Part shown: one piece after another, positions 1 to 60,409 of the stretch
How the letters are laid out: each line of letters begins with the position of its first letter
Numbering within the stretch: the stretch's first letter is position 1
Virus record (IMG/VR): IMGVR_UViG_3300012929_000019
Span: 1-60,409 of that record
DNA length: 60,409 nucleotides
Strand: one strand, 5' to 3'
DNA from: a virus
Taxonomy: Duplodnaviria > Caudoviricetes
Made by a program: the position numbers and the translations under genes
The notes under the pieces: generated by a model
Seen by the model: only the letters and a program-made list of their open reading frames with translations
What the model was told of the DNA's origin: nothing
The model's database searches: none

Positions 1-525
1 ACCCCCCGTCCCCCCCGCCGCTACCGTCCAGGTGCCTGTCGTTAGGTTAACCGCGTATTGTCCCGTAGCGGGCGTCCCCGTGACGAGCTTTAAGGCTAGG
101 CCCTGTTTGTTCGCCGCTGCCCCAGGACCGTACACCACGCCCAAATCCAGATCAAAGGTCCCAAGAGTATGATTCACAAATTGATAGGTCTGGGTCGAGG
201 GCGAACCGTTCTCAGCGTTGACCGCCTGAATAGCACCCACCGTGGTCGGGGTCGCAAGGCCCGTGAGGCCGGGTCCAAAGAAAAACGTATTCCACATCTC
301 GGCCGAGAAGGCGCCCATCTTCGACTTTCCCGTGAACTTCGCGGGGCCCCGGCCCGTTGCGACGGGAAACTGGAACTGCCCATACAGCTCCTTGTTGGAT
401 GCCGAGATATCATAGGTCGTATCTTGCAGCGTCCCCAAGAGCACCGGGGTCAGATTCGTGCCCGACAAGGGGATCCCGTAGAGATATCCCGAACCAAATG
501 AAAATTGTTGACCGCCTGCCGACAT
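1..525 (-). CDS. Major tail (tube) protein, 5' part; runs off the window edge
   Basis: Not in the ORF track because it has no stop in the window. ATG at 525 with GGAGA RBS reads MSAGGQQFSFGSGYLYG...LGTLQDTTYDISASNKELYGQFQFPVATGRGPAKFTGK, resembling siphovirus tail tube N-termini. Lies right after the tail terminator gene. Confidence 0.75.
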   Translation of the reverse strand, partial: MSAGGQQFSFGSGYLYGIPLSGTNLTPVLLGTLQDTTYDISASNKELYGQFQFPVATGRGPAKFTGKSKMGAFSAEMWNTFFFGPGLTGLATPTTVGAIQAVNAENGSPSTQTYQFVNHTLGTFDLDLGVVYGPGAAANKQGLALKLVTGTPATGQYAVNLTTGTWTVAAGGTGG

Positions 526-545
526 GATCTTCTCCTAATACCGTT

Positions 546-1004
546 TTACGCCACCACCATCACTTCGACGGGCATGCGCGCGACCGTTTGTGATTGGTTC
601 AAGAATCCACCCGAAATATCCGCCGAGCCCTGCAATGCGCAATACACCGCGAGCCCGCCTAAATTATTAACAAACCCATTGTCCGTCCGAATTCCCCCAT
701 TGGGCCCAAGAGGGGATAACACGTTGTCGATCCCATCCATGATCTGCGCGAGGGCCGTGACGCCCTGTGCCACTGAATCAACCCACTTCACGTAGACATA
801 CAAGTCAATCTTGAGTAGCCACTTCGTCGGCAAGCCTCGCTTGTATTCCCCTGTTTCCGTCACGGGGGCGATGTAGATCGCGGGCTGCGCATCGGCAAGG
901 TCCCAGGGCACGAAGCCGCGCGATACCGTCACCACGTTGTACGGCGCAGCCATCAGCGCCGTGAGCTGTGCCAGAAGCTGCGAATAGATCGGATCACGCT
1001 GCAT
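546..1004 (-). CDS. Tail terminator / tail completion protein
   Basis: 152 aa; position between neck genes and tail tube; QPAIYI-type strand motif. Confidence 0.6.
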   Translation of the reverse strand: MQRDPIYSQLLAQLTALMAAPYNVVTVSRGFVPWDLADAQPAIYIAPVTETGEYKRGLPTKWLLKIDLYVYVKWVDSVAQGVTALAQIMDGIDNVLSPLGPNGGIRTDNGFVNNLGGLAVYCALQGSADISGGFLNQSQTVARMPVEVMVVA

Positions 1005-1521
1005 GCATCACGTCCATAATAGAAGCTCGCAGCGCCTCCGTGATGACCGCCTTATGCTCCTGCAACGAGGGCCTCAGGAACGCTCGTTGCGGATACGTCG
1101 CGGTATGTGCTTTTACGATGCCCGTCGTTTTTGATTTCACGGCCGCGCGCACCTTTCCCGTTTTAGTGAGCAATCGCACCCGCTCACCCTCGGCCCCGAA
1201 GCCCGTGCGCCGCGTATGCTCTCGTATCTGAAACGTTCCGCCCATCTCATGCACGTAGGCGTAGGGGATTCCTTTCGTTCCTACGTGCCCCACGATCACG
1301 GCGCCCGTCGTCTCTGCCGATCCTGTCACTGCGCGCGACAGGGCGCCCGTGCGACGGTGAAGCGGATCGCCCGACAACTTAGACGCTCGCACGTAGTCCG
1401 CGAGCCGCGTCATTTCCGTTTGCATCGTATGGACCAGGACCTGCGCGATAACGCCCGATAGCCGCCGGTACTTCGCCACGAGCTCCTCATGACCTAATAC
1501 ATGGACTTCCACGATCGCCAT
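994..1521 (-). CDS. Neck / tail completion protein (HK97 gp10-like)
   Basis: RTGALSR...VGT..IPYAYVHEMGG...PQRAFLRPSL motifs typical of gp10-like morphogenesis proteins. Confidence 0.75.
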   Translation of the reverse strand: MAIVEVHVLGHEELVAKYRRLSGVIAQVLVHTMQTEMTRLADYVRASKLSGDPLHRRTGALSRAVTGSAETTGAVIVGHVGTKGIPYAYVHEMGGTFQIREHTRRTGFGAEGERVRLLTKTGKVRAAVKSKTTGIVKAHTATYPQRAFLRPSLQEHKAVITEALRASIMDVMHAA

Positions 1522-2150
1522 CAGCCGTAACCTAAGAACGGAATATTGTTGATGAAGGGCTTGAGCATCGCTTGCACGCGGTTACTCATCCCTAGCTCTC
1601 CACCCATATCGTAGGACACGTTCTCGCCTAAAATGGACGTGCTCTTACGCCCCAGCCAGGTGGGGGAGCGAAGGATCTCAGCACAAAACTGATTCGCCGC
1701 TTGCTGCAACGGAAACGGAACTCTACCCTGCGGATACCCTGCACTGTAAGTCACCGTGATGGGGAAAGAGCGGTAGAGGTAACGAAATTTCAAAATTCGT
1801 GACTCATAATCCTCCTGCAAGAACGCTCCGGCGGCATTATTCTGAAGTTGCATCTCAGACAAGATCGGAATGGTAGCACCCTTCATCATGACCTGCGTGA
1901 GGACAACGACGGGCCAATGGCGTAGTACCACATCAAAATTAGGCTGCGGGGTCATGCTGCCCGAGCCCGTGCCGCCTCCGAAATAATTCTCCGTGTAGGG
2001 GAGCACGGCCCCTAAGTTCTCACGCGCGCAAAAACGCCCGATGAGTTCAGACGCGACCGGGATCAGCGCACCGATCTCCGCGTCATCTGCGGTCGCCGTG
2101 ATCGACATCCAGGCTTTTACGGAGACGATGGTGGTGAGGGGATCGTACAC
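1521..2150 (-). CDS. Head-tail connector (adaptor) protein
   Basis: VKAWM.I....DDAEI..LI..ASE.I..FC.R and ITVTYSAGY...VPFPLQQA motifs of gp6/gp15-like adaptors. Confidence 0.8.
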   Translation of the reverse strand: MYDPLTTIVSVKAWMSITATADDAEIGALIPVASELIGRFCARENLGAVLPYTENYFGGGTGSGSMTPQPNFDVVLRHWPVVVLTQVMMKGATIPILSEMQLQNNAAGAFLQEDYESRILKFRYLYRSFPITVTYSAGYPQGRVPFPLQQAANQFCAEILRSPTWLGRKSTSILGENVSYDMGGELGMSNRVQAMLKPFINNIPFLGYG

Positions 2151-2154
2151 TCAC

Positions 2155-2574
2155 TCACCTTTTAGGAATACCCAAGGGCGGAGTCTTCGTGGCGTTGCCC
2201 GCAACGAGGGCCGCGAGCTGCTTTTCCTGCTCGTCCTTCTCAGCCTTTTTCGCCAGCGCGACTTTCAGCGCTTCATCGTCTCGCGCCTTCTGCTGTGTCT
2301 TGAATAGATCAAGCGCCTTGCGCTGAGCGGCTTGGGTGACGAGCAGCGCCTCGAGCTGGGCTTTGGCATGTGCCACCGCGGTGTCCGCTACCTGCAAATT
2401 GGCTTGAAGTTGATTGAGTCCCGGCTGCACGGTCGCGCCGTGCACACTCGTCAGTTCGGTCACGGCCTCTTGCGGAACCTCAAAGGCCCCCGTGTCATCG
2501 ATCTTGTAATTGACACCGCCGATCGACAGTTCGACGTGCCCGGGGGGCATCACGATACGTTGCGTAATTGACAT
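2155..2574 (-). CDS. Hypothetical virion-region protein with C-terminal coiled coil
   Basis: 139-aa ORF with AAGGA RBS, co-oriented in the late operon. Confidence 0.6.
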   Translation of the reverse strand: MSITQRIVMPPGHVELSIGGVNYKIDDTGAFEVPQEAVTELTSVHGATVQPGLNQLQANLQVADTAVAHAKAQLEALLVTQAAQRKALDLFKTQQKARDDEALKVALAKKAEKDEQEKQLAALVAGNATKTPPLGIPKR

Positions 2575-2598
2575 GGAATAGATTTCCTTTATGCGTTT

Positions 2599-2626
2599 AA
2601 AAAAGGGGCCTCAGTGCGCAAGCCCC
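2599..2626 (-). terminator. Rho-independent terminator ending the capsid transcript
   Basis: Minus strand GGGGCTT-gcgcactg-AGGCCCC followed by TTTTTT. Confidence 0.75.
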
Positions 2627-2638
2627 GAACATCTCACA

Positions 2639-3493
2639 TCACACACTCACATCACTCTGTACACGAGACCAACGCGCCTTTGCGGCTGCACTCATGCGCG
2701 CGATGGTCTCAGAAGAATTTTTACGACCTACGGGGTCGGCGGCACGGCGGGCGGCTGACCAGGGGCGACCTCGCGTAGTCCTAGATTGCTTTTTGCGAGA
2801 GGTGAGGGTACGTTCATGGCCTTTTTTCGCAGCAGATATCTTAGACCGCGTCTCCATAGACATTTCACCTTGCTGCTCCCATCGTTTTGCTGCGGCTACA
2901 CGCATCTTGATACGTGTAGCTTTTGTTGGCCGTGCTCGTTTCTGTTGCCCCGCCCGCATATTTGCTCGTGTTTGTTCCGATGTGCCACGTGCTTTTCGTA
3001 TTGCCCATGCGGCACGCATTTTGGCACGAGTTTCCTCGGATGGATTGGTCTTTCCTATTGATACCTTATTTTTCGCTTGTTTGCTATGCTTCCTGCCTTT
3101 GAACGATGGCTGCCAATCAGGATCTTTTTTGCGAGCATTCCACACATCTCGTAATTTCTGTTTTGTTTTCTCCGTGTACTTGATCCCTAACGTAGATCCT
3201 GCGACAGGACACAAATTAAAACCATTCGGCTCCATCGATTGTCCCGCGTCAATCCATGCTTGCTCACGCGCGAGCAATTGCGTCACATCCTTTACGATCT
3301 CCTCTATCGCAAACTTAAAGGCTTTGGGGCCATACATATTCCAGGCGCGTTGCAAATGGATATTCGGATGCACTCCTCTACAAAGCTGTTGTCGATGCTC
3401 TTTCATTCGTTTGAGAGCACGAGCGGACGAGCCGTAATAGGCTCGCCCACTCGCAACATGCACAATCGAATAAATGGCTGAAATCTTCAACAT
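2639..3493 (-). CDS. Free-standing GIY-YIG homing endonuclease with NUMOD3-type repeats
   Basis: AIYSI...RAYYGSS...RMKEH...H.N.HLQRAWN.YG..AF.F.I.E...REQ.WID....GFN catalytic domain, followed by repeated HS.E.K.K(M/I)S/R basic motifs. Confidence 0.9.
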   Translation of the reverse strand: MLKISAIYSIVHVASGRAYYGSSARALKRMKEHRQQLCRGVHPNIHLQRAWNMYGPKAFKFAIEEIVKDVTQLLAREQAWIDAGQSMEPNGFNLCPVAGSTLGIKYTEKTKQKLRDVWNARKKDPDWQPSFKGRKHSKQAKNKVSIGKTNPSEETRAKMRAAWAIRKARGTSEQTRANMRAGQQKRARPTKATRIKMRVAAAKRWEQQGEMSMETRSKISAAKKGHERTLTSRKKQSRTTRGRPWSAARRAADPVGRKNSSETIARMSAAAKARWSRVQSDVSV

Positions 3494-3501
3494 CTACTCT
3501 C

Positions 3502-5115
3502 TTACCCGTTACCAATTCCACTCAAAACAGAGAACGCAGGAGGGAAAAAATTCTGCAGCACGCTGTGAAGGTAAACTCCATATTCGTATTTCCTAGTGCG
3601 CAGCGGCCACTCAATCTGGTAATAATCCCTCAACACACGATATTGCAGCACGTTGCTCACGTTCGAGAGCGGATAGGGCAACACATCCGTGTAAAACAAA
3701 ATCGTACCAGCCGGCATGTTCGGATGCAGATGGATCGGAATATCCTTTGCTCCGCTCATCGTGTACTTGTTCAAGTAGCTCTTGACCATGTACCCGCCCG
3801 CCATTACGCCCTGCTCCACGTTGAACACGAACCGCGCGTTGGATGAACCACTCGACGGTCCTGCCGCGATCTTCTTGGAGATGTTCGTCTGCTCCTGAGA
3901 GCTGATGTACATATCCGTCGGGCTCAGGCGATATATATCCCAGAACCATTTAAGGATCGCATCGATCTCGATGATGCCGCCGAGATTATCCGCCGTCAGC
4001 ACGGATGCCGTGTACACGCCTGTCGTCCCATTGACCGCGCCCGTTGCGAGCATCGTCCACGGACCCGGAGCCGCGATCGACCCCAATACGGTGACGTTCG
4101 GTTGATAGGACGAGAGTCCGCACATGGACAAGAGTCCATCAAACGCGTTCGAGTTCTGCGAGGAATCGAACGCCACCGAGGCCGAATTACCCGGGATTTG
4201 CCCCGAGGCTCCGAGCACCGTCTGCGTGCCCGTCGCTGCCGCCGTGATCGAGTAGTAAGGCAGCGTCGTGATCGCCCCTAGGATCTCTCCCCCCGTGCCT
4301 GCGCCCGTCGCCCAGAACCACGCGTAAGCGATCGCGCCCGTCACCGTCGCCACCGATGCGTTGATGATGCCCGTCGCGGTCGCCGCCAAGGTCGCTGCCG
4401 CCGAGGCCTTAGCGCATCCCGCGTTGTAGAGCTGCCCCGTGGTTCCGTCCGCGGTCGTGAACGTGATGATCCCCGGCAAACCCGCCGCTACCGTCGCACG
4501 ACGAAACCCATCAAGAGTCAACGCCACCACGCGCACGGAATACGTGGAGGTATTCGTCAACGATCCTGCGGGGGTCGCTGCCGCCGCTGCCGCGAGTGAC
4601 GGGGTCGGAGTGATCGAGGCCAATGCCACGGTCCCCAAGCCCCCAAGCGTCAGAAGCTCCTCCTCGATCATCACCGCCCAGAGCAGATTACGTACGGACA
4701 AGGCTTTCAGGTCATCAAAGCCCTGCGCCGCAAGGTCCGCACCAAACGTCACGTTGTCCTCAAGACCCGTCTGCTTGTACGCCGCGGTGAAATCGCGCGT
4801 GGTCGTCTGTACGACCGCATTACGGATGCCGTCCGCGATCGCGCCGCCGACCGCCGTAGCGTTCAAGCCCACGATGCCGCGCCAGTTCGCCTGGATGCCG
4901 CCCTTACCCGACGTGCGCGGAATCTTGTTGCGCAGCGGCGTGATGATGGGAACCAACGTCTTCGCACCCAGCTCGAGGTCATAGTAGTTGATGCCCGTGG
5001 TCGCGGAAGCGGGCATGCCCCAGAATCCCGTGGTGTCCTTCTGGAGAAGCGACGGGTTCGCCGCCGCAAAATCCCGCAGTTGGGTGAACAAGTCTTGAAT
5101 ATTATCCATCGACAT
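3502..5115 (-). CDS. Major capsid protein with large Ala/Thr-rich insertion
   Basis: 537 aa; YYDLELGAK.L.P..TPLRN.IPR N-terminus and IHLHP.MPAGTILF...DYYQIEWP C-terminus; follows protease and scaffold. Confidence 0.85.
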   Translation of the reverse strand: MSMDNIQDLFTQLRDFAAANPSLLQKDTTGFWGMPASATTGINYYDLELGAKTLVPIITPLRNKIPRTSGKGGIQANWRGIVGLNATAVGGAIADGIRNAVVQTTTRDFTAAYKQTGLEDNVTFGADLAAQGFDDLKALSVRNLLWAVMIEEELLTLGGLGTVALASITPTPSLAAAAAATPAGSLTNTSTYSVRVVALTLDGFRRATVAAGLPGIITFTTADGTTGQLYNAGCAKASAAATLAATATGIINASVATVTGAIAYAWFWATGAGTGGEILGAITTLPYYSITAAATGTQTVLGASGQIPGNSASVAFDSSQNSNAFDGLLSMCGLSSYQPNVTVLGSIAAPGPWTMLATGAVNGTTGVYTASVLTADNLGGIIEIDAILKWFWDIYRLSPTDMYISSQEQTNISKKIAAGPSSGSSNARFVFNVEQGVMAGGYMVKSYLNKYTMSGAKDIPIHLHPNMPAGTILFYTDVLPYPLSNVSNVLQYRVLRDYYQIEWPLRTRKYEYGVYLHSVLQNFFPPAFSVLSGIGNG

Positions 5116-5134
5116 ATACCTCTTTGAACATTAC

Positions 5135-5183
5135 GCGCGTTAAGCGCAAATTTTGACTCTTTGAAAATTCGCGCCTAACGCGC
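5135..5183 (-). promoter_or_regulatory. 20-bp RNA hairpin in the capsid 5' UTR (possible RNase III or stability element)
   Basis: Minus strand GCGCGTTAGGCGCGAATTTT pairs with AAAATTTGCGCTTAACGCGC; the two non-canonical pairs are G:U on the transcribed strand only. Confidence 0.65.
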
Positions 5184-5196
5184 TTTACTCCGTACA

Positions 5197-7047
5197 TCAC
5201 GTGGTCGGGATGTCCGTCGAACTCAACCTAAACGCCCCATTCGCATGAATCGCCTTGATCAACGTCGCGGTGTCGTTGTCGCCCACCATACGACCCGTGG
5301 GTTGATTGGTCATGGGATCAAGTTCCTGACGCCATTGCGACAAGGGCCCAGCAGTCGCCGGCTTTACGCTCTTGCGTAGTGCGTCGAGATCAACGTTTTG
5401 CAGCTTGCCTACATTACCCTCTTTTCCAACCTGCATCAGGTTCGGAGCCACGCGCGGAATAGTCACTTCGGCCCCCTTGTTTGCCCCTTGCACGGCCGTG
5501 ATGATCGCGGGCATCGCTGCCGCCATCGCGGTCGCTACTGCCTTCGCAAGATCCTCGATGTCAATGCCCTTATTCGCCCAATTGCCTTTGGTAGTGGACC
5601 CGCTCTTCTTCGCCTTCATCTTCGGAGGAGGCGCGTCGTCCTCATCGTTATCATCCTGCCCAAACATTTCATCCTCGTCATCGTCTTCATCCTCATCGTC
5701 GTCCTCATCAGCGCGCGCCTTTTTCTTGCGCGCCATCTCCATCGCATCCTCGTCCATACGCGCCTTTTTCTTGCGCGCCTTGTCAGCCGCTCCATACTCC
5801 GCGGCATGGGTGTCCTTGTTCTCGTCCGTCGTCGAGTTGTCAGAGTTAAGCCCAGGCTTAGGGGCCGTCACGGCAGCACCGCGCTTATTGCCCTCCGCCG
5901 TAATAGTATCCGCCTTCTTTACCTCAGCCATCTTCTCTACTCCTACTTGTGGATCAACAGAATTACCATCTTTGTCATGCGGGCTACCGCACGACGCGCC
6001 CAGCTCACACGACGCGTCGTGCACGAGCTGAATTTTTTTCAAATCCTCGGCGCTGTTACGCGCGCCCCGTTTCATCAAGTTCTCGCCCGCGAACAACGAC
6101 GCCCTGAGCGCCTTCGCAAACTCCGATACGTCCGCGCAATAGAGCCCCGGGTAAATGGATGGTGACGGTTGTAAACTCGCTCCGTTCACATCAGCCATAA
6201 ACATGTCGCGAATCACGCCCTCCGCGGTCTTACCTTCCTTCACCTCTTCGGATTCCTCCGCCGCCATCGTCGAAAGCACTGAGAGCAAATTCGCCGCCGC
6301 ATCCCGTAGCTCATCAGGCACGGTTGAGGCATCGCCCTCGATCTTGCGCTCAACCTGCGCCGCGTTGCAGATCCCGTGGAGCTGCTGGATCACGGACGCG
6401 AGAGACGCTACATCATAGATGCCCTTGATCAGCTCGGAACCTTTCAGCTCAGCCTCATGATCATCAAAGAACTTCGCGAGCTGCGACTCATCAAGGGCCA
6501 AAATCCCCTGAGCCTTGTTCGCATAGAGCGCGGCGAGTTGTCGATTTGCATCGCCCTCGGCATCATGGGTTCCGTATACGTGGCCATCCGTATCAACGAC
6601 TTTCCATTTTCCATCCGCCTTCACTTTGTGGGGACGATGGATTTTATTCATATCTCGTTTCCCATAGCTCTCCGAATCATTGGGATCTTCATCAAACGCA
6701 TCATCCGCATTCGGGTCCTGCGCGCGCGACTTCATCTTAGGCGACGTTTTCTTAGCCTTACCTCTCTTCGCCGACAGCTCATCGTCCTGAGACCCATCCT
6801 GTGATGCACCATCATTATGATCATTCGTGTCTTCATGATCGCAGGCTACCGTTCCTCCGTTCTCATCCTCGCAATCCCATTCGGCGGGCTGTCCCTCATC
6901 CGTGTTAGGCGGCTGCGATTGATGCTCGGAGGGTTTACCGCGTGCGGGCTTCTTGGCCTTTTTCTTTGTGCCCTCTTGATCATAATCCTGAATGCCGGTC
7001 GTTGCCGTCGCAGGCATCGTGAATTCCTTCTGCATGACTGCACTCAT
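5197..7047 (-). CDS. Capsid scaffold / head assembly protein (acidic, largely disordered)
   Basis: 616 aa between protease and capsid; D/E and K runs; GTHD....ANRQLAALYAN and GARNS..D...IQ.VHD....LGA.C motifs recalled from prohead-associated proteins. Confidence 0.6.
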   Translation of the reverse strand: MSAVMQKEFTMPATATTGIQDYDQEGTKKKAKKPARGKPSEHQSQPPNTDEGQPAEWDCEDENGGTVACDHEDTNDHNDGASQDGSQDDELSAKRGKAKKTSPKMKSRAQDPNADDAFDEDPNDSESYGKRDMNKIHRPHKVKADGKWKVVDTDGHVYGTHDAEGDANRQLAALYANKAQGILALDESQLAKFFDDHEAELKGSELIKGIYDVASLASVIQQLHGICNAAQVERKIEGDASTVPDELRDAAANLLSVLSTMAAEESEEVKEGKTAEGVIRDMFMADVNGASLQPSPSIYPGLYCADVSEFAKALRASLFAGENLMKRGARNSAEDLKKIQLVHDASCELGASCGSPHDKDGNSVDPQVGVEKMAEVKKADTITAEGNKRGAAVTAPKPGLNSDNSTTDENKDTHAAEYGAADKARKKKARMDEDAMEMARKKKARADEDDDEDEDDDEDEMFGQDDNDEDDAPPPKMKAKKSGSTTKGNWANKGIDIEDLAKAVATAMAAAMPAIITAVQGANKGAEVTIPRVAPNLMQVGKEGNVGKLQNVDLDALRKSVKPATAGPLSQWRQELDPMTNQPTGRMVGDNDTATLIKAIHANGAFRLSSTDIPTT

Positions 7048-7982
7048 GACTTTTCACCAAATGCAATGTGGTAATTAACTTGGTTCGTTTTTGAGCTCAC
7101 AGAGTTTGCATGATCAGACATCGTTTTGGCATGGGCACTCAATTGTGCTGCCTTATTGTCACCACTTCTAATTGCATTGGAGGCATCCCGATGAGCACGG
7201 GCCGCAGCCTCATGCGCATCCGATGATGTCTTAGCACTCGGGTTCTTCGTGTAAGCGTGCGCGTTTGCCATGTTATCGGCTATATGATCATGAGCACTAG
7301 CCACTCTAAAATGAGCGGCAGATTCTTGTGTAACTGGACCCTTTCCGGCTCCTGAATGGGGCCCACTTCCCGGACCACCCTTGAACAACACTTTCCCATC
7401 AACAAGCTCGAACACGGGCCGCCCAATTAACGTAGTGGTTACCTTCCCCTCACCATACCGTAAGGGTATCGCTTTTCCTGTAACAAATTCCTTCTCGACA
7501 ATCGAGCCATCACGTTTATGGATCGAAAAAAACTTTGCGGTCGGAATGCACGGCCGATCGACGATCGAAATCTCAGAAGGCACCGCGGTATAGCGCGTCA
7601 CCATCTTACCGTTGATCGGCTCCGACCACTTGCGGGCATAACGACCGCCTATGGAAAACCCCGTATGCACGCCCTCCATCACCTTATCCCATTCGTTGTT
7701 GTCAACGATCTTGGCGGCGACGTCGATCGCCTTCTCATTGTCTAAGAAATCGATCTCCGTGAGCTTGCCCGCCGCGATGTTACCATGCATCGAGCGCACA
7801 TTGCCGTGGCTCTTGCCCTGCGTATCCGCGAACACCTCAGCACTCCATTTCTGGAACTCAGGTTTGCTGCTCGCATAATCGAACAATTCGTTATCCCGGT
7901 CCACGACCTCTTGCGCCGCGCGCCCGTAAACAGTACGCGTTGCCTCGTCCACCTTGTAGATGCGCGCAAAGATAGGTTGCAT
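7044..7982 (-). CDS. Prohead maturation protease (HK97/XkdF-like) with C-terminal extension
   Basis: KVDE..RTVYG......VDRDNE, NVRSMH, TGFSIGG, EISIVDRPC.PTA.F motifs. Confidence 0.85.
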   Translation of the reverse strand: MQPIFARIYKVDEATRTVYGRAAQEVVDRDNELFDYASSKPEFQKWSAEVFADTQGKSHGNVRSMHGNIAAGKLTEIDFLDNEKAIDVAAKIVDNNEWDKVMEGVHTGFSIGGRYARKWSEPINGKMVTRYTAVPSEISIVDRPCIPTAKFFSIHKRDGSIVEKEFVTGKAIPLRYGEGKVTTTLIGRPVFELVDGKVLFKGGPGSGPHSGAGKGPVTQESAAHFRVASAHDHIADNMANAHAYTKNPSAKTSSDAHEAAARAHRDASNAIRSGDNKAAQLSAHAKTMSDHANSVSSKTNQVNYHIAFGEKS

Positions 7983-8034
7983 TAGGAGTTCTTCCTCACC
8001 TTAACAGTATATGTTGATCCCAAAAGTGACCACC

Positions 8035-8793
8035 TCATACCAAGGGCTCCTGATGAACGCGCTCTTCGACCCACCCCTTGAACTGCGCCCAGCTCAACTT
8101 CGTTACGCGCCCCAGCTTCCATCCTTTTTGGTAGCTACCGAGATACGCGGCTATGGCCTTTTGTCGTGAATACCAACCTACGAGGCACTTGTGCTCGTCG
8201 AAGGAACCATCTGGCTTCACCTGGTCAACCACGTACACGGGCCCGTGGTAAAGGTCGTCCGTGCCGATCGCCACAAACACGTCGATCTGCTCGCCATCGT
8301 TGCCGGTCGTCAACTTTACATAGCCGTAATGGGCCTTCATCGTTTCCCATTCCGGACGCCGGCGCGTGCCCGCGGGGTTCTCGATCGAGATGTCAAGGCC
8401 TCCAACGTTTATGTGACCGTGGACGTAATTACCCGCGTGCTTCTGCGGGTCCGTGGGCGCCGGCGTGTCATTAAGGTGCGAGGTCGCGGCCTCATGAGCT
8501 CGCGCGTCGACGGCTCTCTTCTTGACCCACCCCTTCGGCGGCCCGTGGAGCACGAGATCAGCGAAGACGCGCGCGAACTCCTCGACCGGATCGATGACGT
8601 AATCGCCCACCCACTCATCATCGTGGATAAGTCCCTTGGCGACCGCGGCCTGGTAGACGGGCAGTACGCGAAACGCAGCTAGCTTGTCGAGCGGCACCAC
8701 CTTAAAGAACTCCGCCGACTTATACGGCGGCAGGTCCCACGCCTGCTTGATCCAGTCCGCGTTCTCAAGGCTCTCATCGAGGTCGTAGATCAT
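8035..8793 (-). CDS. InPase (inorganic pyrophosphatase-like) domain protein of the polyvalent-protein type
   Basis: AGNY..GH....GL.ISIENP.G..R, HYGY...T.G.DG..IDVFV, VYVVDQ....G.FDEHK...G....A..AYL..Y..GW. Confidence 0.8.
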   Translation of the reverse strand: MIYDLDESLENADWIKQAWDLPPYKSAEFFKVVPLDKLAAFRVLPVYQAAVAKGLIHDDEWVGDYVIDPVEEFARVFADLVLHGPPKGWVKKRAVDARAHEAATSHLNDTPAPTDPQKHAGNYVHGHINVGGLDISIENPAGTRRRPEWETMKAHYGYVKLTTGNDGEQIDVFVAIGTDDLYHGPVYVVDQVKPDGSFDEHKCLVGWYSRQKAIAAYLGSYQKGWKLGRVTKLSWAQFKGWVEERVHQEPLV

Positions 8794-8795
8794 TT

Positions 8796-11700
8796 TTAAA
8801 TACCGCTCGCGGTCACGTTGCTAAAGCCCTTGGGTCCCAGGTGGTTATAGGCCTTCGTGGCGGCGTCATGAAAATTGTGCGCATCGCTATTTCGTAGCCG
8901 CAATGCCTGCATACCAACATGCGCTAACACCGTGACCTCATGCTCATTAGAACACCCAAACCCGCTCATATACGTGCTCAAAACCTGGGAAGCTGGCACC
9001 TTCGCTGAGAACACCGAACCCTTACTGCCACTGAAACCCGTAGCAGTGGAATACTTGGTGCTGAACGAGCTGATGGGCTGCAGCTTGACCCCCGCGATCT
9101 CTGGATGGACGCCACCACTTATCTTCATGCCACGTGCCACGTACACGTCCTTGACCCCGCGCGCGGCGAGGTCGGCCTGCGTCGCGCGGTACATCCCACC
9201 AACAAATTCCTGAAGGCCGGCCGCCACGATCTTGGTATCTATTTCCTTACCGAATGACTTACCAGCCTGCTTCATCACGTTCTCCTCAGACCCCGCGTTC
9301 TTGATCGCCGATAGCGCCTTCATTGAAAGGTCCTTTTCTTGCATCCCAAACAGATCGCGCGCCGCGAGCTGCATGCCAACGGACACCGCGTTGTTGTCGC
9401 CTGACGTACCGGCCCATGAACCCACCAATCTTGACTCAAGCGTAAACTGTTGCGGTGTGCTTGAGGTGTCACCATTCGCGCTTTTGAGCGCTTGGAAGTT
9501 AGGGCTGTCTTTCAACTGCGCGGCAAGCAGGCCCTGCACGTACGCCTTATTTTCCTCAGACGTGCCGCTCGATTTGCCGAGTGAAGAATGAAGCTCGTTC
9601 GCACCTTTTTCAAACGCTGACGTTGGCCCCTTGAAGTCCTCGACCGCTACCTGCTTGAACCCCTCTGGCACGGTATCCTTCGGAACGCCGACGCGCGCAG
9701 CGTCAGATGGCGTATACTCAACCACGGCTAACTTGGGCCCACCCACTGACTCCGGCTTCGCCGTTGCTGGCCCAAAAGGTTTCTCCGCGGCAACGGGCTT
9801 GGCTCCCAGCGTCCCCGCCTTCTCCTTTGCCGTATCGCTCTTCCACGTCTCGTGCGCCTGCGTTGGAGCCATGCCAATTTTCAAATTAGCTTGAAGATTT
9901 TTATCAGCTTGGTATACCGTGTCGCCAGGCAGCTTCGGATCAGTTTTAACGCCGGTGGTATTTTGCTTCCACTCAGCCATCGCCTCGGCCTTCGCCGTCT
10001 TGAAATTCTGGATCGCGGCCGCGCTATTGCTGCCCGCCTTCAATTGCTCGAGCGCTGAGTTGAGCTTGCCCTGGTAGACCTTGTCAGCCTCCGCGGTCGA
10101 TATCTTCCCACCAGTGCTCTCAGGTTTACCCACGCTTTCAGGCTTTCCGATCGCTTCTGGTTTACCCACCACCTCCGGCTTCCCGATGCCTACAGGCTTT
10201 CCCATGCCCTCAGATTTACTTGGCTCGAGGTGCATCAGGCCGGTGGTCTTGTCCTTGACGATGTTGAGCACGAGCTTGTCTGAGTAGAGCCCGTTCTTAA
10301 GGTACGAGATCGACGACTTCAACGACGATTCTTTCTCACCCGTCGCCGCCGAGAGCTCAGCGTAGCTGAACTCATGGCCCGACTTGAAGAGATCGTACAC
10401 CTTGCCCTTGATGGTCGTCTCTTTGGTCGACGTCGGCTTCTCGCCCGTGCCGCCCGTCCACTGGTTGCCATGGAACTCGTGGCCAACCTCCTCCTTCGCT
10501 AATTTTCGCGTGTGCCGCCACTGCAAATCAAGAAACCCAACGATCATCCAATGCAGAGCAGAGGCTTCCGCGTGCAAAGCAGCGGCCTTAGAGTTCAGGT
10601 AATCGCATTCGTAATGCTTCGCAGCGATGGCGTGCAGTTCATACGCGCGCCGATGGTCATTCAGGCGGTCGACAATAACCTCGTGCCCCAGCGCCGCACT
10701 CAGGGTCGCCGCGAGCGCACGGCCTCCAATACGTTGCCCATCACGATCTTCACGTGCCGCGGACGTGATCGCAAGATTAGCGAGCACCACCAATTCCTCA
10801 TTCCATGCTTCCTCCTCAGGCGAGGGCGTATGGGCCTCATAATCGTCCGCATACCCTAATGGGTTATTGTAGTTGTGAGCTTCGGCATAATCATCGGCCT
10901 TCGCCATTTTCTCGGTGTCGTCCTCTTCCTCCGCATCGGCCTCCTCTGAATCGGCCTCTTCTGAATCGGCCTCTTCTGAATCATCAGGTTCTTCGTCGCT
11001 GCTTTCCTCATCACCTGGGTACGACGCCGTCCAGTCGCAGAGGCAGTTTTTTACCACCAACCCGCCGTTATTGTATAATCCGGTTGTCGTAGAAGCATCA
11101 AACGCATATCCAACAAAGGATGATTTATGGCAGGAAATAACTCGATAGCAATGAAACTTTGGTGGTCCAAACAAAAAGGTGCTAAACGCGCGCAAATAAC
11201 TGCTGCCGCCCATATTGCCAACTGCGGTAGAAAACGTTCGCTCAAAGAACGCTTGACAGGTGCTACAACTCGCTACATGCGCGGCACTGGTATCGGCCCC
11301 CGTGAGTTGGCATTTGCGCAACTGCTCGATGCCAAGAGGATCAAGTACCGGCAACAGACCCCGTGCAGGTCTTACAGCATCGACTTCACCATAGATAAAT
11401 TCCTCATCGCCGTGGAAATAGTGAGTGGCTTTGGCAATGTTCGTACTGCCAAAAATAAGGTGCATCGCCTTAAAAGCGTCCTCAAAGAATGGAATCTTTT
11501 TGAGGTTAGGTTGACGCCCGCAAGAGGGAGTCAAACTCGCGTTCAGTTTACACCGAACGTCATACAAGAGCTGGTCGCCTTCGCGAAGTTCTGCCGCCTT
11601 AACAAAGCCACGGCGGGTCAGCACCGGGTGGTTAGGCCCAATGGTGAGCGCTATCCTCTGAGAGGGTATGGGGCTGGCAATCCGCGCCACATCACGCCTG

Positions 11701-13334
11701 GGCAGATCAAAAAAACCGCGTTGATGTTTCACGCCGGCGCATCGCGCCAAGCTATCATTGACGCTACCGGCATCTCTAGGCATAAGATCAACGGTATCAT
11801 GGCAGGCCTCGGCCTCAAGCGTAACAGCTGGCCCCGAGTACGCCGCTCTCACTAGCTGCCGCGTCTTACCATACGCAACGTAGGTAGTGCCATCGAAGCA
11901 GGCATTCGGATGTGCTGGCGGAAAGTCATTCCCGTTATCATCAAAATCTTCATCCATATCCACCACGCCAGCGTCCGCGCAGTCGTTGCACTCATCTTCA
12001 TAATCATGGTCGTCAGACAACAACCACTTCTTCCCCGTCGCTCCCGCCTCCGTCGCCACATCGATACGCCCGCGCGAGTGCGCCATCGCGAGCTCCGTGT
12101 GGGCGATCAAGTTAGCGCGCGCCTCAGAGAACGCGAAGTTATTTTGTAGCTCGAGCTCGAGCTCTGGCTTTGACCATCCTTCCGTGATCGCGTCCTCAAT
12201 GGTGCCGCGGATCGAGTCCCGCGTCGTGTCCTCAAGACCTGAGATCAGCTCCGCCGAATGCTCCTCCGCGTACTTCTCTGCTCCCTTATCAACCACCTCG
12301 AACAACGAGGCTGCGTCAGCAGCACTGACTCCCGCAGCTGTTATTTCCTCATACCCTGCGTCCTCAAACGCTTGGCTCATCGCGGGCGTCAAGGTGTCGG
12401 CGATCGCAAACCAATCCCCGTCATCCACCGCATCGAGGATCTCGGTCACCGTTGCTGCCGATATCACCTCTCCATCTACCGTAAGCACATCACGTGGCTT
12501 GCGCGCCTTCACGAGCTCAACAGCTCCCTGCGTGATCCCCGCCTGCTCGAATATCTCCGCCATCGATGGAGGCAATTTCTTTTCAGACTGCGCGTATCCA
12601 GCGTGCGTCCACGCGGCAAACGCCTCGGCAAACATCTCGTGATCATCCGTGCCGGCATAACGCGAGACCCCAGCCTCCCAATATTCTTTAGGATGCTCAT
12701 CGAACACGATGCGGATTTTTTTTCCGATAACTTCCTCAACCCGTGGCATGACGAGATGCCCCAACTCATGCGCGAGCACCGTCTTAAAATCACGACCCAC
12801 GTTGTGGGCCCCAACGCCTAACGTAAGCTCAGTAGGCTCATCATCGAACAACCGCCCGCAGGCGATGTAGAGCGTCGCCTCATCGAGCTCATAGTCGGCC
12901 ATCGCTCCCGCGTAGCACCCGGTGGTGATTTCGTCCGTCGGGTAGAGCACGATCAGGCCCAGCGGGTAGCCCGTCGTCAGGGCCGCGCGGACCACGGCGC
13001 CCGCGTCACTCAAGCTGTCTAGGGTGCTCAGGATAACGCCTAGCGCGCGCTCCAGGGGCACCTGGCTGCCCGTTTCGTCACGTATCTGGGCGCCGTAGAA
13101 CGCCCTGAGAGCGCCCCTGGCGCCACCCCCGCTAGAGACGCCCTTCTTAAGCCCTCTGGCCGCCTCTCTGGCGCTCTTAAGGCGCCGCCAGGCGCCCCTG
13201 GCGATGCTGGAGCTAAGGGCGGCGAGATGCCTTGATAAGTCGCTGGTGAGCGGCCTCACGTTGCGGTGAACGTATCGTTTGAGCGGGGTAGCCGTGCCAC
13301 GTCGCTTTGCGAAAGGGGGATGCGCTCCCCGCAC
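8796..13334 (-). CDS. Multidomain MuF (head morphogenesis) protein: zincin peptidase, MuF (intein-split), wHTH, ADP-ribosyltransferase
   Basis: GTG start with AAGGAGG RBS; HELGH...SRYA....EMFAEAF; ARANLIAHTE...KKW...C..C...PPAHPN/CLC; wHTH FSYAELSAATG; C-terminal VARG...SSFST...EHE. Confidence 0.85.
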   Translation of the reverse strand: MRGAHPPFAKRRGTATPLKRYVHRNVRPLTSDLSRHLAALSSSIARGAWRRLKSAREAARGLKKGVSSGGGARGALRAFYGAQIRDETGSQVPLERALGVILSTLDSLSDAGAVVRAALTTGYPLGLIVLYPTDEITTGCYAGAMADYELDEATLYIACGRLFDDEPTELTLGVGAHNVGRDFKTVLAHELGHLVMPRVEEVIGKKIRIVFDEHPKEYWEAGVSRYAGTDDHEMFAEAFAAWTHAGYAQSEKKLPPSMAEIFEQAGITQGAVELVKARKPRDVLTVDGEVISAATVTEILDAVDDGDWFAIADTLTPAMSQAFEDAGYEEITAAGVSAADAASLFEVVDKGAEKYAEEHSAELISGLEDTTRDSIRGTIEDAITEGWSKPELELELQNNFAFSEARANLIAHTELAMAHSRGRIDVATEAGATGKKWLLSDDHDYEDECNDCADAGVVDMDEDFDDNGNDFPPAHPNACFDGTTYVAYGKTRQLVRAAYSGPAVTLEAEACHDTVDLMPRDAGSVNDSLARCAGVKHQRGFFDLPRRDVARIASPIPSQRIALTIGPNHPVLTRRGFVKAAELREGDQLLYDVRCKLNASLTPSCGRQPNLKKIPFFEDAFKAMHLIFGSTNIAKATHYFHGDEEFIYGEVDAVRPARGLLPVLDPLGIEQLRKCQLTGADTSAAHVASCSTCQAFFERTFSTAVGNMGGSSYLRAFSTFLFGPPKFHCYRVISCHKSSFVGYAFDASTTTGLYNNGGLVVKNCLCDWTASYPGDEESSDEEPDDSEEADSEEADSEEADAEEEDDTEKMAKADDYAEAHNYNNPLGYADDYEAHTPSPEEEAWNEELVVLANLAITSAAREDRDGQRIGGRALAATLSAALGHEVIVDRLNDHRRAYELHAIAAKHYECDYLNSKAAALHAEASALHWMIVGFLDLQWRHTRKLAKEEVGHEFHGNQWTGGTGEKPTSTKETTIKGKVYDLFKSGHEFSYAELSAATGEKESSLKSSISYLKNGLYSDKLVLNIVKDKTTGLMHLEPSKSEGMGKPVGIGKPEVVGKPEAIGKPESVGKPESTGGKISTAEADKVYQGKLNSALEQLKAGSNSAAAIQNFKTAKAEAMAEWKQNTTGVKTDPKLPGDTVYQADKNLQANLKIGMAPTQAHETWKSDTAKEKAGTLGAKPVAAEKPFGPATAKPESVGGPKLAVVEYTPSDAARVGVPKDTVPEGFKQVAVEDFKGPTSAFEKGANELHSSLGKSSGTSEENKAYVQGLLAAQLKDSPNFQALKSANGDTSSTPQQFTLESRLVGSWAGTSGDNNAVSVGMQLAARDLFGMQEKDLSMKALSAIKNAGSEENVMKQAGKSFGKEIDTKIVAAGLQEFVGGMYRATQADLAARGVKDVYVARGMKISGGVHPEIAGVKLQPISSFSTKYSTATGFSGSKGSVFSAKVPASQVLSTYMSGFGCSNEHEVTVLAHVGMQALRLRNSDAHNFHDAATKAYNHLGPKGFSNVTASGI
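10936..10980 (-). repeat. 15-nt coding tandem repeat (SEEAD, about 3 copies)
   Basis: tcggcctc(c/t)tctgaa repeated in the acidic linker after the MuF domain. Confidence 0.8.
11050..11079 (+). promoter_or_regulatory. Putative sigma70 promoter for the antisense endonuclease
   Basis: TTTACC-N18-TATAAT (perfect -10 at 11074-11079), ~50 nt upstream of an AAGGA-preceded ATG at 11127. Confidence 0.55.
11127..11855 (+). CDS. DUF559/Vsr-like PD-(D/E)xK endonuclease with C-terminal HTH, encoded antisense inside the MuF intein
   Basis: E..F...L....I.Y.QQ.....YSIDF.....LIAVEI nuclease motif; basic N-terminus; HTH GASRQAIIDATGISRHKI; own RBS. Confidence 0.75.
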   Translation: MAGNNSIAMKLWWSKQKGAKRAQITAAAHIANCGRKRSLKERLTGATTRYMRGTGIGPRELAFAQLLDAKRIKYRQQTPCRSYSIDFTIDKFLIAVEIVSGFGNVRTAKNKVHRLKSVLKEWNLFEVRLTPARGSQTRVQFTPNVIQELVAFAKFCRLNKATAGQHRVVRPNGERYPLRGYGAGNPRHITPGQIKKTALMFHAGASRQAIIDATGISRHKINGIMAGLGLKRNSWPRVRRSH

Positions 13335-14910
13335 GTGCCTCCTTTTTGTTTTTGGGCTTCTTAGCGCTCGAGTCGAGCCCGTCTTTAGGATTATCTTCTG
13401 ATACTTTCACATCAGTCGGCTTTTGATCAGGTTTAGCTAATTGCTTGGGGGCTTTCGCCTGTCCGCGCGCAGCCACCCCTCCGCCCGCAGTGATCGGCTT
13501 CTCAGTTTTTGGGTCTACTGCATTGGGGGGCTCAGTACCCGGCGCTGCCCCATTCGCCCCGCCTCCCCCCGGTGCCAATGCCGTTCCATCGATCAGCGAT
13601 TGAATCGATATCGGACCCGTCGGCTGATAGATCATCGCCCCAATCCCGTAAGGCTCAAGCCCATCACGTTGCCGCAGTTCATCGAGCGAACGTGAGCCAT
13701 TGCGCAGTAGCTTGTCATCGATCGCGCTCTGAGTTTCCGGGTCGTTCTCCTGCTCCATCGACCATTTAAATTCGACACCCTCTAATTTGAGTCCCTCATG
13801 GATCACGTTATCCATGACTGATTTCAAGAACGTGAGCTGCGGCCCCAATCCCTCATCCCGTGCCTCCTCTTGCGCGGTGAACGCGGTAGCACGGTTCACG
13901 GCTTTCGTAAAGGGTGTCGGGGCGATGCCAAAGGTGAAGCACATGATCCGGATCAACCATTCATCGAACTCCGCCTTAAGAAGGGCTTCCTCCGATTTGA
14001 ACTCATGAATATTTTTGGCTGTCTCCGCAGGCACGAACCACAAACGCCGACGGGCCGCCGTATCACCCGCGAGCAACGCATCCATGGCTGTTTGCAATGT
14101 ACCAATCTGATTCATATTCCAGCCCGCAGGCACACCCGCAAGGGCGGCAGGGATATTTCCTTCCGTGAAGTATTGAAGCTGTGACACCTCGCGGCGAAGT
14201 CCGATCTGAATCGTGATCAGGATCTGCTCGACCTTTGAATACCCATAGATACGATCCGAGGACGGATTAGAAATGAAGTACATCAGCTCAGAAGACAAAA
14301 AATCCGCGGTCGGTACTCCATGTAACACTTGTTGATAAGCCGGGAAGGGCGGAGCGGGGCGCCGGCCCGATTCATCGATCACCAATTTAATCGTGGACGG
14401 GTCCACGGTCTCGATCCGCTGAAGCTGCTTACCCTGATACACGGGCCACAATACAATGGCGTCAAGGACGAGCATATCCTCTACAATTGATCTCATCCAT
14501 GTATTCCAATTCTGTCGCCCATCGGGGCATTTGAGAAACTTGGTAGCGGCGGCTGCTTTGTTAACTAGCTCCTCGCTATCATCCGTATCCGCTGCTACCG
14601 CCTCATCGGTCGGCACCACGGACCAATCGAAGTTCGAGATTTGATCCTTACGCTTCTCTATTAGGATTCGCAGGATATCGTAGAATTTAGCAAAGTTACG
14701 CAGCGCGTAGAAATCGATTCCTGAATCGCGACGCGGACGCGTTGAGATGTTGTAACCCGCGAGATAATCAAAGCGCCGGCCCGCGGTCTCTTGATGCTGC
14801 GGCTGCAAGGGGAGTTGTGGGGAGAACCATCCGCCCGTCAACCCATAGGTCACAGCTTGCGTCAGGCGCTTCGCAAAAGAGATCGGAATAATTGCTCGAG
14901 GATCTGTCAT
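13213..14910 (-). CDS. Portal protein
   Basis: 565 aa after TerL; LVLDA, VDPSTIK...D..GR.P.PP.PAYQQV.HG, YGYS.VEQI, YFTEGNIP motifs. Confidence 0.9.
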   Translation of the reverse strand: MTDPRAIIPISFAKRLTQAVTYGLTGGWFSPQLPLQPQHQETAGRRFDYLAGYNISTRPRRDSGIDFYALRNFAKFYDILRILIEKRKDQISNFDWSVVPTDEAVAADTDDSEELVNKAAAATKFLKCPDGRQNWNTWMRSIVEDMLVLDAIVLWPVYQGKQLQRIETVDPSTIKLVIDESGRRPAPPFPAYQQVLHGVPTADFLSSELMYFISNPSSDRIYGYSKVEQILITIQIGLRREVSQLQYFTEGNIPAALAGVPAGWNMNQIGTLQTAMDALLAGDTAARRRLWFVPAETAKNIHEFKSEEALLKAEFDEWLIRIMCFTFGIAPTPFTKAVNRATAFTAQEEARDEGLGPQLTFLKSVMDNVIHEGLKLEGVEFKWSMEQENDPETQSAIDDKLLRNGSRSLDELRQRDGLEPYGIGAMIYQPTGPISIQSLIDGTALAPGGGGANGAAPGTEPPNAVDPKTEKPITAGGGVAARGQAKAPKQLAKPDQKPTDVKVSEDNPKDGLDSSAKKPKNKKEARAGSASPFRKATWHGYPAQTIRSPQREAAHQRLIKASRRP

Positions 14911-14917
14911 TTCAAAT

Positions 14918-15094
14918 CTACCTTTTTACTATACGATCGCGCATCTTCGCAATGACCCGCTGTATACGATGAGATTCAACGCCCATACGGGCAGCCATCT
15001 GTTTCTCATTCCCTAATGCACGGCGCGCCTTATACCAATCTTCAATCACCTGAACCTGCGCCATTGTGAACTTAACGTAGCGTGCTCGCGTCAT
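14918..15094 (-). CDS. Small HTH-like protein (58 aa) between terL and portal
   Basis: Below the ORF-track cutoff; ATGA overlap with the terL stop; MTRARYVKFT...NEKQMAARMGVESHRIQRVI. Confidence 0.5.
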   Translation of the reverse strand: MTRARYVKFTMAQVQVIEDWYKARRALGNEKQMAARMGVESHRIQRVIAKMRDRIVKR

Positions 15095-16683
15095 GTTAAT
15101 GCCGTGCCTAAGGCAGCAAAGGGGTTCTTGGAATTCACAGGCATCGAGGATATCGGAGCCGTAGCCTCTCCATTCGCAGGCGTCTTAGCCCCCAATGATT
15201 TTGCCCACGCGAGGATACCTGCATTCGATCCCTGCACCACCACATAATTCACGAGCTGTGTAAACGCGTCCACGCGATCATCATGAGGGGCCTTCGGAAA
15301 TGAGAATAGCTCCGCCAGGAATAGCTCAACCCAGGGCTCGGGCACTCCATGTTCATCGCACGGAAAAAACACGCGATTAGACTCCCAATAAGGCACGAGC
15401 GGCCACGCGCGTGCAACTTTATCGATTCCCACGGGTACCGCGACGATGGGCAGCGAGGTCGTGGCGTTCAGCTCTTGGATCAACTGCTGCCCCGATTGCT
15501 TATCCTCAATGAGCAACGCCGATGCGCTAATACGCGCGGCCTGCATGATCGTCGCTTCCTTCAGCCCGGGGTACCCCGTCTTGATCCGCACCTCCTCCGC
15601 AATCAACACCCCTCGATCAAATTCAACGCCCACGAGCGACACACTCCAATCGTTTTGTTCCTTCTCCTTAACCGCGGTGTCCCAGGAAATCACCTTTTGA
15701 TAGATCGCAGTCGATGGAATGGACGGCGGATAGATAAATTGTGCATGGCCCCGCTTGAAAATTTCGCCTTGTAGCATCGAGGGGCGCTGCTGATGCTGGC
15801 CCTCATAACCTGATTGGCCTAGCACCCCACGCTCCTCCGCTAGCTTCTCAGGAGGGAACAGACGAGGGAACATTAGCGCTCCCTCGTCGACTCGAGGATC
15901 TGTCCACCCTAAGCTCGTAAAGCGCCGTTGATGCTCCTCCCATTCTTGCGGAATGATCAAGACCTCCCATGAATCGGGTAACAACTCGAGGACGTGGCCC
16001 ATGAGATCGTCTTCTCGTAAACGTTGCCCAATAATACAGCGTGTAGATCGCTCGCCTGGGCGTGACACGTCATCAGGCACGATACGATTGAACGCTCCCT
16101 GATCCCACCATTCCACATTGATACGATCGACTTCCACCTGTTGAAAGGCTAATTGCGCATCGAGAGGATCATCTACAAACACCCCATTATAACGCTCGCC
16201 CGTGATCCTTTGACCCGTGGTCGCAGCGACACGAATCCCGGTCCTGTTGTTCGCAAAAACGAGCTTCTCATTTTGATCTCGTTGAAAGCGCCACTGTATT
16301 TCAAACGTGCGTTTGTACCAGGCATCCTCCATGATCATACGGCACTTCAACGAATCGCGCGTGCGCACCTTGTCATTGCCTGACGCAAACACCCCTCGAT
16401 AAGCAGGGCGATCAATCCACATCCACGCGGGCAGACACACGGAGACAATGGTCGATTTAGAGGACCCCGGGGGCACGTTGATGATCAAATTATTTTTAGA
16501 AAGCTTATTTTGCACGAGCGCTTGGACATGAGCGCAGATTGAATCCATGTGCCAGTTCCACACCAAGGGCGTCGCCGGCTCAATGATCGGCCACGCCCCT
16601 TTCACAAACTCCGCGAGTGAACGGCGCATCCGTTCTGTGCGAATCGCGGAGAGGCTTGGAAGATGATGAGCAACAGCATTCAT
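15091..16683 (-). CDS. terL: Terminase large subunit
   Basis: LIINVPPGSSKS Walker A, VFVDDP Walker B, ISWDTA and FPKAPHDDRVDAFTQ RNase H-like nuclease. Confidence 0.95.
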   Translation of the reverse strand: MNAVAHHLPSLSAIRTERMRRSLAEFVKGAWPIIEPATPLVWNWHMDSICAHVQALVQNKLSKNNLIINVPPGSSKSTIVSVCLPAWMWIDRPAYRGVFASGNDKVRTRDSLKCRMIMEDAWYKRTFEIQWRFQRDQNEKLVFANNRTGIRVAATTGQRITGERYNGVFVDDPLDAQLAFQQVEVDRINVEWWDQGAFNRIVPDDVSRPGERSTRCIIGQRLREDDLMGHVLELLPDSWEVLIIPQEWEEHQRRFTSLGWTDPRVDEGALMFPRLFPPEKLAEERGVLGQSGYEGQHQQRPSMLQGEIFKRGHAQFIYPPSIPSTAIYQKVISWDTAVKEKEQNDWSVSLVGVEFDRGVLIAEEVRIKTGYPGLKEATIMQAARISASALLIEDKQSGQQLIQELNATTSLPIVAVPVGIDKVARAWPLVPYWESNRVFFPCDEHGVPEPWVELFLAELFSFPKAPHDDRVDAFTQLVNYVVVQGSNAGILAWAKSLGAKTPANGEATAPISSMPVNSKNPFAALGTALT

Positions 16684-16686
16684 GAT

Positions 16687-18756
16687 TTACGCATTACGGA
16701 AAATCAAAGCGATATTAGCTGCTGCCTGCGCAGTGCCCGTTTGATTGATCTGCGACAAATGGAAGGGGCTCGATGTGCCTGTGATCGCGGCGCTGTACAC
16801 GCCCATCCCGCCCACCGCATTGGTTGATGTTGCAGTGTTAGAGGCAATGTCGGCGTAAGGCACAGCGGTTCCTAGATTAGTTCCACCCCACATTGACATG
16901 GTGGCTCCAAGATTAGTCGTATTCGCTCCAACGCTTGAGGTTGCCGTGATGATATTAATTCCGACGTAATATTCTCCCGGGTGAATACGCGTCGCTCCAA
17001 AGGGGATGGAGATATTGCGGATCGCACTTGCCGTCAACTGCGTTTGTCCTGCCGTATTCGACGCGTAGGAATAGGTCGTCTGCGTCGAACTGCTCATGAT
17101 GAATTGCAAAGATACCGAGTTCGCATTTTTGGTGTAAATCGCGCCATAGGCAGAGAGCGCAATGGCCGCGGTATTCGAGGTAGCTGCCGACCCACAAGAC
17201 ATGGCCACGAGCACATCAAGACGCGAAAAAACAAGCTGCACAGGAATGGATATATATTGAATCGACAATGTGGCATTACCAAGTGCCCCAATTGCTCCAA
17301 ATTCAAAGGCCGGAGGCCACACATAACGTGTCAGAGCCGGATTAACAACCGAAAGGCCATTAGTGCTGAGCGTGTATCCAAACCCAGCAGAAGCCGAAGA
17401 GCCCGTGCTAACTCCCGTACCTGCGAATTGTGTTGAGTTGTAAGAGGCAGTGAGCGTTCCCGCGCTCGCCCCCGTTGAAAGACCAAAGGTGATACCGTTG
17501 GAATCCTGGAACGTAAGTCCTGAGAGCGCGGTGCTCGCAACATCCGCCGATACATTGAGCCCACCTTGCAACGTGATCGTCTGCGCACCGCCTGCTGCGG
17601 TACTCACGGACAACGTAATATTGTTCCCACCCGCGAGCACTATCTGTCCAGCCTGCGTCCCCGTGTTACCCGACGTATTGCCTATATTCGATACGCCTAT
17701 CGATTGCGCGGGAGCGGACACCTGAATCGAGCCGTTTGAAAATCCAACCGATGCCTCTCCAAGGCCATTGAAAGAAAGTGCACTAAATGACAACACGGTC
17801 GATGAGTTCTGAGTCGTGTTGCCCAACGCAAAGAGCGATACTTGCGCGGGTACTGTATAACTTGCACTGATCCCATTTGCTCCCGAGGAACCAAAGGAAA
17901 TCCCATTCGCATTTTGAAAGGTCACGGTTCCCGAGGTGTAGGTGGTGTTCGAGACCTGCATCCCACTGATTCCCGTCTGAGCGGCAGGCGCATTCGCGCC
18001 ACTGATAGTAATCGTCTGCGCTCCGCCCGCTGCCGAACTGACCGACAGCGTGATGTTATTGACGCCTGCAAAGATTGCCTGCCCAGAGTAGGTACCCGTA
18101 TTGCCCGACGTATTACCCCCTGTCGATACGCCTAACGATTGACCTGGTGCAGAGACTTGAATCGATCCATTGGAAAATCCAACCGTTACCTCTCCAAGCC
18201 CATTGAAAGAAAGCGCATTGAGCGCCATGGCCGAGGACGAGTTCTGAGTCGTATTGCCCAACGCAAAAAGAGAAGCCTGAGTCTGAACGGAAGCCGTCAG
18301 CGTACCAACACCCGCCCCGGTGGATAGACCGAAACTGACGCCATTTGAGTTACTAAAAGTAATAGCTGAGAGCGCGTTCGATGTACCCCCGGGCGCGGAA
18401 ACGTTGAGCGCATGGGACGCTGTAATCGCCTGCCCCGCGCTTGATCCAAAACTGATGCCATTTGCATTGGAGAATGAGACGGTGCCAGAAGTATAAGTCG
18501 TGTTCGAGACGATGATCCCACTGATCGCGGTTTGCGCGCCTGCCGCATTGGGGCCCGATATGGTGACTGACATACCCCCCGCATTAGTGGATCCTGACAG
18601 AGTGATACCGTTTCCACCCGCAAGCACAATCTGATTTGACACCGTTCCCGTATTGCCCGAAGTGTTCCCTCCCGACACCCCTGCCGAGAAACTAGCTCCC
18701 CCCGTACCACCACCAACGGCACCTAAACCTACTACGCCTAGCATATTGTTCCCCAA
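16687..18756 (-). CDS. Ser/Gly/Thr/Asn-rich repeat (fibre-like) protein, paralog of 26531-30058
   Basis: Repeats F.N.NG(I/V)SFG, GNTSGNTG, GNTTQNSS; C-terminal globular domain shared with the 1175-aa protein. Confidence 0.7.
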   Translation of the reverse strand: MGNNMLGVVGLGAVGGGTGGASFSAGVSGGNTSGNTGTVSNQIVLAGGNGITLSGSTNAGGMSVTISGPNAAGAQTAISGIIVSNTTYTSGTVSFSNANGISFGSSAGQAITASHALNVSAPGGTSNALSAITFSNSNGVSFGLSTGAGVGTLTASVQTQASLFALGNTTQNSSSAMALNALSFNGLGEVTVGFSNGSIQVSAPGQSLGVSTGGNTSGNTGTYSGQAIFAGVNNITLSVSSAAGGAQTITISGANAPAAQTGISGMQVSNTTYTSGTVTFQNANGISFGSSGANGISASYTVPAQVSLFALGNTTQNSSTVLSFSALSFNGLGEASVGFSNGSIQVSAPAQSIGVSNIGNTSGNTGTQAGQIVLAGGNNITLSVSTAAGGAQTITLQGGLNVSADVASTALSGLTFQDSNGITFGLSTGASAGTLTASYNSTQFAGTGVSTGSSASAGFGYTLSTNGLSVVNPALTRYVWPPAFEFGAIGALGNATLSIQYISIPVQLVFSRLDVLVAMSCGSAATSNTAAIALSAYGAIYTKNANSVSLQFIMSSSTQTTYSYASNTAGQTQLTASAIRNISIPFGATRIHPGEYYVGINIITATSSVGANTTNLGATMSMWGGTNLGTAVPYADIASNTATSTNAVGGMGVYSAAITGTSSPFHLSQINQTGTAQAAANIALIFRNA

Positions 18757-18775
18757 ATAATCGACACAGAATCTC

Positions 18776-19078
18776 TCACGTATTCAAAATCACGGCAAGC
18801 TTATCACCGGGCACCACTACAAAATATTCAGTCTGCCCCGCGGCAAGACGCATGTTCACCGTAGTTGCTACGGGCGATGTCCCACCAATACGCACCGAGC
18901 AGATGCTGTCAGTATGCACCCGTATCAGATGGGTTTGCTGTGTGAACGCAGCACTTGCTGTTGAACCTCCCGTGTTGCTCAACGTCTGCTCTGCAAGCGG
19001 CGGACAATGCCCCGCCATGGCGCCCGAGGCCGGGCGCACGTAGATAGCTTCAAACTCAGCGATATATAAAGTCGTCAT
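18776..19078 (-). CDS. Small beta-rich hypothetical (possible virion accessory) protein
   Basis: 100 aa, GAGG RBS, co-oriented. Confidence 0.6.
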   Translation of the reverse strand: MTTLYIAEFEAIYVRPASGAMAGHCPPLAEQTLSNTGGSTASAAFTQQTHLIRVHTDSICSVRIGGTSPVATTVNMRLAAGQTEYFVVVPGDKLAVILNT

Positions 19079-19090
19079 CTCATTTTCCTC

Positions 19091-19519
19091 TTACACTTCA
19101 TCAGGGACAGCGATCACGGAATACACCGCTGTATCATAACGTTGCGCTCCACCCGATACCTGTATCCAAAAAATAACCTCTCGTGACTCCGACTGACTCT
19201 GCGCATAACCAAATGTGTTCCACGCAGCGGGCAAATTAAGCAGCGTCGATTCACCTACATCACTGATCGTCACCCAATCCTGCAACTGTACGTGATTTGT
19301 TGCATCCCACACTCTCCATTGCACGAGCACCGGTACATAGGGCATACCAAAAATATCAAGATACGCGATCTGCACGTAATAATCCGAGCGCTCAGGCACC
19401 TGTGCACGCGTTGAAACAGGCAAGAAGGTAATCAGGCTCGGGCCCGGATCAACAACTATCAGCGTCGTCTGATAGTCGTTTTGAAACGTTGAATCTTGAA
19501 AACCTCCAAAGAAACTCAT
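19091..19519 (-). CDS. Hypothetical Ig/BppU-like adaptor protein
   Basis: 142-aa beta-rich ORF; N-terminal GFQ..TFQ.D.Q repeat. Confidence 0.5.
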   Translation of the reverse strand: MSFFGGFQDSTFQNDYQTTLIVVDPGPSLITFLPVSTRAQVPERSDYYVQIAYLDIFGMPYVPVLVQWRVWDATNHVQLQDWVTISDVGESTLLNLPAAWNTFGYAQSQSESREVIFWIQVSGGAQRYDTAVYSVIAVPDEV

Positions 19520-19526
19520 AAAAATC

Positions 19527-20423
19527 TCATTGCATTAAATTCTTGGCGGAACTTTTTTGCCACACGGAACACGATAAAACCGTCATCGAGACAGTCGGAT
19601 GCGTCGAGCCAATGATGGGGCATACTCGTTTTGCATCGATTATATTCAGCATCGTAGACCCAGAGACGGGAGGTGGAACATTGTTATTCTGCGGCGTAAA
19701 TGCATTCCAGTTAATCGTCCCCACTGCCACATTATCAAAATACCAGATAGCTGAGCCTTGACTCGTTGCGGTTGCTGGAATCCAGGCGAGCCCATACGCA
19801 TGGTACTGCGCCATATCGGCTGCCACCGTGATGGGTGAAAACCCTCCTCCCCCAGTGCTCACATTATGCACTGTGGGCGTTGTATCCTCATACCAATCGT
19901 GGCCCGCAATTCCGTACTTGTTAGTGACGCCAGCATCAAACTCAAATACGTCGATTTCAACCCAATGATAATACCCCGTCGCCTGCCCAGGCCATTGCAT
20001 CCAGGAAAGCACTCCCGACAAATGCTCAATGTTCATCAACCAAAAGGATGGCCACCCAAGCCCTACGAGCGAACCATTGACAGGGGGAAATTTCAACACA
20101 CATTCAAAATATGCTCCCCCTCCAAACGCCACGCCTTGCCAATTATTAGTAAATGCGTTGTTCTGATGCGCCGAACAAACTCCGTAACCATTGCCGGGAT
20201 TACCCACACAAGTCAGCGTACCATCAGGATTTTGAGTATTCGTCCCCGCGGCATTGGTGCTAAAGAAATTGAAGTTGAGCAGATTCCCACCTAACACCGG
20301 AGCAGGACCAAAGGTCCGTGCTGTATAGCCCGCAGCAAGTGCGCCCGCAGGAATTGATCCTGCGGACGTAATGACACTGTTCGCATTCAAGACCTGTGAA
20401 ACAATGGGACCTAAAGCCGGCAT
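19527..20423 (-). CDS. GH16-like glycoside hydrolase (concanavalin A fold)
   Basis: YFE...WPSFWLM...WVEIDVFE catalytic E-x-D-x-x-E motif; YHAYGLAW.P....WYFDN. Confidence 0.8.
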   Translation of the reverse strand: MPALGPIVSQVLNANSVITSAGSIPAGALAAGYTARTFGPAPVLGGNLLNFNFFSTNAAGTNTQNPDGTLTCVGNPGNGYGVCSAHQNNAFTNNWQGVAFGGGAYFECVLKFPPVNGSLVGLGWPSFWLMNIEHLSGVLSWMQWPGQATGYYHWVEIDVFEFDAGVTNKYGIAGHDWYEDTTPTVHNVSTGGGGFSPITVAADMAQYHAYGLAWIPATATSQGSAIWYFDNVAVGTINWNAFTPQNNNVPPPVSGSTMLNIIDAKRVCPIIGSTHPTVSMTVLSCSVWQKSSAKNLMQ

Positions 20424-20426
20424 AAA

Positions 20427-22280
20427 TCAGAGCCCCGTGCGTTGAAGCGTGAAGCCGCAGTCAGCGATCGTAAAGCCCGTTGAAGAGGCATTCTTGCTCG
20501 TACAAGCCATGCGCAAGCGCCAGCGAAAAGTTTCATAACCCAATATCCATATGTTGGTAATAGTGGAGGAAGCATAGGCCCCGGACGCGGCGTACGAATC
20601 CACGGTCTTGGCACTAGGCGCCAAATTGAACCCATCATAGAGATAGATCGAGAAAATCCCATTCGCGGGCCCCGTCTGATAGTTCAGGTTGAGCGTATAG
20701 GTTCCAGGAGGCGCCGTCACATCGTACTCGATGAAATCCCCACTTACCGCACTCGTGTTCGTCCTAATCGATCCATTAGGCGCTCCTGCCGTCGCCACGA
20801 TCGCCCACGTGCCGCCGGTCTTCGCCTCATTGACCACCGCATTCCCCTGCCCAGAAGCTAAGGCAAGAGGATAGTTTCTATACGTCCATGCATCATCATT
20901 ATTCCAGTATGGGGGTTGTCCATAGCGACTACCTAGAACCGGATGCGCGTAGGGGCCATCATTATGCACCGGAGTCGGCAGGAGCGGCGTTACCATCAAT
21001 TGATAGCTAGGCGTGCGGTTATTACATCCTTCATAAAAAAGGTATGACACACCATTCGGGCCCGTGCACACATAAGGGTCCGCGATCTGATCGAACTCGA
21101 AAAAATGTGCACGCTTCATCAGCGCTGGATTACCTAGAAATAATCCGTTGACCTGAGCCACCGCGGTCGGCGTTCCTGTGACCGCGGTCGACCAAGTAAC
21201 CGTGGTCGAATTAAAGGTGTAAGTCATCGAAATGACTTGCCCGGTAGAGAGCGTAGTATTGTAATTACCACCCTTCGCCGGAAACTGAAGGGACAAGGTC
21301 CCAGGGCCCGTGCCCGAAGGAGGAACGGTGAAGATTTCTGGGATCAAAGGCAATTGCGTTATGGTCCAGGTGTCGGTTGCGATATTCGCGAGCGGAATCG
21401 TGGCACGAAAAATATCATCAGGGAACGCGCGTGAGTAGGTACTACCATGATAGTACATCACGGCATTCGAGCCTACGATCTTCACATCCGCACCACTACA
21501 CGAGCCGTTGGGGCTGGGCCTGATCGAAGACACCTGCCCGTAGCCCAACACGAAAGTACCATTGACCGTCGCGCACGTCAGCATGGCGATCTGGAATGAA
21601 CTCGTACTGCCCTCCACAGGGAATACGTTGCCCCACAATGACTCTTGAAACATGTAATACGTGCCCGCTACCTTTACCACGCAGCAATTCCCATTTGCCG
21701 ACCCACCGCCTACAACGCCCGTAAACACTGTGGTCGGGGCTGAGAACACGGGTCCAGAACTCGGGCTGAATACCAAGGGCGCGGCAGCCACGCGAATATT
21801 TTTACTCGATAGTTCGATGTAATAAATATAGATCGTCCCACCTTCGATATATACGTAGCTGTGCGCACAGGTCCCCGCCTGTCCGCCCGTGCCGGCCCCT
21901 AAGACCACGAACGGTGTTGACCAATTAGACGGCACCGTAGGGTCAGTCGAGTTGTACATGTAAGAGATCGTCGAGCCGCCGTTGGTGAAGGTCGCATTGT
22001 AGACGCCATTCGCGTACCACACGGACAGCTCCTGTCCGTTAAGCCCTAAGGGATAACGATCTGAGGCCGCAGAAGATATCGAGTAAGTACTGATATCTCC
22101 CGTGCCTTCCGTCAACGGATAAGACCACGTCACCCCATTGCTCCACACAGGCCCTACGTCCGACGTGTAAGCCGGATATCCTACGTAATTCGCCGCAGGA
22201 AAATTCGCAACGAGCTGATCATACGTTTGCACCGTCGGGATCGGAACCCCAGAAGCAACGCCCACCAATGCTGATACCAT
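20427..22280 (-). CDS. Five-bladed beta-propeller glycoside hydrolase-like protein (GH43/GH32 type) with C-terminal CBM-like domain
   Basis: Blade repeats (IYIYY, YYMFQE, VMYYHG, IADPYV...SYLFYEG); C-terminal GDFIEY.V....GTYTL.L.Y..GP.NG jelly-roll. Confidence 0.6.
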   Translation of the reverse strand: MVSALVGVASGVPIPTVQTYDQLVANFPAANYVGYPAYTSDVGPVWSNGVTWSYPLTEGTGDISTYSISSAASDRYPLGLNGQELSVWYANGVYNATFTNGGSTISYMYNSTDPTVPSNWSTPFVVLGAGTGGQAGTCAHSYVYIEGGTIYIYYIELSSKNIRVAAAPLVFSPSSGPVFSAPTTVFTGVVGGGSANGNCCVVKVAGTYYMFQESLWGNVFPVEGSTSSFQIAMLTCATVNGTFVLGYGQVSSIRPSPNGSCSGADVKIVGSNAVMYYHGSTYSRAFPDDIFRATIPLANIATDTWTITQLPLIPEIFTVPPSGTGPGTLSLQFPAKGGNYNTTLSTGQVISMTYTFNSTTVTWSTAVTGTPTAVAQVNGLFLGNPALMKRAHFFEFDQIADPYVCTGPNGVSYLFYEGCNNRTPSYQLMVTPLLPTPVHNDGPYAHPVLGSRYGQPPYWNNDDAWTYRNYPLALASGQGNAVVNEAKTGGTWAIVATAGAPNGSIRTNTSAVSGDFIEYDVTAPPGTYTLNLNYQTGPANGIFSIYLYDGFNLAPSAKTVDSYAASGAYASSTITNIWILGYETFRWRLRMACTSKNASSTGFTIADCGFTLQRTGL

Positions 22281-22295
22281 AAAAATTTCCTCTCT

Positions 22296-22934
22296 TTACT
22301 TCTTCGCGGTCAGCGTGCAGTGAATGTCCTGGCACGCCTCTTTGTAATTCGACATCGCAAAATTCTGATACTCCGTATTGCGCGTCGTCAGATCGCCCCT
22401 CATCCCATAGCCGTAGGTAAAGAGGAGATCGCAGCAGTAGCCATCCAGGTTCCACTCGATATCGTTATCGGGCGCATTCACCTTGCGCCAATCCTTCGAT
22501 AGGTACCAGAAAAACATCTCGCCCACGGGGGGCCACTGATGAGTGAAGTCTCCATACGCGCGCGAGGAGCACCAATGAGGCGTGATGATTTTCGCTTTCC
22601 CATCGGGGACGAGCACGCGCCATAGCTCATTCATGAACTTTACTCGTTGCAACCCTGTGAGGTGCTCGAGGAAATGCGAGCAATGGATTTCCGTCACGCT
22701 ACTCTCAGCTAAATTATAAAAAAATCGTTTCCCTTCTACAGGCGCGTATTTATCTAGAAACTCCTCATCAAATTGCCATGTATCAGCGGTTAAATCCGTT
22801 ATCGCATCCACGCCCTCGAACTTGCGCCGATCGATGCCTAAGAACCCCGCGGCCTTATTTTTGCCACAGCCCAGATCAAGCTTGATTACCGGACGCTCAA
22901 CCGCTTCCTCTTTCGCTAACTTGTGTTCACTCAT
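22296..22934 (-). CDS. Class I SAM-dependent methyltransferase
   Basis: KLDLGCG, SHFLEHL, ELWRVL.P.G...I.TPH. Confidence 0.85.
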   Translation of the reverse strand: MSEHKLAKEEAVERPVIKLDLGCGKNKAAGFLGIDRRKFEGVDAITDLTADTWQFDEEFLDKYAPVEGKRFFYNLAESSVTEIHCSHFLEHLTGLQRVKFMNELWRVLVPDGKAKIITPHWCSSRAYGDFTHQWPPVGEMFFWYLSKDWRKVNAPDNDIEWNLDGYCCDLLFTYGYGMRGDLTTRNTEYQNFAMSNYKEACQDIHCTLTAKK

Positions 22935-22968
22935 TTTTTCATCGTCCTTTGTTTAAAGTAATCCGGTC

Positions 22969-23211
22969 TCAGGCCTTCGGCACCTGCGTGATATCGACAT
23001 ACACCATCTGTCCTGGAAGCACCTGGCCCATGGCAGGAGGATTGTTGACGGTAAAATTCAGGCGCCCTTGCGGCGTCCATTTCGACCACTGCTTATTTTC
23101 ATCTGTGTCCCCATAGACTGCTATCAGCTCGATTTCCTCCGACTGAATATTACCTTCCTGATCCGCGATCCGCTTCACCGAATTCACTGACATCTTTAAT
23201 CGTAAGCTCAT
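22969..23211 (-). CDS. Hypothetical protein
   Basis: 80 aa; EN..WS.WTP.G.L...V.NP motif; AAGGAG RBS. Confidence 0.65.
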   Translation of the reverse strand: MSLRLKMSVNSVKRIADQEGNIQSEEIELIAVYGDTDENKQWSKWTPQGRLNFTVNNPPAMGQVLPGQMVYVDITQVPKA

Positions 23212-23229
23212 TTCATTTCTCCTTTAAGT

Positions 23230-23811
23230 TTAAATCGTCGGCGCATTGTTCTGCGCACAACAGGCTGTACCAAACGTCCTAAAATCACCGCGCCCGCAAT
23301 ACAATTCGCGGCCCCTGCTATCGGGCTCAAACGCCGCACTAGCATACCCGCACTTATGGCATCCGAACCCTATCCCATCTTTCGCTACCCCATACACCGC
23401 CACATCGGCGGATTTCTGATACAACGGCATCTCAGGGTCGCCCGCACACAAATTTTCCCAATCCCCGCAGCTCCCCGCCTCACGAGATATCTCCAATGGA
23501 TCAATCGGATCACCGTTTTCATTCACGAGTAAGCATTCCTGATCATCGGCTTGATTGCACCGCCCGCAATTATATCGACCCTGCTCATCATACGTGCGGG
23601 TAAGCCCCGTGTAGGGATCAGCAAATTTAAAATGCGCAGCAAAGCGGTCACGATTATGTTGCTCTATCAATTCCCGTTCAGGACCTACCTTCGTCGGCTG
23701 TACGAAATTCCCATCCTTCATGGACGGCCTCAGTATCAGCCGTACGGGCGCCCCTCCCGCCTTTAAGGCCTTCGCTATCCTGTCCGCCATCACCGTGTAT
23801 TCTGCTTGCAT
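23230..23811 (-). CDS. Cys-rich protein with two HiPIP-like CxxC...C...C units
   Basis: CGRC-x7-C...GSCGDW and CHKC...C...ACC. Confidence 0.55.
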   Translation of the reverse strand: MQAEYTVMADRIAKALKAGGAPVRLILRPSMKDGNFVQPTKVGPERELIEQHNRDRFAAHFKFADPYTGLTRTYDEQGRYNCGRCNQADDQECLLVNENGDPIDPLEISREAGSCGDWENLCAGDPEMPLYQKSADVAVYGVAKDGIGFGCHKCGYASAAFEPDSRGRELYCGRGDFRTFGTACCAQNNAPTI

Positions 23812-23817
23812 TCCGTG

Positions 23818-24549
23818 TCACCACATCATATCAGGGGTGCCGAATTGGCCTAAGAGATCGTAATGCCCCACCTTCACCGCGCAATCGATCGCGCAGCGAT
23901 AACCGTGCTTGCGCGCATCGCCCCAGAAATACAGGTCCTGTGTACTAACGCCGTCTTTGGTCTGCGTCTTGAACCACGGCTTACGCAACGCCGGGTCCTT
24001 GAACATCGACAAACGAAACAGATTGAAGCCCATGCCCGTACCACAACACTCCACCAATCCACCATTGGGGTCGGGGGGTTGAGGACGAAAGTTCAGAATG
24101 GGATCCTTCACATCACCCCATATCTGTGCCACACCCGCCTCGCCCTTTGTGTAATACAACCCCCCGACACACGCTAACTCAGGATGATTTTCCAATTGCT
24201 CCACAAGCCTGATCACGCCATCTGAGGGCGGGCAGTTATCATGCTCGATGGTCAACATAAATTCCCATTGACTCAAGTCCGGGTGCGCGAGGATCCCCTC
24301 CAGCGCGCTCGTGTAAGCATCTCCGACCTCCATGCCTTGCGCGAGAATACGGACCACCCCATTATTCGGCGGGAACGCCAGATTCCAATGCGAGAGTGCG
24401 ACCTTCGCGGGGATCGAATCCGCCGCGGGCAGCACCACGATGATGCGCTGCTTTTTCCACGAGCCGCCTTTTAGCAAGCGCGCGGACGCTTTATGCACAT
24501 CTTTGTTATGCTCGCCCCCGAAATCGGCAATTACTAACTGTGGTTTCAT
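23818..24549 (-). CDS. GT-A fold (GT2-like) glycosyltransferase
   Basis: FMLTIEHDN (DxD-equivalent), VGGLYY, GTGMGF.LF, QDLYF...AR..GY....D..VKVGH. Confidence 0.8.
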   Translation of the reverse strand: MKPQLVIADFGGEHNKDVHKASARLLKGGSWKKQRIIVVLPAADSIPAKVALSHWNLAFPPNNGVVRILAQGMEVGDAYTSALEGILAHPDLSQWEFMLTIEHDNCPPSDGVIRLVEQLENHPELACVGGLYYTKGEAGVAQIWGDVKDPILNFRPQPPDPNGGLVECCGTGMGFNLFRLSMFKDPALRKPWFKTQTKDGVSTQDLYFWGDARKHGYRCAIDCAVKVGHYDLLGQFGTPDMMW

Positions 24550-24569
24550 TTCAAATCCTCATTCATTTA

Positions 24570-26528
24570 TTAATGATGCACCGCGCCCCAGTCCCAGGTA
24601 GGAGACCATCGCGTGCCCAATGCATCGAAGATCACAGGAACCGCAACACCGCCCGTGAAATTCACGGTAGGCTTAAAATCAGAGATGATATTCAAACCCC
24701 CACTACCATTCGTGAAGGCGGGGTTGTTGCTCGTCGTCACTGTATTATTTGCGACCGTATTGCCTGAACCCGAATTACCGATCGTGCTCGACAAATAGAT
24801 GAGCGTGTTTTGCGCGACGCTATTATTCGCCGCAGAGGAAATTCCACTACCGCCCAACGAACCACAACCTCCGTTGTAGCACGTGTTGTTGTAGAATTCA
24901 TTGTATTGGGGATACGCCGCAAGAATGGGCGCGGTGGTCGTGCCCGAGCCTGAGCAGGTGCTGCCTGAAGTATTATTACTCGTGCCTTGGAATCCTCGAT
25001 TGCCTAACGACGCACCCGAGGCCTTGAAGATATTATCCCTGACCGTGCCATTTTGCACACCAAAGAGCAACTGATGGCCGCTCGTCGAGGGCGCAAAAAT
25101 ATTGCGCTCAACGATGACGTTTCGGAGTCGCTCATCAGTGACTTGATTCTGCGCGATCATATCAACGAGCTCGGCTCCCGATGTACCCCCCGCGAAATTA
25201 TCAGAAAATATGATGTTTTCGGTATACTGCCCAATCCACTCACAGGACGTATTTTTGGTGTTACCGCTATGGAACTTGAACACCGAGCCCACGCTATTCG
25301 CATTCAGAAAATCGTTATCTGAGAACACGCACATACGGCACGCCGACACGCGCACAGGCTCTACGCCGCCCGCACCCGATGCGCCCGTGCCATCATAATG
25401 TCCCCCGAGCATGGCGGTGTAGAGAGAAGACACAAAAGTCGCACACGGATAAACCGAACTCCCCGTCGTGCAATTGTTCTGCGCATAATTGACGAAGGTA
25501 CCTTGCTGCGTACCAATGTTATTCATGCGCAATTGGATATAACCCATCTCGGTCGCTTGCGCGACATAGAAACTCGTATTGGTCGCATTCGACCAGAGAT
25601 TATTGAGCGTGATACGTTGAGTTGCCGTATAGGGCGGATCATAGGCGTTATTGATAAGCACCATCGCAGATGCGCCCGTGTTGCCCACGAGGTCCAACAC
25701 GCGCCCATCACTCGCCGTCGTGTCGATGCTAATCGTTCCGCTCAATTGCGGAAAGGTCGCTTGATTCACAACGGTAATAAGCGTGTTAGCACAGGCGCCA
25801 TACGCACCAATCGACCATTTAGCAACGACGCCTACATTTGAATTACCCGTGAAACTATCACCGCACTTGTAAAGCACTTGCTGGCCCGCGCTGGGCACAT
25901 GGGTCGTTGAGCTTGTGGTTTGCGTAGCCCCCGCAGGACAACCTGAGCCCACCGTCGAATTAAAATAGCAAGTGGTCGCCGTGTTGGGGAATCCATTGGA
26001 GCTAATTGGATCATAAGCCGTGATTGTAGTTGTGCAGCTTGCTGTATTGCCCGCCTGATCAGTAGCTGTGACCTGCGCTGTGTACAGCGTATCTGAACCC
26101 TGCGTGACATACAAATGCGCTGCCACGCCCCCCGTCGCCACATTACGGCTGTTGCCATTCGGGTTTGAGCCATAAGCCCAGGTCGAAGTTCCTGAAGAAC
26201 CACTGTCGCCAAAATTCCATGAATAGGTCACATCCTGAAATGCCGTCATGTTGCCTGTCACGGTCGAGTCAGTGCTCGCGGTCGCATCGAAAAAGACCAA
26301 GAGAGGTGAAACACCCGTGGAACGGGGATTGCTCACGCTAAGAGTAATGGGGCCCGACGTAACAGGACAAGGGGACGAGGGCGGCGGGTTGATGCACACG
26401 AGCTGCCCATTAAACTCAATGGGCGTTCCCCCCAGCGCAAAACAAAACGCGCCCGCAAGGCATGCGGAGGAGAAAAACGCAAGCAGGGGCGCTATTGACA
26501 ATGTAAACCAAGAGCGAAATAGTTTCAT
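24570..26528 (-). CDS. Exported PKD-domain plus parallel beta-helix (pectate lyase-like) protein
   Basis: N-terminal signal peptide; PL.VFFDA..S...YSWNFGD...H.Y PKD motif; beta-helix repeats (NIIFSDN, NVIVERNIF, FYNNTCY). Confidence 0.7.
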   Translation of the reverse strand: MKLFRSWFTLSIAPLLAFFSSACLAGAFCFALGGTPIEFNGQLVCINPPPSSPCPVTSGPITLSVSNPRSTGVSPLLVFFDATASTDSTVTGNMTAFQDVTYSWNFGDSGSSGTSTWAYGSNPNGNSRNVATGGVAAHLYVTQGSDTLYTAQVTATDQAGNTASCTTTITAYDPISSNGFPNTATTCYFNSTVGSGCPAGATQTTSSTTHVPSAGQQVLYKCGDSFTGNSNVGVVAKWSIGAYGACANTLITVVNQATFPQLSGTISIDTTASDGRVLDLVGNTGASAMVLINNAYDPPYTATQRITLNNLWSNATNTSFYVAQATEMGYIQLRMNNIGTQQGTFVNYAQNNCTTGSSVYPCATFVSSLYTAMLGGHYDGTGASGAGGVEPVRVSACRMCVFSDNDFLNANSVGSVFKFHSGNTKNTSCEWIGQYTENIIFSDNFAGGTSGAELVDMIAQNQVTDERLRNVIVERNIFAPSTSGHQLLFGVQNGTVRDNIFKASGASLGNRGFQGTSNNTSGSTCSGSGTTTAPILAAYPQYNEFYNNTCYNGGCGSLGGSGISSAANNSVAQNTLIYLSSTIGNSGSGNTVANNTVTTSNNPAFTNGSGGLNIISDFKPTVNFTGGVAVPVIFDALGTRWSPTWDWGAVHH

Positions 26529-26530
26529 GG

Positions 26531-29500
26531 TTACGCCGTGACGTTGCAGAATTGAACGGGGATGTAATTATCGACCAAATTGCCATTCGATCCTGCGCCC
26601 GAGATTTCAGAGAGCGCGATGGAGGCAGGGAGCACGGTGGAGGTCGCCGAATAAATACCTTGCCCAGGAACATACTGCATAGAGTTGCTCGGCACCTGCC
26701 CAATCAGACCTTGAAGCTGAGGGCCCGGCCCCAACGGCACAACCACGTTCGAGATCGAAGCACCATTGGCGTTGGCAAATGTCGTATTAGACATCACCCC
26801 CACAAAGAGATCGATGCCTCCCGTAAAAAATACGTTCATGGGCGCGGAGAACCGTCGAATGCCTGAGATCGACGCATTGGAATTGCCCGAGGAGTTGGCC
26901 CATGCATAGCTCTGCGATCCACTCGAGGCGAGTGACAGGGTCGACACGTTGAGCGTGTAGAGCCCGACATACAGGGAAAGCGTCTGCGCCTCGGTGGACA
27001 ACGACAGGTTTGACAACGAGATCGAGGCCATCATATCGACGCGCGATGCCGTGAACCCGGGGAACGCCGCAACCACGGGATACACCTGCACCGCACCCAC
27101 CCCGTATTGCGTCAAGGTCGTATTCATCACGGGGGACGGGGCTTGGAAGAATTGTGGCTGATTCAAATTCGTGGTACCGGGGCCCGAGATAATCAGCGTG
27201 CCCGCCGACCATCCTGCCGTGATCATGCCCGCTGCCGAAATATTCAACGATGATTCTGCGTAGGTCGAGGAGCTCGATTGCCCTGTCGTGTTTCCTTGCA
27301 CGTAGATCGTACCCGCGGTACCCGCGGTACCCGCATTACCCACGAGGCTAATCGTCATCGAGCCCGCATTGGTAGAGCCCGACAACGTGATATTGTTACC
27401 GCCTATAAGTACAAGCTGATTCGACGCAAGGCCCGTATTACCTGCCGTGTTTCCCCCCGTCGAGAAACCCGCCGATAACAACGTGACACCGGTCGTATTG
27501 GGCGCAGAGATATAGATCGAACCGCCCGAGTTGCCCACCGAGACGATGCCGCCGCCGATCAATGACAGGGTACGCGCGTCATAGGTCGCGGAAGTCGCGC
27601 CCGTCGTGTTGGTACCCGCGGCATACACCCCAATCGTCTGCACGCTCTGCGCCCCGCCTTGCGCTGAGATCATCAAAGAGCCATTCGTCACGCCCACGGA
27701 CACCGCGCCCGCGCCCACGACCGACAGGGCCGAGGCCGCGATCACGCCCGAGGAACTCTGCGTCGTGTTGCTGATCGCATACGCGTTCAAACTCACGTTG
27801 TCAGAGATGATGACCGCGCCGCCCGAATTTCCTACATAAATGTTCCCCACGCCGCTCAATGACAACGTGCGGGCGTCATAGGTCGAGGACGATGTGCCCG
27901 TGGTGTTGCCTCGCGCATAGGCGCCCAACGTCTGCACACTCTGCGTGACGTAGGAGGCAGAGGCCGTGATGGTGCCCGCATTGAGGCCGAAGGAGACATT
28001 GTTAGCATTCGAGAGCGTCACCGCGCTGTAGCCCGCAGCTTGCGTGCCCGCCGACACGTTCACGATGACTGCTCCCGTGATCGTCCCCGCGCTAAGGCCA
28101 AAAGAGACGTTGTTGGTATTCGCGAACGTGAGGGCAGATACATTCGAGGCTTGCGTGCCCGCGCTCACATTGATCGCGCTCAGGAGCCCCGCGGTCGAGG
28201 GCACGGTGTAGGAGCCCACCACCGAGCTGTTCGTGAGATAAAGCGTCAATCCGTTCGAGTTGCCCAGGGTCAAGGTCGAGTAGGCGAACGACGTATTGGA
28301 ATCCGACACCGCGACAGGTTGCACGGTTTGCGTCGGCACCGTGTAAGAGGCAACGATAGAGCCATTCGACGAGTAGAAGGACGCACCGTTCAAATTCCCG
28401 AGCTTCAACGTCGAGAAAGCAAACGAGCCATTAGAGCCCGACACCGCCACGGGCTGCGTGCTCTGCGAAGGAACGGTATAAGAACCTACCACTGAGCTAT
28501 TGGTGAGATACAACGTCAGCCCATTAGAATTGCCCAGGGTGAGCGTCGAGAACGCAAATGAGGTGTTGGAATCAGAGATCGCAACGGGCTGCACGGTCTG
28601 CGTCGGCACGGTGTAGGACGCGGTAAGGACGGAGGAATTCGACAGCCCAAACGAGATGCCGTTAGAGTTCGCAAAGGACAACGTGCCGGTTGTCTGCGTC
28701 TGCGTGCCCGCGATAATCGCCGCCATGCCCGCCGCAGGCCCCGGGTTCACGGTCGCCGTGACGACACCCGCGGTGTTCATGCCAAACGTGACACCGTTCG
28801 AGTTTGAGAACACTACCGTGCCCGAGCTAGCAAAATTCGTCCCCGCAGAAATTGCAACGCCCGTCGATCCCGTGCCTCCGCCCACCGCACCCGACAGGAC
28901 GAGCGAGCCGTTAGAGAATCCTACCGACAAACCTCCTGCTCCCTGCACCGACATCGAGCGCGCATCGAACGTGCCCGAGGAGCCTTGCGTCGTATTTCCT
29001 ATCGCATATGCACCCTCAGTCTGAACCGATTGCGCGAGGACGGAGCCCGTCAGTGTTCCATTGCTCAGGCCAAAGGAAATGTTGTTGGAGTTCGAGAAGG
29101 TGAGCGCTGTAGCATTCGATGACTGCACGCCCGCTGATACCTTTAGCGCACTCAACAACCCTGCGGTCACGGGAACAGTGTAAGAGCCCGTGATCGTACC
29201 CGCATTCACGCCAAACGCGAGGCCGTTTGAATTGGAAAATGAAACGTAGGAGACAATCACACCCCCTGCCGAATCACTGACCCCTATACCGCTGAGTAGC
29301 CCTGCGGTCGAGGGCACGGTATACGATCCTGTAAGGGTAGAGCCCGCGACCCCGAACGACATCCCATGAGCGTTCGAGAACAGTACGCCCGTAAGGGTCG
29401 CGCCTCCATTGCTCCCGCTCACTCCCATCCCAGAAATGAGCCCTGCGGTCACGGGAACGGTGTAAGAGCCCGTGAGCGTCGAGCCATTGAGCCCAAAGGC

Positions 29501-30058
29501 GAGCCCGTTCGAGTTTGACAGAACGATGGAGGATAGATTAGCGGCTGCATTCGAGACCGAGAAATTGACACCCGTCTGATAGGAGGCGGAAGCCGTGACG
29601 TTGCCCAACACATCCATGCCAAACGTCACATTGTTCGCATTACCAAAAGCCGCCGTGCCCGTCGTCGTGACATTGGTTCCCGCCGCAATCGCCACGCCCG
29701 CCGCTCCGCCGCCCGTCGCGGAGATGACGATGTTGCTGCCCACAATGCCTGCGGAAATGATGCCCGCACCTGACACACCCATCGAACGCGCGTCGAAAGT
29801 GCTCGCACTATTGATCGTCGTATTACCGAGTGCCGTGACACCCAAGGTTTGATTTGATTGCGAAACGGAGGCCGTAATGTGCCCATCGAGCGTCGGGCCA
29901 AAAGAAACGTTATTGGCGTTTGAAAATGCTCCTATGACCTCGGTCCCCTGCACACTGAGCGACACCGAATGCGACGAGTTCCAATGAGAGGGTCGTATCT
30001 CATAGGACGTATTATCAGGGGTCGTTGCAGAAAGTACATGTAGGACAGTGCCGGGCAT
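26531..30058 (-). CDS. Giant Ser/Thr/Gly/Asn repeat (fibre-like) protein, 1175 aa
   Basis: More than 20 modules such as FSNSNG(L/V/I)xFG...GSYTVP and GNTT....T(F/Y)DAR; very few charged residues. Confidence 0.75.
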   Translation of the reverse strand: MPGTVLHVLSATTPDNTSYEIRPSHWNSSHSVSLSVQGTEVIGAFSNANNVSFGPTLDGHITASVSQSNQTLGVTALGNTTINSASTFDARSMGVSGAGIISAGIVGSNIVISATGGGAAGVAIAAGTNVTTTGTAAFGNANNVTFGMDVLGNVTASASYQTGVNFSVSNAAANLSSIVLSNSNGLAFGLNGSTLTGSYTVPVTAGLISGMGVSGSNGGATLTGVLFSNAHGMSFGVAGSTLTGSYTVPSTAGLLSGIGVSDSAGGVIVSYVSFSNSNGLAFGVNAGTITGSYTVPVTAGLLSALKVSAGVQSSNATALTFSNSNNISFGLSNGTLTGSVLAQSVQTEGAYAIGNTTQGSSGTFDARSMSVQGAGGLSVGFSNGSLVLSGAVGGGTGSTGVAISAGTNFASSGTVVFSNSNGVTFGMNTAGVVTATVNPGPAAGMAAIIAGTQTQTTGTLSFANSNGISFGLSNSSVLTASYTVPTQTVQPVAISDSNTSFAFSTLTLGNSNGLTLYLTNSSVVGSYTVPSQSTQPVAVSGSNGSFAFSTLKLGNLNGASFYSSNGSIVASYTVPTQTVQPVAVSDSNTSFAYSTLTLGNSNGLTLYLTNSSVVGSYTVPSTAGLLSAINVSAGTQASNVSALTFANTNNVSFGLSAGTITGAVIVNVSAGTQAAGYSAVTLSNANNVSFGLNAGTITASASYVTQSVQTLGAYARGNTTGTSSSTYDARTLSLSGVGNIYVGNSGGAVIISDNVSLNAYAISNTTQSSSGVIAASALSVVGAGAVSVGVTNGSLMISAQGGAQSVQTIGVYAAGTNTTGATSATYDARTLSLIGGGIVSVGNSGGSIYISAPNTTGVTLLSAGFSTGGNTAGNTGLASNQLVLIGGNNITLSGSTNAGSMTISLVGNAGTAGTAGTIYVQGNTTGQSSSSTYAESSLNISAAGMITAGWSAGTLIISGPGTTNLNQPQFFQAPSPVMNTTLTQYGVGAVQVYPVVAAFPGFTASRVDMMASISLSNLSLSTEAQTLSLYVGLYTLNVSTLSLASSGSQSYAWANSSGNSNASISGIRRFSAPMNVFFTGGIDLFVGVMSNTTFANANGASISNVVVPLGPGPQLQGLIGQVPSNSMQYVPGQGIYSATSTVLPASIALSEISGAGSNGNLVDNYIPVQFCNVTA

Positions 30059-30140
30059 TTGCGCTTTACTCTAATAAAAATGGGGCTTGACGCTTACTCT
30101 ATTATTGTACGGTATCCTAATAAATGGCTCTACGCCTCCC

Positions 30141-30569
30141 TCACGGACAGGTGCAAGCTCCCGTAGGCGCAACGGTCGGGGTGAGAACAGGAGTCCAACA
30201 AGTAGGCGACGGCGCTCGAACCCAAGTCGTTGTCTGCGTCCAAGAGCCCGCATACCCCGTAGGGCATTGAATGGTCGCGGTCGTCGTCACTGGTTGCGCA
30301 GGACAAACGAGGACACAGGAGCCTGCAGGCGCGGAGGTGGGTGACACGACCGCGGTCCAGCACTGCGGATACGGCGCCTGCACCCAGGTCGTGTATTGCG
30401 ACCACGAGCCCATGTACCCCGAAGGGCATTGCACGATGGTGACAGAGTTTGCGGGCGCGGGTCCGCATTTATGCCGATGACCGATCGCGCTCGAGGCGAT
30501 AGGCGCGCTCGCCTGGCCCACCGCATTGAGCGTGACGATCATCAGGAGTCCGAACCATAATGATCTCAT
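30141..30569 (-). CDS. Exported Cys-rich protein with two tandem repeats
   Basis: Probable start MRSLWFGLL (signal peptide); two copies of QCP.GY.GSW.Q.TTWV.AP.P.CWT.V..PT.AP.G.C. Confidence 0.65.
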   Translation of the reverse strand: MRSLWFGLLMIVTLNAVGQASAPIASSAIGHRHKCGPAPANSVTIVQCPSGYMGSWSQYTTWVQAPYPQCWTAVVSPTSAPAGSCVLVCPAQPVTTTATIQCPTGYAGSWTQTTTWVRAPSPTCWTPVLTPTVAPTGACTCP

Positions 30570-30570
30570 G

Positions 30571-31689
30571 TCAATATCCCATCTGAGGTTGGCCCAACAA
30601 AAAATCACTCCAGCGATGCTGCGCTAGCGCCACATATTTTTTGAGCGCCGTGCGCCCCTCCTCGACCGCATGCAAGGGATTATGGAGCAAGCCCATCGCG
30701 ACCCGCATGATCGAGGAGGGATCCTCCGCCGCCGCCCACCATGCGGTAGGCGTCCATTCAAGCGATGAGGTCGTGACTGACGGCACGCCCTCCGCGATCC
30801 CGTCCGCGGTACACACGTTGAACGTCTCATCGAACGAGGGCTGAATGAGCAAATGCATGTTAGCCGTGATATCGCGGAACTGCGGCCAAGAAGCCCAGGG
30901 CACCTCGACAATTTGGGCGTGAGGGAGGTTCGCATACAACTCAGCACGCGACTCGATCATTCGCTCACCCCCATCGGGCCGCTTCGAGTTCACATAGAGC
31001 TCCACGTTATAGCCCATCGCTTTACCGATCATCACCGCGGCCTCTGCCGCACAGAGCTGATTCTTCCATGGACGTGAGGCGCCAAAAGAACCTAGGCGCA
31101 AGGTGTTGCCGATCTTCTGCGGTGTGAAAGGCTGCACAAAAGAAGTCGTGTCGTAGAGATTGGGCAGCAACAACGCCTCAACCCCGAAAGACCCTGAGAT
31201 AAATTTTGCTACCCGCTCATTGTTCGCCGCCACCCGAATGTTGTGCATCATCTCCTGATAGCCCGCGACCTCCCGAATATTCTTGATCCCATTCTTATCG
31301 ATCGACAAATATGCACAGCCCGAGTGATTGAGTTGCACGAACGTAATATCGGGATATGCGATCGCGAGGTGATAGAAATTGATCGGCAAAATCCAAGAGG
31401 GCGCAGACACAATGACATGCGTGATAGGACGACCGCCCACGCGCTCTGCCGCTTGGAGCTTTGCCCATAGCATTTTGACTTCACCGCCCTTGCCTGCGGA
31501 CGAATCAAGAGACCAGGTCTCAGTCTGCACGCCTGCGCGGCGCAGGACCTTCAACGTGTTGGTCGCAGTGACTCCAAGGCCGATATGGCAAACGCCCTGG
31601 ATCGCAGCAAAATTCTTGATCGCTAAGATAACGCGAGCAGACACCAATGAGGGCGCGACATCATGCGGAGGTTTTATTTTTTTCGGCAC
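30571..31689 (-). CDS. GT-B fold (GT4-like) glycosyltransferase
   Basis: FGASRPWKN and LLIQPSFDETFNVCTADGIAEGVPSV nucleotide-sugar binding signature. Confidence 0.8.
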   Translation of the reverse strand: MPKKIKPPHDVAPSLVSARVILAIKNFAAIQGVCHIGLGVTATNTLKVLRRAGVQTETWSLDSSAGKGGEVKMLWAKLQAAERVGGRPITHVIVSAPSWILPINFYHLAIAYPDITFVQLNHSGCAYLSIDKNGIKNIREVAGYQEMMHNIRVAANNERVAKFISGSFGVEALLLPNLYDTTSFVQPFTPQKIGNTLRLGSFGASRPWKNQLCAAEAAVMIGKAMGYNVELYVNSKRPDGGERMIESRAELYANLPHAQIVEVPWASWPQFRDITANMHLLIQPSFDETFNVCTADGIAEGVPSVTTSSLEWTPTAWWAAAEDPSSIMRVAMGLLHNPLHAVEEGRTALKKYVALAQHRWSDFLLGQPQMGY

Positions 31690-31697
31690 GTCGTCAC

Positions 31698-32054
31698 TTA
31701 CCCATTCCCATTCTTACCATTCACCTTCACGGGATCATCGATCGTCGCCTTCAATTGATAGGAACGGCTCGTAGGCAATAAATCGGTGAGTGAATTAACT
31801 CCATAGCCGACCCCAATGGCTGAGGTGATATTCAATTGGTCGAAGGACATCAGCACCACGAAGGCCAGAACGTTGCCCACGATCGTGCTCAATGTTTCAG
31901 GCCAATGGCACAGATAAAGCCTATAAGACATGGGCTTACCCGTCTGATTGACCACCGCAAGTTGCTTCAGGCCATTCGACACAGACGCGAGCATCATGAG
32001 CAGGAACAATGACAAAGGAGAAGAGAGCAGCGCCTTCAAGGCGCTCATCGTCAC
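31698..32054 (-). CDS. Small membrane protein, holin-like
   Basis: 118 aa with about 3 hydrophobic helices and a charged C-terminus. Confidence 0.45.
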   Translation of the reverse strand: MTMSALKALLSSPLSLFLLMMLASVSNGLKQLAVVNQTGKPMSYRLYLCHWPETLSTIVGNVLAFVVLMSFDQLNITSAIGVGYGVNSLTDLLPTSRSYQLKATIDDPVKVNGKNGNG

Positions 32055-32368
32055 GCGTGCCCCACATGCTCAGCATCCCAAGCGAGGATCGCTTGCGCCT
32101 CTTCACGCGATACGAAAGAGTAGGAGATCGCATCGATCTTGCCATGGGTTAAGAGCACACGATTACCGATCTTGGCATGATAGTCTTGCATATCGGTCAC
32201 TGAAATCGTCGTCACTCCTTCGCGCTTCAGCTTCCATAACAACAGCGTAAACATCTTCTCCCAATGCTCGCGTACTTGCTCGAGGATCAGCGTATCGGCG
32301 CTCACTTCTACATCGCGTCCTTTCATATCTCTTTCCACGTCCGTCCTCGCCTGATCTTCGACACGCAC
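32051..32368 (-). CDS. Hypothetical protein
   Basis: 105-aa ORF overlapping its neighbours by a few nt. Confidence 0.5.
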   Translation of the reverse strand: MRVEDQARTDVERDMKGRDVEVSADTLILEQVREHWEKMFTLLLWKLKREGVTTISVTDMQDYHAKIGNRVLLTHGKIDAISYSFVSREEAQAILAWDAEHVGHA

Positions 32369-32586
32369 TGTTGCGTCACCCCTAACCTTGCTGCGAGCAC
32401 CGCAGCCAATTCCACTCCGTACTTGATCTCCTTCACCTGTTCCAACGTCAACCGCACATTGCCCCGCGTCCCTGCTATCCGTCGTCGCACATGAGTCCTA
32501 GATGATCCGAGCCGTGAATACAAAGGTCCACGGAGCAGATCATCTAGGCCAATGCCTAAGGGCTTCTCATCATCACGCGGTTCCAT
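32323..32586 (-). CDS. Small HTH protein (resembles the C-terminal DNA-binding tail of HNH endonucleases)
   Basis: LTLEQVKEIK.....AAVLAARLGVTQQCVSKIRRGRTWKEI. Confidence 0.6.
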   Translation of the reverse strand: MEPRDDEKPLGIGLDDLLRGPLYSRLGSSRTHVRRRIAGTRGNVRLTLEQVKEIKYGVELAAVLAARLGVTQQCVSKIRRGRTWKEI

Positions 32587-33295
32587 TTCCTGGCGTCACT
32601 CCTGTCGCCGGAGGTATTGCCTTGCTTGTCACCGCATCAATCTGCGCCTGCACCTCTTGCGCTAAAAACGCATTCTGTGCCGCATCCATCGCACAGCTCG
32701 CAATGATCGTATCCGATGAATAACGTGCGGTAGCAGCGTATGCACTTCGAGTTCCCATCGCATTCGATGTCGTGCTCAACGTCTTACCCTGCTTAAAACC
32801 CATCGTCGAACCCACCGCCCACGCATCCTGATTCGCGCCCAAATAAATGAAGTCCCAGGAAAATTCATTCTGTTGCGTCGTGAGCATGGTCTTGATCTTC
32901 TCGCCCGTGTACTCACGCGAGTGATTTTCATAACCATCGGTGATCACGACAAACAACACCTTACCCGGGCGCTCGTGCTCAGGCAACGATTGAAATCGTG
33001 CGCCCGCCGCCGTGATGGTACGGCCCATCGCATCGAGCAACGCGGTCATACCTCGCGGCACATAAGTCGCATTATTGAGCTTCGGGTGTGCGATCACGTC
33101 ACGGCGTTCCCCCGGCTCATACTGATCGTCGAACTGCACCACCTGCAACGTGCAACGCTGATGTGATTCGCGCGCGGTCTTCTGTTGCGCCTCGAGGAAC
33201 GTATTGAAGCCCCCGATCGTGTCAGCCACCAAGCCCGCCATCGAACCCGACTTATCAATGATCGCTGTAATATCTGTGTGATTTGCATTCGTCAT
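32573..33295 (-). CDS. von Willebrand factor A domain protein
   Basis: IIDKSGSM MIDAS, PRGMTALLDAMG, VVITDGYENHSRE, FIYLGANQDA. Confidence 0.9.
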   Translation of the reverse strand: MTNANHTDITAIIDKSGSMAGLVADTIGGFNTFLEAQQKTARESHQRCTLQVVQFDDQYEPGERRDVIAHPKLNNATYVPRGMTALLDAMGRTITAAGARFQSLPEHERPGKVLFVVITDGYENHSREYTGEKIKTMLTTQQNEFSWDFIYLGANQDAWAVGSTMGFKQGKTLSTTSNAMGTRSAYAATARYSSDTIIASCAMDAAQNAFLAQEVQAQIDAVTSKAIPPATGVTPGNGTA

Positions 33296-33471
33296 TTAGT
33301 TCTCCTCAAATTTCAATTCCAAAAATAAATTCTTACCCACGAGCTTCGCCAGATGCTGTATCGCCTCATCCATCGTCCGTTGCGCTACCGATCGATATAG
33401 CCACGCCGCATCTTTTTCGCGCTGTGTCTCCACATACCATCCATCACCCGCAACGTAGCGCAATCGCATGT

Positions 33472-33843
33472 TCATTGCACCGTCGCTCCCCCGGTCACGA
33501 CGTTCGCTACATCCTGCCGGTACCTCGCGTACTGCTCCTCCGTCATGTATGCTTTCGCAAACTCCGTCACATCAAACCCGCGCGCCATCAGCTCCTCGCC
33601 GATCGCCATCGAGCAGATGATCAGCTCACCCAAGACGCAGGATTTTACCCAGGGGACATAAGAGGCGCGCAAGGTCGTGCATTGATCGCACGTGCAATGT
33701 CCCGCGCAAAACTTCTGAGCATTCTCACAAGTCCATTGCATGTGGCCGCCCATTCCTTGCCGCGCGGCGTCGTGCTCGACCGCAAACGGACGCGAGATGG
33801 CCCGCCAATGATTTCTCTCCATAGCGTGCGATGTACAACGCAC
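33472..33843 (-). CDS. Hypothetical protein (start uncertain)
   Basis: Co-oriented ORF with Cys cluster CAGHCTCDQC. Confidence 0.4.
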   Translation of the reverse strand: MRCTSHAMERNHWRAISRPFAVEHDAARQGMGGHMQWTCENAQKFCAGHCTCDQCTTLRASYVPWVKSCVLGELIICSMAIGEELMARGFDVTEFAKAYMTEEQYARYRQDVANVVTGGATVQ

Positions 33844-34024
33844 GAGCCTGTTTGTCTTCAGGGAAATGCCTGAGTTGTCGCCCTAGAGTGCGGCGCTTTG
33901 ATTCCAACGTGAACATGGGGCGCGCGGCGTAATACGCCTTACGACGCGCAGAGCGCAACGCACGAAAGCCAGAATGCTTCGGGACTGCTACCGCCTTCTT
34001 TTGCTCGAGATCGCGGACTCTCAC
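33725..34024 (-). CDS. Basic hypothetical protein
   Basis: 99 aa, overlaps the terS stop. Confidence 0.45.
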   Translation of the reverse strand: MRVRDLEQKKAVAVPKHSGFRALRSARRKAYYAARPMFTLESKRRTLGRQLRHFPEDKQARALYIARYGEKSLAGHLASVCGRARRRAARNGRPHAMDL

Positions 34025-34611
34025 GTCACACCGCCCTCGGGATCCACGGGGTCAGACTCTATCGGCTTTGCCACTACGGTGCCTTTCTCAACCAGATGCT
34101 CCAACATCTGTAGCTCTTCCTCGGTATAACGCGACATATCAAGCGCGGTCGCGTTCATGCGCATCGCACCGCCACCAGGACCTGAGATCTCTTGCCGATT
34201 CACATACAACCCCTTCAACTTATCACCGCGCGTCTCATACCCCAGCACCACATCAGCTGCTCGCGGAGTCTTGGTCGCTCGCTCCACCCAATGGGAGAGC
34301 AAAAATTCGTTTCGCTCAATCGCGTGTTGCCGCCACTTCTCTGCCGTTATCTGATACTGCGCCTGCCGCGCCTCCGTCTCATCATTAATCAATTTCCATA
34401 CGTATGGCTGTGAAACTCCGAGCGCCGTCGCGATGTCTTTCTGAGCAACGTATTGCATGCTCATCTTGTACGCGATCTCTCGCATCTCCATCGTTGTCCG
34501 TTGACGCACTGAATGCTTTGTCGTCGGTGAACCTGATTTACGTGTACGCTTTGCTACAACGCCATTCACCACCACCCTTCCAGATGCTATCCGTTTGTTA
34601 TAACCAGCCAT
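34021..34611 (-). CDS. terS: Terminase small subunit (HTH)
   Basis: HTH QKDIATALGVSQPYV, helical middle, ...KLKGL....QEISGPGGG....DMSRYTEEEL C-terminus typical of TerS. Confidence 0.7.
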   Translation of the reverse strand: MAGYNKRIASGRVVVNGVVAKRTRKSGSPTTKHSVRQRTTMEMREIAYKMSMQYVAQKDIATALGVSQPYVWKLINDETEARQAQYQITAEKWRQHAIERNEFLLSHWVERATKTPRAADVVLGYETRGDKLKGLYVNRQEISGPGGGAMRMNATALDMSRYTEEELQMLEHLVEKGTVVAKPIESDPVDPEGGVT

Positions 34612-34879
34612 GGGAATAGTTCATCATCACCAATAGTAATCACTTGACAAATTAAGCGCATCTGAGTTAAGTCGCCGCTCGACATTTTCCCACATAAATG
34701 CGTGTTCTGTCATACGAGCATGACGTGGCGCATAATGCGGATATTCACCGCCCATCAATCTCACGATCTCCCGTTTGAGCCACTTACATTTTACCTGGTG
34801 CGCGCGCTTGATCAAACGTGACCGCTTGACCTTCATCGCGGGCTCCATATACGCCCCAAAATAACGTGATGATGTCATC

Positions 34880-35548
34880 CTAGGCACACGCTGCTGACGC
34901 TGAACACGTTTCTGGCGCAAGAGCCAGTCGATCGAACTCAGCGGTGAGACGGTAGTTATATTGAAACGCCGCGGTGGCGGCCTGCGCGATGAGCCGTGCG
35001 GAACCCAGCACGTGGAGATAAATCGGGATGGCGCGCCTGACAAATGGGATCACCTCCTGCTGCAATCGCGACAATGAAAACGTGTCAATAAGGGGAAACA
35101 CGATCTCATCAGCGCGCTTGAGCGCCTCGCGCAACAGCGGCCGGCCTGGCGTGAACTTTGGCGACACCGTCACCCACACGTTGGGCAATGGCGGCACCTC
35201 ACGCGTACCGCTGGTCTCGAGCTGCACCACGTAGCGGCACGTGGTAAGCGCTTGGACGAGCTCAGTCACGTCGTGCATGAGTGGCTCACCGCCCGTGATC
35301 ACGACATTGCGTTGCCTGAACTTAGCGCAACCTCCCACGATCTCCGCTGCCTCGGCCTGGCTCCATCTGTCAACCTTGCGCTTCCACGCCGGGTTTGGCT
35401 CGGTGTGAAGTTGCCAGGTCTCAGGCACGTTGCACCACGGGCACCTCACGTCACAGCCCTGGAGCTGAATGAAAATCGACGGCGTTCCCGCAAATCGTCC
35501 CACCGGTTGGATCGCCGGGTGAATGTCATTGACGGGCAACGTGGTCAC
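34880..35548 (-). CDS. QueE/NrdG-like radical SAM protein, degenerate
   Basis: GCDVRCPWC (CxxxCxxC), VVITGGEPL, LETSGT, VTVSPK; QueE substrate motifs altered. Confidence 0.75.
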   Translation of the reverse strand: MTTLPVNDIHPAIQPVGRFAGTPSIFIQLQGCDVRCPWCNVPETWQLHTEPNPAWKRKVDRWSQAEAAEIVGGCAKFRQRNVVITGGEPLMHDVTELVQALTTCRYVVQLETSGTREVPPLPNVWVTVSPKFTPGRPLLREALKRADEIVFPLIDTFSLSRLQQEVIPFVRRAIPIYLHVLGSARLIAQAATAAFQYNYRLTAEFDRLALAPETCSASAACA

Positions 35549-35814
35549 GTGGGTGGTGCCGCCCTGATGTGATCAACGCCAATCGCCGCGCCAAAAATAA
35601 ATTTCTCCCGTCCACGAATATTTCGCGAGCATACTCCGATCGCGAGCCCATGCCACCCTTTTTCGCGTGATATGAAAAAAATAACCGTGGTACACACATA
35701 AGCTATTCAAAGCTAAGAAGAAAACATGAATTTTGCGCATGAACGGGTGGGACGTGCACGCCATTTGGCAGCAACGAAACCCTATAAAAAGGCCTAAAAC
35801 GCACGATATAGACA

Positions 35815-36100
35815 CCTTTCTTTAATAGTATTTACCAATATTAGTAGATAAAGAGGTATAGGGATTTAAAGAGAGGCCTTGTATGTAAATATACCATATA
35901 AAGGTTTAGCCCCCTTTGGCAATAAAGTTCGATAAAAACATTTTTAGAATTTATCAAAACACCTTATCTCTCTAACTATTAATGCCTCTTTATATTTTTG
36001 TGTACATCATTTTTAACCTAGCCTATGATGCGTCGCCCTTCATGCTATTGATGCATATCATGTTGATTATTCATTTACTTTTCAAAGAGGTTTATCAACG
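35815..36100. promoter_or_regulatory. AT-rich divergence region (divergent promoters and/or replication origin)
   Basis: Strand switch; very AT-rich; inverted repeats ATAAAGAGG (35848-35856) / CCTCTTTAT (35985-35993) and TTAATAGT / ACTATTAA. Confidence 0.55.
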
Positions 36101-38263
36101 ATGGCCCGCGATATCACCAAAAGTCTCCTCACTCATGACCTTAAAAAATCACAGCTTCTCATGCTTGCCGATCTCACAAATTCCGGCTTGACCACCCATC
36201 AGGCACATCTTCTTCGCTACGCACCGTGTACCGAAAGTGTACTTAATCAGCTAATCGGGCGCCCGGTTGGAGGCGGCTACGAGCTCCCTTATCACGACTT
36301 TCATGGAAAACCCCTCGATTTTTCGCGCTACAAGCTCTTTACCCCGGTCAAATTCAAGACCTCCACCATGAAATATTGGCAACCGCCGGACTCTTCACCG
36401 CGCCTTTACGTGCCGCCACTCATCGATTGGCAGGCCGTGATCGCCGATCCGAAGCTCGAGGTTTGGGTCACCGAGGGCGAAAAGAAGGCCGCTGCCCTGT
36501 GCGCGCTCAAGGTTCCATGCGTCGCCGTATCTGGGGTCTGGGCGTGGACGAGCAAGAAATTTCAGCAGGCCATCATCCCAGAATTAAGGTTGCTCTGCCC
36601 CAGGCCATTCGTGCTCTGCTTTGACTCCGACGCCAATGAGAACCAGATGGTCAAGGGCGCGCTCACCGCGCTCGCCATCGAGATCGAGCGGTCAGGCGGC
36701 ACCGTTGAGCTTTGCCAACTGCCAAAATTCAAGGAAGGAAAGAAGACCGGGCTCGACGACTTCTTGGTGCACCATAAGAAGAAGGCATTGCAGCGCTTGG
36801 CGGAGCTCGAGAAGGAGCCACTCGGCCTGTCGGCGGCCTTAGAATCGTTGAATCAAGAGCTGATGTGGGTAGAAGAGCAGCAGTCGTTTTTTCATCTTAC
36901 GACCAAGAAGTTCGCTACCGCGCAGCTGCTGATCACCGCCATCCTAGCGCCCCTTCAGGTGACGATCTACGATCGCGCAGGACGGCCAAAACTAGTCAAG
37001 GTGGTAGAGGAATGGATCAAATGGCCGAATCGCCGCATCGTGCCGGCGCTCACCTACGCGCCTGGAAAGCCTACCATCTTAGAAGACGGCGCGTACAACC
37101 TGTGGAAGGGCTGGGGCATCGAGCCGCGCGAGGGTGATACCAAGCTCTTCGATGAATTTCTTGATTACCTCACAAAAGACATCTCATCTGAGCAGCGCAC
37201 ATGGTGGCTCCAGTGGATGGCATATCCATTGCAACACCCTGGCACTAAGCTGCTGCAAGCTTGCGTGATGTATTCACACCACCAGGGCACGGGCAAGACG
37301 CTCTTAGGTTATACCCTAGGGAGGATCTACGGCGATAATTCTATCGAAGTATCGCAAGCTGAGCTCCATTCATCATTCAATACCTGGGCGCGCTGCAAGC
37401 AGTTTATCATCGGCGACGAGATCACTGGCTACGATAAGCGCAGCGACGCTGATCGCTTGAAGCACATGGTTACACGCAGCAATATTACTATCAACGCGAA
37501 ATACCAACCAACCTACGAGCTGCCAGACATGTGCAACTACCTGCTCACCACGAACCAGCCGGACGCGATCTACCTAGAGAACACCGATCGCCGCAACTTT
37601 GTGGTTGAGACGCGCGGCAAGGCCATGCCTAACTCGTTCTATACCGCTTTCGACAAGTGCTATAAGTCAGACAAGGGCGCCGCGGCGATCTTCTATAAGC
37701 TCCTCAACGTCGACCTCACCGGGTTCGACCCCGCGGGGCACGCGCCGCAGACCCAGGCAAAAGAAGAGATGCGCCAGGTCACTGGCACAGAGGCCGACGG
37801 CTTGATACGCGATCTTCTTCAAGATCCCGCTGGTGTGCTCAAAAAGTTTGGCGCCGATGGCTGCGAGCTCTTTACCCTCGAGCAGCTGCAGACGTTCCTA
37901 GATCCCCAGCTGCGCGTCGGGCGACTCCAACTCGCGCGGGCGCTGCGCCGCGCAGGGGCGCCTGGGCCAGCCGCTACCGGGGTTAGTCCTGGGGCGATAA
38001 AGGTGCTGTACGCTGTTACCAACTGGGAGCGCTGGGCCCAGGCTACGCACTTCGACCGCGCTGCTCATTACAAAGACCGCAATCCCGCCGCCACCAAGGG
38101 CGTTGATGCCGACGCTGATTCGAAAGAGATCACCGATCCGCTGGCGAGCGCGTTGCGCGCCTTCAACCTCGCGCGCAATGAGCTCAGGCTCGCCAAGAAG
38201 AAGGCCAACGGCCACGCGAAGAAACCATCACGGCGCAAGGCGGCGTCATCCGAGCTAAATTAA
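36101..38263 (+). CDS. Primase-helicase (Toprim/DUF3854 plus SF3/D5-like helicase)
   Basis: VTEGEKKA, CFDSD, KTGLDDFL Toprim motifs; QGTGKT Walker A, IIGDEI, INAKY, TTN...A......DRR. Confidence 0.9.
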   Translation: MARDITKSLLTHDLKKSQLLMLADLTNSGLTTHQAHLLRYAPCTESVLNQLIGRPVGGGYELPYHDFHGKPLDFSRYKLFTPVKFKTSTMKYWQPPDSSPRLYVPPLIDWQAVIADPKLEVWVTEGEKKAAALCALKVPCVAVSGVWAWTSKKFQQAIIPELRLLCPRPFVLCFDSDANENQMVKGALTALAIEIERSGGTVELCQLPKFKEGKKTGLDDFLVHHKKKALQRLAELEKEPLGLSAALESLNQELMWVEEQQSFFHLTTKKFATAQLLITAILAPLQVTIYDRAGRPKLVKVVEEWIKWPNRRIVPALTYAPGKPTILEDGAYNLWKGWGIEPREGDTKLFDEFLDYLTKDISSEQRTWWLQWMAYPLQHPGTKLLQACVMYSHHQGTGKTLLGYTLGRIYGDNSIEVSQAELHSSFNTWARCKQFIIGDEITGYDKRSDADRLKHMVTRSNITINAKYQPTYELPDMCNYLLTTNQPDAIYLENTDRRNFVVETRGKAMPNSFYTAFDKCYKSDKGAAAIFYKLLNVDLTGFDPAGHAPQTQAKEEMRQVTGTEADGLIRDLLQDPAGVLKKFGADGCELFTLEQLQTFLDPQLRVGRLQLARALRRAGAPGPAATGVSPGAIKVLYAVTNWERWAQATHFDRAAHYKDRNPAATKGVDADADSKEITDPLASALRAFNLARNELRLAKKKANGHAKKPSRRKAASSELN

Positions 38264-38270
38264 AATTTAT

Positions 38271-38300
38271 TTTACATCAATAAAACTACTATAGTAGTAT
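38271..38300 (+). promoter_or_regulatory. Putative sigma70 promoter with overlapping palindromic operator
   Basis: TTTACA-N18-TAGTAT; perfect 14-bp palindrome ACTACTATAGTAGT at 38285-38298. Confidence 0.55.
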
Positions 38301-38395
38301 CGCTCGGCTTCGAAACGAACCCTCGCTTTGATCGGCGACAAATGAGGAAATTTCCATGAGATTTTTTCAACATTATTATCTGCGCGGCCCGCCCC

Positions 38396-38872
38396 ATGCT
38401 CATGACATGGACCCCCTCCTCCGCCAGCGCTCTCATCACCATGCGCTCGCCTAAGGCCCTAGCCTTCATGCCGCCCGCCGCCACCCAGCTCGTCTCCCAG
38501 CTCACCCGCCTCCGTCAACTGATGGACGACGAGGCGAAGCTCCAAGCGAAACTAGCGCCCATCACCCTCGGCATCGCCGCGCTCCGTGAGGAGCTGCTGC
38601 GCGACTTCACGGCCGCCGAGCTCGGGTCGTCGTCCGCGGGCGGGCTCAGGGTCACCAAGAAGACCAGCACCGTGGCGAGCGTCACGGACGTGCTGCTGCT
38701 GAACGCCTACCGCGCCAAGAAGCGCAACTGGGACCTGATCCCCGCGAGCGTGCCGCTGCCCGCCTGGCGCGAGCGCAACGACGCGCGGATCATCGTCCCG
38801 GGGACCGAGGCCTTCGGCCGCGTGTCGCTCGCCGTGACGCGGATCGATAAAACTCCTGCCAAGAGGTCTTAA
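38396..38872 (+). CDS. Coiled-coil phage protein (Gam/gp33-like)
   Basis: Coiled coil followed by V.D......Y....WDL.......AWRER......VPG motif. Confidence 0.5.
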   Translation: MLMTWTPSSASALITMRSPKALAFMPPAATQLVSQLTRLRQLMDDEAKLQAKLAPITLGIAALREELLRDFTAAELGSSSAGGLRVTKKTSTVASVTDVLLLNAYRAKKRNWDLIPASVPLPAWRERNDARIIVPGTEAFGRVSLAVTRIDKTPAKRS

Positions 38873-38877
38873 CCGCC

Positions 38878-39174
38878 ATGCTCATCTTGACCCGCCACTC
38901 GGGCGACAAGGTCTTCTTGATCGACCGCAGCACCGGCGCTGCCATCGCCACCATCCAGGTCATCTGGGTCGACGCCGTGGGCACCTGCGCCATCGGCGTC
39001 GACGCGCCTGGCTCCGTGCAGATCCTGCGCGACGATGCCAGGCTCAAGGTGCCGCGGGGCATCTCTGCGTGCCCGACCTGCGAGGGCGATCGCTACGACC
39101 CGGAGAGCGGTGCCTACTGCCCCACGTGCTCTGGCGACGGCGTGGCGCCCGTCGCGCTCGCGAGCGAGGCGTAG
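38878..39174 (+). CDS. csrA: CsrA/RsmA-like RNA-binding protein fused to a DnaJ-type Zn finger
   Basis: MLILTR..G....I......I.V..V.......IGVDAP.SV.ILR; C-terminal CPTCEG...CPTCSGDG. Confidence 0.8.
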   Translation: MLILTRHSGDKVFLIDRSTGAAIATIQVIWVDAVGTCAIGVDAPGSVQILRDDARLKVPRGISACPTCEGDRYDPESGAYCPTCSGDGVAPVALASEA

Positions 39175-39182
39175 GGGGCTCC

Positions 39183-39653
39183 GTGGCTCGCTACGCCAAT
39201 GCGACGACCGTGAAGCCAGAGCGGTCGCGCGAGGAGATCGAGGCGACGTTGAAGCGCTATGGCGCGACGCATTTTGGCTACGGCGCCTCGCCCTTGTCGG
39301 CGATCATCGCGTTTCAGGCCAACAACCGCATGATCCGTTTCACGTTGCCGTTGCCCTCTCAAAAGGACTTCGTCGATTATAAGCACCCGCGCTCAGGCAA
39401 TTGGAACAAGCGCAAGCCGCGCCTCGTGGAATCCTTATATGAGAGGGCGTGCCGTCAACGGTGGCGCGCGCTCGCGCTCGCGATCAAAGCGAAGCTCGAG
39501 GCGGTGGACGCTCGCATCTCGACCTTTGAGGAGGAATTTATGGCGCATATCGTGTTGCCCAACGGGCAGACGATGGCCGAGCACGCGTTGCCCTACGTCG
39601 CGGACGCGTATGCGAAAAAGAAGATGCCCCCGCTCTTAGGTTACGGGCTATGA
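39183..39653 (+). CDS. Conserved phage hypothetical protein
   Basis: GTG start; YA..TTV...RSR.EIE..L.RYGA..F...RQRWRAL.L.IKAKLEAV...ISTFEEEF.AHIVLPNG.T. Confidence 0.7.
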   Translation: MARYANATTVKPERSREEIEATLKRYGATHFGYGASPLSAIIAFQANNRMIRFTLPLPSQKDFVDYKHPRSGNWNKRKPRLVESLYERACRQRWRALALAIKAKLEAVDARISTFEEEFMAHIVLPNGQTMAEHALPYVADAYAKKKMPPLLGYGL

Positions 39654-39844
39654 CGCTCCATAATAAATTTAAAGTCGGTGATGTGGTGCGCTTGCAGAGC
39701 AGCAGTCCGTGGATGACCGTGAGCGCGATCGAGGACGGGTATTGCAAAACCGTGTGGATATCGAAAAAGGGCCGCGCGCATACGGGGACATTTGATGAGC
39801 GCACCCTCATGCTGATCCACAAAACGGACAAGGCAACCGCATGA
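39650..39844 (+). CDS. YodC/DUF2158-like small protein
   Basis: FKVGDVVRL.S..P.MTV. Confidence 0.7.
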   Translation: MTLHNKFKVGDVVRLQSSSPWMTVSAIEDGYCKTVWISKKGRAHTGTFDERTLMLIHKTDKATA

Positions 39845-40276
39845 GGCTCGTGATCTGTGGTGGAAGAGGAGCATAGATGATGCATCTATGTGTGAAGTGT
39901 ATGCATTGTAATATCCATGAGGTGGGTTGTGTGTCAACGGTAAATAATACGACATATCGTTGTAATAATCGAGAATATGTGTCGCCCGTAACTGGAGCGA
40001 TGCTGCTATGTGTAAATGTGCGTAATGATGAGGCAGCGTGTGGACGAGAAGGCAGAGGATATAAGGAGCATAGTTAAATGATAGTGACTGAATGGACGAA
40101 GGTCTGTCTTGATATTCGGCGATTAGCGCGTGATCATGGACAAGGACCTCATACGCGTGAAATCGCCGTTAAACGGCACGGCGAGAATGTCGCAGGCATT
40201 GCCGATATGGCGATGGCACGGCGTCGTTATTTCAATGTTAAATGATGAGATACGTAACACACAGGAGATCGAAGAA

Positions 40277-41185
40277 ATGAACGAGCAACGAAATAATCCA
40301 ATGCAACAGGACATTAATTTGATCAAGTACGGGATTATAGGAGTTATCGGTTTATTTTTTGTATTCTTTATCTGGCCCTTCTACTCCGTGCCCGTGGGCT
40401 CACGCGGCGTGGTCACGCAGTTCGGCGCTATTAAGGGCATCGAGCCCGAGGGGCTGCTGGTGCTCCCTCCGTGGCAGAAGCTCACGCTCTTCTCGATTCG
40501 CGCGGAGCAGGCGGACATCGAGAACGCCGATGGGGCGACCTCCGACACGCAGCCCGTACACGTTAGTTTAACGGTGCGTTATTCGATCACGCCCGATAAG
40601 GTCTCTGAGGTGTATGAGAAGTACTCGCACAACGGCAACCTAGCCTCCTATGTCGAAACGGCGACGCACGAGATCTTCAAGGCGGTGACCGCGCGCTACA
40701 CGGCGCCTGACTTGATCGCGCAACGCGCGCACGTGTCCGCCGACATCTACGCGGCGCTGGGCGCCAAGCTCGCGGTCTACGGGGCGCAGGTGATCAACAT
40801 CGACATGCGCAACTTCGCGTTTCAGGAGTCCTACATGAAGGCGATCAACTCGAAGGTGGAGCAGGAGCAGTTGCGCCTCGCGGCTGAGAACAAACTGAAG
40901 ACCGTGGAGTCCGAGCAAAAGCAGAAGGTCGCGATCGCGGAGGCCGAGGCCTCAGCCGTGCGCGCGACCGCGGACGGAGATGCGTATGCACGCGTCAAGA
41001 ATGCGACGGCGGAGGCCGAGGCGTTGAAGGTGCAAAGCGCCGCGATCGTGCAGAACCCGCAGGTCCTCGAGCTGCGCCGCATCACGGTGGACCAAACGAA
41101 GGCCGATAAATGGAACGGGCAGCTGCCGACGAACATCTACGCAAGCGCGCCGATCCCGTTCCTCAACGCAACCCCCACGCGATAG
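40277..41185 (+). CDS. SPFH/prohibitin (band 7) membrane protein
   Basis: N-terminal TM helix, V..G.RGVVT.FG, A.TSD.Q, coiled coil with AEAEA repeats, KWNG.LP. Confidence 0.9.
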   Translation: MNEQRNNPMQQDINLIKYGIIGVIGLFFVFFIWPFYSVPVGSRGVVTQFGAIKGIEPEGLLVLPPWQKLTLFSIRAEQADIENADGATSDTQPVHVSLTVRYSITPDKVSEVYEKYSHNGNLASYVETATHEIFKAVTARYTAPDLIAQRAHVSADIYAALGAKLAVYGAQVINIDMRNFAFQESYMKAINSKVEQEQLRLAAENKLKTVESEQKQKVAIAEAEASAVRATADGDAYARVKNATAEAEALKVQSAAIVQNPQVLELRRITVDQTKADKWNGQLPTNIYASAPIPFLNATPTR

Positions 41186-41653
41186 GAATGTGACATGACG
41201 ATTCATCGCCATTTTTTAATTATCGTTGGGCGTTTCAAGTTCGAGAACTGGCATTTGTATCGTCATGTCGATAAACAAAGTAAGTCAGGCAAGGCGCAAT
41301 GGTGGACCTGGGAGCGCGTGCTGTGAGTGACAACGCCGTGTTTTGTATCTGCGTCGCGGCGGTCCTTTCCGTCGCCATGCTCGCCACTCATTCACTTGAG
41401 CCGCTTTGGCTGTTGATGCTGCTGATATTTTTCTTATAGGGTCGCGGAGCCTTAAGTTAAACCGCATGGAGACTGAGATGACATCATCGACGACCGCGCC
41501 CGTCCAGGGCGACCTGTTCGACATCCTGCGTGACTTTGGCGCGTGGTGTGAAACGCACGCCTTTGATCTCGACAAATGGCAGGGGGAGGCACGAGCGCGC
41601 GGGCTCACCCTCAATAAGGACGGCAATCTAACTCAGGGTAAGGGGAAGCCCAG

Positions 41654-42331
41654 ATGAGCCAAAATAGCGATCTCAACAGGGTCATCAAAAATGCCGAGGC
41701 CCAGGGCTTTCGGTATTTCAAGAGCACGTCCGGGCATCATCAACTGTATGCGCCTAACGGGCACGATATCGTGACGCATAGCGGGACCCCGAGCGATCAC
41801 CGGGGCTTCAACAACTTCATGGCCGATCTACGCAGGGCGGGCTATATGGAACTACACACACTAGGGGACGCGATGCCTCTCATGAAAGAGCCTCCATTGG
41901 AGGAGACGAGGGAGTCAGATAAAAAGACTAAGCTGCCAACAACTGCGCTCATTACTGATTTACTCGCGCGCCATCCCGAGGGCATGGTGTACCGCGATAT
42001 TGCGGCCTACGTGCGTTCAGTAAGGCCTGAGCTCGGAAAAAGCAGCCCGTCTAACGGATTAAATAATTTGAGCAACAGAGGGGTGATCGTATCTGACCAA
42101 GGGCTGTATCGATTAAAAGAAAAAGGGGCATCGACAAAAACAAACGGCGCAACTTCTCACGCTGTTACGTCTCTTCCCGCAGCGGGGGTGCGCACTGGCG
42201 ATGCGTCGGTTGATAAAGATCTAAAGGCGCTCGACAACGCCCTCGCGGCGCTCGCATCGATAGAGTCCGTGGTGCGCAAGAACCGCGAGGTGCTGATCCA
42301 ATTTGCGAAGCTGAAGGCGATGTTGAAATGA
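41654..42331 (+). CDS. HicA-like domain fused to winged-helix DNA-binding domain
   Basis: A.AQGF......GH..L.AP.G......GTPSD.R...N..ADLRRAG; C-terminal wHTH and coiled coil. Confidence 0.6.
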   Translation: MSQNSDLNRVIKNAEAQGFRYFKSTSGHHQLYAPNGHDIVTHSGTPSDHRGFNNFMADLRRAGYMELHTLGDAMPLMKEPPLEETRESDKKTKLPTTALITDLLARHPEGMVYRDIAAYVRSVRPELGKSSPSNGLNNLSNRGVIVSDQGLYRLKEKGASTKTNGATSHAVTSLPAAGVRTGDASVDKDLKALDNALAALASIESVVRKNREVLIQFAKLKAMLK

Positions 42332-42513
42332 GAGCGTGCATAGAAGAAGAACACGACTATCAACTGATGCGGACGCATGAAGTCGATAGTCGGGGACGAG
42401 ACATCGTGCGGGTGTTCACGTACCTCGAGTGTCTTATCTGCGGGAAACAGATCGAGGACGATGGGCGTTTTGGTCGCGGGCATCGCGTCGTGTGCGAGGG
42501 GTGTGAATCATGA
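42328..42513 (+). CDS. Small Zn-finger protein
   Basis: CLICG...CEGC. Confidence 0.45.
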   Translation: MRACIEEEHDYQLMRTHEVDSRGRDIVRVFTYLECLICGKQIEDDGRFGRGHRVVCEGCES

Positions 42514-42720
42514 AGAGCCAACGCCGAGTATGGGTGTGCGAGACCTTGAGCAAGCGGGCAGGTCGCTGGGTCGTCGTGTTTGCACATAAAATGCGGGCAC
42601 CGGCATTTGAAGTAATGCGCGCCGGGCGTGCTGATTATCCGAAGGATAAATTTCGCGTCTTGGCGTACACCGATGCAAGGATGGATGATCCGTGTAACAA
42701 CCCGATGTCGAAATGACACT

Positions 42721-43206
42721 ATGGGTAAAGTCTTCGTCATCTCCGACACGCACTTCGGGCACAAGAAGATCATTGAGTTCGAGAAGGCGGCGCGCCCGTT
42801 CGCAACGATCGAGGAGCATGATCGGGAATTGGTCGCGCGCTGGAACGCGACGGTCACGCAGCGCGATACGGTGTGGCATTTGGGCGATGTATTCTTCGGC
42901 AAGGATGGACACCACGTGCTCGCAGCGCTCAACGGCTATAAGAAGCTCGTGCTCGGCAACCATGATCATTATCCGCTCGCCGTGTATCAGCAGTATTTCG
43001 GCAAGATTTTTGGCGCAGCGGAATATCAGCATTGCTTGTTGACGCATGTGCCCGTGCATGAGAGTCAGATGCATCGTTACACGAAAAACATTCATGGGCA
43101 CATGCATAGTAAATCGATCCGTGATCCGCGCTACGTGTGCGTGTCGGCGGAACACACGTGGCTTGCTCCTGTCTTAATGACCGAAGTGTTGGGAGGATTA
43201 CGATGA
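42721..43206 (+). CDS. Calcineurin-like metallophosphoesterase
   Basis: SDTHFGH, HLGD, GNHD, THVP, HGHMH. Confidence 0.9.
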   Translation: MGKVFVISDTHFGHKKIIEFEKAARPFATIEEHDRELVARWNATVTQRDTVWHLGDVFFGKDGHHVLAALNGYKKLVLGNHDHYPLAVYQQYFGKIFGAAEYQHCLLTHVPVHESQMHRYTKNIHGHMHSKSIRDPRYVCVSAEHTWLAPVLMTEVLGGLR

Positions 43207-43426
43207 ATAGCTTCGCTTATTGGGCGTGCGGGTCGTGCGGGCGCGTTGCGACGCTGAGATTTCCTTCGATATACACCCTTGACCGGATCTGCAACTGTGC
43301 ATTTCCTCATCACGTGACGCAGATGAAGCCCTTGAATGACTTAGCCAAGCTGATTGATGAAGACGAACGGCAACGTCACTTTAAACACGAACGTAGAAAA
43401 CACGAGCATCAAGAGATGCTCAAGGA

Positions 43427-43927
43427 TTGGCCCCCATGACCCGAGATCAAGCGATTGAAATCGCGCGCGAGTGCGCGAAGGCAAAGCCTCAGAGCTATTA
43501 CGCGGAGCCCTTCGAGCCGCATGAATGGGTCGTGGATGCGATGATACGGGCCGGTAACACGATGCAAACGATCACGACGGAGCGCGATCGTTTGCAGCGG
43601 GAGAATGATTTTCTGCGCGCGCTCGTGGGCAATTCCGATAAAGCGTGCGTGTATTGCGGCTTGGGGGCTGAGTCCCAAGGCCAATGCGTGTTGGGATTTC
43701 CCGGATGCTCACGCGGCGATGACCAGATGCTCTGCCGGGAAGTCGGGGTCGCGATCGAGCGCGATGAATTAAAGCCCGATGCGGAACGTTATCGCTATTT
43801 GTGCACTGAGCGACTCGGGTGGTTCTCGCGCTGGGCCCCCGTCTACGATCCCGTGAACCCGAAGCGCACGGTGAAGGAATGTCTTGATGCGATACTCGAT
43901 CAATTACGAAAAGGAGAAGCGACATGA
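43427..43927 (+). CDS. Hypothetical protein (DAERYRYL motif)
   Basis: Part of an overlapping chain of small plus-strand ORFs. Confidence 0.55.
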   Translation: MAPMTRDQAIEIARECAKAKPQSYYAEPFEPHEWVVDAMIRAGNTMQTITTERDRLQRENDFLRALVGNSDKACVYCGLGAESQGQCVLGFPGCSRGDDQMLCREVGVAIERDELKPDAERYRYLCTERLGWFSRWAPVYDPVNPKRTVKECLDAILDQLRKGEAT

Positions 43928-44398
43928 CGATTAGATCGCGAATCACGGAGATCGAATGGCGCAAGCGCTACCGCGCGCACCTGGTGTTGTGCGGGGCGGA
44001 CGATGCGATCGCGGATACCGAGATGGATGTACTGTCTCTGTATGATGGTTACGGCTACGCGTTGTCTGATTGCCCCGAGGAGGCGGCGGAGGATGAGATG
44101 GCGGAATGGAGGGACGAATGATCACAAAACCCATGCTCGTTGGCGCGGATGCCTCGCGCATGTTGCAATGTTTCCTGTATCTATTGATGCGAGATGAATT
44201 GTCAACGGGTAAGGTTGAGAAGATCATGGATCGGATACGCACGTTGCGCACAAAAAACGAAACTGTACAGTTTAGCGCAACTAGGTTGGCGGAGTATGCG
44301 GCGGAACTGGCTTTTGAGTTGCTCGGTTATGAGACGCCGCCGGGTGAATAGAGTTTGATCTGAAAAAACGTTTTAAAACCTTTAGGAGAGAATTAAAG

Positions 44399-45205
44399 AT
44401 GGCTAAGAAATCTGAGAATGGCGGCGCTCTGGTCTCGATGAAGGACCTTGAGAAGATGTACGCCCAAGACGCCAAGGCGAGCTTGGAAACCGAGCCCTTG
44501 GGCGGTGCTCCCATCATCCGCACGCGCGGCAAGAAGTTCAAGATCGACGAGCAGGTGCTGAAGGCGCCGCTGCAGGTGGTGGTGCTCGGGAGCTCACTCG
44601 TCAACGCGTGGTATGACCAGGACTACGATCCTGATTCGCCGGGAGCGCCCGCCTGCACCGCGATCGGCGAGGTGGGCAAGGAGAACGAGATGGCGCCGGC
44701 GGACACGGTGCCCGTCAAGCAGCACGCGACGTGCCGCGGATGCCCCAAGGGCCAGTTCGGCACCGCGGACAAGGGCAAGGGCAAGGCGTGCCGCAACGGC
44801 CGGCGCGTGGCGGTGATCGGCCTGAGCGATACGCGCCCTGAGCCCCAGGCGATGCTGCTCAACATCCCGCCCACGGGCCTGAGGAAATTCAGTGCCTACG
44901 TCAAGCAGATCGCGAGCGTGGCGGACCGTCCGCTCCACGGCGTGATCACTAGTTTTGACTTCGACGAGACCCAGGACTGGCCGTGCCCGGTGCCGACGTT
45001 CGTGCGCGTGATCGACGACGTGGCGCTGGCCACCAAGGCGCTCAAGGCGCGCGCCCAGGCGGTGAAGGAGCTCCTCTACGCGCCCATCGATACGAGCTCA
45101 TACGTTGGCCCTGCCGAGGCGAAGAAGGGCAAGGCGAAGCCCTCTGACACGCCTAAGAAGGGCAAGGCGAAGCCCTCTGACACGCCTAAGAAGCGGAAGT
45201 TTTGA
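44399..45205 (+). CDS. Putative ssDNA-binding / annealing protein
   Basis: P.C......C.GCP..QFG....GKGKAC.N.RR.A...L.IPPT.L..F..Y motif typical of replication-module proteins; K-rich tail. Confidence 0.6.
   Translation: MAKKSENGGALVSMKDLEKMYAQDAKASLETEPLGGAPIIRTRGKKFKIDEQVLKAPLQVVVLGSSLVNAWYDQDYDPDSPGAPACTAIGEVGKENEMAPADTVPVKQHATCRGCPKGQFGTADKGKGKACRNGRRVAVIGLSDTRPEPQAMLLNIPPTGLRKFSAYVKQIASVADRPLHGVITSFDFDETQDWPCPVPTFVRVIDDVALATKALKARAQAVKELLYAPIDTSSYVGPAEAKKGKAKPSDTPKKGKAKPSDTPKKRKF
45122..45187 (+). repeat. Perfect 33-nt tandem duplication (KKGKAKPSDTP x2)
   Basis: aagaagggcaaggcgaagccctctgacacgcct repeated twice. Confidence 0.9.
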
Positions 45206-45462
45206 CGTTGAAACGCCCACCCGTTCGTGCGGAGTTCTCAGACCTGTCGACTGAGGAGCTGGCGGAAGCCATCATGCCTCACTGGCAGCATCTAACCGTG
45301 ATGCTGCCGTCATTGGGCGAGGTCGAGGTCCACCGGCTGATCTGCTGGGAGCTCGCCAACCGTAGAAACAAGGCGATCTTGAAACGGCTCCACCAGCGCT
45401 GGACGCGCTTAAGGGCCGAGCGCGAGCGCGAGGCGATGCTGAAAGAAGGAGTGGTGCCATGA
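45202..45462 (+). CDS. Hypothetical protein
   Basis: W..L...L..L.E.E....I..E...R.....RLHQR...LRA.RER. Confidence 0.6.
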   Translation: MTLKRPPVRAEFSDLSTEELAEAIMPHWQHLTVMLPSLGEVEVHRLICWELANRRNKAILKRLHQRWTRLRAEREREAMLKEGVVP

Positions 45463-45475
45463 GAGGAGAGAGACT

Positions 45476-45844
45476 ATGAAGATATGTCTATGCGGTAGCA
45501 CGAGGTTTAAGGAGAATTTTGAGGCTATCAATGAGAAGCTTAGTCAAGCGGGGCACGTGGTGTATTCCGTAGCTTTTTTTGGCCACGCGCGGGCGGAGCC
45601 TCTTAGTTCATGGGAAAAGCAGCGGCTAGATCTCGTGCATCTGGTAAAGATCTTGGACTCTGACGCGATCTTCGTGGTCGGGTCACTAGACGGCCACACT
45701 GCCTATATCGGAGAGTCGACGCGCCGCGAGATCTTCTGGGCGCGGATGCACAGTAAGCATGAGTTCTACCAGGTACGTGGCGATATCGATCAGCTGATAC
45801 GAGAGGGCCGCCATATGGTTGCTAACGTGGAGGAATCATCGTGA
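45476..45844 (+). CDS. Nucleoside deoxyribosyltransferase-like / flavodoxin-fold protein
   Basis: ICLCGSTRF...H..KI..SDAIFVV....YIGESTRREI. Confidence 0.6.
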   Translation: MKICLCGSTRFKENFEAINEKLSQAGHVVYSVAFFGHARAEPLSSWEKQRLDLVHLVKILDSDAIFVVGSLDGHTAYIGESTRREIFWARMHSKHEFYQVRGDIDQLIREGRHMVANVEESS

Positions 45845-46031
45845 TTAAATCAAAAGTGGAGGACGTGATGACTGAGCGCGGGTGCCACCCGGGCCGTCCA
45901 CAGCTCGTGATGACGCAATACCGCCGCCACATCTTGAGCGCCAAGAAGAGGTACGGCTCGGCGCGCTCGCTCATTCATTACCGCCGATTCATCGAGAGCT
46001 ACCTGTGGGCGAAGCGGCAGGTGCTGGCCAA

Positions 46032-48821
46032 ATGACTACCAAGTTTGCGATCATCGACCTCGAGACGTTCGCCATCATGCCACGCCCGCAATATCCGCCG
46101 GCGCCAGTGGGACTTGCTTGGTTGGTGGCTGGTAAGAAGGGGTACGAGCCATGCCGCTCGCCGTCGGAGCGTCAACGCTGCGCGAAGATGGTCAAGCAGT
46201 GGTACCGCGAGGGCATGGCACCGGTGTTTCACAACGCGAGCTTTGACCTGGACGTTTTAGAGACCCACCTAGGCGTCATGTGGCCTGCGGCTCATGAGGA
46301 CACGCTGCTGCTCGCGTATCTCTTTGAGCCGCGCGCGCCGACGTTCGCGTTGAAGCCCTTGGCTGAGCGGCTGCTGGGCGAGAGGCCAGACGAGCGCGAC
46401 GCCTTACGAGATTGGATCGTGGCCCACGTCAAGGGCGCGACGATGAAAACGTGGGGCGCCTACATCAGTGAGGCGCCGTTCGAGCTGGTGCGGCCGTATG
46501 CCATCGGCGACGTGGTGCGCACCGCCAAGCTCCATCAATTATTTTTAAGGCAGCTCAAGCTGGAGCCCAAGATGCAGGGCGCCTACGCGCGTGAGAAAAA
46601 GCTGACGCGGGTGCTCGTGAAGATGGAGCGGCGCGGCGTTCCGGTAGCCGTGCGCGCCCTCGCGCGCGACACCAAGCTCTGGCAGGCCCAGATGGGCGCC
46701 CTCGAGGGCCAGCTCTTCAAAGACCTCAAGGTGCCTAAGAAAGAGCGCAATGAGGAATTTGCGTGGTCAGGCGTGAACTTCGCCGAGCGGCTGTTAAAGA
46801 GCGGCATCGTTGACGAGCTGCCTCTCACGTTGAAGGGCAACCCGTCGACGAGCGCAGACAACCTGGGGCCGTTGCTCCCCCCTAAGATCGCGCACCGCTT
46901 GGAGCTCCGCGCGCAGCTGCAGACCTGCATCAGCACGTTCGCGCTCGCGTGGCTCGCGCAGGCCCAGGATGGCGGGCGGTTCTATGCGAGGTACAACCAG
47001 GTGCGCCAAAACAGTAACGGCAACGGCGGCATGGTTGGCACCACCACCGGGCGGTTGTCGCAAAGTCCCAACCTGCAGAACGTAATTCGAAGTGACAAGT
47101 CTGAGGAGGTGCCGCAGCTGCGCCGCTACCTGGTGCCACTCAACGGTTGGTGGTGGCTCAAGAGAGATTTTTGCTTTTCAGATGACACCGAGGTGTTGAC
47201 CGACGACGGCTGGAAGCTATTTAAGGATCTTGATAAGACAGAACGCATAGCTCAATGGCGCGTTGGTGAGGTATCATTTGCGAAACCTTTGGCTTATCAA
47301 ATGGTTCCTTATAAAGGGGACATGATAAACATCATAGGCCAACGCACGACTGATTTACTGGTATCACCAGACCATAAATGTTTACAGGTAAATGAAGATC
47401 GCGGTATTGAGTTCGTAAAAGCGATTGATTATTCTTTGGTCCATACACAGCAGGTACATGCAGGTGCGTTAGACAATGGTTTCCAGATACTTGAGCCAAT
47501 GAAGATACTCGTGGTAGCATTGCAAGCTGACGCTAAGGTGCTTTTCACTCGCGATGGGCGCCCACGAGCTATTTTTTATCTTAAAAAGCAACGCAAGATT
47601 GATCGTTTATTACAGGCTATTAAAAAATTCAAGCTTAAGCACACTGTCACGTACCCGCCTAGCAAACCAGGATTTAGTTGCATCACGTTCATGGTGCCGG
47701 CGCTAGCAGGATTACTCGATTTTATACGAAATGGTGAATCTTCAACGGCTATCAAAAAATTCAATATTGCAGCGTTGTTTGCAACTGATTTATCATCGCG
47801 TCAACGCTTTGTTCGTGAACTTCAATTTTGGGATGGCACGAAAGGTCCTTGTGACGGATGGGCATATACCACGACGGTAAAGCACAATGCTGACGTGATA
47901 CAGGCTGTAGCAGCGGTATCAGATATTCGTTCTACCTGTCATGAAACGTTGCTGCCATCTGGAAAACAATTTTATACCATTGGCCTTACAGATCGCGTCA
48001 ACCGTTCGTGGACCAAGTGCTATCAAAAGCTGTCCGTGCCTTATGATGGGGTCATCTATTGCGTAACTATGCCATGGAGCACGGTGATCGTTAGACGCAA
48101 CGGAAAGGTGATGGTAACTGGGCAATCGCAGCAGGAGTTCCGCATCTTCGCCCACTATGAGGGTGGTGAGCTGCTCGCGCGGTATAAGGCGCAGCCCGAC
48201 ATCGACGTCCACGTGGTTACGGGGCAGATCTTGAAGGAGCGCGCTGGCATCGAGCTCGCGCGTCGTGCGATGAAGGACGTCAACTTTGGGGTGCTCTACG
48301 CGATGGGCCGTGAGAAGATGGCGCGCAAGCTCAACCTAGATGACCTGACGGCGCAGCGCACGCTCGCTGCCTACCATCGCTCGCTGCCAGGGATCAAGCA
48401 GCTGCAGCGCCAGCTCGCCGCGTGCGCCGAGGCAGGTGAGCCCATCTACACGTGGGGCGGGCGCCGGTACTACGTCGAGCCGCCGAAGATGATGAACGTC
48501 AAGCGCCACGGCGTGACGCGGTTGGTCGAGCAGACCTTCGAGTACAAGCTCTTGAACCTGCTGGTGCAGGGCAGCGCGGCCGATGCCACGAAGGAGGCGA
48601 CCGTGCGCTATGATGAGACGGGTTGGAACGAGGACGATAAGGGCCCGCTGTTGTTGCAGGTCCATGACGAGCTCAACACGATGGCACTGGCCGCGCACCG
48701 GCAGGAGGCGATGCGGGTCTTGCGCGAGGCGATGACGTCGATCGAGCTCGACGTGCCGCTGCTGTCGGACGGCAGCGCGTCGCGGGTCTCGTGGAACGAC
48801 GTAAAAGATGTGACGTGGTGA
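46032..48821 (+). CDS. polA: Family A DNA polymerase with 3'-5' exonuclease, intein-containing
   Basis: IDLET exo I, TGRLS..PNLQN, motif A DF|SQQE.R, motif B R..K.VNFG.LY, motif C QVHDE. Confidence 0.95.
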   Translation: MTTKFAIIDLETFAIMPRPQYPPAPVGLAWLVAGKKGYEPCRSPSERQRCAKMVKQWYREGMAPVFHNASFDLDVLETHLGVMWPAAHEDTLLLAYLFEPRAPTFALKPLAERLLGERPDERDALRDWIVAHVKGATMKTWGAYISEAPFELVRPYAIGDVVRTAKLHQLFLRQLKLEPKMQGAYAREKKLTRVLVKMERRGVPVAVRALARDTKLWQAQMGALEGQLFKDLKVPKKERNEEFAWSGVNFAERLLKSGIVDELPLTLKGNPSTSADNLGPLLPPKIAHRLELRAQLQTCISTFALAWLAQAQDGGRFYARYNQVRQNSNGNGGMVGTTTGRLSQSPNLQNVIRSDKSEEVPQLRRYLVPLNGWWWLKRDFCFSDDTEVLTDDGWKLFKDLDKTERIAQWRVGEVSFAKPLAYQMVPYKGDMINIIGQRTTDLLVSPDHKCLQVNEDRGIEFVKAIDYSLVHTQQVHAGALDNGFQILEPMKILVVALQADAKVLFTRDGRPRAIFYLKKQRKIDRLLQAIKKFKLKHTVTYPPSKPGFSCITFMVPALAGLLDFIRNGESSTAIKKFNIAALFATDLSSRQRFVRELQFWDGTKGPCDGWAYTTTVKHNADVIQAVAAVSDIRSTCHETLLPSGKQFYTIGLTDRVNRSWTKCYQKLSVPYDGVIYCVTMPWSTVIVRRNGKVMVTGQSQQEFRIFAHYEGGELLARYKAQPDIDVHVVTGQILKERAGIELARRAMKDVNFGVLYAMGREKMARKLNLDDLTAQRTLAAYHRSLPGIKQLQRQLAACAEAGEPIYTWGGRRYYVEPPKMMNVKRHGVTRLVEQTFEYKLLNLLVQGSAADATKEATVRYDETGWNEDDKGPLLLQVHDELNTMALAAHRQEAMRVLREAMTSIELDVPLLSDGSASRVSWNDVKDVTW
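47172..48125 (+). mobile_element. Intein in Pol A motif A (318 aa, Gln-terminated, LAGLIDADG-like core)
   Basis: DF|CFSDDTEVLT..GWK...VSPDH...ALQADA...LQFWDG...YDG.IYCV......VRRNGK...TGQ|SQQE; lower GC than flanks. Confidence 0.92.
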
Positions 48822-49040
48822 TACATAAACAATCTGGAGTAACTAGCGATGGAAGCGAAAGAACTTGAACTTAAGGCGCCCGCGACGCAGCTCGCGTGCC
48901 TGCAGGCGATGACGCAATCTTTGAAGGAGATCGCGTTTTATCTGATGGTGATCAGCTCAGAGGCTACCCTAGAGGAGGTCGACGAGGGCATGGAGGCCCA
49001 GAATCAGATGAATAACGACGAGCGGCTGGCGGCGAATTGA

Positions 49041-49784
49041 ATGATTAAAAAACTCCCCCAGGCCTGGTCCTACAGCCGGCTCGCGGACTATGATCGCTGT
49101 CCGCAGCTCTTTAAATTTAAGCACATCGAGAAGCGGCCGGAACCATCAAACCCTGCCATGGAGCGCGGCCAGCGCATCCACGGGCTCGCCGAGACCGCGC
49201 TGTTGAAGCCGCGGAGCAAGATCCACCAGGACCTGATGCGCCTGCAGAAAGAGATCGCGCTCCTGCGCAAGCTCAAGGCGGAGCCCGAGGCGCAGCTCAC
49301 GTTCATCGACCAGTTCAAGGGAAAGACCGGGTGGTTCGACAAGGCCGCGTGGTGCCGCATCAAGGTCGACGCGGTGGCGCGCGTGACGTACTCAGAGGCG
49401 CTCGAGGAGATCGCGCCCGCGGAGGTAAAAGAGGGCAAGGGCGGGCAGCTCTCGCGGCTCTCGCCCGGGCGCTGGGTCGTTGATTGGAAAACCGGCCAGT
49501 TTCGGCCGGAACGAAGCCATGACCAGGTCGACCTCTACGCGCTGGGATCATTCTTGGACGACCACGTGGCCGAGTTCGTGATCGTGACGCTCGCGTTTGT
49601 CGACTTCGGGCGCGTGGTCCACGCGTACTACGACAACCCGAAGCGCGTGGCGGCGATGCGCACCAAGTGGCTCAAGCGCATCGGGCCGATGCAGCAGGAC
49701 GTGAAATTCAAGCCGAAGCCCGGCCCGCAATGCGCGTGGTGTTTTTTCTCTAGCAAGAAGGGCGGACCATGCCAGGCAGGATAA
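49041..49784 (+). CDS. Cas4/RecB-like PD-(D/E)xK exonuclease with Fe-S cysteines
   Basis: WSYSRL..Y..CP, RG..IH, KVD, VDWKTG, Q..LYA, CAWC......C. Confidence 0.85.
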   Translation: MIKKLPQAWSYSRLADYDRCPQLFKFKHIEKRPEPSNPAMERGQRIHGLAETALLKPRSKIHQDLMRLQKEIALLRKLKAEPEAQLTFIDQFKGKTGWFDKAAWCRIKVDAVARVTYSEALEEIAPAEVKEGKGGQLSRLSPGRWVVDWKTGQFRPERSHDQVDLYALGSFLDDHVAEFVIVTLAFVDFGRVVHAYYDNPKRVAAMRTKWLKRIGPMQQDVKFKPKPGPQCAWCFFSSKKGGPCQAG

Positions 49785-49929
49785 GCGGGTTGAGACTGCA
49801 GACGGAGAAGGACGGGTGTTGGTTCGTCGTGGTGGGCCAGGCCCGTGGCCGTAAGGCGCACAGCAGGACCTTTGCGATCGCGAGCTTTAGGCTCACCGGG
49901 CTGATCAAGCGCTACCGGGGGAGGCGGCC

Positions 49930-50325
49930 GTGCCGCGCCGTGTAAAATTTCAACCGCGGGTGCGCGAGGCGGACCTCGAGCGGAGGCACTGCCGCGAGCT
50001 GGAAGGAGAGGGCTGGAAGTGTTGGAAACAAAACGGGCTCGGGCGCGCGGCCCGCCCGGACCGGCTGCTGCTGGGCCCCAATGGCGAGAGCGCGATGATC
50101 GAGTGGAAGCGCCCGGGTGAGGTGCCGACGGCGCTGCAAGCTGGCGAGCTTGATACATTAGAAGCGATGGGGCACCTGGTTGCGTGCTGCGACTCGCTCG
50201 CGAGTGCGCGGGTGTTCGTGGCGAGCCTTCTCTTGCGTCGGGTCGACGGCTGGCGCAAGCGCTGGGGGATTGAGCACCCTCACGCAAAGAAGGCGCTGCC
50301 CTCGTTGAGGGCCTTCCGTGGTTGA
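49930..50325 (+). CDS. VRR-NUC domain nuclease
   Basis: E..LE......PDRL.......IEWKRPG..PT.LQ. Confidence 0.85.
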   Translation: MPRRVKFQPRVREADLERRHCRELEGEGWKCWKQNGLGRAARPDRLLLGPNGESAMIEWKRPGEVPTALQAGELDTLEAMGHLVACCDSLASARVFVASLLLRRVDGWRKRWGIEHPHAKKALPSLRAFRG

Positions 50326-51853
50326 GGAGTTCAAAGCGCGGAACTACCAGGCGGCAGCCATCTCATGGGTCCTCAGCCGCCCGTTTTCAGGCTTGATCAT
50401 GCGTCCAGGACTCGGCAAGACCGCGTGCGTGCTCGCGGCGCGCGTGGTGCTCAAAAAGAAGAAGCTGTCGAAGCGCTGCCTCGTGATCGCGCCCTACAAC
50501 GTTGCGGCGATCGTCTGGGCTGAAGAGATCGCCAAGTGGGGGTTTGCGCTCAAAACCGGATTCGCGCACGGAACGAAGTTCGAGCAGGTGATCCAAGATA
50601 AGACGTTAGACGTGGTGACGATGACGTGCGACGGCGTGGAGCGTCTCGCGCGGACGTTCACGCCGAACGATATCTTAAAGCTGTTCGACCACCTCGTGTG
50701 TGATGAGTCAACCAAGTTCAAGCATACTGGTGCCAAGCGCTTCAAGCTACTGAAGCCGTACCTCTCGTCGTTCGCGCGCCGTACGGTGCTGACGGGGACG
50801 CCAGCGCCGAACGGGTATCAGGACCTCTTTGGCCAAGCGTTCGTAACTGACCGTGGCCACCGGCTCGGGAAGTTCATCACGCGCTACACGCTGGAGTATT
50901 TCAACAAGACCGGCTTCGGTGGCTACACCACCATCTTGAAGAAGGGCGCGGCCAAGAAGATCCAAGCGAAGTTGGGTGATGTGTGGATGTTCGTCAATGA
51001 TGAGGCGCTGGGCCTGGCGCGCTATCAGTTGAACCAGATCAGGATCGAATTGCCTGAGCGCGCGGCCGCGCATTACACGAGCTTGAGGCGCGACATGCTG
51101 CTCGACGTGGGAGGCAAGGCCATCACGGCCGTCAACGCGGCGGTGCTGTCGAACAAGCTCAGGCAGGTCGCGTCGGGCGCTGCGTATGGCGACGAGAAGC
51201 GCGTGGTCGATCTCCACGACGCCAAGCTCACCGCTCTGGTTGATCTAATAGAGCAGCTCCAGGGCGACCCGGTGATTGTTGGATACGAGTTTGACCACGA
51301 GCGCGCCAAGATCGTGAAGGAGCTAGGGCCTAAGACGCTCGTGATCCAGGGCGCGACGACCAAGAGGCAGCGCCGCGAGATCTTGGCCAAGTTCAATACG
51401 GGCGAGCACCCGGTGCTGCTCGCGCAGTCCGCCACGATCGCGCACGGTTTAAATCTACAAAAAGCGTGCCACACCGTATGCTTCTACACGGTGCCATGGG
51501 ACCTCGAGGTGTTCGAGCAGTTTTTGAAGCGCGTCCACCGCCTGGGGCAGTTGAAGCGCGTCATGGTCCACGCGATCGTGGCACGTGGCACCATCGACGA
51601 GGGCGTGCTCAAGGTGCTGAGGATGAAAGACCACACCCAGCGCCAGCTGGTCGCCGCGCTCGCGGCCCATATAGAGGAGACAGATGATGACGATGTTTCA
51701 AGATGTGGCAAAGTTCCACGAGAAATTCGACGTACCGGTCGCGTTGTCGGAGGGCGGCGGGCAGTTGCCGCAGGTGCCAAGCCGCGAGGTACTCGATTAC
51801 CGCGAAAGGTTCATGCAAGAGGAACTCGACGAATTCAAAAAAGCGTCGCTTGA
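50318..51853 (+). CDS. SNF2-family helicase
   Basis: PGLGKT, DEST.FK, LTGTP.PN, HGLNLQ, R.HR.GQ. Confidence 0.92.
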   Translation: MVEEFKARNYQAAAISWVLSRPFSGLIMRPGLGKTACVLAARVVLKKKKLSKRCLVIAPYNVAAIVWAEEIAKWGFALKTGFAHGTKFEQVIQDKTLDVVTMTCDGVERLARTFTPNDILKLFDHLVCDESTKFKHTGAKRFKLLKPYLSSFARRTVLTGTPAPNGYQDLFGQAFVTDRGHRLGKFITRYTLEYFNKTGFGGYTTILKKGAAKKIQAKLGDVWMFVNDEALGLARYQLNQIRIELPERAAAHYTSLRRDMLLDVGGKAITAVNAAVLSNKLRQVASGAAYGDEKRVVDLHDAKLTALVDLIEQLQGDPVIVGYEFDHERAKIVKELGPKTLVIQGATTKRQRREILAKFNTGEHPVLLAQSATIAHGLNLQKACHTVCFYTVPWDLEVFEQFLKRVHRLGQLKRVMVHAIVARGTIDEGVLKVLRMKDHTQRQLVAALAAHIEETDDDDVSRCGKVPREIRRTGRVVGGRRAVAAGAKPRGTRLPRKVHARGTRRIQKSVA

Positions 51854-52097
51854 GGCGGATCTTCATGAGATGGCCGACGCTTTGGCCGATTTGATTTGGA
51901 CCGCATGCGGTACCGCGCATTATTGTGGCGTGCCGCTCGATCTGGTGTGGGACGAGGTCAAGCGCGCCAATCTTGAAAAAGTGAGGCTGGTGCGCGGCGC
52001 TGATCAGACTCAGAAGAACTGGCGCGTCGACGTGATCACGAAGCCAGCCGGTTGGCGGCCGCCTGACCACCGTCGTGCGCTGGGGCTAGATAAGTGA
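51684..52097 (+). CDS. MazG/PRA-PH-like dNTP pyrophosphohydrolase
   Basis: V.KFH.KF, EELDEF, ADALADL....G, WDEV.RAN..K, KP.GW.PPD. Confidence 0.85.
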   Translation: MMTMFQDVAKFHEKFDVPVALSEGGGQLPQVPSREVLDYRERFMQEELDEFKKASLEADLHEMADALADLIWTACGTAHYCGVPLDLVWDEVKRANLEKVRLVRGADQTQKNWRVDVITKPAGWRPPDHRRALGLDK

Positions 52098-53524
52098 GTA
52101 AGAAACGACTTACCGCGCTCGGATGTCACATCTACGCTGGGGGATTCAGCTTAGGCGTGCGCCAGCATTTCGACGTGCTCGCGCACCTCGAGGAATGGAA
52201 CTTCGGCGTCGAGACGGCGCGCAAGAACCTGAAGATTCCCGTACACGTGGGCAAGCCCGAGATGTGGCCAGTGGCGGACTACGCGGGCAAGGTGGATTTT
52301 TTGTACGCGAACCCACCGTGCGCCGTTTGGAGTCAGGGCGCTGGCCGCATGGGCGGGCTGTGGCGCACGGATCCGCGCGTACAACATTGGATCAACGTGC
52401 TGGAGCTGCTCGACAAGATCAGGCCCAAGGTGTGGGCGTGCGAATCGGTGCGCGGCGCTTACGGGCGCGGGCGGTCGCTTACCGAGCCATTCATCATCCG
52501 CGCAGCGCGCAAGGGATACCGCGCGACGCATGTCTTAGTGAACGGTCTCGAGCATGGCGTTCCACAGTCGCGCCCTAGGTATTTCTTGGTGCTAAGCCAG
52601 GTAGACCTTCCGTGGGCAGCGACTGGCCTCAAGCACTCGATGACGATCGCCGATGCGTGGAGGCGGCTGCCGAAGCGCGTGACGATGCCGACGACTAAAA
52701 CCTACTTTCATCAGATCTTGAAGCACTCGCGTGCTGGGGAGGATCTGCGCACCACGTTCAACCGGGTGATGGACCCTGAGAAGTTGATAGTTAAAGAGAA
52801 CGGCTGCGTCCAAGGCCGGCCAGCCTTCAGCGTCAAGCGGCTGCGGACGGAGGGGCAGAGTCACGTGATCACGGGTGGGATGAGTTTCGTGCATCCGACC
52901 AAGCACCGATTTTTGACGGTGGAGGAACAGCAGCTCCTCTGCACGTACCCACCTGGTTTTATCTTCTATGGCGCCATCTCCGGCCAATACGCGCAGATCG
53001 GCAAAGCCGTGATGCCCGCAACTGCCGAATATCTCGCGCGCGTGGTGGCGCACGGCCTTAGGCGCAACAAAAAGCCGCCCGCGCTCTCCGCGGAGGAGGT
53101 GACGATCCTGCGTGACCAGGTGCTGAGGCGCGACGTTGAGAGGTATTCAGGCCCGGTCTTTGAGATGCCGGTGGTACAACCAAAGCAAGAGGAGCCAGAC
53201 ATGGCGAAGAAAACGACGAGCAAAAAGAATGGTAAAGGCGACGGTAAAAGTAACGGTAAGAGCAAGGGCAACGGTAAGAGTAAAACGGTAGCGTTGCCCA
53301 ATATCCCAGGTGAGACGCTCAAGGCCTATCAGAAGCGCTTAGATCACGCACCGGTATCGACGCACAAGGGCAGCGGGTACCGCATCCGCGAGATGCTGGT
53401 GAAGGAGATGCCGACCGACAAGATCCTGGCCACGATCCATAAAGAGTTCCCACAGAGCAAGGCGACGAGCTCAGACGTGAGCTGGAACCGCGCTAAGCTA
53501 GCTAAGCAGGGAGGTGCCCCGTGA
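52094..53524 (+). CDS. C5 cytosine DNA methyltransferase-like protein with C-terminal basic DNA-binding extension
   Basis: YAGGF.LG (motif I variant), ANPPC (IV), ESV (VI), PQSRPRYF (VIII), R.LT.EE, QIGKAV (X). Confidence 0.8.
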   Translation: MSKKRLTALGCHIYAGGFSLGVRQHFDVLAHLEEWNFGVETARKNLKIPVHVGKPEMWPVADYAGKVDFLYANPPCAVWSQGAGRMGGLWRTDPRVQHWINVLELLDKIRPKVWACESVRGAYGRGRSLTEPFIIRAARKGYRATHVLVNGLEHGVPQSRPRYFLVLSQVDLPWAATGLKHSMTIADAWRRLPKRVTMPTTKTYFHQILKHSRAGEDLRTTFNRVMDPEKLIVKENGCVQGRPAFSVKRLRTEGQSHVITGGMSFVHPTKHRFLTVEEQQLLCTYPPGFIFYGAISGQYAQIGKAVMPATAEYLARVVAHGLRRNKKPPALSAEEVTILRDQVLRRDVERYSGPVFEMPVVQPKQEEPDMAKKTTSKKNGKGDGKSNGKSKGNGKSKTVALPNIPGETLKAYQKRLDHAPVSTHKGSGYRIREMLVKEMPTDKILATIHKEFPQSKATSSDVSWNRAKLAKQGGAP

Positions 53525-54243
53525 GCAGGGTACGCGGTAATGATGAAAGAGAGTTCGATACTACTCAGTTGCGTGAGAACGGGCGAGGCACGGTTATTCA
53601 CAGAGACTACATCGCGCATGTTATGCGCTGGGGTTTTGCACGGCGCATGATCACGAATCAGGATGAGGTACTTGAGGTCGGGTGCGGGCAGGACACGCCG
53701 CTGCTAAAGGTGATGTCTATCTATGCGAGCACGTACCCAAAAAGATACGTGGGAGTGGACCTCAATAAGCCTATTGGCCGCACGGCCACGCGCGCGTGGG
53801 CCACGTTGCATTGGGGATTTAATTTCATCAAGGACCATAAGAAGTTGGGCGGAGGATTTACCAAGGCGGTGTCCTTCGAAGTTATAGAGCATATGCAGAA
53901 GGCGTCAGGTGGTAAGCTGCTCAAGGGTATCTACGGACAGCTCCGTCCGGGCGGCCAGTTGTTTTTATCAACCCCGGTGTTCAATGGCAAGTTCCAAGCT
54001 AAGGTGCATATCCACGAGTACACGATCGACGAGCTCAAGCAGAGCATCACCAAGGCGGGGTTCAAGATCCAAGCTCGCTATGGTACCTTCATGAATATCA
54101 ACGACGTGAAGAAGGCGAGGCCTGAGCATCGCCAGGTGTGTGATGCGCTCAGGTGCTATTACGCGGACGATGTGCTTGCAACCTTCTTGGCGCCGCTCTA
54201 TCCGGACCTGTCGCGCAATAATTTCTGGGTACTGTCTAAATAG
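53521..54243 (+). CDS. Class I SAM-dependent methyltransferase
   Basis: VLEVGCG, YVGVD, FEVIEH, L.PGG.LFLSTP, H.HEY. Confidence 0.85.
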   Translation: MSRVRGNDEREFDTTQLRENGRGTVIHRDYIAHVMRWGFARRMITNQDEVLEVGCGQDTPLLKVMSIYASTYPKRYVGVDLNKPIGRTATRAWATLHWGFNFIKDHKKLGGGFTKAVSFEVIEHMQKASGGKLLKGIYGQLRPGGQLFLSTPVFNGKFQAKVHIHEYTIDELKQSITKAGFKIQARYGTFMNINDVKKARPEHRQVCDALRCYYADDVLATFLAPLYPDLSRNNFWVLSK

Positions 54244-54263
54244 ATAAAACTTGAGGAGAAAAA

Positions 54264-55184
54264 ATGATCATCATCCTAGAGGGCCCGGACGGCGCCGGAA
54301 AGACCGTCCTCGCCACCATATTAGACCAGCGGCTCACGCGCCTCGAACACGTCGTCGCGACGCAGCACCACGGGCCCTACGCCGGGTGCCAGGACCCGTC
54401 GCTCAACTATCTGGCGAGCCTGGAGCGGCAGCGCTATGGCAGGTACCGGAGCGGCATCAAGATCTTGGACCGCTGCTGGCTCTCTGAAATTCCTTATGGC
54501 CGCGCGCTGCGCGGTGGCGCGGACCGCGTGGGTACCGCCTCACGGCGCATGCTCGAGCGCGTGGCGCTGCGCCTAGGCGCGTTCGTGATCCTGTGTCGGC
54601 CGTCTTTTGAGACGTGCCAGCGCAACTGGGCCCAGCGCCGAGCTTACGAGCTGGCCCAGGATAACGAGACCATCAAAAAGATCTATGACGGATACGCGCC
54701 TGAGGCCCTCGCGAGCGCCACCAGCCTCCCCGTGGTCGCTTACGACTACACGGGCACGCGCGACGCGCTCGAGCCCGCGCTCGCGCAGATCATCGCCTTG
54801 AAAGACTACGCGCCGCCTGAGGCGGGCGTTGGCCGCTGGCACCCGGACTCGACGCTGCTGGTGGGCGATCGCGTGAGCCGGTACGGATTTAACGACCTTC
54901 CCTTCGTGTCGTTCACCCGCGGCGGGTGCTCGCAGTGGCTCGCCCAGAAACTCGAGGGCTGGGGCGTGCCTGAGTCCAAGCTCTACTGGGTCAACGCGCT
55001 CGGGCTAGACCCGGAGTTCTTAGGCCATGAGGGCGCGCCTAAGCGCGTGGTAGCGCTCGGGGCCAACGCGGCCAGGTGGTGCGAGCGCGCCGGCATCGGC
55101 TTTACGCGGGTGGCCCACCCGCAGGCGCACAAGCGGTTTCGCTTCAACGAGGAATACGCGGATCTCAAGGAGGCGCTCTTATGA
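54264..55184 (+). CDS. dNMP (thymidylate-type) kinase fused to a UDG-superfamily domain
   Basis: IILEGPDGAGKT, DR.WLSE..Y; C-terminal LVGD...PF....G.S.WL...N....VVALG..A......HPQ. Confidence 0.8.
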   Translation: MIIILEGPDGAGKTVLATILDQRLTRLEHVVATQHHGPYAGCQDPSLNYLASLERQRYGRYRSGIKILDRCWLSEIPYGRALRGGADRVGTASRRMLERVALRLGAFVILCRPSFETCQRNWAQRRAYELAQDNETIKKIYDGYAPEALASATSLPVVAYDYTGTRDALEPALAQIIALKDYAPPEAGVGRWHPDSTLLVGDRVSRYGFNDLPFVSFTRGGCSQWLAQKLEGWGVPESKLYWVNALGLDPEFLGHEGAPKRVVALGANAARWCERAGIGFTRVAHPQAHKRFRFNEEYADLKEALL

Positions 55185-55978
55185 GGACCGTCAACTCACG
55201 GCACATGGACTACGCGTGGCTCGCGGCGTTGGATCATATCGAGTGGGGCGGCGATACCGTCACGCCGCGCGGGCAGCCCACGAAGGAGCTCGTCTGCCAC
55301 ACGATGATCGTCGACATGACGCGGCCCGTGGTGACGGTCAAGGAGCGCCACCTTGGCTACCGGTTCATGTGCGCCGAGGCGGCGTGGCTGCTGTCGGGTG
55401 ACGACCGCGTGGAAACGATCGCGCCCTACTCGAAGACCATCGCCAACTTCTCAGATGACGGCGCGACGTTTTTTGGGGCCTACGGGCCCAAGCTGCGCGC
55501 GCAGCTAGACTACGTGGTCGGCTGCCTGCGCGATGATCCTCTGAGCCGCCAGGCGGTGGCCAACATCTGGCGCGAGAGCCCGCGGAAAACAAAAGACTAC
55601 CCGTGCCACCTGAGCACGCAGTTTTTGATCCGCGACGGACGGCTCCACCAGGTCGCGACGATGCGGTCGTCGGATTTATTTCTTGGTATCGTCTACGATA
55701 TTTTTAATTTTTCGATGTGGGCCGCGTACGTGGCGATCTGCCTAGGCGACCGGAACCTCAAGCTCGGAAATATCTACAATACCGCGGCGAGCCGCCACCT
55801 GTATGACACCAACGCTGCCGCCGCGACCGCGTGCCTCGCGGACCCAGCGGCTAAGTTCGAGTACGCCCCGTTCAGGTGGACGGAGTTCGTCGATAGCGAG
55901 GACCTCATTGACCACCTGTGGCGGCTGGCGCGTGGGCAGGTGTTGTTCCGTGAGTGGCTCAAGGAGCTCAGGGCATGA
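55181..55978 (+). CDS. Thymidylate synthase superfamily enzyme, Asp-type (candidate dCMP methyl/hydroxymethyltransferase)
   Basis: PRG..T.E, AE..W.LSG, GAYGP, SRQAV, PC, MRSSD.FLG..YD. Confidence 0.85.
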   Translation: MRTVNSRHMDYAWLAALDHIEWGGDTVTPRGQPTKELVCHTMIVDMTRPVVTVKERHLGYRFMCAEAAWLLSGDDRVETIAPYSKTIANFSDDGATFFGAYGPKLRAQLDYVVGCLRDDPLSRQAVANIWRESPRKTKDYPCHLSTQFLIRDGRLHQVATMRSSDLFLGIVYDIFNFSMWAAYVAICLGDRNLKLGNIYNTAASRHLYDTNAAAATACLADPAAKFEYAPFRWTEFVDSEDLIDHLWRLARGQVLFREWLKELRA

Positions 55979-56427
55979 GGATCGAGAAAGACGAGTGGTA
56001 CCTTGAGATCGCGAGGGTGGTCGCGCGCCGCAGCACGTGCGCGCGCCGCCAGGTCGGGTGCGTGCTGGTCGACGAGATCGGGAGGATCATGAGCACGGGG
56101 TTCAACGGCGTGCCGCGCGGCATGACGCACTGCACCGAGAGCCCGTGCGCGGGCGCGGGCCTGCCGTCGGGCACGGGCTTAGACCTATGCGCGAGCACCC
56201 ACGGCGAGGCTAACGCGCTGCTGCAGTGCCCTGACGTCGAGCGCGTCCACACGTGCTACTCGACCACCGAGCCGTGCGTTCATTGCGCCAAGCTCCTGAT
56301 GAACACGAGCTGCGAGCGCGTGCTCTATATAGAGCCGTACCCGGGCGACGCGGCAGCGCTCTGGCTCCGGACGCGCGGGCCCGGCACCTGGTCGCGCTTC
56401 CAAGCGCGCGTAAAGCGTCCGCCATAG
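55975..56427 (+). CDS. dCMP deaminase
   Basis: RSTC.RRQVG..LV, TGFNG.P.G, HGEANAL, PCVHC. Confidence 0.92.
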   Translation: MRIEKDEWYLEIARVVARRSTCARRQVGCVLVDEIGRIMSTGFNGVPRGMTHCTESPCAGAGLPSGTGLDLCASTHGEANALLQCPDVERVHTCYSTTEPCVHCAKLLMNTSCERVLYIEPYPGDAAALWLRTRGPGTWSRFQARVKRPP

Positions 56428-56451
56428 GCACAGGTTCGTTGGCCTGTAAAT

Positions 56452-56471
56452 AGCCCGGACAGGGCTTTTTT
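56452..56471 (+). terminator. Rho-independent terminator of the replication/nucleotide operon
   Basis: AGCCC-ggaca-GGGCT followed by a T-run; preceded by an ACAGG/CCTGT hairpin. Confidence 0.6.
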
Positions 56472-56572
56472 CCATAAAAGAGGGCTAGAAGGGCACTTTT
56501 TTTCACTAAAAAGGCTCAAGGCATGCCCTCGCCCCTATGTACAGCGTCGTGTGAAAACTATGTACAAAATTG

Positions 56573-56602
56573 TTGTATATCGGCGTCATTCAGGCTTAGA
56601 AT
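56573..56602 (+). promoter_or_regulatory. Putative sigma70 promoter for the large ncRNA / early operon
   Basis: TTGTAT-N18-TAGAAT; upstream direct repeat CTATGTACA x2. Confidence 0.55.
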
Positions 56603-56609
56603 GAGCACT

Positions 56610-57265
56610 GGTTGATTGATTATGAGATGGAGACCGGGCCCGTTCGAACGGGTACGCGCCGGGGCGCAGCGGGGACAGGGAGTTCCCATGGTGGTAGGGG
56701 ACGCACATAGCGCGGTGCGTCACGACGAGTACGGAGCTAAGGTAACGGGCGCGAGCGTAAGTCAGCCGACAGAGCTGCTGCCCGCGAGCGAGGTGTGAAG
56801 GAGGAACCCTTCACAACGATCCTGAAAGGGATCAACTCGCGAACGATGCGAAACCCAGCATCGACCAGTGACGGAAGTCGTAGAACCCGATCGCGCAAAA
56901 CCAACGCGATTTGAAAGCACGTCCAGCCGCGGCGCGATGAATCAAAGGGCTAGTAACTACGCGAGGTAGCAGCGCGACGACGAATGACAAAACGTTGTGA
57001 GGCGCGAAGTAGTCGGACTCGGACCCGCTAGCCGAGACAATGGGAAAAGGAAAATTTGATGAAGGCCGCGAGAGCGTTGCCAGTACCCGGAACGGGGCCG
57101 TGCCGCTCGATCGTCGTCAAGATCATCCGGAATAACCTGAGCCAGTACCTACGGAAACGTTGCAGGGTTGGGGTCGAGTAACAAGGAATAAGTGCTCACA
57201 CACAACAGACCTCGACCCTGTAACGCAATGCGCATTTGAAAACAAGAGTGCGCATTGCTGTTACA
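56610..57265 (+). ncRNA. Large highly structured ncRNA candidate (family unassigned)
   Basis: No credible ORF over ~670 nt; more than 12 hairpins with GNRA loops and plus-strand G:U pairs, e.g. 18-bp stem 57158-57175/57208-57225. Confidence 0.65.
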
Positions 57266-57280
57266 ACAATGGAGACGAAC

Positions 57281-57484
57281 ATGAGCAAAAAGCAAACTCC
57301 GCGTCGGAGTAAAAGATACAACGAAGTTGCGGCACAATTTGGTGATGAAGTCGCAGCGCAGTTTGGTGAAAACTTTATGGTGGTTGACGATCTCAATAGC
57401 TTAGTCGTCGTTAGTACCAAGAAAACGAAAAAACCTGTGGCTGGACGACGTTTTCGCGATGCTTATTTCGCAAACAAAGCGTGA
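57281..57484 (+). CDS. Small early hypothetical protein
   Basis: GGAG RBS; internal EVAAQFG duplication. Confidence 0.6.
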   Translation: MSKKQTPRRSKRYNEVAAQFGDEVAAQFGENFMVVDDLNSLVVVSTKKTKKPVAGRRFRDAYFANKA

Positions 57485-57517
57485 ATCAATAACTAAAATT
57501 CAATGGAGCGATGAATC

Positions 57518-57700
57518 ATGGACACGACCCTTTCGTTATTTCAAGTCGCGCTGGTGCTCGGGATGAGCATGAGCGCCACCGCAAACCTCGTGCGACGCAA
57601 ATTGCTCAAGCGCAAAGAGCGACGCAACAAGATCGATTTTTTCGAGGCGCAGGACGTGCAGGAGTACATCAGTCGGCAGAACCGGGAGCAAGCGACATGA
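57518..57700 (+). CDS. Small HTH (Xis/MerR-like) DNA-binding protein
   Basis: LSLFQVALVLGMS.SA..NLVRR..L......F...DV..YI. Confidence 0.6.
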   Translation: MDTTLSLFQVALVLGMSMSATANLVRRKLLKRKERRNKIDFFEAQDVQEYISRQNREQAT

Positions 57701-57861
57701 GCAAAAAACAATTCTTGAAGCGTCTCAATGCGATCGCGGATGAGTTGGATGACGTTGTTGATTACACACTGAAGGAGTATCCCGTGGGCGCCCTTGAGCT
57801 TCTTGACGCTGCGCAAACGATCGTGGAGTCAGTCATCGAAACTATGGAGCAAACAACGTGA
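57697..57861 (+). CDS. Small hypothetical protein
   Basis: ATGA overlap with the upstream gene; MSKKQFLKRLNAIADELDD. Confidence 0.5.
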   Translation: MSKKQFLKRLNAIADELDDVVDYTLKEYPVGALELLDAAQTIVESVIETMEQTT

Positions 57862-58060
57862 TCATATCAGTATCAGGAGGGTGCGTGCGCGGCTGCGTCG
57901 CTGCGGCCCGCAGGGCCATCGGCGTGAAGCTCGCTGATTCGCGCGAGTTTTTGCGCTCTGGTGGTGAGGACGGGCTCTATCGGGTTCATCTGGAAGGCGG
58001 CGCGATCGTCGAGGTGACGATCATCCGCCGCTCGCGGGTTCAAGTTGCGGAGGTGCTGCC

Positions 58061-58318
58061 ATGACGTTCGAAGAATTTCAGGCGACCGGGTGCGACGTGG
58101 CGGACCTCAAGCGTTATTCTCCGGACATCGCTAACCAGATGGCGGACTATGACGCTCCTCGGCCCGGGCGCGTGTACGCGGAGTTCCTCTATATAGAGCG
58201 CGAGCCCGACGGGCGGTGGTACCTGCTGATCGCCAACGAGGACTGGCTGGGCAAGCCATTGGCGACGCTCGAACGCCGGTTGTATGACTTTGGGGTAGCT
58301 GAGGGGTATTTCGAATGA
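58061..58318 (+). CDS. Hypothetical protein
   Basis: GGAGG RBS; YIE....W.L.I.N......L..LE..LY.F...EG. Confidence 0.65.
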   Translation: MTFEEFQATGCDVADLKRYSPDIANQMADYDAPRPGRVYAEFLYIEREPDGRWYLLIANEDWLGKPLATLERRLYDFGVAEGYFE

Positions 58319-58510
58319 GCTGGGCCTTGGCTGGCTGAGTTTTCAAAAAAGACTTTGGACATGGAAATCAAGTTAATACAACAAGGAGAATGGACGCAAG
58401 AGAATAACTAAGACTAAAACAGACCTTATAAAGGCAGGTGCAAATATGGGGGCGCGCACGTGAGGCGCCCTCTTTGTTACAACGACGAGTATGGTTTATT
58501 GTCAATATAA

Positions 58511-58801
58511 ATGGAGCAAATGCAAATGTCAACTTCCAAGAAGTCGAAAAAGAGCGTGAGCACGAAGGGCGTTAAGAAGACGGCGAAGAAGATCATCAAG
58601 ATCCGGGTCAAGAACGAGGCCCTGGGCCGCGAGGGCACGATCACCCGCTTCATGAAGGAGCGGATCCTGGCGGGTGAAGAGAACGCCGCCATCTTGAAGG
58701 CCGCAACCAAGAAGTTCCGTAGCGCGAAGATCGGCAAGGGCTACCCCTCTTGGTACCGCAGCCAGATGAAAAAGCAGGGGCTCCTTCGCACCAGCGCTTG
58801 A
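58511..58801 (+). CDS. Small Lys-rich DNA-binding (histone-like) protein, homologous to the MTase C-terminal domain
   Basis: K-rich tail plus E......IL....K.F...K......SW.R....KQG. Confidence 0.65.
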   Translation: MEQMQMSTSKKSKKSVSTKGVKKTAKKIIKIRVKNEALGREGTITRFMKERILAGEENAAILKAATKKFRSAKIGKGYPSWYRSQMKKQGLLRTSA

Positions 58802-58827
58802 AGGAAAGTTGCTTGAGAAGGGAATAC

Positions 58828-58856
58828 GGGGGCGCGCATGCCGGCGCCTCCTTTTT
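58828..58856 (+). terminator. Rho-independent terminator
   Basis: GGGGGCGC-gcatgccg-GCGCCTCC-TTTTTT; a related hairpin lies at ~58448-58475. Confidence 0.75.
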
Positions 58857-58896
58857 TATTTTGGGGTGGTTGGCGTCCAAGCATCGAGGTGCTGTG

Positions 58897-59226
58897 ATGA
58901 AGAAATTTACCGCTGGTCAAAAAGTAATCCTGAAGGCCAACGCGGATGAAGGGTGGCCCGAAGAAACAGGAAAATTTGTGGGATACGAGGACAAAGGAGG
59001 ATTCCCAGACATGTGCGTGGTAATGGTAGATGATGCGTATAGGCGGAGCCCCACCGACGACGGATTACGCGAGATACTGTTGGAGGGCATTGAAGCTGCG
59101 CCCGCGAAAAAAGGTGGTAATGGCCTAGCGCCATGGCATCCATTCGTTGCCACGCCAAACAAGGGAACATGCGGATCATGTGGGAGACCAAGGTCGAGTC
59201 CAATACACAACGCAATGGGTGGGTAA
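58897..59226 (+). CDS. Hypothetical protein (SH3-like N-terminus, C-terminal H..C..C..H Zn site)
   Basis: GAGG RBS; KF.AGQKV.L; HPF......CGSCG.....IH. Confidence 0.55.
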   Translation: MKKFTAGQKVILKANADEGWPEETGKFVGYEDKGGFPDMCVVMVDDAYRRSPTDDGLREILLEGIEAAPAKKGGNGLAPWHPFVATPNKGTCGSCGRPRSSPIHNAMGG

Positions 59227-59231
59227 AAATC

Positions 59232-59681
59232 ATGGCAAAAGCAATACGTGAATTGGAGAAGCACGGGATCGAGGACGCGATCTCAACGGGCTACGGCATC
59301 CTTGAGGAATTGGGGCAGGAGCTGCGCGATTGGTACGACTCGCTCCCCGATTCGCTCCAGGGCGGTGATAAGGGCTCCGCCCTCGATGAGGGGGCCTCAA
59401 CGTTGGAGGATCTCTCCGCGGTGGAGGTGTCGGAGGAGTTGGCCAAGGTGCTCACCGGGGAAATCGTCACCGTGAGCCCGATGAAGAAACGCGCCTCGCG
59501 CGCAGCGCGACGAGACTACGCGGTTACATTGCTTAGTGATGCCAAGCAGACGATCGAGGATTTTTTGAGCAACCAAGATGATGATTATGGGCATAAGGAC
59601 GACCTCGAGCAGCTCATGAGCGACCTCGATGAGGCGATCGGCGAGGCTGAGAACGTATCCTTTCCGGGGATGTATGGTTAA
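59232..59681 (+). CDS. Acidic hypothetical protein
   Basis: EL..W.D.LP.SLQ.G.KG..L.E motif; ends FPGMYG. Confidence 0.6.
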   Translation: MAKAIRELEKHGIEDAISTGYGILEELGQELRDWYDSLPDSLQGGDKGSALDEGASTLEDLSAVEVSEELAKVLTGEIVTVSPMKKRASRAARRDYAVTLLSDAKQTIEDFLSNQDDDYGHKDDLEQLMSDLDEAIGEAENVSFPGMYG

Positions 59682-59817
59682 TGGAGGAAATGGAAATGAG
59701 CAATATAAGAAAAGTGACATCAAATAAATCGCCTCTTGAGGAGATATTTAATTTTACGCGAGGCACGCATGACGGGCTTTGGTACTATCGTCCTCGTAAT
59801 GCAGATGAGGAGGACGA

Positions 59818-60144
59818 ATGGTGGACCGGGGGATTCGCGTCCAAGGAACTAGCTTACGCGCACGCATTGACGCGTCAATAAATGGAGTCATGATCATGTC
59901 ATACGATACTTGTGCAGAACCAGGAACGGCAGAGTTTGACCGGCGCATGGAGGTCGCTCGTGAGGCCATCCGGCGCTCAATCAGGCGCTCATACACGGAT
60001 TATCGGCGCCACCAGATGCACGTCATCCCAGGCGCGTATCGCCACGCGGGAGCCATCCGGGCGGCCGTCGCGCACGTGCGCCGTGAACATCCGTTCACGG
60101 AAGCATCCACCATCAACGAGGTGCTCAAGGAGCTTTTGTCATGA
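59818..60144 (+). CDS. Hypothetical protein (start probably ~59890)
   Basis: Co-oriented early ORF with GGAG RBS before MIMSYD. Confidence 0.45.
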   Translation: MVDRGIRVQGTSLRARIDASINGVMIMSYDTCAEPGTAEFDRRMEVAREAIRRSIRRSYTDYRRHQMHVIPGAYRHAGAIRAAVAHVRREHPFTEASTINEVLKELLS

Positions 60145-60409
60145 GCAATCATTCAACAATCAGTGTGACCTTTGCGAATGCGGAGACCATGGAACTATCA
60201 CGCACGGCCTATTACAATCCGCGCTCGCCTTTCCAGAAACGGGTGCAGCCTGAGACCTTCGTCGCGGTCGGACGTTACCACCTCGTCGTGGGCTATCGTG
60301 ATCTCGCGGTCTCCGTTGATGAGGAGCCGGCGCGCCCCCAGGAGCAGCCCTGGGTGCGGGGGTGGTTCAGTCGCTCGCAACAGAAAGACCTCCGTGACGC
60401 GCGGCTCAA

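Follow-up and report, generated by a model that had tools for sequence, protein, structure and literature searches.

A conserved structured noncoding element of about 670 nt, most likely an early-operon leader RNA, in a soil phage without close cultured relatives

In phage T7, the early leader carries the RNase III site R0.3 before gene 0.3, and in phage lambda the pL leader carries nutL before N; the T7 leader is no longer than about 430 nt, and that of lambda measures about 220 nt. Leader RNA elements of about 65-80 nt, whose target is either their own transcript or the polymerase, are represented by HK022 put, P4 CI and P1 c4; P4 uses repeated short sequences, and the immunity RNAs of P4 and P1 are those of temperate elements. 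GOLLD and ROOL are the few large structured RNAs known from phages; their functions are unknown, and an unrelated further example would widen the set. The two are described as RNAs of phages or prophages that often lie near tRNA islands, a position that is typical without being obligatory, and GOLLD as combining a conserved 3' region with a variable 5' region.

Here we analyze a conserved noncoding stretch of about 670 nt that precedes a row of small genes in a phage genome, and which most likely represents a new sequence family of structured noncoding phage RNA, serving as the leader of an early operon. Because phage genomes are tightly packed, 670 conserved noncoding bases heading an operon imply an RNA job. 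A survey of intergenic RNAs (PMC10690425) likewise relied on IMG/VR phage contigs and on conserved intergenic structure as evidence, reporting motifs of 29-151 nt and requiring at least three IMG/VR regions. With this size range and matching rule the survey would miss the present element as a whole, since, unlike those motifs, it is about 670 nt long and had no IMG/VR relative in our scans. The source is notable in being a soil phage without a cultured relative, as is the location, a site where early gene expression is set up, and this position suggests a role in the control or processing of early transcripts, or as an early-acting decoy. If the element were merely a long processed leader, it would constitute a large but ordinary variant of T7 and lambda practice.

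The window analyzed covers an entire IMG/VR virus record (60,409 nt), which is classified as linear and 100% complete, and a search of sequencing runs located DNA of this phage in a soil metagenome. A close cultured phage was not found (best TerL identity 36%), and the closest relatives of the flanking genes are 65-71% (SNF2) and 68% (ThyA-like) identical. Structural genes, including those for terminase, portal and a 1512-aa head protein, are encoded on the minus strand between about 35.5 kb and position 1, and the plus strand carries, between 36.1 and 56.4 kb, genes for replication and nucleotide metabolism (primase, family A DNA polymerase, SNF2 helicase, C5 methylase, methyltransferase, thymidylate-kinase-like, ThyA-like and dCMP deaminase), with an AT-rich candidate control region of the genome at 35.6-36.1 kb. 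The dCMP deaminase gene (55954..56427, plus strand; Pfam PF00383, E 1.4e-18; PHROG 174, E 1.7e-39) forms the end of this block. Searches of the record found neither a tyrosine integrase nor a reverse transcriptase (RVT_1), and the 60-kb phage, which is uncultured, is probably virulent. The missing integrase led us to set aside a temperate immunity context, and differentiates this phage from P4 and P1; the missing RVT_1 match likewise disposes of a retron, DGR or group II intron RNA.

Defining as ORF-free any segment without an ORF of at least 70 aa in any of the six frames over the whole 60.4-kb record, the longest such stretch spans 56507-57195 (689 nt) and the next longest measures 285 nt, confirming the ORF-free claim of a first-pass annotation of this DNA. 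The same annotation had described the stretch as GC-rich, a description that needs qualifying: the G+C fraction of the region is 0.573, not above that of the genome, and its plus strand is rich in purines and poor in U (A 0.276, G 0.323, U 0.151). Every plus frame contains 11-12 stop codons, and every minus frame 7-10. The region yields 17 different ORF pieces, of which 16 lacked any Pfam or PHROG match and the remaining one showed a weak PHROG match (E 0.025) over 13 residues. We therefore discarded a coding remnant, as protein and domain searches of these ORFs reveal no trace of a reading frame or protein family. Furthermore, the indels that distinguish relatives within the stretch measure 1, 1, 1, 1, 2 and 1 nt, none of them a multiple of three. 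These results support the conclusion that a stretch of about 670 nt, roughly 1% of a gene-dense phage genome, is noncoding.

Very small proteins might still account for the conservation reported below, such as those of a 31-aa ORF (57040-57135) or a 58-aa ORF starting at ATG 56622. Two ORFs here, of 31 aa (the one just named) and 36 aa, were indeed predicted by gene callers, and one relative shows no difference from the window throughout 57040-57133. Nevertheless, neither ORF presents a convincing ribosome-binding site or a relative outside its own record: the longest ORF of the region (60 aa, 56616-56798) found none among 5.8 billion proteins, its sole candidate being the 36-aa gene call from the same phage, and the 31-aa ORF has no match but itself in a set of 1.84 billion representatives. 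Frame-breaking indels, of lengths not divisible by three, fall in 56874-56901 and at 57023, and at most about 270 of the 670 nt would be explained, making this a very remote explanation.

The flanks of the element were then read for transcription and translation signals. An intrinsic terminator-like hairpin with a T run (56452..56472; hairpin 56452-66), which the first-pass annotation had also seen, closes the upstream operon on the plus strand. The promoter claimed next to it was not recovered, given that a consensus scan finds no plus-strand site in 55900-57900; a weak putative promoter, TTGTAT-18-TAGAAT (56573..56602, plus strand), was read by eye. A promoter motif common to other intergenic regions was tested and did not hold. 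Within the AT-rich spacer, CTATGTACA occurs twice in exact form at a distance of 23 nt (56535..56566, plus strand), with no further exact copy in the window, and the two sites may form an operator or part of a promoter.

On the 3' side, the row of small plus-strand genes begins at ATG 57281 with an ORF of 67 aa (57271..57484, including the Shine-Dalgarno sequence GGAG) that has an arginine- and lysine-rich N-terminus, an internal 24-nt tandem repeat and no Pfam or PHROG match. It is followed by a 60-aa helix-turn-helix-like gene (57518..57700, plus strand; HTH_17, E 0.0044, below the cut-off; PHROG 66, E 0.023), which we regard as a true coding gene because, by hand count, 10 of the 14 listed differences from one relative fall on third codon positions. 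The Shine-Dalgarno sequence lies 12 nt downstream of the last hairpin of the element. That hairpin is followed by UGUUACAACAAUGG, with no U run as in an intrinsic terminator or attenuator, and the terminator-like site at 56452-66, upstream of the structured stretch, is the only one on the plus strand in 55900-57900. The next plus-strand site of this kind (58828..58861) is likely to be the end of the transcription unit that begins with the leader.

This arrangement, in which the element follows a terminator, is separated from the first small gene by neither terminator nor promoter, lies 12 nt ahead of a Shine-Dalgarno sequence and has its next plus-strand terminator at 58828, is the basis for reading it as the 5' leader RNA of the small-gene operon, with a hairpin pair for processing or stability at its 3' end. 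We regard this reading as standing at even chances.

Regarding the structure itself, the 12 helices listed in the first-pass annotation were all located where it had placed them, with the correction that the long stem 57159-75/57208-24 comprises 17 pairs rather than 18. The 5' body (56610..56945) contains many short plus-strand hairpins: a palindromic helix near the start (56638-53, with a perfect 14-bp palindrome at 56639-52) and helices 56700-06/56715-21, 56794-801/56808-15, 56818-23/56828-33, 56844-49/56858-63, 56869-72/56877-80 and 56889-95/56905-11. The pairing 56788-92/56836-40 closes the hairpins at 56794-815 and 56818-33 into a three-way junction, with pair probabilities of 0.95-0.99. 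The middle part (56946..57140), which is highly conserved and not thermodynamically stable, contains the predicted pairing 56977-82/56993-98, helix 57018-22/57032-36, and helix 57055-62/57114-21 enclosing 57072-76/57104-08. The three GNRA loops that support the earlier description lie at 56824-27, 56873-76 and 57155-58, and the non-Watson-Crick stem pairs, 18 of the 206 pairs in the MFE structure, are G:U on the plus strand, as had been claimed.

The sequence GCCAGTACC occurs exactly twice in the window, at 57079 and 57141, 62 nt apart, in accordance with the repeat noted earlier. The first copy (57079-87) lies within the middle part, and the second (57141..57149) precedes an ACG-GAAA-CGT hairpin. 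These short repeats are reminiscent of P4 CI, and the element also resembles HK022 put, P4 CI and P1 c4 in its position as a putative leader RNA, downstream of a candidate early promoter and ahead of the first genes; it differs from them in that they span about 65-80 nt, and in that no partner complementary to the repeat beyond 5-7 nt was present in the predicted fold. At larger scale, the predicted fold encloses about 460 nt (56639..57096) in one domain by means of two plus-strand helices, 56639-45/57090-96 and 56649-55/57083-89 (ensemble pair probability 0.98-0.99). Since both arms are near-palindromes, two local hairpins constitute an alternative to these long-range helices.

The 3' end is formed by two long plus-strand hairpins. 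Hairpin A (57159..57224) combines the 17-pair stem, with three G:U pairs, and five further pairs beyond an internal loop (pair probability 1.00); hairpin B (57225..57258) is a 13-pair stem (57225-37/57246-58) with two G:U pairs that abuts hairpin A without a linker (pair probability 0.99). Three regulatory devices were also considered and rejected. Masking of the ribosome-binding site by 57105-19 (-16.5 kcal/mol) is no better than chance, since 21% of 300 shuffled targets pair as well; a switch between two near-isoenergetic states at 57218-24 (-54.5 versus -52.3 kcal/mol) would rest on an alternative pairing with an ensemble probability of only 5%; and a CsrA/RsmA sponge would be expected to be enriched in GGA, of which the region has 17, compared to 16.4 +/- 2.9 in 500 shuffles.

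Folding calculations indicate that the element is exceptional as a whole and uneven in its parts. The full 656 nt of the plus strand fold with -258.5 kcal/mol against a shuffle mean of -219.6 (z -5.61), with none of 20 shuffles as good, and a repeat run with dinucleotide shuffles (mean -224.5 kcal/mol) yielded z -5.9; the first-pass annotation had proposed such a comparison, and its claim of a structured RNA withstands it. Sense-strand z values of nine equal-length coding windows from the same genome range from -1.97 to +1.59. In part-by-part calculations with 30 shuffles each, the module comprising hairpins A and B (57150-57268) reached z -8.5 on the plus strand and -3.3 on the minus strand. 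The corresponding plus- and minus-strand values were -2.9 and -1.0 for 56610-56945, -4.2 and -2.7 for 56780-56915, -2.9 and -2.9 for 56630-57105, and -3.9 and -1.3 for 56610-57140, compared to +1.4 and +1.6 for 56940-57140. The signal is thus strong in the 3' hairpin pair, moderate in the 5' body and no better than shuffles in the middle 200 nt. When 602 windows of 300 nt are compared after correction for GC, the region does not stand out as extreme: its highest-placed windows rank only 4th and 5th.

The strand comparison bears on another possibility, namely that the functional transcript is read from the minus strand, antisense to the leader and the first genes. Promoter-like sites on that strand at 57544-57515 (9/12) and 58532-58504 (11/12), and terminator-like sites at 57310-57296 and 56535-56517, are compatible with such a transcript, and the minus strand of the 656 nt also folds better than its shuffles (-230.4 versus a mean of -211.9 kcal/mol, z -3.20). 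Even so, nearly all parts give the better fold on the plus strand, the G:U pairs and two G:U/G-C changes described below fit the plus strand only, and all the neighboring genes lie on it, so that an antisense origin appears highly improbable. The strand asymmetry should be read as partly compositional, because sense strands out-fold antisense strands genome-wide, with a mean difference of -6.6 kcal/mol in regions of plus-strand genes.

To place the element in an evolutionary setting, contigs of three soil runs were aligned to 55000-58900, and partial relatives were obtained in two other studies, here termed X2 and X3. The X2 and X3 contigs are short and of low depth (2.7-4.7), and the substitutions discussed are the seven listed for the region, some differences near contig ends being unlisted. 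The X2 contig (1,111 nt) matches 57144-57269 with two differences in 126 nt (98%), and then replaces 57270-57517, which include the ribosome-binding site and the first ORF, with 234 other letters, so that the exchange of the first ORF falls exactly at the end of the hairpin module (57269/57270). Beyond the exchange, 16 differences in 180 nt separate it from the helix-turn-helix-like gene (57518-57697; 91%). Upstream of 57144, its 571 nt are less than 80% like the window; the last 30 letters before 57144 share 17 positions with it, including a 10-nt block, on which basis the body seems to be present in X2 in diverged form, next to a nearly unchanged hairpin module. The conservation found beside the exchanged ORF could partly reflect recent recombination.

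Short X3 contigs cover portions of the body and the middle part. They present nine differences and six gaps in 56798-56930, one difference and one gap in 56852-56891, and four differences and one gap in the 180 nt of 56954-57133 (97%), with none of the differences in 57040-57133. Parts of the element are thereby conserved at 97-98%, compared to 91% in the neighboring gene. In helix 57018-22/57032-36, which had been named before any relatives were compared, the X3 substitutions 57021 G>A and 57033 C>T convert a G-C pair to A-U and are compensatory. Two further changes, 56862 C>T (G56845-C to G:U) and 56996 T>C (G56979:U to G-C), are neutral only if the RNA is the plus strand, because G:U pairing is available on that strand only. 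The substitutions at 56898 and 56899 occupy loop positions, and none of the five listed stem substitutions breaks a pair. Hairpin 56889-911 has been rebuilt in relatives, in which GAAA replaces its 9-nt loop (around 56892-56901); one variant has an extra U in the 5' arm only and the other also an extra A in the 3' arm, resulting in an added pair, and the X3 variants retain helices 56844-63 and 56889-911. The earlier claim of selection on RNA structure is hence borne out by changes that keep plus-strand pairing, with covariation drawn from two to three partial relatives, and we consider it highly probable that a real, selected RNA structure is encoded on the plus strand.

These changes also allow two other accounts to be weighed. 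The first regards the stretch as a DNA-level element: operator palindromes, a replication origin, a packaging site, or stem-loops at a cassette-exchange boundary. The perfect palindrome at 56639-52, the long inverted repeats at 57159-57258 and the X2 exchange point at the end of the hairpin module are consistent with this account, and the G-C to A-T compensation would suit a DNA cruciform as well. Against it, two of the changes keep pairing only as plus-strand G:U, the 18 stem G:U pairs would be A-C mismatches in the other strand, and GNRA loops, together with the replacement of a loop by GAAA, are features of RNA. Furthermore, the stretch contains neither iterons nor an AT-rich unwinding region, the AT-rich control candidate being that at 35.6-36.1 kb, and the terminase genes lie about 40 kb away. 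We consequently judge a DNA-level element improbable. A functionless spacer or decayed gene remnant with fortuitous hairpins is only slightly easier to accept. It would agree with the chance-level folding of the middle part, with local windows that are not extreme and with the lack of homologs in any searched collection, but it is at odds with parts that are better conserved than adjacent coding sequence on the same contig, with structure-preserving changes in relatives, with a z of -5.9 set against control values of -2.0 to +1.6, and with ORFs devoid of any reading-frame or protein-family trace. Taken jointly, a DNA element, a relic, micro-ORFs and antisense RNA still amount to an unlikely, if appreciable, share of the probability.

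Database searches agree with the earlier statement that no family could be assigned. Rfam gave no match at gathering score anywhere in the window, including its riboswitch, ribozyme, intron, 6S, tmRNA and RNase P families, and with E up to 10 the sole match in 56400-57400 was a Bacillus sRNA model at chance level (20.8 bits, where gathering requires 60), located in the spacer on its minus strand; the GOLLD and ROOL models did not match even at E up to 10. No homologs of 56430-57290 were detected by blastn in 50,697 phage records or 72,556 plasmids, and none of the element in IMG/VR, JGI metagenome or GTDB searches. Viral contigs queried with the dCMP deaminase, the helix-turn-helix gene and TerL contained no relatives. 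Alignment with the ThyA-like protein provided 80 viral-contig loci and 80 metagenome loci, and with SNF2 one viral-contig locus and five distant loci in genomes. The DNA pattern GCCAGTACC-gap-GATCATCCGG had nine matches in viral contigs, all by chance, and a 22-mer from the hairpin module had none in viral contigs or genomes. Comparing the region by blastn and nhmmer with the fetched loci (80, 160, 9 and 6) returned only short chance matches. Of the 80 viral records, 50 were searched for TerL and none proved related to this phage (best E 3.9e-15, 32% identity), and an ORF-free gap of at least 450 nt was seen in two of 169 loci, both AT-rich (GC 0.29 and 0.31) and unrelated. RNA runs were not listed among the sequencing runs carrying the stretch.

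The first-pass annotation had likened the stretch to GOLLD and ROOL and proposed one autonomous ornate RNA of about 650 nt. In this interpretation the element is a stand-alone RNA of a new class and of GOLLD/ROOL scale, processed out of its transcript and acting in trans as a scaffold, cage or decoy. Several properties speak for it: a length of about 550-650 nt with many short hairpins bearing GNRA and palindromic loops, a whole-stretch z of about -5.6 to -5.9, predicted long-range helices (0.98-0.99) closing a domain of about 460 nt, 97-98% conservation in relatives versus 91% in the neighboring gene, the devotion of about 1% of a gene-dense genome, and a 3' hairpin pair that could shield the released RNA. 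Like GOLLD and ROOL, the element is phage-borne, several hundred nt long, ORF-free and rich in hairpins, and its 98% conserved 3' module beside a diverged upstream part in X2 echoes the conserved-3'/variable-5' pattern described for GOLLD.

It departs from GOLLD and ROOL in matching no model, in lacking tRNA genes (ARAGORN found none in the 60,409-nt window, and hence none nearby), and in having no terminator of its own while abutting a ribosome-binding site, with no promoter between it and the next gene. GOLLD and ROOL are characterized by an extensive consensus structure with covariation across many homologs, and by self-assembly into multimers made of RNA only. For the present element, the partial relatives from two runs supply a single compensatory pair, two changes between G:U and G-C, and a hairpin that has been rebuilt, and no family of homologs could be assembled. 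The middle part is without a stable fold and, since X2 is less than 80% identical upstream of 57144 and 98% identical in the 3' hairpins, the element is not evolving as one unit. With no terminator before the first gene, no tRNAs and an uneven fold, the single autonomous RNA of the first-pass annotation is not upheld in that form, and the broader stand-alone interpretation is an unlikely one that nonetheless carries real weight. Its most specific version, a new autonomous large phage RNA of a rare soil-phage lineage, cut at the double hairpin and acting in trans early, for example by assembling itself into a scaffold or by serving as decoy for a host factor or a defence system, is slightly more doubtful still.

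Returning to the leader reading, the element resembles the early leaders of T7 and lambda in the succession of a promoter (here putative), a long untranslated leader and long imperfect hairpins before a small first gene, and the first ORF is likewise small, with an arginine- and lysine-rich N-terminus. It differs from them in its length of about 670 nt and its far greater degree of structure, and in that no boxA/boxB-like site was identified and no family, N-type or other, is matched by the first ORF. From this layout we infer transcription of the element, its start site, its processing and a function for its body. Transcription would start in the AT-rich spacer, past the terminator of the nucleotide-metabolism operon, and the polymerase would traverse the multi-hairpin body (56610-57140). 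The transcript would then include the two abutting long hairpins (57159-57258) and, meeting no terminator, would continue into the first ORF, whose ribosome-binding site is 12 nt further on. By analogy with RNase III sites, hairpins A and B may act as a processing or stability element; a cut at this pair would free the upstream body as a stable RNA and would also give the mRNA a defined 5' end. The freed conserved body would function at the RNA level, regulating the operon or serving as decoy or scaffold.

As in leaders processed by RNase III, hairpins of about two turns (17+5 pairs in A and 13 in B) stand ahead of the first gene. This hairpin module (57159-57258) is the most stable and most conserved part of the element, retained even where the downstream ORF has been swapped for other sequence.

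The first small open reading frame (ORF) after the proposed leader, the ORF-free region with a predicted plus-strand RNA structure, lies at 57281-57484 on the plus strand and encodes a 67-aa protein with an N-terminus rich in lysine and arginine. Searches against Pfam and PHROG yielded no family match for this protein. The ORF contains a 24-nt tandem repeat (57323-45 and 57347-69), which encodes EVAAQFGD and EVAAQFGE. In a relative from X2, a soil sequencing run of another study, 234 different nucleotides replace positions 57270-57517, encompassing this first ORF and its ribosome-binding site. One breakpoint of the replacement coincides exactly with the end of the hairpin module, the two abutting long hairpins that close the leader, and the other exactly with the ATG with which the following gene starts. 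The replacement is a cassette-like exchange.

On the minus strand, a promoter-like site at 58504-58532 (TTGACA-17-TATATT) is close to consensus, matching it at 11 of 12 positions, and is directed toward the small plus-strand genes. Immediately to the right of the leader lies a terminator-like hairpin, also on the minus strand (57296-57310). Together, these two predicted elements could delimit an antisense transcript of approximately 1.2 kb.

Elsewhere in the genome, the plus-strand gene encoding a family A DNA polymerase (45882-48821; 979 aa) carries an insert of approximately 320 aa (residues ~431-754) that divides the family match into two stretches. The insert is similar to those present in PHROGs for ribonucleotide reductase, PhoH and thymidylate synthase, and G+C content within the gene falls to 0.462 at 47001-48000. 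The insert looks like an intein or a homing-endonuclease insertion. Downstream, a plus-strand run of genes for a C5 DNA methylase, a SAM methyltransferase, a thymidylate-kinase-like protein, a ThyA-like protein and a dCMP deaminase (52094-56427) suggests a DNA base-modification pathway. The ThyA-like protein scores only 72 bits against Thymidylat_synt, and some of its relatives may be fused forms, since they are 425-459 aa long.

Truncated ORFs at both ends of the record (1-525, minus strand; 60141-60407, plus strand) face each other, and another assembly with the same proteins spans 60,991 nt; the record is probably short of a few hundred bases.

After G+C correction, no other 300-nt window on the plus strand folds as stably as 43401-43700 (residual z -3.0). 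Two 17-nt inverted repeats belong to this site, which also takes in 43044-43105 and 43560-43599. Where the structural and replication blocks diverge, an AT-rich, ORF-free region separates them (35600-36100); it is the likelier place for the main promoters or an origin.
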